Assembly (NCBI GenBank): GCA_045837725.1
Contig: JBEWZL010000204.1
Coordinates: forward strand, 1 to 64,000
DNA: 64,000 nucleotides
Reading direction: 5' to 3'
Source of the DNA: Vermamoeba vermiformis
Lineage: Eukaryota
The position numbers were made by a program, and so were the translations under genes. This document shows positions 1 through 64,000 of the stretch, piece by piece. Each line of letters opens with the position of its first letter. The stretch's first letter is position 1. Under the pieces are notes generated by a model. The model saw only the letters and a list, made by a program, of their open reading frames with translations. It ran no database searches and had not been told where the DNA came from.

Positions 1-3000
1 TTTTCTTCATATATCGACAGTATGATGGGAATGAATATCAAGGCATGAAGGCCAGCGAAAAGTAACGCAAAGAACCAAGTGACTCCAAAGTACATCTGAA
101 TCAGTTGAAACTCTGAGAACAACAGCAAGAACACACTGATCAGCGATGAGAGCACACTCATCGATATCATATTGCCTGAACAAATAAAACCAGTAGGTGA
201 GACTGAGTTGATCCGGGTACACAATGTTCCGATGAAATTTCGCTTTTCGAAAAATTGCATTTTGAAACGTACCAACGTAATTGAGCGTCTTTTCGAGTCG
301 CTGAGGTGCGTCACTGATGTTGAAGATGCGCAGAATGTGACTGATGTACTCCACTCCGAGTGCAAATGTTGCTGCAACATTGATCACTGACAGCGCATTG
401 AACTTGGCACCGAATATGAAATGAAGACCAAGCACTTCAATGCCAACAATAGCGAGAATGATGGTGCACACTGCTCCGAGCATCACGTTTTGAAGCAATG
501 TTGAAGTGGTGATGAAAATGCACACGATGGACACACTCAGAACGACAATCGAGTATGTTTTGAGTTTGTCGAAGTGCCCCAACGAGAATGAAAATGGACT
601 GAAGAAGATGGTGCCATTGACTTGGCTGATGATTCCATTCACCACTTTTGAATGCATCAACAGTTCAGGAAGTGATGCTGTTTCGGTCAATGTGCCCAGC
701 ATGCGAGACCACTGCAAAATAGACTGACGTTAGTAAAACTAGAGCTTACTATGTCGCTTGTAACTATCGAATTCTTTGCAACAAATTTTCAAGCGTAAAA
801 TAAAATCGATAAAAAAATAATGCACGATCACACAACGCACGAACCTTAATGAAGCCATTCTCATCAAAGATCAAGTCTCCACGATGAGCTTTGCCCATTC
901 CATTCAAGAACTCGTGCAGCCATGGATAGAACTTGTCCGATGGTATTTGATTCTGATTGGCGAGGTACTCTGACGAATGATTGCTCAACAAGATCACCCA
1001 CGACAAGAAATTGAAGTGCCAACTTGTCAGCGATGAGATTGAGCCACTTGCCTGAGGTAGCAAAAAACAAATCACGTTAGCGGATCTGATGACAAAACGA
1101 GTACGTTATGTTCTGTACCTGCATCAGTTTGTGATGATCGATGAGCATTTTACTTGTGTTTGGATTGGTGAAGTCAAGTTGAGGATAAACAATGAAGAAC
1201 GGCAGTCTGATCAGCAGGAATAAAATCGATAAATTCGACTTCGCAAAACATGAACAAATCAACTTACGTGTTGCCAAAGTACTGATTGGATATGTCCGTG
1301 TATCGTCTGATTGGTGTGTTTTTGGCCATGAGTGATGAGATTTCGAGTCCTTCAGTGATTTGTGTCGTGGCAAAGATGTTGAATGCAAAGTACCCAACAA
1401 ACACAACGATCTATTTGTACGAGGTTAGAACGATGAAATTCGATAACAATTAGCCTTACAAAGATGATTTGAGAGGTACGATTGGTTGACATGGCAATCA
1501 GTGCATTGGGAATGGCGTTCTTGGTGCATTTCTTTGTCTTTCGTTTGATCGTTTGTTTGGCACTTGACTCGTCGCTCTTCTCATCCATTGAGCTCGATTT
1601 CTTCACTTTGATAGTGCAGCAGCAGTCTAGTCGACCAGCCTAAAGTGAGCAATGAAAGAAGATGAGTGACATGTTGACACGTGTCATCGATCATGCTTTG
1701 ATTGAACAACGTACTATGATTCTTCGTGCATCAAGCACCATTGCAGAAGAGAATGTGATCGTTTGCAAGATGTGATTGGTCACAATGGCAATGATTGTTT
1801 CAGCACAGATTGCTTGGATCACTGGAATGTCGATGAACAGTCCTGACAAGAACACAACCACAACTGAGATTGCTGACAGCATGATCGATGGTCCCGTCTT
1901 GTTCAATCTTAAGAATGGTTGAACATGTTAATATACTCATACGCCTGTCTATTTGTTTTAAGGTACTCACGTTCGATTGAGAGCTGCGTCAATGTCATTG
2001 TCGTTCATGAACTCTTGTGTGAATGCTTTTGACAGCACGTAGATGTTGTCCACACCAATGCCGAGCAGCAGTACTGGAAGTGTTTGAAGCACTGTGGTGC
2101 TGATCATGATGCCAAATGCACTGTGTTGAACGTGAGACATGTGTTCGAACAAGACTAAATAATACTGTTCGTGCGTACCTTGCGAGACCGAATGTCACGA
2201 CAAAACTCAACAAGATTGTGAACATGCCAAAGAAGCCAAGTGCCACTTTCGAATGAACACGAGAGAACTGACCGAGTGTCAGCACAACAAACACGAGCAG
2301 AAGAAGCACACCAACGAACACTGGCCACATCTCTGTCAGCAGTGTCTCTTCCAGCGATCGTGTCACTGATGTCTTTCGCGAACAATGTCAGTGTTATTCA
2401 GTGAACGAATGATTCAGTGAACGAGCGAAGAATGACTTACAGAAGTCTCGACAAAGAACGATGAGTACACTGCAGTCTTGTTCATTTCAAGCACTGTCTC
2501 TTCAATCTTGTTGTACAGTTGTGTGAGTGCGTCTTGGTAGTCCAAACGAGTCGCGAAAATGAACTGTGTTTTGATCACTCGCGCTGTCACCACTCGACCG
2601 TATTTCACTTCGAATCCTCCCAAGAATGTTGAAGCTATGAAGGATTATTGCGTGTTAGAATGAATATATCATAATCGGAAAGTATAATTTCATACGAGGC
2701 ATGGTGAAACCGAGTGGATGTGTGAAACCAGAACGAGCAACAGTTGAAAGGATCACTGGATCTGATTCCATCTTGCTCAGCGAGTAGTTCCAGTGCCACC
2801 ATATGCTCGTTATCATGCATGGTTCTATAATAAACAACTTGTGAGTTATAATGAAGCGATATCGTTATTTTACCTTCGGGACCTGCTGGATGCAAGCACA
2901 ACTCTTCAGTCGACTTCATGCCTGAGAAATGTTTGTTATATAAATATTGGCTATTGTATCGAATCTATTAGATTACCATCCGTTGTGTTGACAGTTATTT

Positions 3001-3618
3001 TTCTGAGTTGCGTTTCCACGTCCAACAACTCACGCAACACAAACTTGTTCACAACCATGCCATTCACTTCATCGAGTTTATCGGCACGGACCATAGCCAA
3101 AACAGTGGCGTATCTGAAAGAAGAAGTAAGTTTAAGGAAATTATTGCAGATTCAGACCCCGATCTAGCTTGTAAAAATTCAAAACGCTACGTCAATCCGT
3201 ATTTACGCTACAAACTTGGTAGATATCGGAGTAATGATTTAAAATATTTTTTTGCCACCTTTGCAAACAAAAAAAGGGCACATCTGCATTTTGAAGCTTT
3301 ACCGCGTCTAACAAATATCTAATACTCTTACCCATAGAAAGGCCCGTAAATTGATTCATATTGGCCCTTATATTCCGTCCAAATCGAATCGGTCGCTGAC
3401 CATTGTGGTTCTTGGTTGGTTTCGAGTCGAAAGTTGATGAAACCAAGAGCGCAAGAGCAACAAATCAACACCGAGATGATAATGACCTTGATTGGATGCC
3501 TTGACGATAAAATTGCAAGCTTCGAGAAGTAAGTCGTGAGAGCTCGTTGAATAACGTTCTGATCTCGATCAAGATCCATTTCCATTGAGCCAGATTCAGA
3601 GTCGTCCAATAACATCAT
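1..3618 (-). CDS. NPC1/Patched-family sterol-sensing-domain (RND-type) membrane protein, copy A; multi-exon, 3' end runs off the window edge
   Basis: Spliced exons give RHPIKVIIISVLICCSCALGFINFRLETN, the SSD motif LPVLLLGIGVDNIYVL...TGPSIMLSAIS, FNALSVINVAATFALGVEYISHI and C-terminal FAGLHALIFIPIILSIYEE (NPC1-like HGLIFLPVLLS). ATG at 3616-3618; the frame is still open at position 1. Confidence 0.9.
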
Positions 3619-4156
3619 TGCTCAATCTTGACAACAAAAGTAATTAATTGAATTCAAAATTGATTTTCAAGCCAATTCACTTGCGTTGCGTAAAATCGCC
3701 GTAATTCTCCGTTGTCCAACAGCAGTCAACTATTTTGATGCCTTGAACTTACGGAATTGCAAGGATATCTAATGGTATAGTAAAATAACAATGCTAAATG
3801 GCTTTTATGACGTTCTAACGCCGTTTGTTAGCGACGAATGTGACAACGAATGACAGCAGTTTACAGATAGCATTGCGGTGACTTTGATCTAATTCTCTAC
3901 CGCAACGCGTTATTTCAATTAGCTAAGGTACGTGATTACGAAGCCTTTCACCTATAGTCGAAGTTTTCTGACTATTTAGGCAGGAGTAGGTTTGGGTGTC
4001 TGTACAGCACTGTCGCAATGCTCACGTGGCTTCTTTTCGCCTGATTTGAGAATCAAAGAATGAATTATTGTCGGAAATTCACCCGCCAAAGCATAAATTG
4101 GTTGTGGTTCCCGTTTTTGGTCAATTCAGTATCATCTTCCGTTCCAACCAACACAC

Positions 4157-6665
4157 ATGAACAAGCTTGGAATAGTTTTATTAGTGCTTACTATTGGCTA
4201 CGCTAGCTCCTTGGAGATTATGTCCGTTGATTGCGAAGGTATTGCTCATTGGATGAATTTCTTGTTTTGCTGTCACTAACGGATCCGTGCAGGCGGAGTT
4301 CGGTTCTTACCCTCGTATGAAAGTCCAATACAGTTTGATTTCTCTGCTTTACTAGGTACGTCCTATGGTGTTTTGATAAACAGAATCAATGCGTAATGTA
4401 TTGAAATTGGTTTTCCAGGTGTTGCAGAGACATTTGTGTCCGTCTACAAGGACCGATTGAAGTGTTTATGCACCGATTTGACCGATGATGAGTTCAGCAG
4501 ATTGTTCCATCCGTTTTTTGGCATGGACATGTTGTTCAACATTATTCAAGGTCCAGATGCGGATCTGCATCTATCTCGCTGCAATTGGTCGGCCTTTGAA
4601 CACGTTAACTTCCGCGCTAATCTGATGAACAAATACAAACTTGACTTGACTGGTAATATCTCACATAAAATTTAATTCGTATCCGTTCTAACTTATTTGC
4701 AGACACTTGTACGAATGAAACTTGGTCGAGAGATGGCAAGTGCATGTTTCAATCACAAACCTTCAGCGATTGGGATGTTGCTTTGAAAGTAGCGTTGTTT
4801 CGCTGTCCAAAAGCACCGTGGAGACCTTCTATCAGTATCATTTGTGAAGGTCAAGGCTGCGAACAATCATTCTTCCCTTGCATAGTACGTTTCAATGATT
4901 CCACTCGCTTTCATTACTAACGTGCTATTTTTGCTAGAATGACAATGATTGCGCTGGCGATATGACCTGTCAAAAGGTGAGGCTTGTCCTTTTTTGGAAA
5001 TTAACGCTAAATCTCTCATAGTTTTACCTTGACGGTGTTGCCATTCCGTCAAACGATGACCTAGTATCGGCTTTTAGAACTATTTTGCAAGCTAAGAATA
5101 TTCCCGCAACTTGTGTTAACTCCGGCGATATCGTCAGCAACACCATTGACTGGTTAAGGTATAACAACCCTGATTGTAATACGAGGCTCACTAGCCTTGT
5201 TTCTTAGAAAAATGTGGAGGAAAGGTTCATCGGATTACACTCTGCCTTATCTTCAGTTCTGCTCGCCTATCAAACTCAACTTCACGTCTTGGCGCCAAAA
5301 CAACACCCAAGCCTTTGATTGGGAAAATTTGCTGCACTACACAAACTCTTCGTTAGATATCACCAACAATAGCATTGCTATTCCTGGGTATCTTCAACCT
5401 TGGCACGGAGAATTGATAAGTAAGTTTTTTCGGTGAAATTTCGTTTCGGATCTGACAATTCCGCTCAGACGGTGGCAAAATCATTCGTCCTCAAAACGTC
5501 GTTTCTATGATCCCGACAAACACCACTATCACATCCAACGCGACGTTGTTGTTCAAGAAGACTTGCGATGGTGTCATGACTGTTTTGCCAACAACTAGCG
5601 TTCGAGTTCAGCTCAATTTACTCTGGCAAAAAGATCTTCTTGATCGTTGGGTCTCTACTATGCTGTCCATTCTCAAATGCTGGTTCAATTACTTAGGCGT
5701 TTCAATCTCCGAACAAGAACTGATCAATCGATGGGGCCTTGGCTTAGATTCTTTATTGCAAGTGAAAATAATACTGTCATATTATTAAAATATTACTAAC
5801 ATTCCGTTATTCAGCTTTAACCTCGATGCTGAAACTCGCGACGACCCAATCACTCGTCCGGATATTCCCGATTACCGATTGAAATTTGACACGCGCATTG
5901 ATTTCCCGTCGAGCTGCAATTACGATTCATGGGTCAATAGTGGCAGCTGCTAGTAAGACCAAACACGATAAAATTAGTTACGAGCGATTACTAATTTACT
6001 TTACGTAGTACCACTTACACGGGGTTAAATAATTTGTTGGGAACTGACATTACTATCAACCTCGAAATATTGAAGTGTCCTGGCTCGCAAGATATGAGCG
6101 TCACAGCTGAATGCGTTGGTGAAGGTAACAATTGTTGAGGTTTCGATTGGAAACTAATCAAAATATATAGCGTGCTCGTTATTGTCCGGAATGTCAACTA
6201 CGTGTAATTCTGACGCAGATTGTCCGAGCTCGTTGTCTTGCAAAGACTTAAATGCTAAATTTGATTTTGACTGGATTGGCGTCTATGTCGGCCGTGGCAT
6301 GTGGAACGAGACAAACCAATGCTCTAACAACAGTACTCAAAGCCACATTGACATTCGAAAGCTGATTTTCTCGTACTGGAACTTACCGTACGATGGTTCA
6401 AGTGACAATAAGTACTGTATGATTGACTTTGATCATATGATGTCCCAAGTCTCAACGGTAAGTCAATCTTAAAGTCTATTTGAGCGGTCGCTAATATATT
6501 TGACAGTGGCTGAACGGTGAAGTCGAAACTACTTCTCCCGGTGTAATCAAGTTGAAAAACTTAAAGTCCTGGAACGACGAAGGCAAGAGCTGGGCCGCTA
6601 GCTTTACTTCGGATTTCAGCATTTCCTTGCTCGTTGGTGGTATAATATTGAACTGGCTGTTGTAA
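4157..6665 (+). CDS. Cys-rich secreted, probably GPI-anchored surface protein, paralog A (multi-exon, unknown family)
   Basis: Signal peptide MNKLGIVLLVLTIGYASS; many Cys-containing exons that align with paralog B (SVYKDRLKCLC.DLTDDEF.RLFHPFFG; CNS..DCP.SL.C.DLN; YDGSSDNKYCMID); hydrophobic C-terminal tail; TAA ends at 6665. Confidence 0.8.
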
Positions 6666-6737
6666 GCGGTTCTTTTATTGTTCAGTCCTAGTAGAGTAGA
6701 GTCTCATAACAATAAAAGCACTTTCAAAGTTATGCAC

Positions 6738-9354
6738 TTAGTAGAACACAGCCAAAACTACGGCTAAAGCACCCAATGCGTAGTTGAGAGCGGTAGTAAC
6801 GCCAGAGCTGGTGACGGGTGTATTGCCAGCACTGCCATCCCAAGCCTTCAAATTCTTCAACTTGACCACGCCAGGCGTTGAATCAGTGTCGACTTCACCC
6901 TTGGCCCACTGCAACGACATTTTAGCAACAAAATTCCGCAGAAATATAATTAGAACTTACAGTTGATCCTTGGCTAACCACGTGATCGTAATCGATCATG
7001 CAGTACTTGTTGTCACTAGAACCATCATATTGCATGCCCAAGAACGACAAAGCGAGCTTTCTGACTTCAGCGTGGATTGCGTCTTGACTGCGGCTGCAGG
7101 AAGGAGTCTTGGTGCCGTTGATGCCAATGTAGGCATTCATCCAGTCGTAGGTACCTAACTTGGGGTTGAGGTCTTGGCACGTCAAAGAGTTAGGGCAATC
7201 AGAATTGCTATTGCAGGGCTTCGTCTTGAGAGACAATAACGAGCAAGCTAACAAAGTAAACGTTAGTTAATAATTAATTGCCATATTAGGGAAGAGAGAT
7301 GTACCTGCACCAGCGCATTCGACGGTCAAGCTGACATCGCTGCTGGATCCGCATTTTTTGACTTCAATGTTGGCAGTCGCATCAACGCCCAACAAATCAC
7401 CCAAACCAGTGTACTGGGCTCTACAAAGCAAAGATAAGACGCTATCCAAGAATATTCTGCTTAATCGAGCACATACCGGCAAAGGCCTTCCTTGACCCAA
7501 GAGTCATAATTGCAGGTCGAAGGCAAGTCGACACGCGAGCTGAGACGAAGGCCATAGTCAAGAAGATTACCAGTTAAACTATCGCGGGCATGATCTGCGT
7601 CGACATTGAAGCTGAACCAAGTGTAAGTTAACATTCAACCCGTAAGTTGGTCAATCGTTGACCAAACGTTGACTTTTCTCCGTGGATAAATTTCGCGGTA
7701 CTTACAAAAGCCAATCCAAGCCAAGACCCCAACGGTTTCTCATTTCTTGATCTCCGATTGACAAACCCAAGTTTTGGAAGCGGCACTTGAGAATAGGAGA
7801 GATGATGGAGACCCAATGGTCGATCATGGTATGTGACACGCCGAAGTCGAAAGACATGCCGAATGCTGCGCTAGGCAACATTGTGAAGGTACCATCACAG
7901 CTCTTTTGGAAAATGAGAGTGCCTCCAGGAGTCAACGAAGGGACGTTGGTGGGCTTAGCACCGACATTTTGAGGAGCGGACATAATGCCACCACCTAAGC
8001 GAGATTTCGTTAGGAGATTTCGCAGGAAAAATCTGGATTTCAGATGAAGAACTTACTAAGCAAATTGCCGTTCCACGGTTGAAGATAACCAGGAACGCTA
8101 ACGGAGGTATTGGTAGTAACAACTGAGCTTGGAGTATAATGAATTAAATCTTCCCAATTAAAAGTCATGTTGGTCCAAAAGTTGAGCTCGATCGGCGAGC
8201 AGATCTTGGCTTGAGAGCTAGTATAGGTCGCAGAGTCTTGCTTCCACATTTTTCTATTTTACGCATTTAGTGATTATATAGAGCAGATGCTATTTTTAGG
8301 TTAAAATTTACCTGATGAGATCCACGGTCGTTCTTACGATGTCGTTGGTGTTGACGCAGGATGAAGTGAGATCATCTGCGCGTAAAATTGATTTGAATGC
8401 CGTGAGCATATCGTCAGTAGTAGGACGAGCCATATTGTTAAAGATGAACTAGATCAGATCCGTTAGCAACTGAAACTAATACTGTCAAAATCAATCATAC
8501 CTCTTTGCATTGCATATTGCCAGCACAGTCGCTATCGCTCTAAATAACGACATAAATCAGTACGAGTGATAATCGAGTGTGTTTTGTTTTCGTGTTTACC
8601 ATGCAAGGAATGAAAGCTTGTTCGCAGCCTTTGCCTTCACAAATCAAGCTCACCGCGGGTCTCCAAGGAGCGCTCTGACACTTGAACAAACCGACTTTGA
8701 CAGTCACGTCCCAATCACTGAACGTTTGCGATTGCAACATGCACTTTCCATCTCGCGTCCAAGTGTCGTAGGAACAAGTACCTGAAAAACAGAAAAAGTT
8801 TCACATTAATGATTTTTTCACAACTGTGAATTGTCACATCCAACTTACTTGTCAAGTCCACTGCCTTGGAGTCAAACTTATCAGCGCGCATCCATGAGAC
8901 ACTGTCAAAAGCGGACCAAGAGCACTTCGACAAGCTCAGATCCGCATTGGGACCTTGCATGATGTTGAAAGCCATATCAGCGCCGAAGAACGGATGGAAC
9001 AATCTGTTGAACTCATCGTCGGTCAAATCAGCGCATAAACACTTCAATCGGTCCTTGTAGACGGACAAGAACGTATCAGCAACACCTACGGAAAAAAAGA
9101 ATTTCAATATTTTTGTTTTACCAACGGATCTGATGCTTACCAAGGAACGAAGAGTAGTCGAATTGACCGCCAATAGGGTATGAAGGGAAATAGCGGAAAC
9201 CTCCTGCATAATTAATTGAGTTTTAGAACAATTCGTCGATTTGAAATAACGCAATTGACGTACCATTGCAGTCCATAGAAAAGATCTCCAAGGCGTAAGA
9301 ATAGGGTGCGGCTACTAAAGCCAGCAAGGCTAATGCGAGTCCAAACTTGTTCAT
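6738..9354 (-). CDS. Cys-rich secreted, probably GPI-anchored surface protein, paralog B
   Basis: Signal peptide MNKFGLALALLALVAAPYSYA; exons collinear with paralog A; C-terminus SSGVTTALNYALGALAVVLAVFY* resembles a GPI signal. Confidence 0.8.
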
Positions 9355-10090
9355 TTGTGATGTTGAACTGAAGCGTGAACTAATAAACTGAATATACCAA
9401 CTGCCAGCAACTCTTTTTATCTTGTTGGGCGCGGATAACTTCCGACCCACGTGTGCAATTCTTTTTTTCATACGTTGCTTTGCAAGTTTTGTGATTCTTT
9501 CGAAATTTATCTTTGATTGTATCTTGTCAGGTGTATCTTCTTCGGTATTTGACGTGGTTGTTCCTGTAACTCTGTACAACTTTAACCGAGCTCTATTAAT
9601 GATACGAGATTAGCCTCGCTTCGGACTTTAGGTCAAATTTGCTATTGATAAAGAAATGACGTTGGTTGCAAAGCGCACGAGCGTGAATGTCCGACCTGTC
9701 GGAAAAACAACGCCAATTCGCCAACGCTCAATTGAATTGCCATAACTTACGTATTAATGGCAATCAACGAACACCGTGATCTATTATACCAAGCGAGATG
9801 TATTTCAGAGCTCCGTTCGCAAGCAAAAAATCGTCCATTTTGAAATTCTTTCTTGATTGCGCTCTAAAGATATTTTCACTCTGCATTTGAAATTGTTAGC
9901 AAGATTATCTATACATAAATTCCTGAAATTGTAGCAATAGGAACAATACTTAATTCGTCGCAATAAATGTGTTATGGCGGAGCGCGAAATCACCGCGGAT
10001 GCACAAAAAAAAGAATTCACGTCAACCAAAATTTACTTACCCTATTTTCCTTTCGTTGTTTAGTAATTCAAATTTTAGTTAACGAATGCA

Positions 10091-13000
10091 ATGCAGTTAG
10101 AGTGGAGTTCTGACTCTGAATCCGGCATTATGGGAAAAGATCTCGAGCCTACAAACGAAAGTCAGAACATTATTCAACGCGCTCTCACGACTTACTTCTC
10201 GAAGCTTGCAATTTTATCGTCAAGGCATCCAATCAAAGTCATTGTAATATCGGTGTTGATTTGTTGCTCTTGTGCTCTTGGTTTCAGCAACTTTCGACTC
10301 GAAACCAACCAAGAACCACAATGGACGGCGATTAATTCAATTTGGTCGGATTATCAAAAGCAATATGAAGCAATTTATGGACCCTTCTACGGGTAAGATA
10401 TCGTTAGATGGAAAAACGGATTTAACAGATCCAGATTTCGGTTTAGCATTTTTTAAAATTTGAAATTTATGCATTAATCTAAACAAAACATTGCTGCATT
10501 TTTATGCAAATGTCAAATTAAGAATTTAAAATTTTTACAAGGAAGATCAAAGTGCGAATCCGCAATATTTTCCTTAGACTTACTTCTTCTTTCAGATACG
10601 CCACTGTTTTGGCTATGGTCCGTGCCGATAAACTCGATGAAGTGAATGGCATGGTTGTGAACAAGTTTGTGTTGCGTGAGTTGTTGGACGTGGAAACGCA
10701 ACTCAGAAAAATAACTGTCAATACAACGGATGGTAATCAAATAGATTCAATACAATAGGTAACTTGTTAGTAACAATAATATCACAGGCATGAAGTCGAC
10801 TGAAGAGTTGTGCTTGCATCCAGCAGGTCCCGAAGGTAAAAAACTATTTCTCGCAGCGCTTCATTTATAACTCATTCATTGTTTATTATATTAGAGCCGT
10901 GTATGGTAACAAGCATATGGTGGCATTGGAACTACTCGTTGAGCAAGATGGAATCAGATCCAGTGATCCTTTCAACTGTTGCTCGTTCTGGTTTCACACA
11001 TCCACTCGGTTTTACCATGCCTCGTATGAAACTATACTTTCCGCTCATGACATATTCTAATATGCGTGATGCTTCACAGCTTCAACATTCTTGGGAGGAT
11101 TCGAAGTGAAATACGGTCGAGTGGTGACAGCACGAGTGATCAAAACACAATTCATTTTCGCAACTCGTTTGGACTACCAAGATGCACTCACACAACTGTA
11201 CAACAAGATTGAAGAGACAGTGCTTGAGATGAACAAGACTGCAGTGTACTCATCGTTCTTTGTCGAGACTTCCGTAAGTAAATCGCTCGTTCACTGAACC
11301 ACAGTTTCACTGAATCATTCGTTCACTGAAAAACACTGACATTGTTCACGATAGACGTCAGTGACACGATCTTTGGAAGAGACACTGCTGACAGAGATGT
11401 GGCCAGTGTTCGTTGGTGTGCTTCTTCTGCTCGTGTTTGTTGTGCTGACACTCGGTCAGTTCTCTCGTGTTCATTCGAAAGTGGCACTTGGTTTCTTTGG
11501 CATGTTCACAATCTTGTTGAGTTTTGTCGTGACATTCGGTCTTGCAAGGTACGCACAAATAGTATTTGTTCGAACACGTGTCTCACGTTCAACTCAGTGC
11601 ATTTGGCATCATGATCAGCACCACCGTGCTTCAAACACTTCCAGTATTGCTGCTCGGCATTGGTGTGGACAACATCTACGTGCTGTCAAAAGCATTCACG
11701 CAAGAGTTCATGAACGACAACGATATCGATGCAGCTCTCAATCGAACGTGAGTACCTTCGAACAAATAGGCAGGCGTATGAGTATACTAACATGTTCAAC
11801 CATTCAAGATTGAACAAGACGGGACCATCGATCATGCTGTCAGCAATCTCAGTTGTGGTTGTGTTCTTGTCAGGACTGTTCATCGACATTCCAGTGATCC
11901 AAGCAATCTGTGCTGAAACGATCATTGCCATTGTGACCAATCATTTCTTGCAAACAATCACATTCTCATCTGCAATGGTGCTTGATGCACGAAGAATCAA
12001 AGTACATTTGTTCAAGATCGATTTACACGTGTCAACATGTCATTAATATTTTTCATTCCTCACTGTAGGCTGGTCGAATAGACTGCTGCTGCACTATCAA
12101 AGCGAAGAAATCGAGTTCAATGGATGAGAAGAGCGACGAGTCAAGTGCCAAACAAACGATCAAACGAAAGACAAAGAAGTGCACCAAGAATGCCATCCCC
12201 AATGCACTGATTGCCATGTCAACCAATCGAACCTCTCAAATCATCTTTGTAAGCCAATTTGTTATCGAATCTAATCGTTCTAATCTCGTGCAAACAGATC
12301 GTTGTATTCGTTGGGTACTTTGCATTCAACATCTTTGCCACGACACAAATCACAGAAGGACTCGAAATCTCATCACTCATGGCCAAAAACACACCAATTA
12401 GACGATACACGGACATATCTAATCAGTACTTTGGCAACACGTAAGTTGATTTGTTTGTGTTTTGCGAAGTCGAATTAATCGATTTTATTTCGGATCAGAC
12501 TGCCGTTCTTCATTGTTTATCCTCAACTCGACTTCACCAATCCAAACACAAGTAAAATGCTCATCGATCATCACAAACTGATGCAGGTACAGAACATAAC
12601 AAAAAATATCGCTTTATCATCAGATCCGCTAACACGATATTTGTTACCTCAGGCGAGTGGCTCAATCTCATCGCTGACAAGTTGGCACTTCAATTTCTTG
12701 TCGTGGGTGATCTTGTTGAGCAATCATTCGTCAGAGTACCTTGCCAATCAGAATCAAATACCATCGGACAAGTTCTATTTATGGCTGCACGAGTTCTTGA
12801 ATGAAATTGGCAAAGCTCATCGTGGTGACTTGATCTTTGATGAGAATGGCTTCATTAAGGTTCGTGAGTCGTGTGATCGTGCATGAAATTTTTTATCAAT
12901 TTTATTTTACGCTGAAAAAATTGAAAAAAGAATGCAATAGTGATTAGCGACATATCAAACCCTAGTTTTGCTAACGTTCGTTAATTTTGCAGTGGTCTCG

Positions 13001-13708
13001 CATGCTGGGCACATTGACCGAAACAACATCACTCCCTGAACTATTGATGCATTCAAAAGTGGTGAATGGAATCATCAGCCAAGTCAATGGCACCATCTTC
13101 TTCAGTCCATTTTCATTCTCGTTGGGTCACTTCGACAAACTCAAAACATACTCGATTGTCGTTCTGAGTGTGTCCATCGTGTGCATTTTCATCACCACTT
13201 CAACACTGCTTCAAAATGTGATGCTCGGAGCAGTGTGCACCATCATTCTCGCTATTGTTGGCATTGAAGTGCTTGGTCTTCATTTCGTATTCGGTGCCAA
13301 GTTCAATGCGCTGTCAGTGATCAATGTTGCAGCGACATTTGCACTCGGAGTGGAGTACATCAGTCACATTCTGCGCATCTTCAACATCAGTGATGCACCT
13401 CAGCGACTCGAAAAGACGCTTAATTACGTTGGTACGTTTCAAAAAGCAATTTTTCAAGCGAAATTTCATCGGAACATTTTGTACCCGGATCAACTCACTC
13501 ATCGGTTTTGTTTGTTTAGGCAATATGATATCAATGAGTGTGCTCTCATCGCTGATCAGTGTGTTCTTGCTGTTGTTCTCAGAGTTTCAACTGATTCAAA
13601 TGTACTTTCGGAGTCACTTGGTTCTTTGCGTTACTTTTTGCTGGACTTCATGCCTTGATATTTATTCCCATCATATTGTCGATATATGAGGAAAAACGAA
13701 TTCGATAG
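10091..13708 (+). CDS. NPC1/Patched-family SSD protein, copy B (1-bp insertion in the last exon: frameshifted allele or sequencing error)
   Basis: Near-identical to the reverse complement of copy A. TACTTTCGGAGTC around 13606-13609 versus TACTTTGGAGTC in copy A. The corrected frame ends ...IILSIYEEKRIR* at 13708; uncorrected it stops at 13689. Confidence 0.85.
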
Positions 13709-13866
13709 AATAATCACTTTGTATTATTATGTAATAGAAGCGTACTTTAATTTCAACATTTGCCAAAAAATCAGCCCGATCCAGGAGCAAAAAAGATCGT
13801 ACTATTTAATTGTTGTACCTTTATGATACCCATATGATATCGCTCAATGATTATTTATTACTAAAA

Positions 13867-15871
13867 TTACAATTCGGCATTTCCAGTCGTCGAGCTGGTA
13901 GTGTCGCCACCAACGGCAGTAACAGCAGTCTTATTTGAAGTATTAGATGCTGATGAACCACCTTCTGGCGGAATATCGAACAAGAATATGCGACAGAAGG
14001 AGTCGAATAATAATAAAGCGACTAAGAAGTAGACTGTAACGATCTGCGTTTCTGGATCCGAACTTAACAGGGCAAAAGCAATCGCTGCAATTATTGCAGC
14101 AAATCTTGATGCTGCGTTCATAATCATCTTAGCATTCACCTTAAATATTCCAGTCAGTAACTTTCTAAGAAAAGAATACCAAATCCGGATCCAGTACACG
14201 GTTTGGAAATTGTTTGATCTAATGCTTACTCTATTCAATCGAGCGACTTTTCTAAGTTTTTGAGCATCGCGCATGCGTTTAGCAATCTGAATAGCAGTTA
14301 CAATGTAGAAGATCAAGAAAGCTGTCGAGATCACCAAGTAGACGATAGTGATGGGCAAAGTAGGACCAAAATCCAAGTAGTAGCTCGATATAGTAAGCGT
14401 AATATCCAGCGCAATCATAGCATAGCATAATTACGAAGAATGGAATTTTCAACCGATTCAAAAACATGTGGATCTTGATCGATGAATCGCTAATAATTTC
14501 GTGCCTATTATAAACGCTTATATTAATCCCCTATATTGCTACTTGTATCATATTAATCTTTACATACCAATAGAAAGTGACCAAGACGAATGTAGCGGTT
14601 CCAAAAGGCAAAGCAGCAGCATTAGCGTAATTGCTAAAAACAGTCGGGAGAACTTGATAGCAGCCCAAGGGATCGACTATTGTGGACAGTATTCTCCCTA
14701 CTTGAAGAATTAGACATCGATTAGCGAAGAAAAAAACTCGATCAGATCCGAAGTTAATGGCGGATGTTCAAAACAAATTTTCGTTTTAAAACTTATTCTG
14801 CGTATATATGGTACTTACATATATTAGCGATGATCTCAAGAGCGAGACAGACTTGCGGCACATTGAAGTGCGAGCCTTGTCGCTTGACAAACATAATCAA
14901 CTTCCATAAAGCAAAGCCAATCAAACCAATCGAAGCCGCGCCACAAATACTTCGCATAAATACAATAGTCGCGATGCTGATGAACGCCTTGCTCCAGGGA
15001 TTGCCTAATAAGGAAAGTGACTTTTAGTTTAATCCAATGGCTTTTAATGTGCTTCACTGAATCGATCTGATAAGCGGAGTGTGCTGCGATGTAATTCCAG
15101 CTGAAAAATTCGTTTTGACACGTGTCAATCGGAAAAATTTAAATTTTTGCAATCACATAAAACGCCGCTGTACTGTGTTTCTAGATGGTATATAAATTGG
15201 ATAATATACCTTCAGACGTTAATGTAATGACGATTTCATATCCTTCAGTCATCTGCATCAGCACCGGTTCAAACTCTTGAATTTTTACTCCAGCGACGTG
15301 AATCTGGATCTCTGAAGCATCCTGGCCAGTGTAAGAGCAATATTCTCTACCAGGTATTTCTATAGTTAATAATATTAGCATTAATCAAAGGGTGCTATCG
15401 CTTTTTACAAAACTTTGCGGATGTCAGACGTAAAATCAAGGAAACATTTGTTGAGCCCAAGCTCTCGTTATAAAATCTGATATTACTTATTCATATGCTT
15501 TCGATACGTACTTGAACCAGTACCGTGAATAACAGCGATTGCACCGCGATCTTTCAGGGCGATGACTTTGCCCCATAACTCGCGCTTGGGCAGGTCTTCA
15601 ATATAAACTATTTTGCCATTCACATCTTCAACTGTCTCGTAAACGAGGAGGCCTGTGATAGGCTCGAAGTTGGTGTCATAATCATCTCCTGTAAGACAGC
15701 AAAAATTAGTTGAAAGTGCTGGGGTACAGCGGATGTGTCCACGTTACCTCTCCTGTAGATCTCAGCCGATCGATAAGAAGTGCCATTTAATGGCCCTGAT
15801 TCTATAAGTACATTTGCGTGGATGCATCCTAACGTTGCTAGTAGCAACAAGTAAGCAAAGGCGGATCGCAT
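13867..15871 (-). CDS. Signal peptide + PA-like extracellular domain + multi-pass (about 7 TM, GPCR-like) membrane protein
   Basis: Signal MRSAFAYLLLLATLGCIHA; PA-like segment DVNGKIVYI...KVIALKDRGAIAVIH; then GNPWSKAF followed by successive hydrophobic helices and a Ser/Thr-rich tail. Confidence 0.7.
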
Positions 15872-16652
15872 ATGACTTTTGGCTTTGGTTTAAAAACAGA
15901 TAATACAAGACTCGTGGTCTTGCTATCAATCAGATAAATAATAATACTGATAAAATTGCAAAATTTACGTAGATTTATCCCCTGTCAAATATTCCGCGTG
16001 TCAAACTACTTTTCAATGTCAATCAAAGTTCCTTGTTTGTATTAATTTAATTTCACGTTCTGTGCGAAGAGACAAATCTAAATTCATCCGTATGACACAC
16101 AATGAAACAAATATAATGAGAAAAACTCTTCGACCAAGCAAATCGAGGTCAGTAGTAGAAACTAGATTCGGTACTGAAACTAGCCTTCTCAAAAATATCA
16201 TATTTTTTTAGCTTAAACAAGGTATATATCGATTCCAATCAGTGCTAAAGTCAGCGATTCTAGAATTTTTAAAAACTGAAGTATGAAAACCTGTAACGTA
16301 CAATGAAATGTTTAGAAATTTCAGTCTTTAAAAGAAGATTTAAATTGTCATTGCGCGTTGCATCAAAATAAATAAAAATTATTACGTTTTCGGCGATTAA
16401 TGGCTCCGCTCGTAAGAATTGAAGCGTGCAAGCGGCATTTGCAATGCAATTTCAAATTAAATTCATGCTACTGAATTCCAAAACAAAAAGATATGAGTAG
16501 AGCGTAAACAATTAATTGTTCGACATTATTAAATAAACGATTTTTAAAATAATTGAAGTTTATGGTAAAGTGTACCTGCACCTAAAAATAGCGCAAATCA
16601 CCAACTCCTCGTCCTCCGAAGGTTCACCACTAATGAAGATACGCGCTTAGCA

Positions 16653-19600
16653 TTATTTTTGTGACGCAAGAGCGCGGCAATCACGAGCACGAATTAAATC
16701 ATCGAGCTCTTCTTTGAGAAGTGACTGCAACACCTTCTCTTTGTCCGCATCCAGCTCCGAAAGTAATTGCTTGACACGCTCGATCAATGCAGGCTCTTCA
16801 GGGTAGAATGGGAAGAACTATAATACAATGGGGTAAGTTGATGTAAAGAAGTACGTTTGTAGCGGATGTATCTCGATCGATCAGATCGCAAAAAAATTCC
16901 GTGGTGGAGTTATTCGACTTACGGAGCTAAAGAAGGCATTGGCGAATTCTTTTTCTCTGTTCTTGAATACATTTCGCACGTTAGCAAAGAACAGGTCAGT
17001 ATATTGTCGCAATAATTCGTCTTGGTGTTCCCAACGGAATCCGCTCATTTCTGCAACCACCTCATTAGCTCATCTTCCTAAAAACCGTGTATAATATTAC
17101 TCACCAGCTTCTAATTGCCAAACAGAAACACCTTCGCATTGTTGGGTGCTCAAGAATCGTTCCCAAGCCCGCTGTTTGACAGCTGCGTCCCATCGAGAAA
17201 ACTCCGCTGTACGCACCATACGATCTCCGACATCACTAAGACAGTATGAGATTAGTATTGCATAACATATTGAAAGCAATTACACGTGTCTAATAGGTAC
17301 CTGTTATCGCGTGCCTTCTCCTTCTGGAGAAGTTGGCTAGCAGATTCGACCGACCAAGCAACAGCACGAACAACAATACGCCATCTGTGCGTTTGATTGA
17401 ATGCGTAGTGCGCGCTAGGCTTGCCTTCGTGTTTTTCTAAGACTTCAACGAGCTTCAAAACACTTTGCTTGGATTCAGCGAAGCTGATCAAGTTATCTAC
17501 GTAAAGTAATCATGTTAGCAAACTAAAATAATCATTCTTTGTTAGTACAATTTGTGTTAATTAATAATGTGCCGTAATAAGCCACGACTAGTCCTTAAAA
17601 GTATCGATCTGAATATCAATATTGACTGCATCCACAAAAAGCAAAAAGAAAGTGATTGCGTATCGCGCATCCTGCGGCAAAGACTACCAGACCTGCGTCG
17701 CAGGCCCAGTAGCCTTAAGTCCGAAGTATAGAAGTTTTCTTTGTGGTGTGGTAGTTTTTTTGACTCATTGATGAACAACAATAATAATAAACGATGAAGC
17801 GCGGTTACAGGGCACCTTCTCAAAAAATGTAGTGTAGAACAAAGCACTTTGTTTTGGGCCACATGTTTGTTTACGAAAAATTATGGTATTAAGCACCACC
17901 CACAAAAATAAAGAATCAATCTCGGAATTAAAAATTTTGTGGGTGAAACTGAGTAAAATAATTCACTTGTTTTGTACGTTTAATAAGGCGCCTGAAAGAG
18001 AGAAAAAATAACGATTTTTTTTGTACTAAAGATCGCGAACCAAAATTTTTGAAGATTTGCTCGGATTTTGGTTAAAAAAAAAAGGTAGTAGGCCCGGGTG
18101 CGAGTTACACGCACATCCACTCGAATTATCCTCTTCAAACATATAAGTTGTTGGAATCACCTAAGTGACAGACGAGGGGGCTATTATTGCCCAACGCAGG
18201 CCTACGTCCCGACAAGAGCCAAATTTGTGGCTTAACTGCAACCACTAAAATCTGATTGCTAATTGTTATGGTTCTCGTTGGAGGCAGCATCGCGAACGCG
18301 TAAATTTGTGGACAGAAATATTTGAGAAAATTGAAGGGTTTGTTGCGCGAGGATGATATGCTTGCACTTACCAGCCCAAATGATCTGGAAGTCCTTGTCC
18401 GTGGCAGTTTGAATTTGAGTCCAGCAGAAATCGAACAATTTGTCCGAGTAAGTCTCGTGCAAGGCACGCGGCATGAAAGTCGTAGCTGCAACGCTGCATC
18501 GGCGCATAACAGCTTGTACGAGCTTAGAGTCTGTTTCTTTGCCCAATTGGCTCAAGACCTGCACGTAAAGGGAGTTAGTTAGGTCCGGGTAACGATCGAA
18601 TCTGGCGTCAAATCCGCTTTGGTTTGTTTTGCGTTAATAGATCGTACTATCGGTTATAATATTTGCAAAACAACCGCATCAAGATAAGGGCATTGGTTAC
18701 GTACCAGATCCACGTAGTTAGTGCTCTTCAACTTGCAGTCGCGAACCATCACGTAGAACGAAGCCCACAACAATTGTCGCAACAAATCGTCTTCGAATTC
18801 GTTCAAATGAGCACGAACAAATGCCTCAGACTTTTCGTCCAACAAACACTTGGCGAATCCGTGGTCGTTGTAGTTAATGTACACGAAGGCAGGTTCAGTT
18901 TCACCAGCCAATACAGAGAGCTCAGTATCGACTTGTGGCAGCACATCAATCTCGTACTTCTTGCGCAAGGTAACCTTGCTGTTGTTGTAGTCGAATAACG
19001 AGACCTCTAAGTGGTGCTTGCGAAGAGTCGGATGTTCGGTGGGTGCGGTCTAAAAGTGATTGAAAACGTTGATTAGAATACGCAGTACTATACAATAAGA
19101 TTATAAGACTTACTTGATGCACGCAGAACTTGTGGATCTTGCCGTGCTGGCACTCGAACACTGGATTCAAAGTGTTAAGTCCAGCAGTCTGCAGCCACTC
19201 CTTTGACCATTCGTGAGCGTTGAACACTCCCTTTCGACCACTTTCAACAGCACCGTGCTCAAGAGCCTCCAAAAAGTCCTAGCGAGTTCAAAAAAAATGA
19301 GCAAAAGTCACGTGTCGCGGCTGCACATCCGCTACTTACTCCAATAGTGGTGTTCTTCCATTGATATTTCTTGAAGTAGTATACCATGCCGAGCTTGAAG
19401 CCTTGCACGCCAACAATGCTCACCAGTTGTTTCAACAAAGAAGCACCTTTGCCGTAAGTAATTCCGTCAAAGTTCAACAAGGTCTGATCTGTGTCAGCGA
19501 CTTCTCCTTGAATGGGATGGGTAGTGCTCAATTGATCCTCACTAATATTATGATATTGTTAGTGTACAAAAGCTTGCCATTAAGAGAGCACGAAATCACT

Positions 19601-21274
19601 AACGAATCTGATCTGATCTAAATCCAGGATCAAGTTTTGGAGCCTTACCGATAAGCCCATTCCTTCATCGTGCTGTTAAACACTTGCCAAGCAATTTGTC
19701 CAAACTTGGTAGCCTCGCAAACGCAGTGAGCAGCCCTTGAAAAGTTACAGATTCGTCAAAAAGCACGTTACATAAAAATTGACTCATTTGTGGTGCATTG
19801 CAATAGTTCAACTTACATATAGGTAGCAAATGACTCGTTGAGCCACAATCCGTCCCACCAAACCGGTGTGACAAGATTTCCGAACCACATGTGAGCCATC
19901 TCGTGCAAGATGGTGTCGGCTCTGTTGGCACGTGCGTAAGTTGTTGGGGTCTCCTTAAAAGTATAGTGCTCGTTGAAGGTCACGAGACCAATGTTTTCCA
20001 TAGCACCCTGTGCGCATAATAGTTAATATAGGATCAATAGAGGTTGCGCAATATGATGGTGGACACGTGCCTGGTTAAACTCGGGAGCGAAGACTTGATC
20101 GTACTTAGTGAATGGATACTTGTAGTCGAAGAACTCGCCGTAGAACTTGAAGCCTTGTTTGGTAATCTCGAAGATTTCTTGGTGCTCCAAGTGCTTGGCT
20201 TGAGATCTGTCACGCGACCAATGTCAATACTTTGTATAAACTACTAATGCACTATAGTAACGTACTTGCGGGCATAGAGACCAAGAGGGATTTCACCGTT
20301 GTTGTAAGAGTCGTGCCACTCTTCATAAGGACCAGCAACAATCGCGAACAAGTAGGTGCTCATTAACGGTGTCACTTGATAGGTGTGCACGGTGAAGTCG
20401 CCTTCAGCCTTGCTCGACACGCACTTGTCGTTGGCAAGAATCTTCCATTCAGTAGGACCTCGAATAGTAACGGCAAAGCGACCCTAAGGCACGTTAAGTA
20501 CACGGATCGAGCTGACACGTGTATGCTGTTACTCACCTTAATATTCGGTTGATCGAAGCACGGCAATAATCTATGAGCGTCAAAAGGCTCGAAGTTGGTG
20601 TAAAGATATTCCTGCAAGCTATTATTAGTTCACCCTCGATATTATTTTTAGATCTTAAGATTTTCTCAAACGCTAAAGGCTCAATAAAGTGCCACAATAA
20701 ATATCAGCGTACCTGCTTATCTTCGGGGTCAATAAATTGATGGAAACCAGCACCGTCGTGGTTAAAATCATTGACATAAATGATGTGCATCTGGTTCTTT
20801 TCACCTGACTTCAAAATTGAGTCCTTCAAGTGAATTCTGTTGCCGTGGAAAGCACTCTTATCGACATCAGCACCATTTACCGCTAAAGTGTGAATCGTTA
20901 GAAAAAAGTTGGATTCAAAACTAAAATTTGAAATTGAAATAATTTATAGCGCCAATTCGTCGGCATATAATTACAATTACGTGCCCTTAATGTGTTATAA
21001 TGCTAAGTAAAATGATTTCTGAAATTTTTCAAAAATACTTACAGAGCTTTTCAATAGTCTTGCCAACAAAATCAAAGAACAGCTCGTCGGTCTCAGCAAC
21101 TTTAGTGAATGTAAAAGAGACGGTCAGATCTGCTTTGTAAGTCTCAGAACCCTTTTCCAAGAACAAATGGAAGTCGTAGTGAACATCTGAAACTTGCTTG
21201 GCACGGATGTTGGCTTCCTTTTCGGACAGCACATTAGGTGCCTTATCGGCAGTATTGTCGTGATCTTTTTCCAT
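16653..21274 (-). CDS. pepN: M1 family aminopeptidase N (bacterial PepN-like, with ERAP1-like C-terminal region)
   Basis: [24 protein letters not shown], zinc motif [13 protein letters not shown]...[26 protein letters not shown]; stop after ...RALASQK at 16653. Confidence 0.95.
17636..17716 (-). ncRNA. Candidate intronic RNA hairpin (17-bp stem, small second hairpin, U-rich tail)
   Basis: AAGGCUACUGGGCCUGC-GAC-GCAGGUCUGGUAGUCUU pairs fully using four G-U wobbles, which works only on the minus strand. Confidence 0.4.
18074..18205 (-). ncRNA. Candidate intronic structured ncRNA (~118-nt multi-helix fold followed by a U10 tract)
   Basis: 9-bp terminal stem GUAGGCCUG/CGGGCCUAC with a U-G wobble on the minus strand; internal hairpins GGGC/GCCC, CCUC/GAGG, UCAC/GUGA, GUGCG/CGCAC; T10 just downstream. 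Confidence 0.5.
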
Positions 21275-21376
21275 TGCGTATGGTGGTTCCAACGGTAATG
21301 TCGAATAAAAATAGAAAAAACCAAAAACTTTTCAAACCAACACAAGAATCACAGCGGTATTCTTTATTAAATAACC

Positions 21377-22879
21377 ATGCTACGTAATTTACTTGGCCGG
21401 ACAGTACGTCGATCAGGTGCTTACTTTGCTCGAGCGTCAAATGTTTTTGGGCGGCAATCGCCATCTGAAAGGTAGGAAACGATAAATTGCTGAAAAAATG
21501 GATTTTTAATCATATTAATAATATTATCATAATATACGGTAGGATGATAATGACTTTCAAGCAAATGGAAAATATTTACGAAATTGAAAATAATTTTTTC
21601 GTCTTCCCTAGATCTCTAATGAACGAAAGAACCGAGTACGATACGCTATTTTCATTTAACAAAAGCAAGGTAACAAAACCAATTTTTCATCGTGCAATGG
21701 CAATGACCTCACAAAGTATGTTGTTAGATTCATGAACGCCACGGTGGAGGAGGTGGCGGCGGTGGTAGCAGCGGTGGATCAACGAGTCATTCTTCAACAC
21801 CTATATATTTTCGCACCAATACTAACAGTGGTAACAATGAAAATCGTCCTCCAGAAGATCCTGAAACAGTGAAGCAGGGCAATAGAATGTTTTGGGCTTT
21901 ATTTACTGCTATGGCCGCATTCATGATATATAATATGGCTACTGCTACACCTGTTGAAGATCAGCGCGAACGAGCAAAAAAAGCAAATGATTTTTTGAAA
22001 CAGAATCCGCCCAAGAAATATCGCTTGAACACTGAAGTACGCGAAATTATTATGTCAGCCAATTTATTAATATTATTGTAGGAACAAATCAATTTACAAG
22101 AACGAAGATTGCGAGCTTGGAAAATTGCGGATCTGGATGTCAGTCAGGCTGAGTCTGTTGGAGCTAAAGTTCGCGTAGACTATAAAATTAAGGAAGTTCC
22201 TGATGGTTCACAAATCAAAGTGAAAAAAACAAACGGAGATGTCTCGTTCCAATCGAACTACCCTTTGATCCCGATCACTACGAACGATTACTTCGAAGTA
22301 AGGAAATTTCATATTCTATTATTTAACCTTATATAAGCGAGTATAAATGATTACCAGATATGCGCTAATAGCGATTTTTGTCTTCAGGTTATCGTTGATT
22401 ACAAGCCGAAGGACAGTGTAGCGGCTGTTGGCCTCGCTACAAAGCCTTATCCTGCATTTAGATTGCCTGGTTGGGATCAAATGTCTATCGGATACCATGG
22501 TGCGTAATATCTATTTGATAATAGAACATAATTTTGGGTGCGAATCTGGGATCTAAAATAATTTTTGGATGCAGGCGACGATGGCCACAAATTTGTTAAT
22601 AATAATGAAGGTGGTGATCCATATGGCCCTACTTTTGGTGAGCGAGATGTCGTTGGCTGCGGCATTGAATGCAAAGATGAAGATCAAAGAGATTGCGCCG
22701 TATACTTTACTTTGAACGGTCTTCGCTTGGACAACGCTACAAATCATTTGAATCACGTGGAGTATGGATATTTTCCCACGGTTGGTTGTTTCGGAGCTTG
22801 CGAGCTCACGGTCAATTTCGGTCAAACTCCGTTCAGATATTACAAGCGACGAAGCTACTCTAATGAAGATTCTATTTAA
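21377..22879 (+). CDS. SPRY-domain (Ssh4/Ear1-like) single-pass membrane protein with a putative mitochondrial presequence
   Basis: Spliced MLRNLLGRTVRRSGAYFARAS..., poly-Gly linker, TM MFWALFTAMAAFMIYNMA, SPRY motifs DYFEV, VGLATKPYPAFRLPGW, IGYHGDDGHKF, YGPTFGERDVVGCG, VNFGQTPFRY. Confidence 0.85.
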
Positions 22880-23034
22880 GAAGATATTTAACGATTATAT
22901 TGGACGTTGGCATTTCGCTAAATATTTTTTGTGATCCGGATCGGATAAACTAACCTGGAAATTTGGTTGAAAATTGGTTGCTTTTATTTTTGGCTGTTAA
23001 GATTTTGGTCATTAGTTACTTAATTTTCTGAACT

Positions 23035-26000
23035 ATGGCGCAACAAGACATATTGGCTCACATTCAGACTTTGCAAAGCGAGCTGCAACTTCTGCAACAC
23101 CTTGTGGAAAGTCCTGACTTGACCTCCGCTGGCGAACAAGGTATAATATAATTAATCAGACAATTGTTCGAAATTTTAATATTGCTCAATAATTTTCGAG
23201 TGCCAAGTCAAATTTTTTGAGATCTTTTATGACACGCAAAAAATCTTTTTCGTATTCAATCCCTTTCCCTCATTTAAATAGGTATATTATTAATAATAAT
23301 ATTTAGTGTCAATTTTGCTTGGTCCTGTTATCGGCAAAGTCACTGCCACCTCGGCAATTATTTTGCTTGAAGTTGATCGCGAGGCTGAAGTCGTCTGTCA
23401 CCTTCATGCCAGCCCTAGTGGTCAAAAAGTAGCCACTTTGGCGCAAAAGATGCCTGCTAGCAAACCTAAAGTAAGAACTTCATACTCGATCAAGATCACA
23501 AAGATATTTTGTTGACCATAATTTGCCGAAAATCTTTGTAACGCTTCAAAATCTGTTGATTTATGGTATTTATATGTTTATTATCATAGGCGTTCGTATT
23601 TAAGAACTTGCCAGCTGCAACCAAGTTGGTTGTTTCTTTTACCGGAGTGAAACGCCGGGATGCGGCCACTAGAATTGGTCGATTTACTACGCCTGCTAAA
23701 GATTACAATGGTTTACAAGTAAGTTAATATACCGTCAACAGCTCCGATGCTCGTAATTATTAATAGAGTTAATTTCTAAGGCCGATCTATTTTTAAGTAT
23801 TAATTGTTTATCTTGTAGATTGTTGCTGTTAGCTGCGATCGTAGCGAACGATTGTTAGAGGGTCAAATGAATTTATGGCAAAAGCTTTTGTCTAACGTTC
23901 GAAAAGGAGGCAGTAAGTTACGGATCCAAAAAGATTTTCCGGATTTGAATTTCGCCGGATAAATTTGGATAAATATCTAATAATTGCATGCAGTCGATTT
24001 GATGCTCCATTTGGGAGATCAGGTCTATTTGGGCCCTGGCTTCACTAACGCCATGATCAAACTCCGAAGATCGAACTACAGCCAAATGTCTGCTTTGGAA
24101 AAGGAAGATTTTCATGAAAATCTTCGCAATACCCTCCGAGACATTTACAGATTCAATTGGAACTTGCCTCACTTGCGTGAAGTCCTAGCTGAAGTTCCTC
24201 ATCTCATGATCTGGAGTGACAACGACATTTACAATGATTTTACCTTTGGAACCGTTGACGGAGTAGTATTGTAAGTATACCCTATATTTAGCTTTCGTAT
24301 TTCACTCAAGATACCTGGTAGAATTTTAAATAATGAATGGAAATTGAAATTGAGATGCATCATGATTTAACACTAAATTAAATGTATATTAGGCCTCCAT
24401 TATTGTTGAGATTAGGCCACGAAGTCTATCGCGAATATCAACGTCAATTATGGGACCCTCATTTCGAACAACACGTTGGCAAAGACACCGATGAGTTCCA
24501 TTACCATCAGTACGGAGAGCTTGGCGTATTGTTCGTTGATATGCGTGGCAATAGGTAAATATATAAATATGACACTATTTAAACATAATTATTAATTAAT
24601 TAATTTTTTTTCAGAATTACTCCTGAAGGCCGTACTTTGCCCAACAATCCTGTTGTTAGCAGCAACCAATGGACTTTCATTAAGCGATGCCTTTCATCTC
24701 CTAATCTGAAGAGTACGTTATGATACTAGTTATTTATATTATGGAGCGTTCCATACTAACTTTTGAGTGCAGATCTGATTGTCGCAGCTGAAATTCCATT
24801 CGTCGGAGATACTCCGGAAGACGCTGAAAAGAAGGCCAAGGAACCTAAACTCGAGTTCATTAAAGACCACTGGTCTTATAACTCAACCGAGTTGATCAAG
24901 TTCCTCGACACCACTTTTACTTGGAAGAGCGAAGATCCGTCTCGTGAAGTCTTGTTGCTCGGAGGTACGTCCGATATAACTTTGTAACTATTTTTACTGA
25001 TGTTAACGCAGGTGACATTCACGTCGGTGTGGACACCACGATCAAGGACACCAAGACGGGCCTAGTCATTCGTCAGTTGACCACGACACCCATCACAAAT
25101 CACGTGTGCGAATTTTTCCCTTCGTTGACTGGCACTATTGACAATAGATTCCAGTACAAGCACATTGTATACAACGAGAGAAATTACGGTAAGGATTACA
25201 TAGAATGCCGTATAAAGGTACTAATATTTATTTTCTTTAATGTTTAGGTCTTATCTTATTCAACAACAAAAAGAATCCTCGACTCGAATCTCTCATTGTT
25301 GGCACGCATCGCAGTCACGTGATCGGTAAGCTCTATTTTTGCCTTATTAGGAAAATCTCGTTCATATACTAACTTATCTATGTAGCTACCGTTGGTCCTG
25401 TTGTCGGTGACGTCACTTCCAGCTCGGCAATTGTGTTGTTAGAAGTCAATGAACGTGCGCCAGTGACGTGCGTCTTGACCGACAAAATTACCAAAAAGAA
25501 GTTCCTCGTGTCACAAGAGATGCCTGCGAACAAGCCGAAAGTGTTCCACTTCAAGAAGTTGGACCCTGATCGTCGTTACTTGATCACTTTTGAAGGCGTT
25601 AAGAACCCTGAAGAGCGTGTTGGTACTTTGACAACGCTTCCCGCAAAGATTAGCAAAGTTGGTAAGTTTTTTGTTTATCATCCGAAATTTCACTCGTTAA
25701 TTGTTTCTCCAGACTTTGTTGCTGTTTCTTGCGATCGCCCCGAGCGCTTGAAAGAAGGTGAAGAAAATTTATGGGTCACTATTGGCAACTTGATCCAAAA
25801 GCCTGGCCGCAAAGTCGATGTCATGCTGCATCTTGGAGACCAAGTCTACATGCACCAGTACTTCACCGATGCTATGGTCATGTTGCGCCGACACGCTGGT
25901 CTCGCCCTTAACGCTACTCAGACCGCTGAACTCCACGAGAAGATTCGCAACCGATTGCGCGAGGCTTACAGATTCAACTGGAACTTGCCTGGCACCAAAG

Positions 26001-27555
26001 GTAACAACTCAATTTTCCAATTTAGGAGCCATCGTATTAATTTTAAAACATGTCAGAGGTGTTGGCTAATGCGCCCCATTTGATGATTTGGAGTGACAAT
26101 GATGTTTACAATGACTTCACGTTGGGTGTCGTCGAAGGCGTTGTTCTGCCGCCTCTCGTGCTCAAACTAGCGCACGAAGTCTATCGCGAATATCAACGTC
26201 AGTTGTGGGACCCTGAGTACGAGAAGCACGTGGGCAAGCACTGCGACGAGTTCCATTTCCACAAGTATGGCGACGTCGGTGTCTTGTTCATCGACATGCG
26301 TGGCAACCGGTAAGAGGTTTAATTTCCCCTAATTAAGATTTCCCTAATGTTTCCTCGTAGTATTGACACCAACGGTGACACTTTCCCCGAAAAACCACTT
26401 GTCAGCGAGCAGCAATGGAAATTCATTGAGAAGTCCTTACACACTCCCGACTTGAAGGCTTTGCTCGTAGTTTCCGAGATTCCTTTTGTTGGCGACAGGT
26501 AGGCCAGCTTCAATCTTACCCCCACAACTTTAAACCTAATATGTTCGTGTTCTAATGTTTTTGTTAACAGCCCCGATGAGGCCAAGAAAAAGGCGTTGGA
26601 TCCGCACACCGAGTTCATCGTGGATCACTGGCCCTACAACAAAGACGAGCTCGTCAAGTTGCTGTCGATGTTGTTCGAATGGAAGGCGGCTACTAAGGGT
26701 CGCGAAGTCCTCATGATGGGCGGTGACATTCACGTTGGTGTCGAGTCTACTATCAAGGACAACAAGACCAACTCGGTCATTCGTCACGTGACTACCAGTC
26801 CGTTGACCAATCACGTCTGCAAATTTTTCCCTGCCCGTAGCGGATCCATCGATGAGCGATTCAGTTACGAACATACTGCAGGTTAGTTTTTTCATATTTG
26901 AAAGAAAATCTAGTTTCTAATTTGCCTTATTTAGTCGCTGAAAATCGAAACTATGCTTTGGTTAATACTCTCCAAAAGAACGATGGCTGGAGCGTGAATT
27001 ACTCGCTCTTGCAATCGTCGAGCAAGACTACAGTAACTACTGTCGCTAACGAGCGATGGGAAGTAGATCGTCATTCTGAGAGCTGGGCTCAAGACAAGTC
27101 TGCCGTAAGTACATTTTCTGTTACAACTTTATTCTTGGAAATTTCAGTACTTTTCAACCTAAATTGAAAAAACACCGAATATTAACTCATCTTACTATAT
27201 TATTATTATGTTTAAAGCCAATTTATTATACAAGTAATTAACAATTTATTGCTTACAGCAACTCAAAGTTTTGTTCGCTTCGGATGCGCACAAGCAGCTC
27301 ATCGACAAGACGTTCAAGAAGTTTGCTGCCAACAATAAGATCCCAGGCGAGAAGCTTTTTGATGCCGTGAGCGAGTTCTACCACGGCACCTTCCCATTGG
27401 TCAGAAAGTTGCTTGAAGCTCCGGACGCTTACGTTGCCGAATATGCTTTGCACCAATTCGACAAAGATAACAGCGGATCTATTGACGATGAAGAGTTCGG
27501 CGAATTGATCTCTGAAATGTTTGAGAAGGCTTTGTTGGAGTCGTTCGAAGCTTAA
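23035..27555 (+). CDS. Tandem PhoD-like metallophosphatase (two domains) with a C-terminal EF-hand
   Basis: Two copies of GPV(I/V)G.VT..SAI.LLEV, AVSCDR, D(L/V)MLHLGDQVY, MIWSDND.YNDF, DMRGNR, GGDIHVG, T.P.TN; EF-hand loop DKDNSGSIDDEE. Confidence 0.85.
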
Positions 27556-27763
27556 GTTAAAAACCAACCCCTCTGTGCATGCCACAATCCCTTTTGTTCC
27601 AAATTAAATAATTTTTTAATGTTTGAAGCAAAATTTATATTTTTTTTCGTTTGACTAGTCAAATAAGAGAACTTAAGAATAATTAGAGAACGGCCCGCTA
27701 AAAAATTTTGAAAAACGCCACTGTTTCAGTTTCTATGCATTAAAAACAAGATGAAACACAACG

Positions 27764-29943
27764 ATGGAGCTTAAGGAAGAAATTATTCCTGTTTACGTAC
27801 AAACCTTGACGGGCAAATCGAAGCGGATCTGGATCAACCGACAGGCTCGCATCAGATCAATGCAGTGGGCTGTTATGTCTGCATTTGGCATACCATGCGA
27901 AAATCAAAGCTATATTTTGCTGAAAAACAGTGCGTAATCTACTTTTGAATTTTTAATTTTACTTTAATTTGAAGTTATCAATGGAACCTTATGCGTTTAT
28001 CCGGTTGTTTTTGTTGAGTTTTCGGCGATAAATTTATTAAAGTGTGCTCGCCGAAATAGCGATATTACTAAGAGTTGCAAATTAATAATATTGATGTAGA
28101 AAAATTATTAAAATTATTATAATAATTAATTGAGCGTCCGTACGACTTTCGTGCACGAAATAATTGATTTAAAAATTTTTTTGTAGGCTTGCAGCTGGAA
28201 CTAGACCGAACGTTTGCCCTGTACGTAAGTTTACTAACGTTGAATGAATAATTATTAATCTATATTTAATTTAGAATATCTCACGAGGTCAGATCAAGCA
28301 AGAAAATCAATTTTTTTTTGACCTTAGAATTCAGACGCCTTCATAGATGTTGTAATTCGTTTGCGAGGAAATGAGACATTAGATAATATGTATATAGAGC
28401 AAGATCGTAAGCGCTACCTCAAATTGAACCGAAACGCATCTGGAGCTTACTCACGAAACTTCAGCAAAGGATCTTATTACGCCAATTACGATTCAATTAG
28501 CGCAATTGAATTTATTTGTTCATCATATGAGCCCTAATACGATTAAACAAGCCTGGCAAGAGTACGCTATTCTTATCTTTATGATTAACTTAATAATTTT
28601 AACGTTCTAATTGACAGGAGTATTAATTTTAAGCCTAAAGAATCAGACAAAGCGTATAAAAAGCTTAAGAGCTTGCCATCAGACGTAAGATCCAAAAATT
28701 AGTAAATTTGGAATTGATCGATTTGCTCTTAGTGGAAGAAAAAGGCTCGGAAAGTCATTCCCCAAACACTATCAATATTAGGATATGATCAACGGAATAT
28801 TGATTTGGTTGTCAAAGCGTTGAAACCAGTGGATGCAGCTGAAGCAGTTGCGTGGTTGAAAGTGAACGGCATTATCGAGTAACGAAAATTATCTATTTAT
28901 ATCCATGTATAGTTTAAAAACTAACTATTAATTGGTAGCGCAAATCCGGATCTAGTTCAGTTGTTCGAGAAATTTCCGGATGTGGTCGCCGAGCACATCG
29001 TTAAGTACTTGACGTTAGCAGAACGACAGTCCTTTAGTAAAGCATGCACTACATTTAATAGAATAGGTATGTTTGATAATATATCGTATACCTAGGCTCA
29101 ATGCTTTTGTATTTTTAGCAAAATCGCCGGCAGCATGGAAAAATTTGGTGCTTGTCTCTGATTGGTCGAATATGACAGACAAGTGCTTCATTAAAATCAT
29201 GAAAGATTATGGCCAATTCATCGAACGATTATCAATTCAGAGGTGTTGTTATTTGACTCCTGACGCGTACGTTAAATTCTAACCCTAACCCTCGATCATG
29301 GACACTAATTTTTTTTTGCTAGTGTTAAACTCATTGGAGATTTTTGTACAAATTTAACAGTCCTATTTGCTGGAGACTGCCCCAGTATGACTTTTGCAGT
29401 CCTCGATAACATTTTCACGAAGTGTCTTAAACTCGAAGTGGTCGACTTAAGGCTTCAAAGTACCGGGAATGCACTCCTCGTGGGTAGGAGACGCCCTATT
29501 TTCACAAATTTTCTTTATTTGCTAACATAATATTTGCAGAACCAGTGCCATCCGTCAATAATTTGCAACGACTTCGAGAACTGAATATCTCAAATCGAAT
29601 CTTTGCAGAATCGTCAGAAATATCCAGCCAGTCATTGCAGATACTAAACATCAAAAACTCGTTCACTGAAAGCGGCTACAGTTCACTGAAAATAGATTGT
29701 CCGAACTTGACATATTTATTCACCAGCGAAAATCACAAACTGAACGATTCACTGAAAGAAAAATTGTCACTCAAGCACGGAATAAGTGTCCACATTTATT
29801 CAGGTGCTGGTGACGGAGAATATTTTACCTCAAAAGCACTTACGACCGACAAAGTTATCAAATCAGGAATTTACAGTACACCCTTGCAAGATGGAACAAC
29901 GTTGTGGGTATTAAGTAAAAAGAGTTCATCATCAATGCAATAA
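27764..29943 (+). CDS. Ubiquitin-like + UBA-like + F-box + LRR protein (single spliced model)
   Basis: UBL: VYVQTLTGK...GIPCENQ...VVIRLRGN; UBA-like: LSILGYDQRNIDLVVKAL...AEAVAWL; intron 28880-28938 joins in frame to F-box LFEKFPDVVAEHIVKYL...CTTFNRI; then LRR-like repeats. Confidence 0.7.
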
Positions 29944-30157
29944 ATCAAATTGCCTTGGCACCGAGAATTTAGACAAATCTTTCGAAGCTACATTTTGACG
30001 AAAGTCAGACACTCATTCGATCGATGACTTCAGAAAACATTCCTACCAATAGTACGTACATTAACGGCGAGAGTTCTTAGTTTAATGGCAAGCCAAACAA
30101 AAGAAAGGTTACCTTAAACTCTAATAATCTCTACGTTTTATTTCTACAGCGTGTATT

Positions 30158-30937
30158 TTACAAAATTATACATCGATTCCATTTCGACGGTCTTTGTGGC
30201 GGCACTGTCGTCGGAACAGGTTTTGGAAGCTTCTCGATGGCTTTTTCCATATTGCGAGTAAGCGTTAAAACGGCCTCGTTAATATTGATGTTATTTTTGG
30301 CACTCGTTTCAAAATACGGAACTCCTAAATAATCTGCTAATTGCTTGGCTTCTTCGTATGAGACTTGTCGCTTATCGGCCAAATCAATCTTAGTTCCCAC
30401 TAATATTTTTTGAACATTTTCATTCGCAAAACGATTGATCTCTTCGAAGTATGCCGGAACTTGGTTAAAAGAATGTTCGCGGTCGGTGCAATCGAAGAGT
30501 ACTATAATGCCATGAGCACCGCGGTACGAGGAGGATATTGGACTATATCTTTGAAAAATTATTAGACGATGGAGTCAATTCATTTCTCGATCTTACTTTC
30601 GACCGCCAATAGAATCCCATATTTGAAGCTTGATCACTTTTGAAGTATCGGGTGATTGGATAGTTTTAATTCTCTGTCAGATAATATTTAAAAAATTAGC
30701 GAGGACTAATAAATTAATAATTACTCGATCCACTTACAAAATCGATGCCAATAGTCGAAATAAATAGTTCGGTGAAAGTATCATCCGCATATCTAGTCAG
30801 AAAGCTAGTTTTACCGGCTCCCGAACTGCCTTTGAGCAGGTACTAAAAAAACAGTTGTCAAAAAGAGCTGATCGTTTCTTAGATCTTCGCCAACTTGTTA
30901 CCTTAAACAGATAATCGTACTGAGGTTTGTTATCCAT
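30158..30937 (-). CDS. Rab1/Rab8-like small GTPase, divergent
   Basis: [48 protein letters not shown]-terminal CIIL. Confidence 0.9.
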
Positions 30938-31538
30938 ATCGTGTGCGTCTAACTAAACAAAAATATCGTTTTTCTTGTTGTTTGGTTGTCAATTTTAATT
31001 GCTTTTTATTTGAAAATCGGCTACAAAAAACTTCAACCGTGTTACTTAATAATTACATTTTATGAATGTAATAATGAATGGTACTTATAGTATAATGCTT
31101 TTAAATGTACGTCCAACCTTGGATGTTGTTTCAATGTATGTCGCATAATGCCCTTTTAAGGTTTATGCTTTATGTTTTCTCAGATTTGTGTTGATTTGCT
31201 GTTTGTTATTGTGAGTGTTGTGTAGTGTTTTAAATATTGTTAAATTAATAATTGTTTCTGTTTTCTTTGTTGGGTTCTAGAACCCGTTAGTGACTTGGAG
31301 TTGTTTATCTATATTAGATCGAGATCAAGCAGATAGTGTGATATCTAGTAGGATTGACCACGATCATGTGCTAGGTGTTATTATATGCATCTTTGTGTAT
31401 TATTGTTGCTTCGTTAATATCTGCGATTTTTTGGATCGCATCCGTTGTTTCGTTTTCTTTTGGCTCGTTTCCAAAGAGACTCTGTCCTCGAAAACGTCGC
31501 CAATTCTTCTTATATAAATAATAATATTGTTACATATA

Positions 31539-32444
31539 TTATTTTGACAGCTCAGCATCTTTTGGGCGGTGCGTTGATCCAGTTTGCTGATTATTATTCG
31601 AACTACCAGTATTCGTAAAATAATTCGTATTATTTTTCTTATAGTCTGAATCCATACGCGTGGCTGATAATATAACGCTCTCGACGCAATAATTGACCAT
31701 TGAAAGCGATTTAAAATGCAAGGAGATCCCGTTGCTGGATTTGTCCCTGGATTCGACGATTAATCGGCCTGAAATTGATAAGCCACCGTGCGGGCCCTTA
31801 GATGTGTAGTGTGCCTTGATATTATCGCCATGGCTGAAGAAATAATTGATATATTCTTCTGCTTGTGTATGGACGGCAAATGAATATTCAATAAGCCACG
31901 GGCCAAATGGCAAAAATAATCTGCAAGCTTCGAGTGATTGGGAGACCGTATTATCTCCATGTGCTGTACACATTAAAGGGTCCAAACAGTGTGCCACTAA
32001 GCGTTTTTGATATTGTATTGATTTTTTGGCTTGATCGAGTTGTTTTTGCAATAATTCGATTTTTTTGTTAGATTCGGCCAATAAATGCTGTAATTTCGCT
32101 TCTTCTGTTATATGCTGCTTCTCTAATTGTAGAGTGATAGTCCGCTCGATGAATTTTTCTTTGACTGTTATTAAAACATGCAGATCTTCCTTAATTGTTG
32201 TGATCTTGACGTGAATATTATTTTCTACGGTCTTATTCGCGATAATCATAGTCATAATTTGTTCGATTGATTCGAGGTGGTATCCTTTATTGCTAATATC
32301 CTGGGCCAATGCTTCATCTACCGCATCCGAAATCCAAACATTTTTCTTGTCTGCTGATTCAGCCCGTATTTGAATTTTTTTGGGGCTCGTATTAGCATTT
32401 ATAATGGAAAATGTGACTTTATCAACAACGTTGGTTTCCGCCAT
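31539..32444 (-). CDS. Hypothetical protein with a central coiled coil (apparently single exon)
   Basis: About 300-codon uninterrupted ORF from MAETNVV; heptad segment EEAKLQHLLAESNKKIELLQKQLDQAKK. Confidence 0.6.
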   Translation of the reverse strand: MAETNVVDKVTFSIINANTSPKKIQIRAESADKKNVWISDAVDEALAQDISNKGYHLESIEQIMTMIIANKTVENNIHVKITTIKEDLHVLITVKEKFIERTITLQLEKQHITEEAKLQHLLAESNKKIELLQKQLDQAKKSIQYQKRLVAHCLDPLMCTAHGDNTVSQSLEACRLFLPFGPWLIEYSFAVHTQAEEYINYFFSHGDNIKAHYTSKGPHGGLSISGRLIVESRDKSSNGISLHFKSLSMVNYCVESVILSATRMDSDYKKNNTNYFTNTGSSNNNQQTGSTHRPKDAELSK

Positions 32445-32537
32445 CGTGCAACATGAAAAATAAAAAAATTCAATTTTCGGATCAAGTCCTTGGCAACAAC
32501 ACAAGGCCAATAAATTATTATTATATATTGTTATATT

Positions 32538-33787
32538 ATGGGCAATCATAAAGGCAAATTAAGGGTGTCGATTGGCGACGATACATCTGCGCTGCACCTC
32601 ATAGATTTGCCGATCGAGCTTTGGGAATTGATTTTAATGCACACCGACTCTAAGACATTAGCAACTATAGTGCCTAGAGTATGTAAACTATTGAACGAGC
32701 TGAGTTCTCAAGATCACATCTGGAAACACAAGTACTTGGCTGAATACAACCCTGAGGTTGTGCCAGAACTCAGCGATGATATGAACTGGAAAATAATGTT
32801 TTTTAAAGGTAATTTTAGAATTAATTTTGATTATTTTTAAATATTGAATTTGACCCGGGTAAAATTGTGAAATATTGTAAATTTCAGCCAACGTTAAATA
32901 GCTTAATAAACCTACAATTCACGCCTTCTATAGTCGAGCAATTTTAATTTATTAGTCGGTTTAAAATTGAATCGACAAAATTATTTCGGAATTCTAAACT
33001 CGAGCAAATCCGCGGTCTAACTCAACTTTTTTACCCTAGGCAGAAGCATACTATTCCCTTTATACGGAATTGAAATTGGAAAGACTACAAAAGCGCAACT
33101 CAAAGCCAGATCTGACGCAAAAGACAACGGCGATTACTTTACCGTTCAAAACATCAATTTCTGGGTCCATTCGCATCCCGATCATAATGTATTCAATGGC
33201 ATGTACATTGCCCGCGGCATCTACATCATCCCTCCGTAAGTATCACTTGCCTTGAATTATTTTTAGCAGTCGCGGATTTGAATCTGCCCTAACGACCTTA
33301 AAAATCTACTTCCGTTTATATTATCCATTTATTTTGTTCTATTATATTGATCATATCAATCGATTGTACGAATCTATTTCTTGAGCGTACGTTTATGTTA
33401 ATTTTTTTTGGGCAGATCTTGGGAAAAGAAAGGCATTACATGGGAGAGATCGTACGAGAAATATAAAGAGCTATTAAAACAACTCCTCGGCAATGTTGTT
33501 GAAGGCCATACTCCGCGATTTCGAGAGTGGCAAGGCGAGCAATGTTTTCAGGGCGAGTTGATCTCGGTCGCGACTGAAGGCAACGTGCAATATGAAATCA
33601 AGTTTGGATTCGATTATACTCCTGGTACGTATGAATATACTATGAGACTATAAGAATATATTTATAAGCCAATTGTTTGAGAAGTTTCGAAGGATTGCTT
33701 CAACTACTAACTTCGTTTAATTTAATTACAGGAACTGAAAAGTCGCATAATACTTTGTATAATATATCTGTCATGCTTAAGAAATAA
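32538..33787 (+). CDS. F-box protein
   Basis: LIDLPIELWELILMH...PRVCKLLNELSSQDHIWK; further spliced exons to a TAA ending at 33787. Confidence 0.8.
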
Positions 33788-33889
33788 TAGCGTTCGATTT
33801 GAATTAAAGAACGTTGCAGATCCAATTTTATTTTGTTGTTAAAATAAGCGTTACAAATAACTCTTTGTGTAATTATTTGAAATTACTGA

Positions 33890-35880
33890 TTAAAATTGGC
33901 CATTTAAGAAGTTTTTGAGCAGCTCTATAGACGAAATTAGTAAAATATTTTAGAATCAAAATTTTGTAGCGGATGTGGATCTGACGAACGAAAATCTCTA
34001 CTTACGCAAAGCAGGAGCAGGTTGATACCAAGGTACCATATGACCAGCACCCTTGACTGTAGCGAAGGTCATGCGATCAAACTTGACGTACCAGCCAGCC
34101 ACTTGTTGTCCGTTCTCGTTGTTGTAATTCCACGCACCCCAAGGAGACTTGACGGATCTGCCGAGGTTCAAGATCCATGTTTGCGTGCCAACAAAATTAA
34201 TAACGGTGTCGGCATCACCAGAATATACGAGTACTTTGTATTGCGTCGAATTCACGAAGAAATCAAAGTACGGGATCATCGAGTTGTAGACGTCGGATTG
34301 ATCGTAATCAATGCCTCCACATATTTGCCAAGTACCTGGTTGAGCATGGATAGCTGATTGAACGTCGGGTCTCTGCACGAATTTTAATCAGTACAAAATT
34401 AAAAAATTACGAATAAAATTTCCGAGAATTTTTTTTGAATTAAAGCAATGCGTTTCTCTTACGTTGAAATAAGCAGTGACATAGTCATCAATGCAAGCAG
34501 GTGGGTTAGGAACGTATCTCTTCTTTGGACCGTTCTTGAAAAGCGGATGTGGAAAACGGATGCGATCTCTGACGCCATCAGCATTGCAAATATCGACCAA
34601 AATGTCATAAGGCTAATAAAAATGTTAAGGTAATGCATATATTAACGCGTTAATAGCCAAATAGTAATTGCTACAAAAATTATATCGGATCTTACATCGA
34701 TTGCGCTCATATCTACGTCATTACTGTTAGTATCACCCAGCTGCACCATTCCGTGGTATTGTCTGTTAATATATATTATTAATTTCAGTCACAACAAAGT
34801 ACAACGTTTAGGCTTACAGGTACATATTCAACGGAGCTCCAAAATCAATATCAGCCTTAATAAATTAAGATTAAATATACCGTTAATTAATTGCTATAAA
34901 TAGCTTCTTACGTCTACCAAAGGATTTCCGACCAAAAATCCACGGAATTTGTTAAACGGGCTGGTGCTAGCCAACATCGCGATCCGATAAGAAATCATAG
35001 GAATGTAGTGTCCTATTAATACTTAGTACTTATATTCCCTAATATTTAGTACTTACCAGCATAGCTCTCGCCAGCAATGTAAAAATCGTTGTTTTGGAAC
35101 TTCGGATACTGTGCGAACCATTGTTGAAGGAACTAAAAAAAGGTCTTAGTTAACCGGACTGGCTATATATTAATATAATATACCGTAATAGCATCATCTG
35201 CAGTTGAATTATCGTCGGAACTACCACTTGGATTGAAGATCGAGAAACCAACGCTGAAAACGGATCCGATCAGTTCGAACAACTTCTTCTTATTGCATTA
35301 ATAATACGTACCCTGCAGGAGAATCGAGATAGAGAACATTAGCAACCTTGTTCCAGCTATACGGATTGGCGATCAAGTTTGTATTGTTGACGGCTGAGAA
35401 AGGTCCGTTTTCCTATGCGCAAATTAGTATGAAAGTGTTAAATAAGATTAATAATAACATACAGACAATACAGCATCCATACTAGAGCATCCAGGGCCTA
35501 TTTGAATAGCATTCGTTGGTTAAAATATCCTTCAGATCAAAGTGTTTAAAAAAAAACTTACCTCCGTTGAGCCACAAAATTAAAGGATCAGTTGACGGCG
35601 CATTAGCTGACTCGACGAACCTATAATTACACGTTTAGGTAATTAAAAACAATTTTTGAGATTTTTAAAAGCGACTTTACCAGTAGAAAAGTTGTTTGCT
35701 CGAGCTAACAGGTATGTAGCCGGAGTACATGCGGAAGGTTGGTGTAAAGTTCTATATATGCAATTAATATTCTATTAATCATCGAAGGAAGCTTACCACG
35801 CCGGGAAGTTTCTGGATCAGATTCGAGTTTTGAGCCATAACGGCCAAAACAAACGCACAAAGCAAGATTATTGCTCGCAT
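33890..35880 (-). CDS. Serine carboxypeptidase (S10), secreted
   Basis: Signal peptide; WLNGGPGCSS, YSWNKVANVLYLDSPAG, GESYAG, VLVYSGDAD, VKGAGHMVP. Confidence 0.95.
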
Positions 35881-36177
35881 GTTGTCTACCTACTAAGTAA
35901 ATAATGATAAATATTAATTAAACCGTTCCAAGCACAACAAGCACTGAATTTTCAATAGAAAGTTCGCGTTTTTTATTTCAACCGTTCTTTTCAGGCAGAT
36001 TGTGCATTTAATGACACATGTTGCTAGCACCTTTGAAAAGGTATACCGTGGAATGAACAATGAGGGTGGATAGTTGATGATAACTGATCGGGTGAATCTT
36101 TGCGTCCTGTAATTCACAAATAGTTCTTGACAAGGACGCATGGAGACCCCAATTATTTGTCTTATATTTTGTTTATT

Positions 36178-38134
<1,957 letters not shown>

Positions 38135-38293
38135 ATTGTTTACGTAAATAAATATAACCTTTGATAAAGGATTTTCTGGTACTACCTGAATCATCGTACA
38201 GAAAATTAGCCAACCTTCGATTTGAATTGAAAGCAGGGACATGATCTTTTTAGATCAGAGAGCTCTTGCGAGAACTTGAAGGAAGGTGACCGA

Positions 38294-38620
38294 ATGTCTA
38301 GTATTTACAATGGATCAAATGCGTTTCTATCACCGGGCCAAAAGGTTACTCGGCAGTACTTTTCCAAGCCATACCTTTGCATAGATAGAGATCCAGACGA
38401 TTCAGAGGAAGAGGCCAATGAAGATATACAGTTTGCCAACACTTCCGACGATGAGTTAGCGAACGAAGAATATGGCCCAAGCTCGAGCTGGAAAATCAAA
38501 AAACGACGCAATAAACGTCACGTGCAACCAATCAACCTAACGGCATCAAAGGTGAACAGTGATAGCTCCTCAGATTACGATTCTATGGCCAGTATTGACG
38601 ACTATTCTGTATATGAATAA
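38294..38620 (+). CDS. Small acidic/low-complexity hypothetical protein
   Basis: Open frame with acidic tracts and a basic KIKKRRNKR patch, followed by an AATAAA-like signal; no recognised homology. Confidence 0.3.
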   Translation: MSSIYNGSNAFLSPGQKVTRQYFSKPYLCIDRDPDDSEEEANEDIQFANTSDDELANEEYGPSSSWKIKKRRNKRHVQPINLTASKVNSDSSSDYDSMASIDDYSVYE

Positions 38621-38648
38621 ATATTTATTGCAATGACAATCACTTGAT

Positions 38649-40519
38649 TTACTGCAACGCTTGCTTTTGTGCTGCTTTGATGATGCTCTTGAGTTTCTCT
38701 GCCTCCTTTTCCGAGGTTGTGCCACTAGCGATGCCAACGCTTCTTAGCTTGTTGCCTACGCGTGTTGGCCTTCAATACTCAAGTGCAAAGGCAGCACTTA
38801 GAGAATCTATGTCAGATCTGAATCAGACTCAGCCCAGACTCAGCTCGCTCGGAGTCATCAGAATCCCATCGGAATGCAAACTTGCGCATTGTTGGGACTG
38901 TTGCTGGTTGGCGTAGCTAAAGATTAGATAATGTAGTTGGCAGCGATTCTTCACAGTGTCGTCTCGTGCTTTAATAATCTTGGTGGGATTCGTTCAATGA
39001 CTTATTAGTGCCATCCAATTTGATATCAAAGCGCGCCCATTTTTGGATTGCCGATTTTACCTCTTTGCGGATAATACTCTTGCAAAGCTTTTTCTTTCTT
39101 TCCCCACTCTTCCTAGGTTCACACCTTTGCAAACAAGATCTTTGTCTATTTCAACTTCTGGATGCGAATCCAAAATTAATCTTAATCTCCGGATTATCTC
39201 CTTCCTTTGCTTGATTCGGCAAATCGTTCTTCCATTCTAGCAGCATTTTTATCTATTCGCAGCTTGACTATCTCAATCAGCTTAGAATTCTGTTTTGTTA
39301 GACGATAATATCTCTTTAATTAGCTATTCCACTTCATCCTTTTTTTCATGAACTCTTATATTTTCTGGAGTCCAATTCTTAATTCATGCAATTCGTTACT
39401 CATATGGACAGTAGACGTTTGGGGTCTCTTCCGTGATCAATCTGATGAGACACGCGCGTTGTGGTTTGTGGTTAACGTTGTAACCGACTGCCAGGTCAGT
39501 ATCCATCGTCTGAACAAAATTAAAAAAGTAGAATTAAGTAGTTAATTATTCTTAGTTTTTTTCTGGGCCATTAATTTGCAAGATTTTGTTGATTGTTCGT
39601 TGAGTTTCTCGACTTACCCTATCAATTATGTTACCAAATTATTTTCTGTTAACTTCTTGTTCTTGCGGGTTGTCTTGCCGTTTCGCGGTCTAAATCCAAA
39701 GTTTCCCTATAGCAGTGTGATACCATTGCCTCCGTGCTTGTCTGAGTGAAGTATTTCTGGAGCATCTTCTCTAGCATTATCGTACAAGATTTGCGCCCAC
39801 TGTGCGCTGTCGTCAATATTTGAGTACAAAAGTTCTTTCCTCCTCAGCTGATTTTGTTCTCATTGGAAAGCAACTTCTTGGAAAAGTGATCGATGATCCC
39901 CAATGTTTCGTGCCATCATTTTTCTTTGAAGTGTGTGTACGTAGTGTCGATGACCCATCTCTCTTCCTTCCTCTTGAAGGGAATTGTTTTTGGAGGCTTA
40001 TTGATTGGATTGTATGTTCCATTTTTACAGACTTATGTGTCGCTGCCATTCCTTGCTAATGCCGTAGTGCTCCATTGAGATCTCTAAACGTTGAATATCC
40101 CAAATGATAATTAATTCTGATGACTTCTGCTCTTCGTGCTTTTCCCGGTGCATCCTTTCTTTTCTTTCCCAAAGTATCGTTGATCGGGTGAAATCGATTC
40201 AGATCTTGTACGCCTCCCAAGAAGGAAAAATAATTTCAATTATCTTCCCTTCAGTTTTTTACATCTAATTGAAGGGTTTGTCCGTGTGGCCATTCAACAT
40301 CTCCTATAAATTATAAGAATTTAAAATTAATTATTTTGATCCGTAACTCTCCTCCTCCTTGACGCTTTGAACCATTCAAAAAACATTTGGCCTTGAACGA
40401 ATCTATTTTTTTTGGGCCATATTCTTTCCTTCAATAGAGGATGTGCCTCGTGTGGATTGGTGCCGGTCTCGTCTTGTTATTGCTGTCGTCCTCCTTTTAG
40501 CTGTTTTGTTCTTTTCCAT
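38649..40519 (-). mobile_element. Decayed DDE integrase (rve) of Ginger/TDD or KRBA2 type; transposon relic
   Basis: Frameshifted fragments in correct order: HYGISKE, ERWVIDTT, GIIDHFSK, FPMRTKSAEE, PEILHSD, VEKLN, RW..DLAVGYNVNH, HGRDP; many stops. Outer boundaries are approximate. Confidence 0.7.
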
Positions 40520-40787
40520 TATTTACATCAATTTGTCGTTGCTAATCTGAAAAATTAATTAACAATTTTTTCTCCGGAGCGTCTCGACTTCCAAAAGAAA
40601 TTTCCTAATTGAATTGCATCTTATTCCAAGTATATATTGATCGGTGCCTGTTGTTCTTTTGCGATCTACAAAATTTTATTTAGATATCGATATTTGTTAC
40701 CTGTTAGTTACCATGATCTACATATAACAGCTTTCGTTGGCCGATTGATTTTGCTATTTACATATTTAAAGTACATTCGTTACAACA

Positions 40788-43034
40788 CTACTTATTTGAC
40801 TTTTTAAGCGCAGTTCGTGAACTTCGTCGGACGGGTGAAGGCGTCGCACCTAATAGCACCACCGAATCGCCTTGTGGCGATTTACTGTCTCGTACTTCCA
40901 GCATCACTGAATCTGCCTCGTTATTGTTGCGTTGTGTGAATCTGGATCGGTATCTCTTCCTCGGCGAATTTCTGCCACTTGTAGGTGCGGAAGAGCTTTC
41001 ATCCCTTCCATTATTCTTATTGTGATTATTATGATTGATGTCATTGTTGCCATTACTATCCTCTTTCTCCTGGCTTGCCTCTTCAAGTGATTTATTCAAC
41101 ATGGATCTGAGACTGATTTTGATTTCTGCTTCATCATTAGTATCAATGTCACTAATAAGACTATCATTACTATGTTGAATAGGTGACTTGACTTCATCAA
41201 CACTCCTCTCTTTTCGCTTCACTTTTGCGTGTAACCTTTGTTTGAGTAGTTGTCGAAGGCTCGTTTGCACAGTGTCCGTATCATAATCAGTTGTAGGACC
41301 ACTATGATCATCGTCATCTTCTTCGTCCTGGTCAGTGTTTTGAGTCTGTCGGGTAGGACTCTTAAAGCTCTTCTTTTCATTTGCAGATGAATCATCTTCG
41401 TTCATTTTATCGCGCCGATCATGGTCCTCACCATTGTTGTTCGCGTCATTTTTATCTTCTTCCATCTTTTCGCCGTTATGATTATGCCCACTCGCGTTGT
41501 TCTCTTCATCATCTTTATCGCCATTTTCGTTCATCGCCTCGTCGTTCGCTTCCTGGTCTTCGTCTTCACCGTCATCCCATCCTAATCTCGCTCGTTCTTC
41601 CGCAAATAATCGCTCGAGCAAATTCTTGACTTCTTGTCGCTTCATTGGAATGTCATCAGCGCCGAACCATTTGAAATACTGACAAGCACGTTAGTGTCAA
41701 GACACTGACCGTAATGGCTTAAAAGTTGGAAGTACCTGTGGTGGGTTCTCGATCAAATCATCTGGCGGCTCCGTGCAGAATTTCTCGGCATATTTTAACA
41801 CGTAGACGCCACAGTCTATATTATTGTCTTGTACCGGCACCTAACAATACGATATTAAACTTCAGTAGATCAAAACTATTGTCGCGAGTGTTGTACCTTG
41901 GGTTTAATGCCCGGAATGCTCTTCGCGGTAAATTCGAGTTTTTTCTTCCGTTTATTCTCCCATTCAAAACTCAAATAACTGATGCAGGTTAGCACGAAAT
42001 AAGTAACGTGTTATCTTTTTCTACGTACGCTCTAATAGTTTTATAAATCTTCTTGTCGACCCAACTCAGCGAATCGAATAACAGCAGCGCTGACTTGCTT
42101 TTCTCGTCCTCTCCGGGCTTAAAATTCTCGCATTCTAAAAAGGAAATTTTCCGTTAGTCTAACACCTCGGTTTATATCTTAGCTATTGGATCTGCTTCTT
42201 ACCTGCAGGATAGCACACTATTACTAGTCTCCAATGTTCCCTGAAACAAAGTGTGAGTTATTTAAGTAAAAATTGAACCGTTGCGGATCACCTACTTGTC
42301 GTGTATAGGTATCATTAAGAAGTCGTATAAAAATATATCTATATCTTTGGTCCACTTTTTAACGCGTTCTAGTCCACTCTCCTTTGCTAGTGTCGTGTAA
42401 AAATATGTATTGAAGAAATAAAATCGTTTCTGAAGTGACGAGATCAGGCCGTGGTGCTTCAAGTACCTAAAAACGATTCTATTAGCTTCAATAATATTAT
42501 TATGCTGGCACTATGAACTTACTTTAAATAAAAATCAATAATATTGTCGTTTAAATGGACGCCAGGCTCTAGTCTGTCAATGTCGCTTTGCGTAATGGTG
42601 ATCGAATCTGCAGCATTCCGAGGATAGACTAATTTGAACTCGCGCTATTTTATTTAATACATTAGTGCCTCAGTACTACTAATTACCAAGCTTGCAAATT
42701 AAAATTCAATATTGAAGATCCAATAAAATAATTTTTAATAAATCCGCTCAAAAGGTATTATTTGGGTGCATTAATATCATTAGTGTACCGGATTTAATGA
42801 CAATAATTTTAAGCTAATTGTTCGAAATAGATAATAACAATGAATTCGTTTCTCCGGCGAGAGACTCAGGCGTACCTTAGCAGGAGTAGTAATCTCGACT
42901 TCTTCATGTGGTTCGTCTTCCAAGCTAATAAAACACGGAGGTTTTGGTTGAATTACTACCTGATCGTCTCCGTACGAGTCCGAGTCGTTGTCTTTCTTTT
43001 GCTTCTTTTTCTTCGCACTAGACCGTCGTTTCAT
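40788..43034 (-). CDS. Ulp/SENP family C48 SUMO protease (ULP2/SENP6-7-like) with an acidic disordered C-terminus
   Basis: HLNDNIIDFYLK, FYFFNTYFY, VKKWTKDIDIF, catalytic EHWRL, YFDSL, QDNNIDCGVYVL. Confidence 0.9.
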
Positions 43035-43438
43035 TCTACGTTATTGTTATTTTAGCCGCATTCTATTGTTGTGTCAGGTAGATAAAACTAAAACTGATTG
43101 ATCCCGCTGTTTTCGGTCCGTTATTTTATTCTCCAATTTTATCTCTGTGCACGACCAAAAACGCAGTCTTTTCTACATTGTAGTTGGAAGAATACTGCTA
43201 AGCACGGGCATAAACCTATTTAATTCCATCGATAAACTCGGACGTAAGTAGAACAACAGCTTTGATCGAGCTACAAACAATTTTTATAACAGTTAAATAA
43301 TACAAGACGTTGCGATACACTATAAGGATGATATTAATTACACAAATATTAAATATTATACGATTACGCTGCGTTTAATGGCTAGTCTTGCGCAAGACAA
43401 GATCAACCAAACGAACGTTTTCGATTAATGTAGAAACT

Positions 43439-45007
43439 TTATACAACTTTGCACTTGGGCCAAGTAATCTTAAGCTTCTTGCCAGGCTTCTTCTCTTTCT
43501 TGGGCTTGCCAGGCTTATCTTCCTTATCGCCCTTGTTGCCAGATCTAGCCGAAAATTATCAGTAAACAAGTTCTCGGTAATATTAATAATGATGCGCATT
43601 TAGATATGCTTGCACGAGATAAATATGCATATATATGATAATACATACCTCCACTTGTCGACTTGACGAACGCATTCACTGAAAGCTTCGACCAGGTTGA
43701 TGCGCTCTTTGGCTGAGGCCTCAAAGAAAGGAATATTGAGACGGTTAGCCAAGGCTTGAGCTTCGTCAACAGGGACTTCTCTGTTTTGAGCCAAGTCGCA
43801 TTTGTTGCCCTACAACATTACGTAAGCGCACGTGCCAAAAAGATTTCGATAAGGGATTTGTCTTCAAAACTGGAAATTAAACACTAAAACGTGATCTTTT
43901 TGATATTTTATACGGCTTATTATTGTAGAAAGCATATTCATAATTAATTCATTATCAAGTTTGGCACTTGTGGATTTCGTCGTGTCAGGTAGAAATTGTA
44001 AACGTGTAATTACTCAAATATGATTACGAAACTTACGACTAAGACCATGGGGAAGTGTTCAACGTCCTTAGCACGCAAGATCGATTCGTGCAAAGGAAGA
44101 ACGGCCTTGAAGGATTCAGATGAGTCGATGGCGTACACGAGCAAAAAGCCTTGACCGCGCTTCAAATACTAAATATTGTAATATTAATACCATGGTCAAA
44201 TTCTATCAGCTAAAAATAATGAGTGTTGGAAAAAAAAGAACGGAGTTGCACGTGCACAAATTCCGAATCCGAACTTACTTGATCACGAATAGGCTTGTAC
44301 TCTTCTTGACCGGCCTGATATACATGACGTTAGACATATCAACGATAAGACACAATTAACGAGACAAATAGGGCGCTTTGAAATTTCCAATAGGGCTGGT
44401 TCGGATTTACCGTCTGGTAACATACCGTATCGATAATATCAAGGACAACTGCTCTGTTATCGACCTCGATTTGTTTTCTGAATGAGTTCTCGCTGGTAAA
44501 CAAATGTTTGTTAGATTTCGATAAATTAATGGGCGTCATTTCAACGGCAAGCGCTGTGTTTTGCCAATAAAAAATGATAAAATAAATAATACTTACATAG
44601 TGGGATCGTATTCATAGACGAAGTGAGACTCAGTCAATTGAATCTAAAATAAAAAAGTCAGATTTCGAGTGTCAAAAAGTCGAACATATTTATCCGTCTT
44701 TCTAATACTGTATCGTCTACTAAATTGCTGCATTAAATATTTACCGTAAGCGCGGATTTACCAACACCACCTGAATAAAAAAACCGAATCAGATGACAGT
44801 CATGAATGAAGTTGGTTAGAGAAAAGTGAAATTGGGGAGCAATATATAATAATACTGCGTTAATGATCAATAAGTAATACTCTGTCGCCATATTGACTTG
44901 TGGAGGCATAATAAAACAGAGTTCCAGCTTTAATAACGTTCGATTCGAGTCATACCTTCTCCGACAACGACAACTTTGTAAAGACCAGCTTGTTGATCGT
45001 CAGCCAT
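43439..45007 (-). CDS. Ras-family small GTPase
   Basis: YKVVVVGEGGVGKSALT, YDPTIENS, LDIIDTAGQEEY, GNKCDL, EASAK, polybasic tail ending in the CAAX motif CKVV. Confidence 0.93.
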
Positions 45008-45413
45008 GATTTAGTTTGTGTTATTTAGTATACAGATGTTAGTCTTGTATTGCTGAGGCGGAAACAGAACAAAAAATAGCATTAGCAAATCACCGCGCTG
45101 ACAGCTTGATGGGATGGGAGATTTCCCAAGAAACGAATATAAACGCAACGCGATTGGCCAAACTTATTCGGCCATAACAACGTGGAGCCGAAGTGACGCA
45201 AAATCATGTCATGTAAACGGTCAAGTCCGTTTGGATTTTCTTTTCATTTTATCTGATAGTCGTGGAACAACGTACCTTGCTTCACAGCGAAGGGTTTACT
45301 TGACTTCGCAGCGAACCTGTCGAAAGCCAAAGCCAACAATGAAAATGCCCGCCGAAATTGGACAACGCAATTTTTGTTTTCCCTTTCTTAAATATACTAC
45401 AATACGCTCTACA

Positions 45414-46766
45414 ATGGAGGAACCAAATGAAATAGATTACTTTGCTGTATTGCCGTCCGAATTGTGGCTGCAGATTTTGGCTCAGTTTCCCTTGATAGAT
45501 TTGCTTAGGTAATCGGTCTGCAGACTCAAAATTATTTATTCTTTTAATTTTACACGTTATTAAATGCATTTTTGAATCATTTCATCCGTTAGTTAATTAA
45601 ATAGAAGATATTTTGTATAATAATAATAATAATAATAATTAATTAATTATATTTCCAGATTAAGCCAAGTTTCCCACCAATTAAATTACTTGGTATACCA
45701 ATGCACGGAAGTAGATTTACGATTTTCAAATGCACAACCGCCAGCCGACGTTCTGTTAGACACCCTTCGGAAATTTGATCGCATCCGTTCACTTAGATTT
45801 ACAACATGCAAGGCTAACAATGAAATGATGCGCTATATCGCCACAAGTTGTACAGCGCTTCAAGAACTTGATTTGGGCTACACGTTGGATCGATCTGTTG
45901 ATCGCAAGCGGTGGGGCGAGCACGGACTTGCTAATTTAGCCAACTTGACGTATTTATCATCGCACTCGGACGATTATGTACTTCATGTGAAAAGCTACCG
46001 TGTTTACGATATTTATGCTGCGATTTTGGTGACAACATTGCAGAAGTTGGATCTCAGTCACAGCGATTTCTTGGGCGATTATTGCCTCAGCTTATTAAGG
46101 AAACTGCCTAACTTAACGGTAGGTTCATATAATTATTCACTTTCACTACTAATCAGCGAAAGTTGGGCTGGATCAACGAAACTTACACTTAAACTGATTT
46201 TTCCTTTTTAGGACCTCAATCTGTCATTCAATGCTAGCGCGAAATGGGTTTTGCCTACGCAATACTTGACTAATCTAAGAAAGCTGAACCTGAGTAGGAC
46301 TTCAACACTCACAGCCAATCATTGGAAAGAACTGACGAATCTACGGGCACTACGCGAGCTTCATTTGAGATTTATGCCCGTAGAATACAAACAATTAGAG
46401 TCATTAGAGAAGTTGCCTCATTTGGAAGTCGTTTACTTGGGCGGCAAAGTGGCATCCGTGAAACCACGAAGGAATCAAAAACAAGTCGCGGATATCGATT
46501 ATAGCGGCTTAAAATTCAAAGTCATCATTGACGACTCAGAATATATAAAGAAGGTTCATAATCCAACGACGAGATTGCTGAAGAATTGGCGAGAAGCGAA
46601 CAACGCTAACAATGTCCCGCCAGTCCTTGAACCGCTACGCACTGACCTCGGTAGCGTTCAAAATAGAACGACGAGTTCTTTCACTTCATTCAACCGCACG
46701 CTTGTTTGGTCAGTTGTCGTGGCTGGTTTCGCGATGTTGGTGCTGTGGCTCAGAAACGTAATGTAA
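45414..46766 (+). CDS. F-box/LRR protein with a C-terminal transmembrane anchor
   Basis: FAVLPSELWLQILAQF; LRRs (LQELDLG, LQKLDLS, LRKLNLS, LRELHL); terminal LVWSVVVAGFAMLVLWL. Confidence 0.85.
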
Positions 46767-46865
46767 AAATAAACTCAACGCAAGATTTTTTGACGGACGA
46801 GGTGTTGGTGCATTAATTAGCAAAATTATAACGAAAGTGCATACGACAATTACCATATTGTTGTA

Positions 46866-48020
46866 ATGGCGCTGAAAAGATTCTTCTTTGAGAAGATCCC
46901 GCAGCTTGGAAAACGGATCACGCTTGATAGCAAAGAAATCCAGCATTTACATGCCGCAAGAGTAAAAACAGGCGATGTTATAGAATTATTTGACAAAAGT
47001 GGGGCATTCAGGAAAGGTAATGCAGAGAAAAGTGGATCAGGTCGTTGCATCTCGCTTCCAAAAATTCTTTAATTTAATTTATAACTGTTATTATATTATA
47101 AAACATATATCGACACCGATTATCATTTTTAATGAATTATTTAATAGCGAAGGTCCATTCAATTTCAAAAAAGGCAACAGAACTGGATCTCCTGCCACCC
47201 GAAGCGCAAGAAGCTTCGCATTCCAATAAATTATCAATATCCATAGCGGTTTCTATGCCCAAAGTATGTGAGCTAGCTCGATTAAAGGTAAATTCTAACA
47301 ATAATTAGGGCAATCGCAGTGACTGGCTTGTCGAGAAAGCTACAGAGCTGGGAGTCCGGTAAATGGCAATGCTAATCGATTTTATATTCGATCTTTCAAT
47401 GGGTGCTAATTAGAGCATAACAGGAATATTTTTCCGTTGACTTCGTTTCACTCTGTTTTGAAGTCATCATCGGAAGGTTCAGAGCAATCCAGGTAAGTTG
47501 AAAACATTACTAATGCATTGAGAACGCCAATCTTATGACGAGAAATTCATATTAAAGTATTACGTGATAATAATGTGATTATTTTGAGTGTAGAATTGAG
47601 CGGTGGTCACGCATCATAATTGAAGCTAGCAAACAGTCTCTCGTACCCTCGATTCCAAAACTACATAATATAACGCATTTTGACAAATTAATGAGCGACC
47701 ATATAAAAGAATACGACACAGTAAGCGTGGCCACACTGATTTCATTCGAGCCGACTAAATTTCTTTGCTAGATCTTGTGGGGTTGCATGCCAAATGATCA
47801 AATGTACAAACCAAGGCCTATTAGTAGTGTAAATAGACCTGATGCAAAGAATATTCTATTGTTGGTTGGTCCTGAAGGAGATTTTTCGAGCAACGAGAAG
47901 CAACAGCTCCAAACTGCCGGTGCCATTCCAGTAACATTATCTGATAATAGGCTACGAGTAGAAACAGCTAGTATAATATTTATCGCGAATGCGATGTTTC
48001 ATTGGAGTAAAGAAAAATAG
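46866..48020 (+). CDS. rsmE: RsmE-like rRNA m3U methyltransferase (SPOUT fold)
   Basis: HLHAARVKTGD, K-GNRSDWLVEKATELGV, RIIIEASKQS, LLVGPEGDFS, NRLRVETA. Confidence 0.9.
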
Positions 48021-48088
48021 TTCTTGTTGAACGATCTGATTTCATTTTCTTTTCCGAACTTGCAACGAGTACTCACTTAGCATAGCAA

Positions 48089-50104
48089 ATGCAATATAAT
48101 CCTGTTCCGTACTCTGTTGTGGCTCATTCTAATTTGCCAGTGCCTCCGCTCGAGTTTGTTGCACTTTTGGCACGCAGATTTACCAACAGGCGGAATGAAT
48201 TATTAGAACTGCGCAAAAAAATCGAAAAAAATATAGAAAAAGGTAATTCGATAGATTGATAGCCATATCAACCTCTAGAATGTCTCCAGCATTTACTATT
48301 AAAATAATATTGAAAATTGAAAACGTTTCTCAACCGTAATTTGGTATTTAACACAAATATTAGGTATTATGCCACATTTTTTGCCAGAAACTGAACATAT
48401 TCGAAGAGCGAAATGGCAGGTGCGCCAAACTTCCAAAGTAGGTGCCACATTATTCCTTCGTTTACATCTAATTGCCAATAGGACAATCCTATATTAAAAC
48501 GAACAGTCGATATTGTGTTGTGGAAAGTATTTGATCGCAAAGAGTTCAATAGAGCCTTAAATAGTACTGCCGATGGCATTCAATTTGATTTTGACGACAG
48601 GTAAGGGCACTTAAATTGTATATTGCATTGTTATTAATAGGATTTAATATAGTTATTCTCCAACGTGGAACAATAATTTAGCGGCACAATTTAACCTCGT
48701 AGATGCCTTGTTGAGATCTGCTCACGAGAAAGGCGGCAAGAAGCCTGCTATCATTGTGCGCCCCCGTTCACTGAATTTAAATGAAGATCACGTGCTTGTT
48801 GACGGTGAACCCGTTCCTGGAGCCATCTTCGATTTTGGTGTCTGGATGTACAACTACCACGAGATCAGCAACAAATACAATTTGAATGTCGATGAAGGTC
48901 CTTACTTCTATATTCCAAAACTCGAGAACCATTTGGAAGCTCGTCTATGGAACGATATGATAACCTTCACCGAGGAGTATTTCAGCATGGTGAAAGTACG
49001 TGCCTTTTTTGACGTGACCAACCAATGCTAACCATTGAAATCATAGGGATCAATCAAGACCCTCGTTCTGATTGAAAACATACTGGCTGTATTTGAAATG
49101 GACGAGATCCTGTACGAGATGCGCGATCATTGTCTAGGTTTAAACACGGGTCGTTGGGACTACGTGTTCTCGTTTATTAAGAAGTTTAGAAATAATTCTG
49201 CGTTCGTAACGCCAGAGAGGTCTCAAATAGGCATGGATCAAACATTCTTGGCCACTTGGGAACAACTGCTGATTGACACGTGTCGCAAACGAGGAGCAAT
49301 TGCAACGGGAGGAATGGCCCCACAGTTGCCACATAGCGACAGTAGTGTGATGAATGAGCTACATAAACAAGTAAGGAGCCAACGATGTTATAAGATGTAT
49401 ACTTATTGTTGCTAGGTGTTCGAAGGCAAATGTCGCGAAGCAGCTGTTGGCCTCGATGGTGCTTTAGTCGCTGATGCTGCATTCGTAGAGGACGTTCAAA
49501 AGGCATTTGCAAGCACTAAGCCGAAGAAATTTAGCTTGCCGAAGGACGAAAAAGAGCTCGAAAAGCGATTGTTAGCGGTGCCTAAAGGTACGTTCAGCTG
49601 TTAGTGCTAGCGATCTTATTCTAACTTTCGTCCTTAGGAAATGTAACCAACGTTGGTGTTGCTAAGAACGTTGAGGTGGTAGTGCACTACATCGAATCTT
49701 GGTTGCGTGGTGAAGGCGGATGTCCATTGAACGGAATTCTCGAAGATCTCGCCACCGCTGAAATTACACGAGTAAGTCCGTAAAATAATAGAAATCTTAC
49801 GATAATGCAATCTATTTGTTCTTTCGGTACTTACATTTTATAACAGGCACAACTTTGGCAGTGGATCAAGCACAAAGTAGTTACAAAAGAAGGCCAAGCG
49901 ATTACGTTTGAATTTGTTAAAGAGCAAATAGTAGCTTTAGTTGAAAAGAAGAAGGATCAATTCTCTGCAACTGAGTGGAAGACTCGAAAATTCGCGGTTG
50001 CTCAAGATCTGAGCTTAAAGCTAATGGATACAACCAAATTCTATGATTTTATGCCCTCATTGTTATATGACTCCATTGTGTCCACAAGAAGTAGCAAATT
50101 GTAA
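48089..50104 (+). CDS. MLS1: Malate synthase (type A), peroxisomal/glyoxysomal
   Basis: IIVRPRSL, GPYFYIPKLENHLEARLWND, LIEN..AVFEMDEILYEMRDH..GLNTGRWDY, LEDLATAEITRAQLWQW; C-terminal SKL. Confidence 0.95.
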
Positions 50105-50228
50105 AGTAAATGCCAAAGATTTTGTTTTCTCGTCCCGTTCTTTGTTGGTGATTCAGAACCACAACCACAAAGCAACGTAAATATTAATCTAAAATATCAA
50201 TACCCTGCTTAGATCAAAATATCAAGAA

Positions 50229-53200
50229 ATGGAATCAAAAACGCCGGCGTGTGCAATACAACAGATCCCGCAAGAAGTTTTGACACTAATTTTTAAATAT
50301 TTGCCAATCGCTCCTGAGCGATGGTATTGCCTATTTGTAAGTTTAATCATTCCGTAGGATTTTCCCTCTATTTTTTAAAATTAATTCTAATAACGCCGAA
50401 CCGATCGGATGCAGGTTTGCAAAGCCTTTTACAATGCCATGCAATCGCACTTATTATGGACGCACATCAGTTTGCAAGATAGTTCCGTTATTGACAAGAC
50501 TGAAGCCCCCGTATGGTACGAACCTTGGAAGTTACCCGGGAAAAAGGAGGGCTTTGCTGCCCATCTTACAGCTCCTAAACGTCCATATTTTATGTCAGCG
50601 AATTTTTTGAGCTACTTAAAACGATGCCATCGAGAACACGTGATCGAGTTGGACTTGTCTTACGTTCCGTTAATTAACCAGGTAACATTTCTGATTCAGT
50701 TTTCATTCCACTTTACTGACCATTTTTACGCACATAGGAAGAGTCAGAAGTAACTCAAGTACGATTAAAGCAAGAAAGCACGTTTTGGGATTTGATGTTC
50801 GAATTCCCGAACTTACGAAATTTGTCGTTGTTTGGCACGAATGCAGGGAAAGATGATGAAGAGACTAGGGGACTTCCAAATTTGGTGCTACTGCCTCCCC
50901 GATATGCTACTTGGCAGTCTCCAGTGCGCAACCTCAATCTGCTGTTTTCAATTTTTACTGCTAGCATGAGGATAAATGATTTAGCGGTTATTCTGCAGCA
51001 CGCACCTAATTTAGAAATATTTCAAATATCCGTAGAACATATTATGTTCGAACAGACTGCTTCCTTCGCCGAACACGCCAACTTGAAACAAGTCTACTTC
51101 CACGGAAATAATTACTTAATGGACAGGTTACGGCCGTACTTTCCAAATTTGGAATTGGCAATTCGTACGTTGCGTTTAAGAAGCCGAGTTTAATCTATAT
51201 TAAAATTAATTTTACAGGCGAACAGAACAGCACTGGTTGGATTAGAAAACAAGGAAAGGCAACGTTAATAGAGCCTATAGAGTAAGTTCCATTCTTTAAC
51301 CTCATTATTAGTACTCACTGTTCATGATGATAGGGTGCATAATATTCGAGAGTTGGATCTTAAAAAGTTCGAGCAAGATTTACAGTGTATTACTACCACA
51401 AGATTCAAAGGCATTCCGCTCTTAATCGGGCAAATTGAATGGGCAAATTTAGGGCAACTGCGATTGCTTTTCAAGTACCTCAAGTTTGATATTAACGCAA
51501 AGTAAGTATCATGATACTTGGATATTCGGCTCCGCAAACTAAAAATAATTTAATTTTGCAGAGTTCGTGGAATTTCAGACACGCTTTATGATCCATTTGT
51601 ATTGCCATACACTTGTTCGATCTCTTACTACCGCAAACTACACCCAGTTGAGGTAAATGATTAGTGCCACACCATACTATCGCAAATAATTAATTTAGCG
51701 CCAGGGTGATACAGCATTGCATTTTGCGGTTAAATTAGGAAAATATGAAGTCGCCGAGTTTTTGCTTCAACACGGAGCGGATCCGAACATTCAAGACTGG
51801 TAAGCGTAATTAGACTTGTGTCATATACCTTTCTAATATGAATCCAGTTTGTTACGAACGCCGATTTTTTATTCACAAGATGTTCGCACAGCGCAATTGC
51901 TTGTGAAGTACGGCGCGGATCCCACCTTGCTGGATCTGCACGGCTGGAACACTTTGATGTGCTACATTGCCCAAAAAAGGAACCGTAAGAGATTTTTATT
52001 ATGTAGTATTATAATTTCAAGTACTAACGTTGATAGCCCACGGTGAATTTGCGGAAGATTACGAGAACGTCCAAGCGTTTTTCGCGGTTGACGATAATTA
52101 CGAAGATCACGCGTTCAAAGATGTTGAAGCGTTTGTGGAACTAGGTTGTGACTTGAACCATAGAACGAATGACGGCCTTAATCTATTTAAGATTTCCTTA
52201 GTTTCTGGCAATTTTTTCTTCGCAAAACACCTCTTAAACGTGACGAAGGATGCAATGAAAGAAACGTACGGAGCCGACACAGGCGAAGCATAATCAGGTA
52301 TACTAACAGTTATTGTTATAGATCTCCCTGTGTTGGGTCTCTTTCGTGCGTTGTTTTGGCAAAAAATGTCTCTACGACAGAACAACTGGAGATGGTCAGT
52401 TATCGCGTTGAAAAATGAGCGACAACTAACTAACACTTATTGCTATTATTAATCAGATAGGAATTTTGCTTCAAAAAGGTGCTGATCCGCAGATTGTCGA
52501 TGACGGTGGTCAATCGTACCTACACCTCGCGGCCTTGCGTATGAATTTCGATGTTCTTATGGCAGCACTGTACGCAAATTTTGAGCTGATATAGGCATAA
52601 TCTAACGTTTCATTGTAGAACTACGGCACAAAACCCCGCCGAATTACTGAAGTTGAAAGACAACGCAGGTTATACATGTTTGCATTACTTAGAGCCCTGC
52701 CAAGTACGTAATCACTGTTTTCGACAAAAAAAAGTCAGCTAACCTTGTACGCATAAAGAATTGGAATGGTGGGGATCAAAGCGGCTACATCGAAGCCGTT
52801 TTCAAGAGTATGAAAAAATATGAAGCGACAAGTTCTACTTGTACACTTGAAGAATTTCTGCAAAAAGTTGCTGAACTTGACTGCATTAACGTTCAAGCAA
52901 CGAGCGGAGAGACACCGTTGCTCCTTTGTTGCAGATTTACGTGCGAAGTGCGATTCTACAGCGTTAACAAACTCATCGCTCACGGTGCCGATCCAAATAT
53001 TACAGTAAGCATATACTCCCTTCAAGTATGTAGTTAAATTTGATGACACATGTCAGGATTATGATGGCGTATCTCCTTTAATTATGGTTGCCTACGAGCA
53101 TGATTATGACGTGATGACGTTGTTACTCAAGTCTGGTGCAAATGTCGACCATTGTGACAACAAAGGCATCGGTCCAATACTCGCAGCAACGCTCAGATTT

Positions 53201-55070
53201 TTGAAGGAGGCCGAGGTTCCAAATAAGGAACATCTAGACGACTATTGCGAGCGATTTGAACGAATATTGAAGTTGCTCTTGGATAATGGAGCGGACATCA
53301 ATCAGCGCGAGAAGGTGAGTGACAAACCTGACACTAGAAATGAACGCTAATTGTTCACAGTTATGTGGCTTCACTGTATTGCATTTATTAGCCATGTGCA
53401 AAGATTTGGAGATTATTTCAACTTGGATTCAAAAGCTTGTAAAGAGAGGGGCCAAGTTGGATGCGAGGTACGGCAACTAGTAATATTATGGTTAGTTACA
53501 TTTTATTGATCGTTATTGGCGCAGAACGCACATCAACGAGACGCCGTTGCATCGGGCAATTATGCAGGGTAACTTGTTTGCCTTAAAAACACTACTGGAA
53601 CTTGGTGCAGATGTCACTGCTCGTGGCGTAATGATGCGAACACGTAAGTGTCAAATTTGCTTCAAACTTACTCCAAAGATGACTATCTACAACTTGTGTC
53701 TATAGCGTTGCATTATGCACTGAAGTATTTAGACTTAAGTGAGATAGATTTTTCTTCGGATCGTGCAACTTTGGACGGATTTAAAACTGTTGGCAATTCG
53801 ATTGTGCGGTATCCTGCATGGAATTGGAGCTCAATTGATGATTTTTCACAATTTCGCGAGAAAAACATCGAATATTTTGAAGCCAAGCACTTAACTATAT
53901 TCGTCGAGTTATTCCGCTTTGCTGATCGCATTGACTTCAACGCCAAAAATCTTCAGGGAGAAATTCCGCTACACAAAGTAAGAGTCCTTCGCGTGTATTC
54001 CGACTAAATGTATTATTTAGGCAATGATTCGTACCAATTTTGCCTTACCAAATTTGGGAGTCTTGCAACGAATTTATGTCCCGTTAAAAATGCTTGAGCA
54101 TTCCACGAAGGAGCAGCTCTTAACAAAAAATTCCTGCGGAGTCACGCCTTTGGATACCTTTTGGACTCAATTACGAAACATCGCAACATGGCGTAACTCT
54201 TGGGATGCGGAAGACATGTAAGTATCAAGTTGGTTCATTTCTGTTGTTGTTAACGAGTTGGTGTGGCAGACAAACCGTGGCGAACAAATTATTTGAATTG
54301 GCTGGCGGTGCGTTAACTCTTGATCACCTTGCACTAGCTTTTGAAGCTAACGTTGATATAACACGATACAATGTCAAAGGTAAGGCGGCGACTGAATATA
54401 ACGTTGAACAACCTCATTGATGTCAAATTTAGGACACAATTTGTTACTTCACCAGGTGCCTCCGTTGCATCCCGATCGCATTGAGCCGCCAATTTTCACT
54501 TTGTTCAGCAAGCCAATGACGAATATAGTACGTAGAGTAAATTCGTTCTTTATAATCTAATTGCTTTTTTCAGGAACATTTCAAACGATGTTCGAGCTTG
54601 CTTGGTAAGTTAAAACCAAGGACAAAGAATTATATTTAACATTCGCAAACAGAGCCAGCTATTTGGAGATACCAAGATGAGAGAACTAAAGACACAATCT
54701 TGCATCGAATATTAACTTGGTGGAGAAACTCCGACTGCGAGGCACTGCTTTTTAATCACGTACATTCGTCCATGGGAGGCGATAGGATTCTCTTAGAACT
54801 CCTTGAATGTAAGATTATATTAGATAATTCCTTCAGCGACAATCAGTGATTAATTTTTGGTGGCAAGTTGGTGCAGATCCTCACGCGAAAAATATCTATG
54901 GCTATTCGTTCGCAGATGCTGTTCCAGAGTTCGATAAGATTCGTGCTAACCTTCCTTTATTGCGCGGAGAAGAAAAGCCAATCATTAGCAAGCCTGATTA
55001 CTTCGCTCAACATAAGAAATCGCAGACTGATCTTTTGCTTGGATTAGTGATGCCGTCGACCAATAGTTAG
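50229..55070 (+). CDS. F-box + LRR + ankyrin-repeat protein, paralog A
   Basis: IPQEVLTLIFKYLP...VCKAF; LRR-like FPNLRNLSLFG; ankyrins GDTALHFAV...GADPNIQD, GETPLLLCC, ETPLHRAI. Splice junctions checked across the LRR-ankyrin boundary stay in frame. Confidence 0.8.
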
Positions 55071-55531
55071 CGTTGGTACGATATCGCAGTGATTCGGCTA
55101 TTATTTATGATTGTGTTACGGCCTTTTACTTTGTAATAACAATGGAGGCTCTTGTTGTAGACGTTTTGAGGGTGTAAAATAATCTGATTTATTGAGTAGT
55201 ACAACGCGCTATTTATGTCTGCGCCTTTGATTAAGCCATGATCTCGTGTTGATCCACGTCGCGCGAGGATACACGTCATTTACCTAATTTGGCGATATAC
55301 TGTTCTCGCTTTCTTCGGCCTTGTTATTGCGTAAATTCATTTGTGCAATTTACGCTTCATGAACGGTGATTTACGCGCGTGCAATCTCTTTACAACTTCG
55401 CCTCGCCGAGCTAAAATTTATTAAGCGGCACAAAAACAGACTTTTTTCGAAATTTTGCTATTTACATACAATTAATAGCTGCGCTACAACATCCTTACAA
55501 CAAGCATTGTTCGAAGTGGCTATTAACCGAA

Positions 55532-58500
55532 ATGGAATCCACAACGCCCGATCTGCAGTGGGAGACTATTCCACAAGATATTTTGACTCAAATATTCAAA
55601 TATCTACCTGTTGCGCCCGATAGATGGCACTGCTTATTCGTACGTAGCTTCCGTGCTCATTTTACGATGAATCACCAAGCCAGAAAAAAATTAGAAAATT
55701 GATTATTTAGGACCAAAAATTATGAAATAATATTTTTAAACTGTTTATTACTGCGTAACGGTAATTTGTGATGTTAAAAAGTATTTTGGAATTTTTCTGT
55801 TTGAAATCCGGCTTATAGTACTCTATTTAGGTCAGTAAGGCGTTCCATTCGGCAATGCAATCTCGTTTACTATGGACCCATATCACACTCCAAGATTGCA
55901 GCATTATGCCCAAGAAGAGAGGTTGGGATGACGTGGATCGTCGCATTCAGAAGCCAAAGAAGCTCGAGTTCGTTACCGCTGCTTTCTTAGGCTACTTGCA
56001 GAAAAATCACCGCGATACAGTGGTCGAATTGGATTTAACTCACGCTTCCTTTGAGAGTGAGGTACGGATTCGAAATTTTATGGTCAAAGTCGAATTAATA
56101 TCGTGATGTAGGGTGAATATCTTCCTCGAAAATTCAATCTTCAATACAGCCCGGAATATAATGAAGATCATATGAACGTATTTTGGTCTCTAATGTTCAA
56201 CTTCCCGAACTTGCGCAATTTGAGCCTTTTCGGATCCTTTTTCACCAACGGATCGATGGGTAAATATTTGCCCATTACTGCGTCATAATATTTATATACT
56301 AACATTATTATAGTTACTTTTGGTGCTCCTGCCAACAAGAACTTGAGATCTTCAGTTCGGAATCTGAACTTAATCAAACAAAACTTGTTCTACAACTCGC
56401 GAGATTCGTTGAAGACCATTTTAGACTTCGCACCCGAATTAGAAGTGTTGCAAATGCAAGATATATCTGAAGACAGTGCTGGTTTGGATCAACAATATCC
56501 GAAATTGAAACATCTCTTGTTTGTTTTGTGCAATATTTCGCCGGGAAATATCTTCGAAACATGTCCAAATTTGGAGCTATTCATTAGTAAGTATAGTAAT
56601 TGTAATCACGTTGGTACTAATTTGAATCTGCAGATCATAAATACGATCATCATTGGGGTGAACCAGAGGAGCCTCCTAAACCTCCTGCTGATCGCGCGAA
56701 AAAACTAGTATTTATTTCTGGCGAACGGTACGAATTAATTTTAATTATAAAATTTTGTGGTGGATCTAATTTTCATGCATCAGAAAACCAATGCGTGACA
56801 TATCCGTGGATGATATCACTGAGAACATTGCAAAGGCAATTGTTAATGTGCGCTATGCTAATAGTGCGGGTCTACCTCAACTTCATGATTTGGTCAATTA
56901 CGATCAAGACGAGCGCTTGGAACTGTGCTTGAAAACTTTGAAGTTGGATCCGAATATCAAGTACGGCACCATAAATTGATAACTTCATTAAACAAATAAT
57001 CATTATTTTTCAAACGATTGCTTATAACGTTATTTTTCAGGTTCCGAGCAGCACCGGATGTGGTGTTGGATCCGTTCGTTTTGATGTATCCGTACGACTC
57101 CAACTCCGATGGCAGAGGCTGGGGCGACGAGGCTACCGATAACAAAGTGCCGCCATTACTAGAGAACGTACGTGCGAGTCTCCCATTCAAATCTCAGCTT
57201 ACTGACGATTGATTTTTTTTCAGGGCGATACTCCGCTTCATTACGCTGTCAAGAGAAAAAAGATTAATTTAGTACGATTGTTATTGGATCACGGCGCAGA
57301 TCCCAACGCCACAAATAGGTACACAAAAGAAAATTACAGGAGTTATTTTCAAGTACTAATTTATTTAACTCATTGTTAGTGCCTATCGCACGCCCCTATG
57401 CTACGTACAAAGCTTTGAAATGTTGCACTTGTTGATGGATCGCGGTGCTTTGTTGAATATTGTAGACAAGGACGGTTGGAATCTGTTGATGAACTTGGTC
57501 GCGAATAAGAGCCGATTGTACCGTAAGTTTAGGGGCTAATCTACTCATTCTTTATCCTTAAAATGTTCATATGTCATTTACTAGAAATTTAACAACAAAT
57601 TTTATCAAGTTTATTAACTATTGCTAACGCAATTTTGTAGCTAACCAACAACTCGAAGAAGTTGAGGATCACTTTACTTTCAATAGCACATCTGTTGTGC
57701 CTGATGGCGCTGCTAGATTGGAATTGTTCGAGCACTTCGTTGAACTCGGCTGTGACGTTGATTATCAAGCGCCAACCGGACTTAACGCGCTCAAAATTGC
57801 GTTGTCCGTCAATGACCAAACGATTGTGGATTACTTACTGAAACACATGAAAGCACCTCTCGTAGAAAAGTACGCCGTGTCGTTGATCTATGTGAAATTT
57901 CATTTTAACGATTAATGCCCAGGTCTCCATGCATCGGTCTTCTTTCATGTGTTGCCGCGACTCAATCACCAGACCTCAAGATGGTAAGTTTATAGCAATA
58001 ACGCTTTGGAGCAGGTGTATAATGAGTAAGCTAGATCGAACGATTGCTATCTTTGGGCGCGGATCCGACCATCGTTGATGAGCGCGGCCAGACTTACCTG
58101 CACGTTGCAGCAGAACAAAATCATTTGCACTTGTTAGAAAGCATCGAGTACGTATTCAGTAACAATAGCATATAAGCCTTAATCGTGATCTTATCTTTGA
58201 AATTTAGACACATCAAAGAGCGTGCCAAGCTGTTGACTATGACCGACGCTGCCGGCTACACTTGCTTGCATTACGCCGTTCTACCACCTGATACGGTAAA
58301 TATATAAGCCTTAAGTGGTGTAAATATGATTAGTGTGAACTGACCTCACTGTTTCTATTTTAGGATATTATTTGGGCATGCGATATTCAGACCGAGTATT
58401 TGACTTACTTGACCAAGAACAAACTCAAACGAAATCCCAATGCAATCAGCCATGTTGAGCGCTTGCATCCGTTTTTGACACTGATCGAGTCAGATGGCGT

Positions 58501-61437
58501 CATTGATGTGCAAGCCGCTTCGGGCGAGACTCCGTTGTTGTTAGCCTGCAGGTCCATGACTGCCGAACGCCGAGTCATTGGTCACGTGCTCAAACACGGT
58601 GCTAATCCCAATGTACCTGTAAGTTATTTTACAACACTGTTTCCAGACAATTCAGATCCACAACGAGAAATTGCTCAAAAAAAGCCGGATCAGTCTTGAC
58701 TTAACGTAACCAAGTCGTAATATGTACTGAGTGTTATATAATAGGACCATGATGGAGGTTCCCCACTGATTGCAGCCGCGTACGCGTTAAATCACATCAT
58801 CGTGAAAGAATTAATCGACGCCGGTGCTGATGTCGCACATTGTGACAACAAAGGTGTCAATGCGTTGTTGGCCGCGACCCTCGCTATCTCAAAGAGATTC
58901 ATGGAAGCGAAATCTCACAATTATCAAAATGGCTTCCGTGATAACCAAAAGCAGTTCGTAAAAGAGTCAGGTAAAAAAAACCGAAGTTCGGGCTACTTGC
59001 AAGAATTAAAGAGTTAGTATTAATTCAACGATTTCCTATTATAGACAAGCGAGGCTACATCGAGATTTTCAAACTTTTACTCGAGAAGAAGATTCCCGTC
59101 AACCAACAAGAGAAGGTAACGAATTCATTTTAGTCTATAATTTCCGTTATTATTCAAAAAAATCATCTTCTATACTCACTTTGATGGGTCGTTTCTAATG
59201 AGTCTTGATGCAGTTATGTGGCGTGTCCGTGTTGCATCTGCTCGCAGGTCTTCCTGAAGACGTGACAGTCGAGTGGATAACGACTCTCGTGAAAGACTAC
59301 GGTGCTGATATTAACTTGCGGTACGATACCTTTGTTGCGGCAGCATAGTTATACTAACTATATAACGCTAGTACTTGGATGAATGAAGCACCTCTGCACT
59401 GCGCCATTCGAAGCAAGTGCGTGGCGTCATTCAAGGCACTTCTTCAGTTGGGCGCTGATGTCAACGCACTTGGAATTGGCATGATGACACGTAAGTTTGA
59501 CACTTGCCTATTTTAGGCAGATAAGTCACGTGACCTTTTATTACAATGTTGAAAAAATCTGCCACGTGTTCCGTTCTGTGAAAATATTTGACACGTAATC
59601 ATGAAGTCTTGTCGTTCAATATTTCACAATTAGATATTTATGCTAGTGTTACGTTGATTATGAGCACTAATATTGAGCTTTTTCATCAGCGTTGCACTAC
59701 ATCTTGGAAGTCAATTACGGCGTGCACGGCTTGAGCACCTACGCGATGTCAGACGAATGCAAAGTCTGCATTGACGGCTTTAAAATTGTTGCAAACACCT
59801 TGATCCGATACCCCTCGTGGACGTGGAGTTCACCCGACGATCGTTCACAGAACTGCACTGCCTCGTTCTACGAGGGCGAGAATGACTCCGCGTTGATTTT
59901 GTTCATGGAACTCTTCAGACACGCCGCGGAAAAATTGGACTTCAATGTGCAGAGCTACTTGGGCTACTTGCCTTTGCACAACGTACGTCGAATTTGAACA
60001 TACATATTATTGGTAGTTAGGTCTTTTAATCAAATACTGGACTGCTGTATTTGTCATAAGAGATTAAGAAATATTGATATCTAGCCTTATGAAGCTCTAG
60101 TCACGTGATCTAATATTTCCTTATTTAGTGCTGGTTATTAGCTAAAAATGTTGTCGATCCCGGCAACGTCACACAAGGCGTAATAGATTCAAAGTATTAC
60201 TTAGTGTCCATGCCACTCACGATGCTCAAGTACGCTACGCGCGAGCAATTGTTGACTAAGAATTTCGCGGAAAGCACGCCCTTCGATCAGCTGTTGAACG
60301 GCGTTTTGACAACACTCAAGCCTAGTACATTGGCTGGCACTTATCCAAGCGTTAAAGAAGGGTAAGATCAACTTTTAGGCCTTAGTCCAATGATTGCTAA
60401 TGCGGATCTGTTTTCCAGATTCGACATGATTTTCGAACGCTGTCTCGCGTTGATTGGCGACACCATTGACATCAATCACGTGATCACCACTGCTGCATTG
60501 GAATGCGAATACAGTGTCGTAGAGCGACTAGCGAAAAAAGCGAAGGAGAATGGTAAGTATTGCACATTTTCGTTTTCACTGAAAATCACGTTCATGAACG
60601 AAAATTTTTGCAATGTTTACACCATTCTAAATATAGCCCTGTATTTAACAGGCAAATTCACCGCTGCCCATATCAAGAAGTCTATGAACGCAACAGTCTC
60701 ATCGATGCTCAGTGCTGTCCTTGCAGATCCAAAGCTGTTTGCACTGTTTAAAGACGTATTAGCACCTATTTGGTCGAAGCCTTTGGATCGCGAACCCCCC
60801 AAAAACTTGGATCCGATGATTTTCTCCTTCCTTTATGCGTACCAGTCTGCTTGCGGTTATGAGGTACTTCATAATGTTCAACATTTATATCTGATTATTT
60901 ATTAATATCTCTTAAATAGGATAAAATCGCTCGTCCTAAAGGGCTTGATGAACTTTTGGAAAGCGGCGGTAAGATCTTGCCTTTTTATTTATTCAGTTTA
61001 ATTTATTAATTTCCTATTATAGTCATCGATTGGAAAATGCAGCTGCCTGATACAAAAGAAAATTTGTTGTTAGCCGCTTACAGTTGGTGGAGAAATGTTG
61101 GTGGCGAAGCATTGCTTTACAACCAGATCTTCTCTCGCAAAGCCGCTATCGAAGCTGACAAGATCATTTCGGACCTTATTAAGCGTAAGTATATTTTATA
61201 GTATATGAAAATTAATTATGAGATGCTAAACGGAATTTTCTGGATGCAGATGGAGTGGATCCGCACCAAAAGAATATCATCGGCCAATCTTTTGCAGATA
61301 TGGTGCCTCAATATGAAAAGGTCGTAGAGAATGCTAAATATTTGCGAGGCGAAAAGAAGGCAGTTGAAAAGGAAAATTATTTGGTGGACAAAAAGCCATC
61401 GATGCTGGTGGAATTATTGCGCGCTATTACTTGCTAG
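55532..61437 (+). CDS. F-box + LRR + ankyrin-repeat protein, paralog B
   Basis: MESTTPD...IPQDILTQIFKYLPVAPDRWHCLF; exon order collinear with paralog A, with shared motifs RYP.W.WSS.DD, WWRN...EALL.N and DPH.KNI.G.SFAD. Confidence 0.8.
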
Positions 61438-61922
61438 ACCTCCTACACTAGCTATTACTTTGATCGAGTTTTTTTTATGACACGACGATAAACAGAAACT
61501 TTACTATTGATCTCCGCACTAATGTCACCAATTGTCCGTGAACGCGACACCGGATCTACGTTTTCGCTTCTGTCCTTACTATACAAAATTTTCAGTATAA
61601 ATTAATCCATTTTCGAAATGAAGTATATGTATATTGATATTGACACTTTGCCAGATAATCAGAAGCTTCGCGAGAGATTTCAAGAGCGGACCACGTTGCT
61701 TCCGCGGAGGGTGTGTTCCAAAGCACAAAATCTTATTATTCAATCGACTACGATAAACGCGTTTGCATTGGGTGGAAATGAAGAATTCCCAAAGATCACG
61801 TTTGTTTTTCTGATGCTAGCGCTATTTTTGTAACTGACGTCAGCCGGCATTAAAAAGCTGTCAAAAGTTGTCGTGTTTATTCTATTAACAAACAACAGCC
61901 CATCACATCAGTATTTTATCCA

Positions 61923-62724
61923 ATGAAACTCTGCGCTACAATCACCGGCGTCCTTATTCTCGGCGGTATTTTTGTTGCTGTCGGGATCTCATCGATAGCG
62001 GTAGGAGGAACCTTCGACACGTTCTATTGCAATGCAACGAAGAGCAGTCAATGCGCACTAAAAGCAAACTTCTACATGTCCAGCGCGGGAGATATCTATT
62101 GCGAGTACGCGATTTGGGATGGCTCTGACTGCCTCGACATCCGCGTCACCAACCAGGTTTATGCATTCTACTCCGTGATGATTGCAGGCGGAGCTGTTAT
62201 ATTATCATTGGCAGTATTAACTTCGCTATTCAGAATATTACAAATAGCGCAGAAGATCACTATCGACACATCCAGAACGAATGTGATTTGGTTGATTTTA
62301 TTTTTCGTCTGTACACTCCTTGGCGTAATGTTCTTTTTATTACAATTCAATGCTGCCAGTATTGCCTGTTCAAGTAATTGCGATTCGCGGTGCGCTTTGC
62401 AAGATCCGTAAGTATTTCTTCATTGCTTTTCTACCCATTGAACCCTTAGTCTAACAACTAATGACATATTATTGCAGATTTAATTTCGGCCAAGTTGATT
62501 TCAACAGCGACGGCACATTAGACTGCATGTCTTGTATCGTTGATGACTATGGCGACTGTGTAAGAGTAGATTCTACGTACGAAGCCATTACGGTGCAGCA
62601 AATGGGTCTTGGTCTAGGCATTCCTTTCATTATTATCGGTCCTATCTTCGGAATTGTTTGGATTGTGCGAGCGGTAATTCAACCGACAAGATCCAAAGGT
62701 ACCGCGCCCACTCCAAAGGCTTAA
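61923..62724 (+). CDS. Four-TM membrane protein with Cys-rich loops (unknown family)
   Basis: Four hydrophobic segments with two Cys-rich loops; one intron at ~62409-62478. Confidence 0.7.
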
Positions 62725-63359
62725 ATCGACATTGAATTATTCTATCAATGTCAATCTACTTCATATTTCTATTAATAAAAAGATCGATTGAACTGTGCAT
62801 TAATTATCGGATCTAGTTCCCTAACCATTTGTGATTCATGCTACTAATCGGACCAATAGAAATATGAGCAGCTCTAATAAATATGATTGCACTACCTACG
62901 TTTTTGTGCACCAAAAAGCGGTGCTAAATCGCCATTCAACGTTTATTCCATGGCAGCCGATCCGCGGGATTTCGTGCGATATTGCTCCTGAAGTCCCTCA
63001 CGTGTCGCAGTTTGGGATTGTGCATGTACAAATCCGACAAGTGCTTCAAATGCGTATCATCGCCTGTTTCGGGCAATAATTCCTCGTCCAACAAACACTT
63101 GATGGTTGGCAATGATCCTGAAACTATCGAGCCAAGTAGTTGGGCCGGACCAAGTGAGATCCCAATCATTAATGGGCGCAAGTAATCCTTTTTTTGTCAC
63201 TATTTCGTGTTCCAATAAGAACTTTAACATCGATAACGCTTCTTCAGTTGTCAGCGTTGTCTCTTCAGCGTTGTCAATCAGTTCTTCATTGTCGAAATTC
63301 TCCGAGCTCACAATCTTCTTGAACCAGTATCGCAATTTAGGTCGTACACTTCGCCTTTT

Positions 63360-63900
63360 ATGGCAGGTTCCTTGCTTATTGCCATTACTGAGCGTGAGAA
63401 GGCATGGGCCAAGTACAACACCAACGACGGCACCACCACCATCGAGGACAAAGTCGTTGGCAAGTACGATCTCGACACCTCTGAAGTGTACCGTGGGGAC
63501 AAGGTCATTGGACGAGTGCAAAAGACCAAAGGACTGTTCCTCGATGTATTCCATGGCAACAACGAGTGCGTCGCTTCGTTCGTGGTCAACAAGTACAACA
63601 ATCAATACGATGGTGCCACCGTCAGACCATTCAACAACCCGTACTCGTGCGAGTTCTTGCAGAGTGGTGAAGTCATGTGCACATGACAGTGGGTTTCATC
63701 TAGTACGTCGGTGAAAAAGACATCGAAGACTACTTTGTGCCTCTCGGTGCCATTTTCATCTTTTGGATCGAGAAGTTTGCTTTGGAGAACCTCGAGACTC
63801 AAAAACCTATGTCTCAAGAGCCCGCTCCTGGAACTTTCGTTGTAAGTGTAAATTCTAACTCCGTTCTGAATCAGTTCTGATCATTTTCTATCAATAGTAA
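63360..63900 (+). CDS. Hypothetical protein (exon structure uncertain)
   Basis: C-ending codon bias in 63367-63670 and 63704-63841; gtaagt donor at 63842. The 5' exon and the 63672-63703 junction are unresolved. Confidence 0.4.
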
Positions 63901-64000
63901 ACCCGTCTTATGGTAAGAGCTTCATTAACCGAACGATTGGAAACGAAAATAATTGATTTACGTTATTCCGCTCGATTTCACGAATAAATAAATTGTTCAC

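Follow-up and report, generated by a model that had tools for sequence, protein, structure and literature searches.

Among the systems described so far, the small non-coding RNA (ncRNA) genes of dictyostelids are one of the closest to the locus presented here. Class I RNAs are defined as transcripts of 42-65 nt with a short terminal stem and a conserved 11-12-nt motif with CCTTACAG at the 5' stem (PMC7919456, PMC3188802). Many ncRNA genes of D. discoideum carry the Dictyostelium upstream sequence element (DUSE), [AT]CCCA[AT]AA, ~63 bp upstream (PMC3188802), its position being otherwise described as ~60-63 nt upstream of Dictyostelium ncRNA genes (PMC7919456, PMC3188802). Some dictyostelid groups have a DUSE with two Cs only, the element is used by both Pol II and Pol III genes, Class I RNA genes have T-runs downstream, and the DUSE was not expected outside Dictyostelia by its describers (PMC7919456).

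Outside Dictyostelium, amoebae have few known small-RNA families, and the window (the whole 64-kb stretch of Vermamoeba vermiformis DNA that was analysed) adds two candidates, RNA 1 and RNA 2, for each of which both ends are defined and the fold is conserved, and which have a terminator besides a promoter-like motif. RNA 1 probably belongs to a family not yet described and lies in sense orientation within an intron of an aminopeptidase gene (pepN); its features and those of RNA 2 are listed in Table 1. We consider it likely, with a probability of roughly 0.7, that RNA 1 and RNA 2 represent new families of small ncRNA, each transcribed from a gene of its own, probably by Pol III, that is merely nested in the intron. 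A preliminary description of the locus, made from the sequence alone, had offered three explanations for RNA 1 (a novel Pol III ncRNA, an intron-processed RNA or a splicing-regulatory element), of which the first is the best fit, with Pol III as the presumed polymerase.

Table 1. Coordinates of the features of the locus (positions in the window).
Feature	Position	Strand	Details and evidence
Host intron, M1 aminopeptidase gene	17497..18371	-	exactly these 875 nt are spliced out in contigs of X6 and X13; plus-strand ends CT..AC
Upstream motif of RNA 1, CCATAACAA, DUSE-like	18263..18271	-	starts 66 nt before the 5' G
RNA 1, 120-nt structured small RNA	18086..18205	-	5' G at 18205, 3' ...CCUACUA at 18086; fold, homologues, read ends
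P1, 5' strand	18200..18205	-	pairs with 18088-18093; 6/6 pairs invariant in 4/4 sequences
P2, GYG/CRU helix around hairpin GGGC-AAUAAUA-GCCC	18172..18197	-	alignment of copies
P3, 6-bp hairpin	18155..18170	-	loop UUAG in the window, UUCG in the others; contains CUGUCA
AU-rich variable centre	18120..18154	-	3' part pairs with invariant AAUUCG (hairpin P3b); alignment A5
P4, UGG/CCG and hairpin GUGCG-UGUAACU-CGCAC	18095..18119	-	T-arm-like position; 8/8 pairs invariant in 4/4 sequences
T10 run, terminator-like (Pol III type)	18074..18083	-	after RNA 1
Upstream motif of RNA 2, CCATAAT (in TACCATAAT)	17880..17886	-	begins at -65 relative to the first G of RNA 2
RNA 2, second structured small RNA, ~178 nt	17644..17821	-	GAGAAGGUG... 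to ...CACUUUCUUUU; blastn, fold, reads
Long hairpin of RNA 2, 17 bp, loop GAC	17680..17716	-	all 17 pairs form in each of the 3 sequences
Terminator-like T5 run, end of RNA 2	17643..17647	-	poly(A) junction after the 4th U; L001 has T4

Like the DUSE-driven genes of dictyostelids (Class I RNAs and snRNAs), the genes of the locus are preceded by a C-rich motif (CC(C)AYAA type) at a constant distance of ~60-65 nt, and have a transcript starting with G, a dispersed, multi-copy occurrence, 5' and 3' ends joined by a short stem and a T-run downstream (PMC7919456, PMC3188802). The conserved sequence beside the 5' stem, with the rest variable, recalls the Class I RNAs (PMC7919456, PMC3188802). Unlike them, RNA 1 measures 120 nt instead of 42-65 nt, has four or five helices instead of one stem and is devoid of the CCTTACAG motif; a Class I identity was rejected on its length and on the absence of CTTACAG from all four RNA 1 and all three RNA 2 sequences. 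The upstream motif and its spacing resemble the DUSE, and the name is used for this likeness only. If the motif at -65 is a true relative of the DUSE, the promoter system would be older than its describers expected, and the combination of motif, T-run and fold could provide a search key for ncRNA genes across Amoebozoa.

RNA 1 is also similar to vault and Y RNAs (RNP scaffolds made by Pol III), in design only. In these RNAs of ~90-140 nt the two ends are conserved and pair in a terminal stem, the centre is variable and a U-run closes the molecule; their genes are multi-copy. Unlike them, RNA 1 has no Rfam match of this kind, Vault and Y_RNA included, at E<=10, and the search with Y_RNA was equally negative for RNA 2. 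The Rfam Vault model was built mostly from animals, so that the failure to match it is weak evidence. To our knowledge, no vault RNA sequence is known from an amoebozoan. Major vault proteins are present in Amoebozoa (PMC12547018). By analogy, our guess is that RNA 1 might serve as a stable scaffold for an RNP, as vault and Y RNAs do, its conserved ends binding protein and its middle being free to vary. A bolder reading, which we find doubtful, is that RNA 1 and RNA 2 are abundant RNAs from a pair of linked genes, probably transcribed by Pol III, and that they stand for two new classes of RNP in Amoebozoa. RNA 1 would then be tRNA-shaped, with a tetraloop replacing the anticodon, and RNA 2 long-stemmed and Y-like, and either of them could be the RNA component that associates with amoebozoan vaults or with a Ro/La-type protein; if so, the DUSE promoter system would reach beyond dictyostelids. 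The gene arrangement, and nothing else, is comparable to that of Caenorhabditis elegans intronic ncRNA genes with their own upstream motifs, the organism, motifs and RNA families being unrelated.

The location, sequence and minus strand given for RNA 1 in the preliminary description proved accurate. On this strand we find the closing stem GUAGGCCUG/CGGGCCUAC, the hairpin GGGC-AAUAAUA-GCCC, a CCUC...GAGG arm and the hairpin GUGCG-UGUAACU-CGCAC; UA, then CC and then the T10 run (18083-18074) follow 3' of the last hairpin and closing stem. The fold that had been drawn by eye is exactly the RNAfold minimum free energy (MFE) structure (-41.0 kcal/mol, z = -2.94, with 2/200 dinucleotide shuffles as good), and the plus strand folds less well (-36.0 kcal/mol, z = -2.19, 5/200 shuffles as good). 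For the span 18086..18205 the z-score is -2.84, and the RNA 1 copies that were folded gave -2.84, -2.01 and -3.43. By itself, the fold of the window copy is moderately better than chance only, and the real support for RNA 1 therefore comes from its homologues.

One metagenome scan returned four loci, three of which (L001, L003 and L004) are true matches while L002 is a chance match; L001 and L003 are near-identical, leaving three independent genomic copies with that of the window. Homologues of the structure thus exist in three environmental contigs, where RNA 1 is 84-87% identical to the window copy and scores 154-156 bits with a model built from these homologues (R1), against 141.5 bits for the window. 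The L004 copy is found in an intron of an unrelated, acyl-CoA-oxidase-like gene, and that of L001/L003 lies between convergent ORFs, without aminopeptidase exons, and is apparently intergenic. Common to all copies are the terminal stem, three hairpins, the T-run and a CCAYAAYAA motif 64-66 nt upstream, which is the sole exception to a conservation that otherwise ends at the edges of RNA 1. No second copy with <=3 mismatches is present in the 64-kb window, and a search of the window and the three contigs with the R1 model, filters off, gave no further copy (the best other match, at 18.5 bits, is antisense); scans of viral contigs and genome contigs returned 0 matches.

The consensus fold comprises 27 pairs, which are 99.1% paired, while sliding the 3' partners by 1-3 columns leaves only 35-47%. 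The closing stem, proposed to be of 9 bp, does extend from P1 to this length in the MFE structures of the window and L004 (18197-18205 with 18088-18096), but only its outer 6 bp are invariant among the copies, the pair 7-112 being mismatched (C.A) in L001/L003, against C-G in the window and U-G in L004. In P2, both sides of the pair 10-33 have changed (C-G in the window, U-A in the other three sequences), and the remaining 6 pairs are invariant. The pair 37-50 of P3 is G.U or A-U, and position 38 is changed from U to C in 11/11 RNA reads; considering that the adjoining loose-end consensus of the reads has a G at position 49, this change is read as compensatory. Folds under constraint place P3b at UUUGAA/UUCGAG in the window and at CGAAUU/AAUUCG in L004. 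The CCUC/GAGG arm is present in the window copy and its MFE structure, but in this copy only, and is not conserved; the window copy favours the non-conserved fold over the conserved one by 5.2 kcal/mol (-41.0 vs -35.8). There is thus some compensatory change in the pairs of RNA 1 (10-33, and 38-49 as read from the RNA reads), although covariation, which the preliminary description had recommended as a check, is not significant (119/500 shuffles reach the observed values) because only three independent genomic copies are available; most pairs are invariant and as such uninformative either way.

CCAYAAYAA begins 66 nt upstream of RNA 1 in the window and L004 and 64 nt upstream in L001 and L003, and the sequence between it and RNA 1 is not conserved. 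For RNA 2, CCATAAT begins at -65 in the window, L001 and L003 alike, and the gap that follows it is an identical 58 nt in all three. A motif of the CC(C)AYAA type, as in a DUSE-dependent gene, therefore precedes the inferred start in 4/4 RNA 1 and 3/3 RNA 2 sequences, the start of RNA 1 being backed by the joint at 18205 in the reads. A T-run of 9-11 is located within 5 nt after RNA 1 in 3/3 independent loci, so the U-tract pointed out from the window copy is kept throughout and is terminator-like. Across the entire window the motif shows no enrichment (12 matches of ACCAYAAY vs 8.4 expected), and among 17 CCAYAAY sites with a T-run within 230 nt, only RNA 1 and RNA 2 stand out. The next candidate of this kind, at 10316, was rejected, as it is a duplicated coding exon.

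Two raw RNA runs provided reads for the intron; their libraries are cDNA with poly(A)-containing reads, and the main, non-adenylated species and its size are beyond their reach. The reads cover the two islands RNA 1 and RNA 2 and not the rest of the intron, with P4 as the deepest-covered stretch, and coverage of the island greatly exceeds that of the host exons. Continuation into poly(A) occurs exactly at 18086 (22 and 20 reads), and 4 reads contain a 3'-to-5' joint, 18205->18086, the single head-to-tail joint found; together these fix both ends of RNA 1. On the bolder reading above, this joint could mean that RNA 1 occurs in circular form too. The poly(A) junction of RNA 2, at 17644, is seen in 5 reads. 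Polyadenylated snRNAs in Dictyostelium are the subject of Hinas et al. (2006). The RNA reads are 90-99% alike, and 76/79 and 34/34 lie only partly on the window; the exon reads have 5 fixed differences from it. The reads thus represent paralogues or another strain, and not the window copy itself. Variants within the RNA 1 family appear among them at 18094, 18107 and 18109 and as an inserted C, and the variable centre differs as well (loose ends at 18127 and 18158).

Transcription of RNA 1 would accordingly begin at G18205, directed by the DUSE-like CCAYAAYAA that begins ~65 nt upstream, and would stop in the T10 run, which makes RNA polymerase III the likelier enzyme. The transcript is predicted to fold into a multi-branched, cloverleaf-like junction. 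Its terminal stem would measure 6-9 bp, P2 would resemble a D-arm and P4, with its UGUAACU loop, a T-arm; between these two would lie P3, capped by UUCG, and a long, AU-rich variable arm that includes a small hairpin. The 3' end of the transcript would be cut back to two nucleotides past the terminal stem, and part of the pool polyadenylated. RNA 2 would be a second gene of like design downstream of RNA 1.

RNA 2 lies 265 nt downstream of RNA 1 and was compared between the window, L001 and L003 (2 independent loci), in contigs which had been recovered via RNA 1. Positions 1467-1640 of L001 match 17823-17644 of the window with 76% identity (blastn), and the architecture is alike in both, with z-scores of -4.33 (window) and -3.91 (L001), a long terminal helix and the compensated 17-bp hairpin. 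Between the window and L001/L003, this hairpin shows double changes in 2 pairs and single changes in 5; its covariation is not significant against shuffles (48/500 reach the observed values). Pairing between the full-length RNA 1 and RNA 2 was also considered, and RNAduplex returned long, unspecific duplexes only, which are no evidence of an interaction. Both RNAs contain the motif GUGC..UGUAAC..CGC, which on the bolder reading above could be a common protein site.

In agreement with the failure to place RNA 1 by eye, Rfam gave 0 hits at the gathering score in the whole window. At E<=10 there are 5 weak matches on 17400-18450 and 3 on L001 and L004, none of which overlaps RNA 1 or RNA 2 except mir-1206 (L004 1675-1728), which was discarded since it reaches 24 bits against a gathering score of 70 and overlaps the first 14 nt of RNA 1 only. 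Spliceosomal snRNAs are marked by an Sm site or an ACAGAGA box; U1, U2, U4, U5, U6 and the minor snRNAs were rejected, with no match at E<=10 and neither an Sm-like site nor ACAGAGA in either RNA. Short words shared with U6/U6atac, SRP Alu, telomerase RNA and 5S rRNA were compared, have no Rfam match and were not retained. Three characteristic 15-20-mers of RNA 1 and RNA 2, as DNA and as RNA, were not found in the literature searched, and a topic search gave nothing on RNAs like these.

Four other origins of RNA 1 were weighed. It could be one copy of a short mobile element, be it a SINE derived from a tRNA, a MITE whose terminal inverted repeats measure 6-9 bp, or a tandem/circular element resembling a retrozyme, the reads coming from other copies. 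The RNA 1 family is indeed multi-copy, with several sequence variants among the reads; these pass into poly(A) after its 3' end and include a head-to-tail joint, the terminal stem can be read as inverted repeats, and the branch order is tRNA-like. However, a T-run and not an A-tail follows RNA 1 in 3/3 genomic loci, no target-site duplications are seen by eye in the flanks, and no second copy occurs in the window or the three contigs. Nor would a retroposed or transposed copy be expected to have kept a promoter motif at a constant -64 to -66 across an unrelated intervening stretch, and a self-cleaving ribozyme (hammerhead, twister, HDV-like or other) or retrozyme is opposed by the lack of a match at E<=10 and of the CUGANGA core. 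A mobile element is thus unlikely.

Processing from the host pre-mRNA by splicing and exonucleolytic trimming, without a promoter of its own, would make RNA 1 a snoRNA-like or otherwise stable intronic RNA. Two of the three independent loci are in introns, sense to the host gene, which leaves some room for a dependence on the host transcript, and the terminal stem could stop exonucleases. Against this, the L001/L003 copy has no recognisable intron around it, the coverage of the host exons is far below that of the island, and the upstream motif and T-run would be left without a role. Box C/D snoRNAs carry the boxes C (RUGAUGA) and D (CUGA), and H/ACA snoRNAs have a hairpin-hinge-hairpin-ACA arrangement. 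No copy has a C or D box, no snoRNA model matches either element, and ACA is found only once, at position 55 in the window copy and in none of the homologues, so no H/ACA arrangement is conserved. Intron processing is therefore quite improbable; with RNA 1 and its motif recurring at a matching distance in an unrelated intron (L004) and in apparently intergenic DNA (L001/L003), neither this option nor the splicing-regulatory one of the preliminary description is supported.

We give still less credit to RNA 1 being a decayed tRNA or 5S rRNA pseudogene that has survived by chance and is itself functionless. The length of 120 nt, the terminal helix and the T-run do recall 5S rRNA, and the branch order that of a tRNA with a long variable arm. 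As in class II tRNAs, the terminal stem is followed by a 2-nt linker, P2, a 1-nt linker, P3, a variable arm and P4, which abuts the stem, and in the 7-nt loop of P4 the first nucleotide is U and the fifth A, in line with tRNA rules. This conserved branch order upholds the tRNA-like layout noticed earlier, which does not extend to the anticodon-like loop and the CCUC/GAGG arm: the supposed anticodon CU-GUC-A is actually the 5' strand of the conserved P3 hairpin. Unlike tRNAs, RNA 1 has a UUCG-type tetraloop in place of the anticodon loop, a D-like loop without GG and a T-like loop not of the TPsiC type, and is 120 nt long. ARAGORN, consistent with the earlier failure to match a tRNA by eye, found 0 genes in the window, L001, L003 and L004; a tRNA, including that for selenocysteine, was rejected on this, on the lack of an Rfam tRNA or tRNA-Sec match at E<=10 and on the 4-nt P3 loop (UUAG/UUCG). 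For 5S rRNA there is no match at the gathering score in the window, nor at E<=10 on 17400-18450, L001 and L004. The 84-87% identity is confined to RNA 1, with diverged flanks, and the compensated pairs suggest selection on the fold of RNA 1.

A cis-acting structure regulating the splicing of the aminopeptidase intron, suggested by the location in a long intron and the fold on the sense strand, is extremely improbable given that RNA 1 also occurs in unrelated contexts. The spliced host RNA that was seen is neutral in this respect. The 875-nt intron predicted from the sequence is real, as its joint 17496|18372 is contained in two spliced RNA contigs (runs X6 and X13), with GT..AG on the minus strand. 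RNA 2 is a second structured RNA gene in this intron, overlooked in the preliminary description, and the nesting of both genes, rather than intron biology, would explain the great length of the intron. For annotation, islands such as RNA 1 and RNA 2 should neither be masked as repeats nor be read as exons. The four longest ORFs are without a Pfam family. The host gene, called pepN in the preliminary description, encodes an M1 aminopeptidase, as shown by the matches of its upstream exons (Peptidase_M1_N, 2.2e-7; Peptidase_M1, 6.8e-12; ERAP1_C, 2.9e-8), and for one host exon the nearest named eukaryotic relative is Pelomyxa schiedti, with 53% identity.

The 875-nt intron at 17497-18371, which the preliminary description had placed in a pepN gene, is real, as spliced RNA contigs from two sequencing runs (X6 and X13) skip exactly those bases, and its host is an M1 aminopeptidase gene. 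The 120-nt structured RNA noted there (RNA 1) and a second one (RNA 2), with their promoter-like motifs, take up ~630 of the 875 nt (17643-18271, including the spacer).

Features of the two RNAs in the aminopeptidase intron (window positions; L001 is a metagenome contig with homologues)
Feature	Position	Strand	Remarks
RNA 1	18205->18086	minus	120 nt
T10 run	18083-18074	minus	3' of RNA 1, after UA, CC
RNA 2	17821->17644	minus	starts GAGAAGGUG, ends ...CACUUUCUUUU; ~178 nt (172 nt in L001)
RNA 2 upstream motif CCATAAT	17880-17886	minus	within TACCATAAT
RNA 2 T-run	17643-17647	minus	T5 (T4 in L001)

The island had been described as a structured element of the minus strand, and both its sequence and its fold were as described. 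The closing stem of 9 bp, GUAGGCCUG/CGGGCCUAC, is followed in order by the hairpin GGGC-AAUAAUA-GCCC, a CCUC...GAGG arm and the hairpin GUGCG-UGUAACU-CGCAC, and the minimum free energy (MFE) structure given by RNAfold for the window copy is exactly this one. The comparison with dinucleotide shuffles that had been proposed gave z = -2.94 for the -41.0 kcal/mol of the minus strand, with 2/200 shuffles as good. The plus strand folds more weakly (-36.0 kcal/mol, z = -2.19), and the one U.G pair of the closing stem, said to exist on the minus strand only, would indeed be C.A there. The element could not be matched by eye to tRNAs or other known families in the preliminary description; in agreement with this, ARAGORN found no tRNA in the window, and Rfam had no match at the gathering score in the whole window and none on RNA 1 at E<=10 when the region 17400-18450 was searched.

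Metagenome contigs were scanned once, with a 21-nt query taken from the 3' portion of RNA 1, and four loci were returned. L001 and L003, which are near-identical to each other, and L004 contain full-length homologues with 84-87% identity to the window, while L002 was dropped as a chance match within a GC-rich coding region. L001 and L004 belong to the same metagenome record set and could represent two loci of a single organism. The independent loci are thus three (window, L001/L003 and L004), and no second copy was found in the window. The body of RNA 1 is kept across the alignments (A1, A5), save for an AU-rich centre of ~30 nt.

In the consensus fold, helix P1 is made of six invariant pairs (1-6 with 113-118), so that the outer part of the 9-bp stem stands, whereas its inner three pairs are doubtful because pair 7-112 is C-G, U-G or C.A among the copies. 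P2 (G-Y-G/C-R-U) encloses the GGGC hairpin, and both sides of its pair 10-33 differ between the window (C-G) and the other three sequences (U-A). P3, a hairpin of 6 bp, is capped by UUCG (UUAG in the window) and has a pair 37-50 that is G.U or A-U depending on the sequence; the CUGUCA earlier placed in an anticodon-like position is the 5' strand of this hairpin. The 3' part of the variable arm pairs with the invariant AAUUCG (UUUGAA/UUCGAG in the window, CGAAUU/AAUUCG in L004), and P4 consists of UGG/CCG and the GUGCG hairpin, with UGUAACU as loop. In total 99.1% of the cells are paired, against 35-47% when the partners are slid by 1-3 columns; the covariation shuffle control with these four sequences was not significant (119/500). 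The CCUC/GAGG arm, although part of the window MFE, is private to that copy, and it makes the copy's own structure better than the consensus by 5.2 kcal/mol (-41.0 vs -35.8). The order of branches (stem, 2 nt, P2, 1 nt, P3, long arm, P4, stem) is that of a tRNA with a long variable arm, which makes the term cloverleaf-like a fair one, but the tRNA identity features are all absent from RNA 1.

The upstream word occurs as CCATAACAA, CCACAACAA and CCACAATAA, beginning 66, 64 (twice) and 66 nt ahead of the 5' G of RNA 1, and at every locus the terminal stem is followed, after 4-5 nt, by a T-run of 9-11. The 55-57 nt separating the word from the RNA, and all outer flanks, are unalignable. The motif is not enriched in the window (12 matches to ACCAYAAY vs 8.4 expected), hence its weight rests on its fixed position. 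An RNA, a promoter-like word at set spacing and a terminator-like run, all conserved amid diverged flanks, look like an independently transcribed gene under selection. We estimate at about 0.72 the probability that RNA 1 is such a gene, encoding a small ncRNA of a new family and paired with a second one; the novelty suggested earlier is supported by the negative Rfam and ARAGORN searches. An intron-dependent or regulatory element, as also suggested, is probably not what it is. The L004 copy does lie in an intron (~338 nt, GTAAGT ... TAG) in sense orientation, but that of an unrelated, acyl-CoA-oxidase-like gene (Pfam Acyl-CoA_ox_N 5.9e-5 and Acyl-CoA_dh_M 1.7e-4, both under curated cut-offs), and the L001/L003 copy has a plus-strand ORF on one side and, on the other, the 3' end of a minus-strand gene containing an RRM, with no aminopeptidase exon nearby. 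Because these contexts differ, the intronic site in the window is either incidental or no more than a preference. Mobile-element copies would look otherwise, as here the RNA, the spaced word and the T-run are kept while the flanks have diverged. After the T-run of RNA 1, the window (18062-18073, minus strand) and L001 share AACCAAMATCCG; L001 also has a third T13 and AAACCAAAT past RNA 2, with no RNA 1-like match upstream (the stretches concerned are L001 1265-1290 and 1685-1706).

A stretch of L001 and L003, similarly spaced and oriented alike, matches window 17823-17644 as well (76%). The CCATAAT word starts 65 nt ahead of the first G of RNA 2 in 3/3 sequences (window, L001 and L003), and in five reads the fourth terminal U passes into poly(A). 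Both versions fold alike (z = -4.33 and -3.91, 0/200 shuffles as good), with a long interrupted terminal helix joining invariant 5' and 3' blocks, a variable region of ~55 nt, the invariant ACAAAGAAAACU and a 17-bp hairpin. Seven pairs of this hairpin differ between the window and L001, all of them still paired (2 double-sided changes, 5 single-sided); the covariation shuffle control gave 48/500, and no Rfam family matched RNA 2. The word GUGC-(2-3 nt)-UGUAAC-(1 nt)-CGC is common to RNA 1 (18098-18114, minus), as a hairpin with a UGUAACU loop, and RNA 2 (17801-17815, minus), where it is part of the terminal helix on its 5' strand, and might be a protein site used by both RNAs or due to chance. 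The 5' end of RNA 1 (18197-18204, minus; AGGCCUGCG) is similar to the 5' arm of the hairpin in RNA 2 (17700-17708, minus; GGGCCUGCG), and in L001/L004 these two are alike as well (UAGGCUUG), which may reflect common descent or intermolecular pairing.

The raw RNA-seq runs X21 and X23, which carry the species label of the best DNA match, gave 79 and 34 reads over 17400-18470, with their depth centred on two islands of the intron. Summed depth is ~38 (X21) and ~19 (X23) at 18084-18119 and ~2-8 at 18120-18205; it reaches ~20 in X21 at 17616-17831, and is zero at 17832-18047 and 18228-18371. Most reads match the window over just part of their length (76/79 and 34/34) and are 90-99% alike, with variants at 18094 (C>T in 22/39 and 5/20 reads), 18107 and 18109, and an inserted C. 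Those on the aminopeptidase exon (17400-17471) all have five fixed differences (17429, 17432, 17448, 17457 and 17466) and diverge before 17415; they are from another strain or an aminopeptidase paralogue. For these reasons the reads represent paralogous copies and/or another strain, and none is unambiguously from the window copy. At 18086, 22 (X21) and 20 (X23) reads pass into a plus-strand T-run, which in the RNA is poly(A) following ...CCUACUA; polyadenylated small RNAs reportedly have a precedent in Dictyostelium. Four X21 reads (two starts) connect 18205 with 18086, so that the 3' end of RNA 1 abuts its 5' end 120 nt back. This joint could come from a circle, a head-to-tail genomic dimer or template switching by reverse transcriptase and, whichever its origin, marks the two ends that the terminal stem and the poly(A) site also define. 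The expressed copies share the 5' and 3' parts but have another centre, as seen from loose ends at 18127 and 18158. Since U38 is C in 11/11 reads over 18168, and the consensus adjoining 18158 has G at position 49 (9 reads, agreement 0.76), pair 38-49 appears, from the printed consensus, to have changed from U-A to C-G in these copies.

The upstream motif and its distance agree with DUSE, the Dictyostelium upstream sequence element of small-RNA genes, described as [AT]CCCA[AT]AA and lying ~63 bp ahead of many ncRNA genes in D. discoideum (PMC3188802). According to a second source, DUSE has just two Cs in some dictyostelid groups and serves genes of both Pol II and Pol III, the transcripts begin with G, T-runs lie downstream of Class I RNA genes, and DUSE was not expected outside Dictyostelia by its describers (PMC7919456). 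At 120 nt and without the CCTTACAG word, RNA 1 falls outside the Class I RNAs. We call the motif DUSE-like, for its likeness only, because the window has ~43% GC and many introns, which we take to be unlike Dictyostelium, and the nearest named eukaryotic relative of one host exon is Pelomyxa schiedti (Amoebozoa), at 53% identity. Given the T-runs, and the end of RNA 2 inside its U-run, transcription by Pol III would be somewhat likelier than by Pol II. Vault and Y RNAs have a similar design (terminal stem, conserved ends, variable middle, U-run, multiple copies); neither family's model matched, and this would be an analogy of working principle only. A stable RNP scaffold is the function that we would favour, as a guess of low probability. 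Vault proteins are present in Amoebozoa (PMC12547018). In C. elegans, ncRNA genes nested in introns and bearing upstream motifs of their own are described. Among the papers searched, none contained characteristic words of RNA 1 or RNA 2.

Other relatives of that host exon are protist transcripts and many bacterial pepN proteins. The aminopeptidase exon at 19259-19558 (minus) is of the bacterial pepN type, with Chloroflexi/Dehalococcoidia proteins and P. schiedti as best named matches, and the gene may be an old transfer into amoebae. Elsewhere in the window, 3225-3435 (minus) and 10290-10500 (plus) are inverted duplicates of a coding exon ending in a GTAAGA splice site, ~90% alike over their first ~110 nt, in two paralogous genes of opposite orientation.
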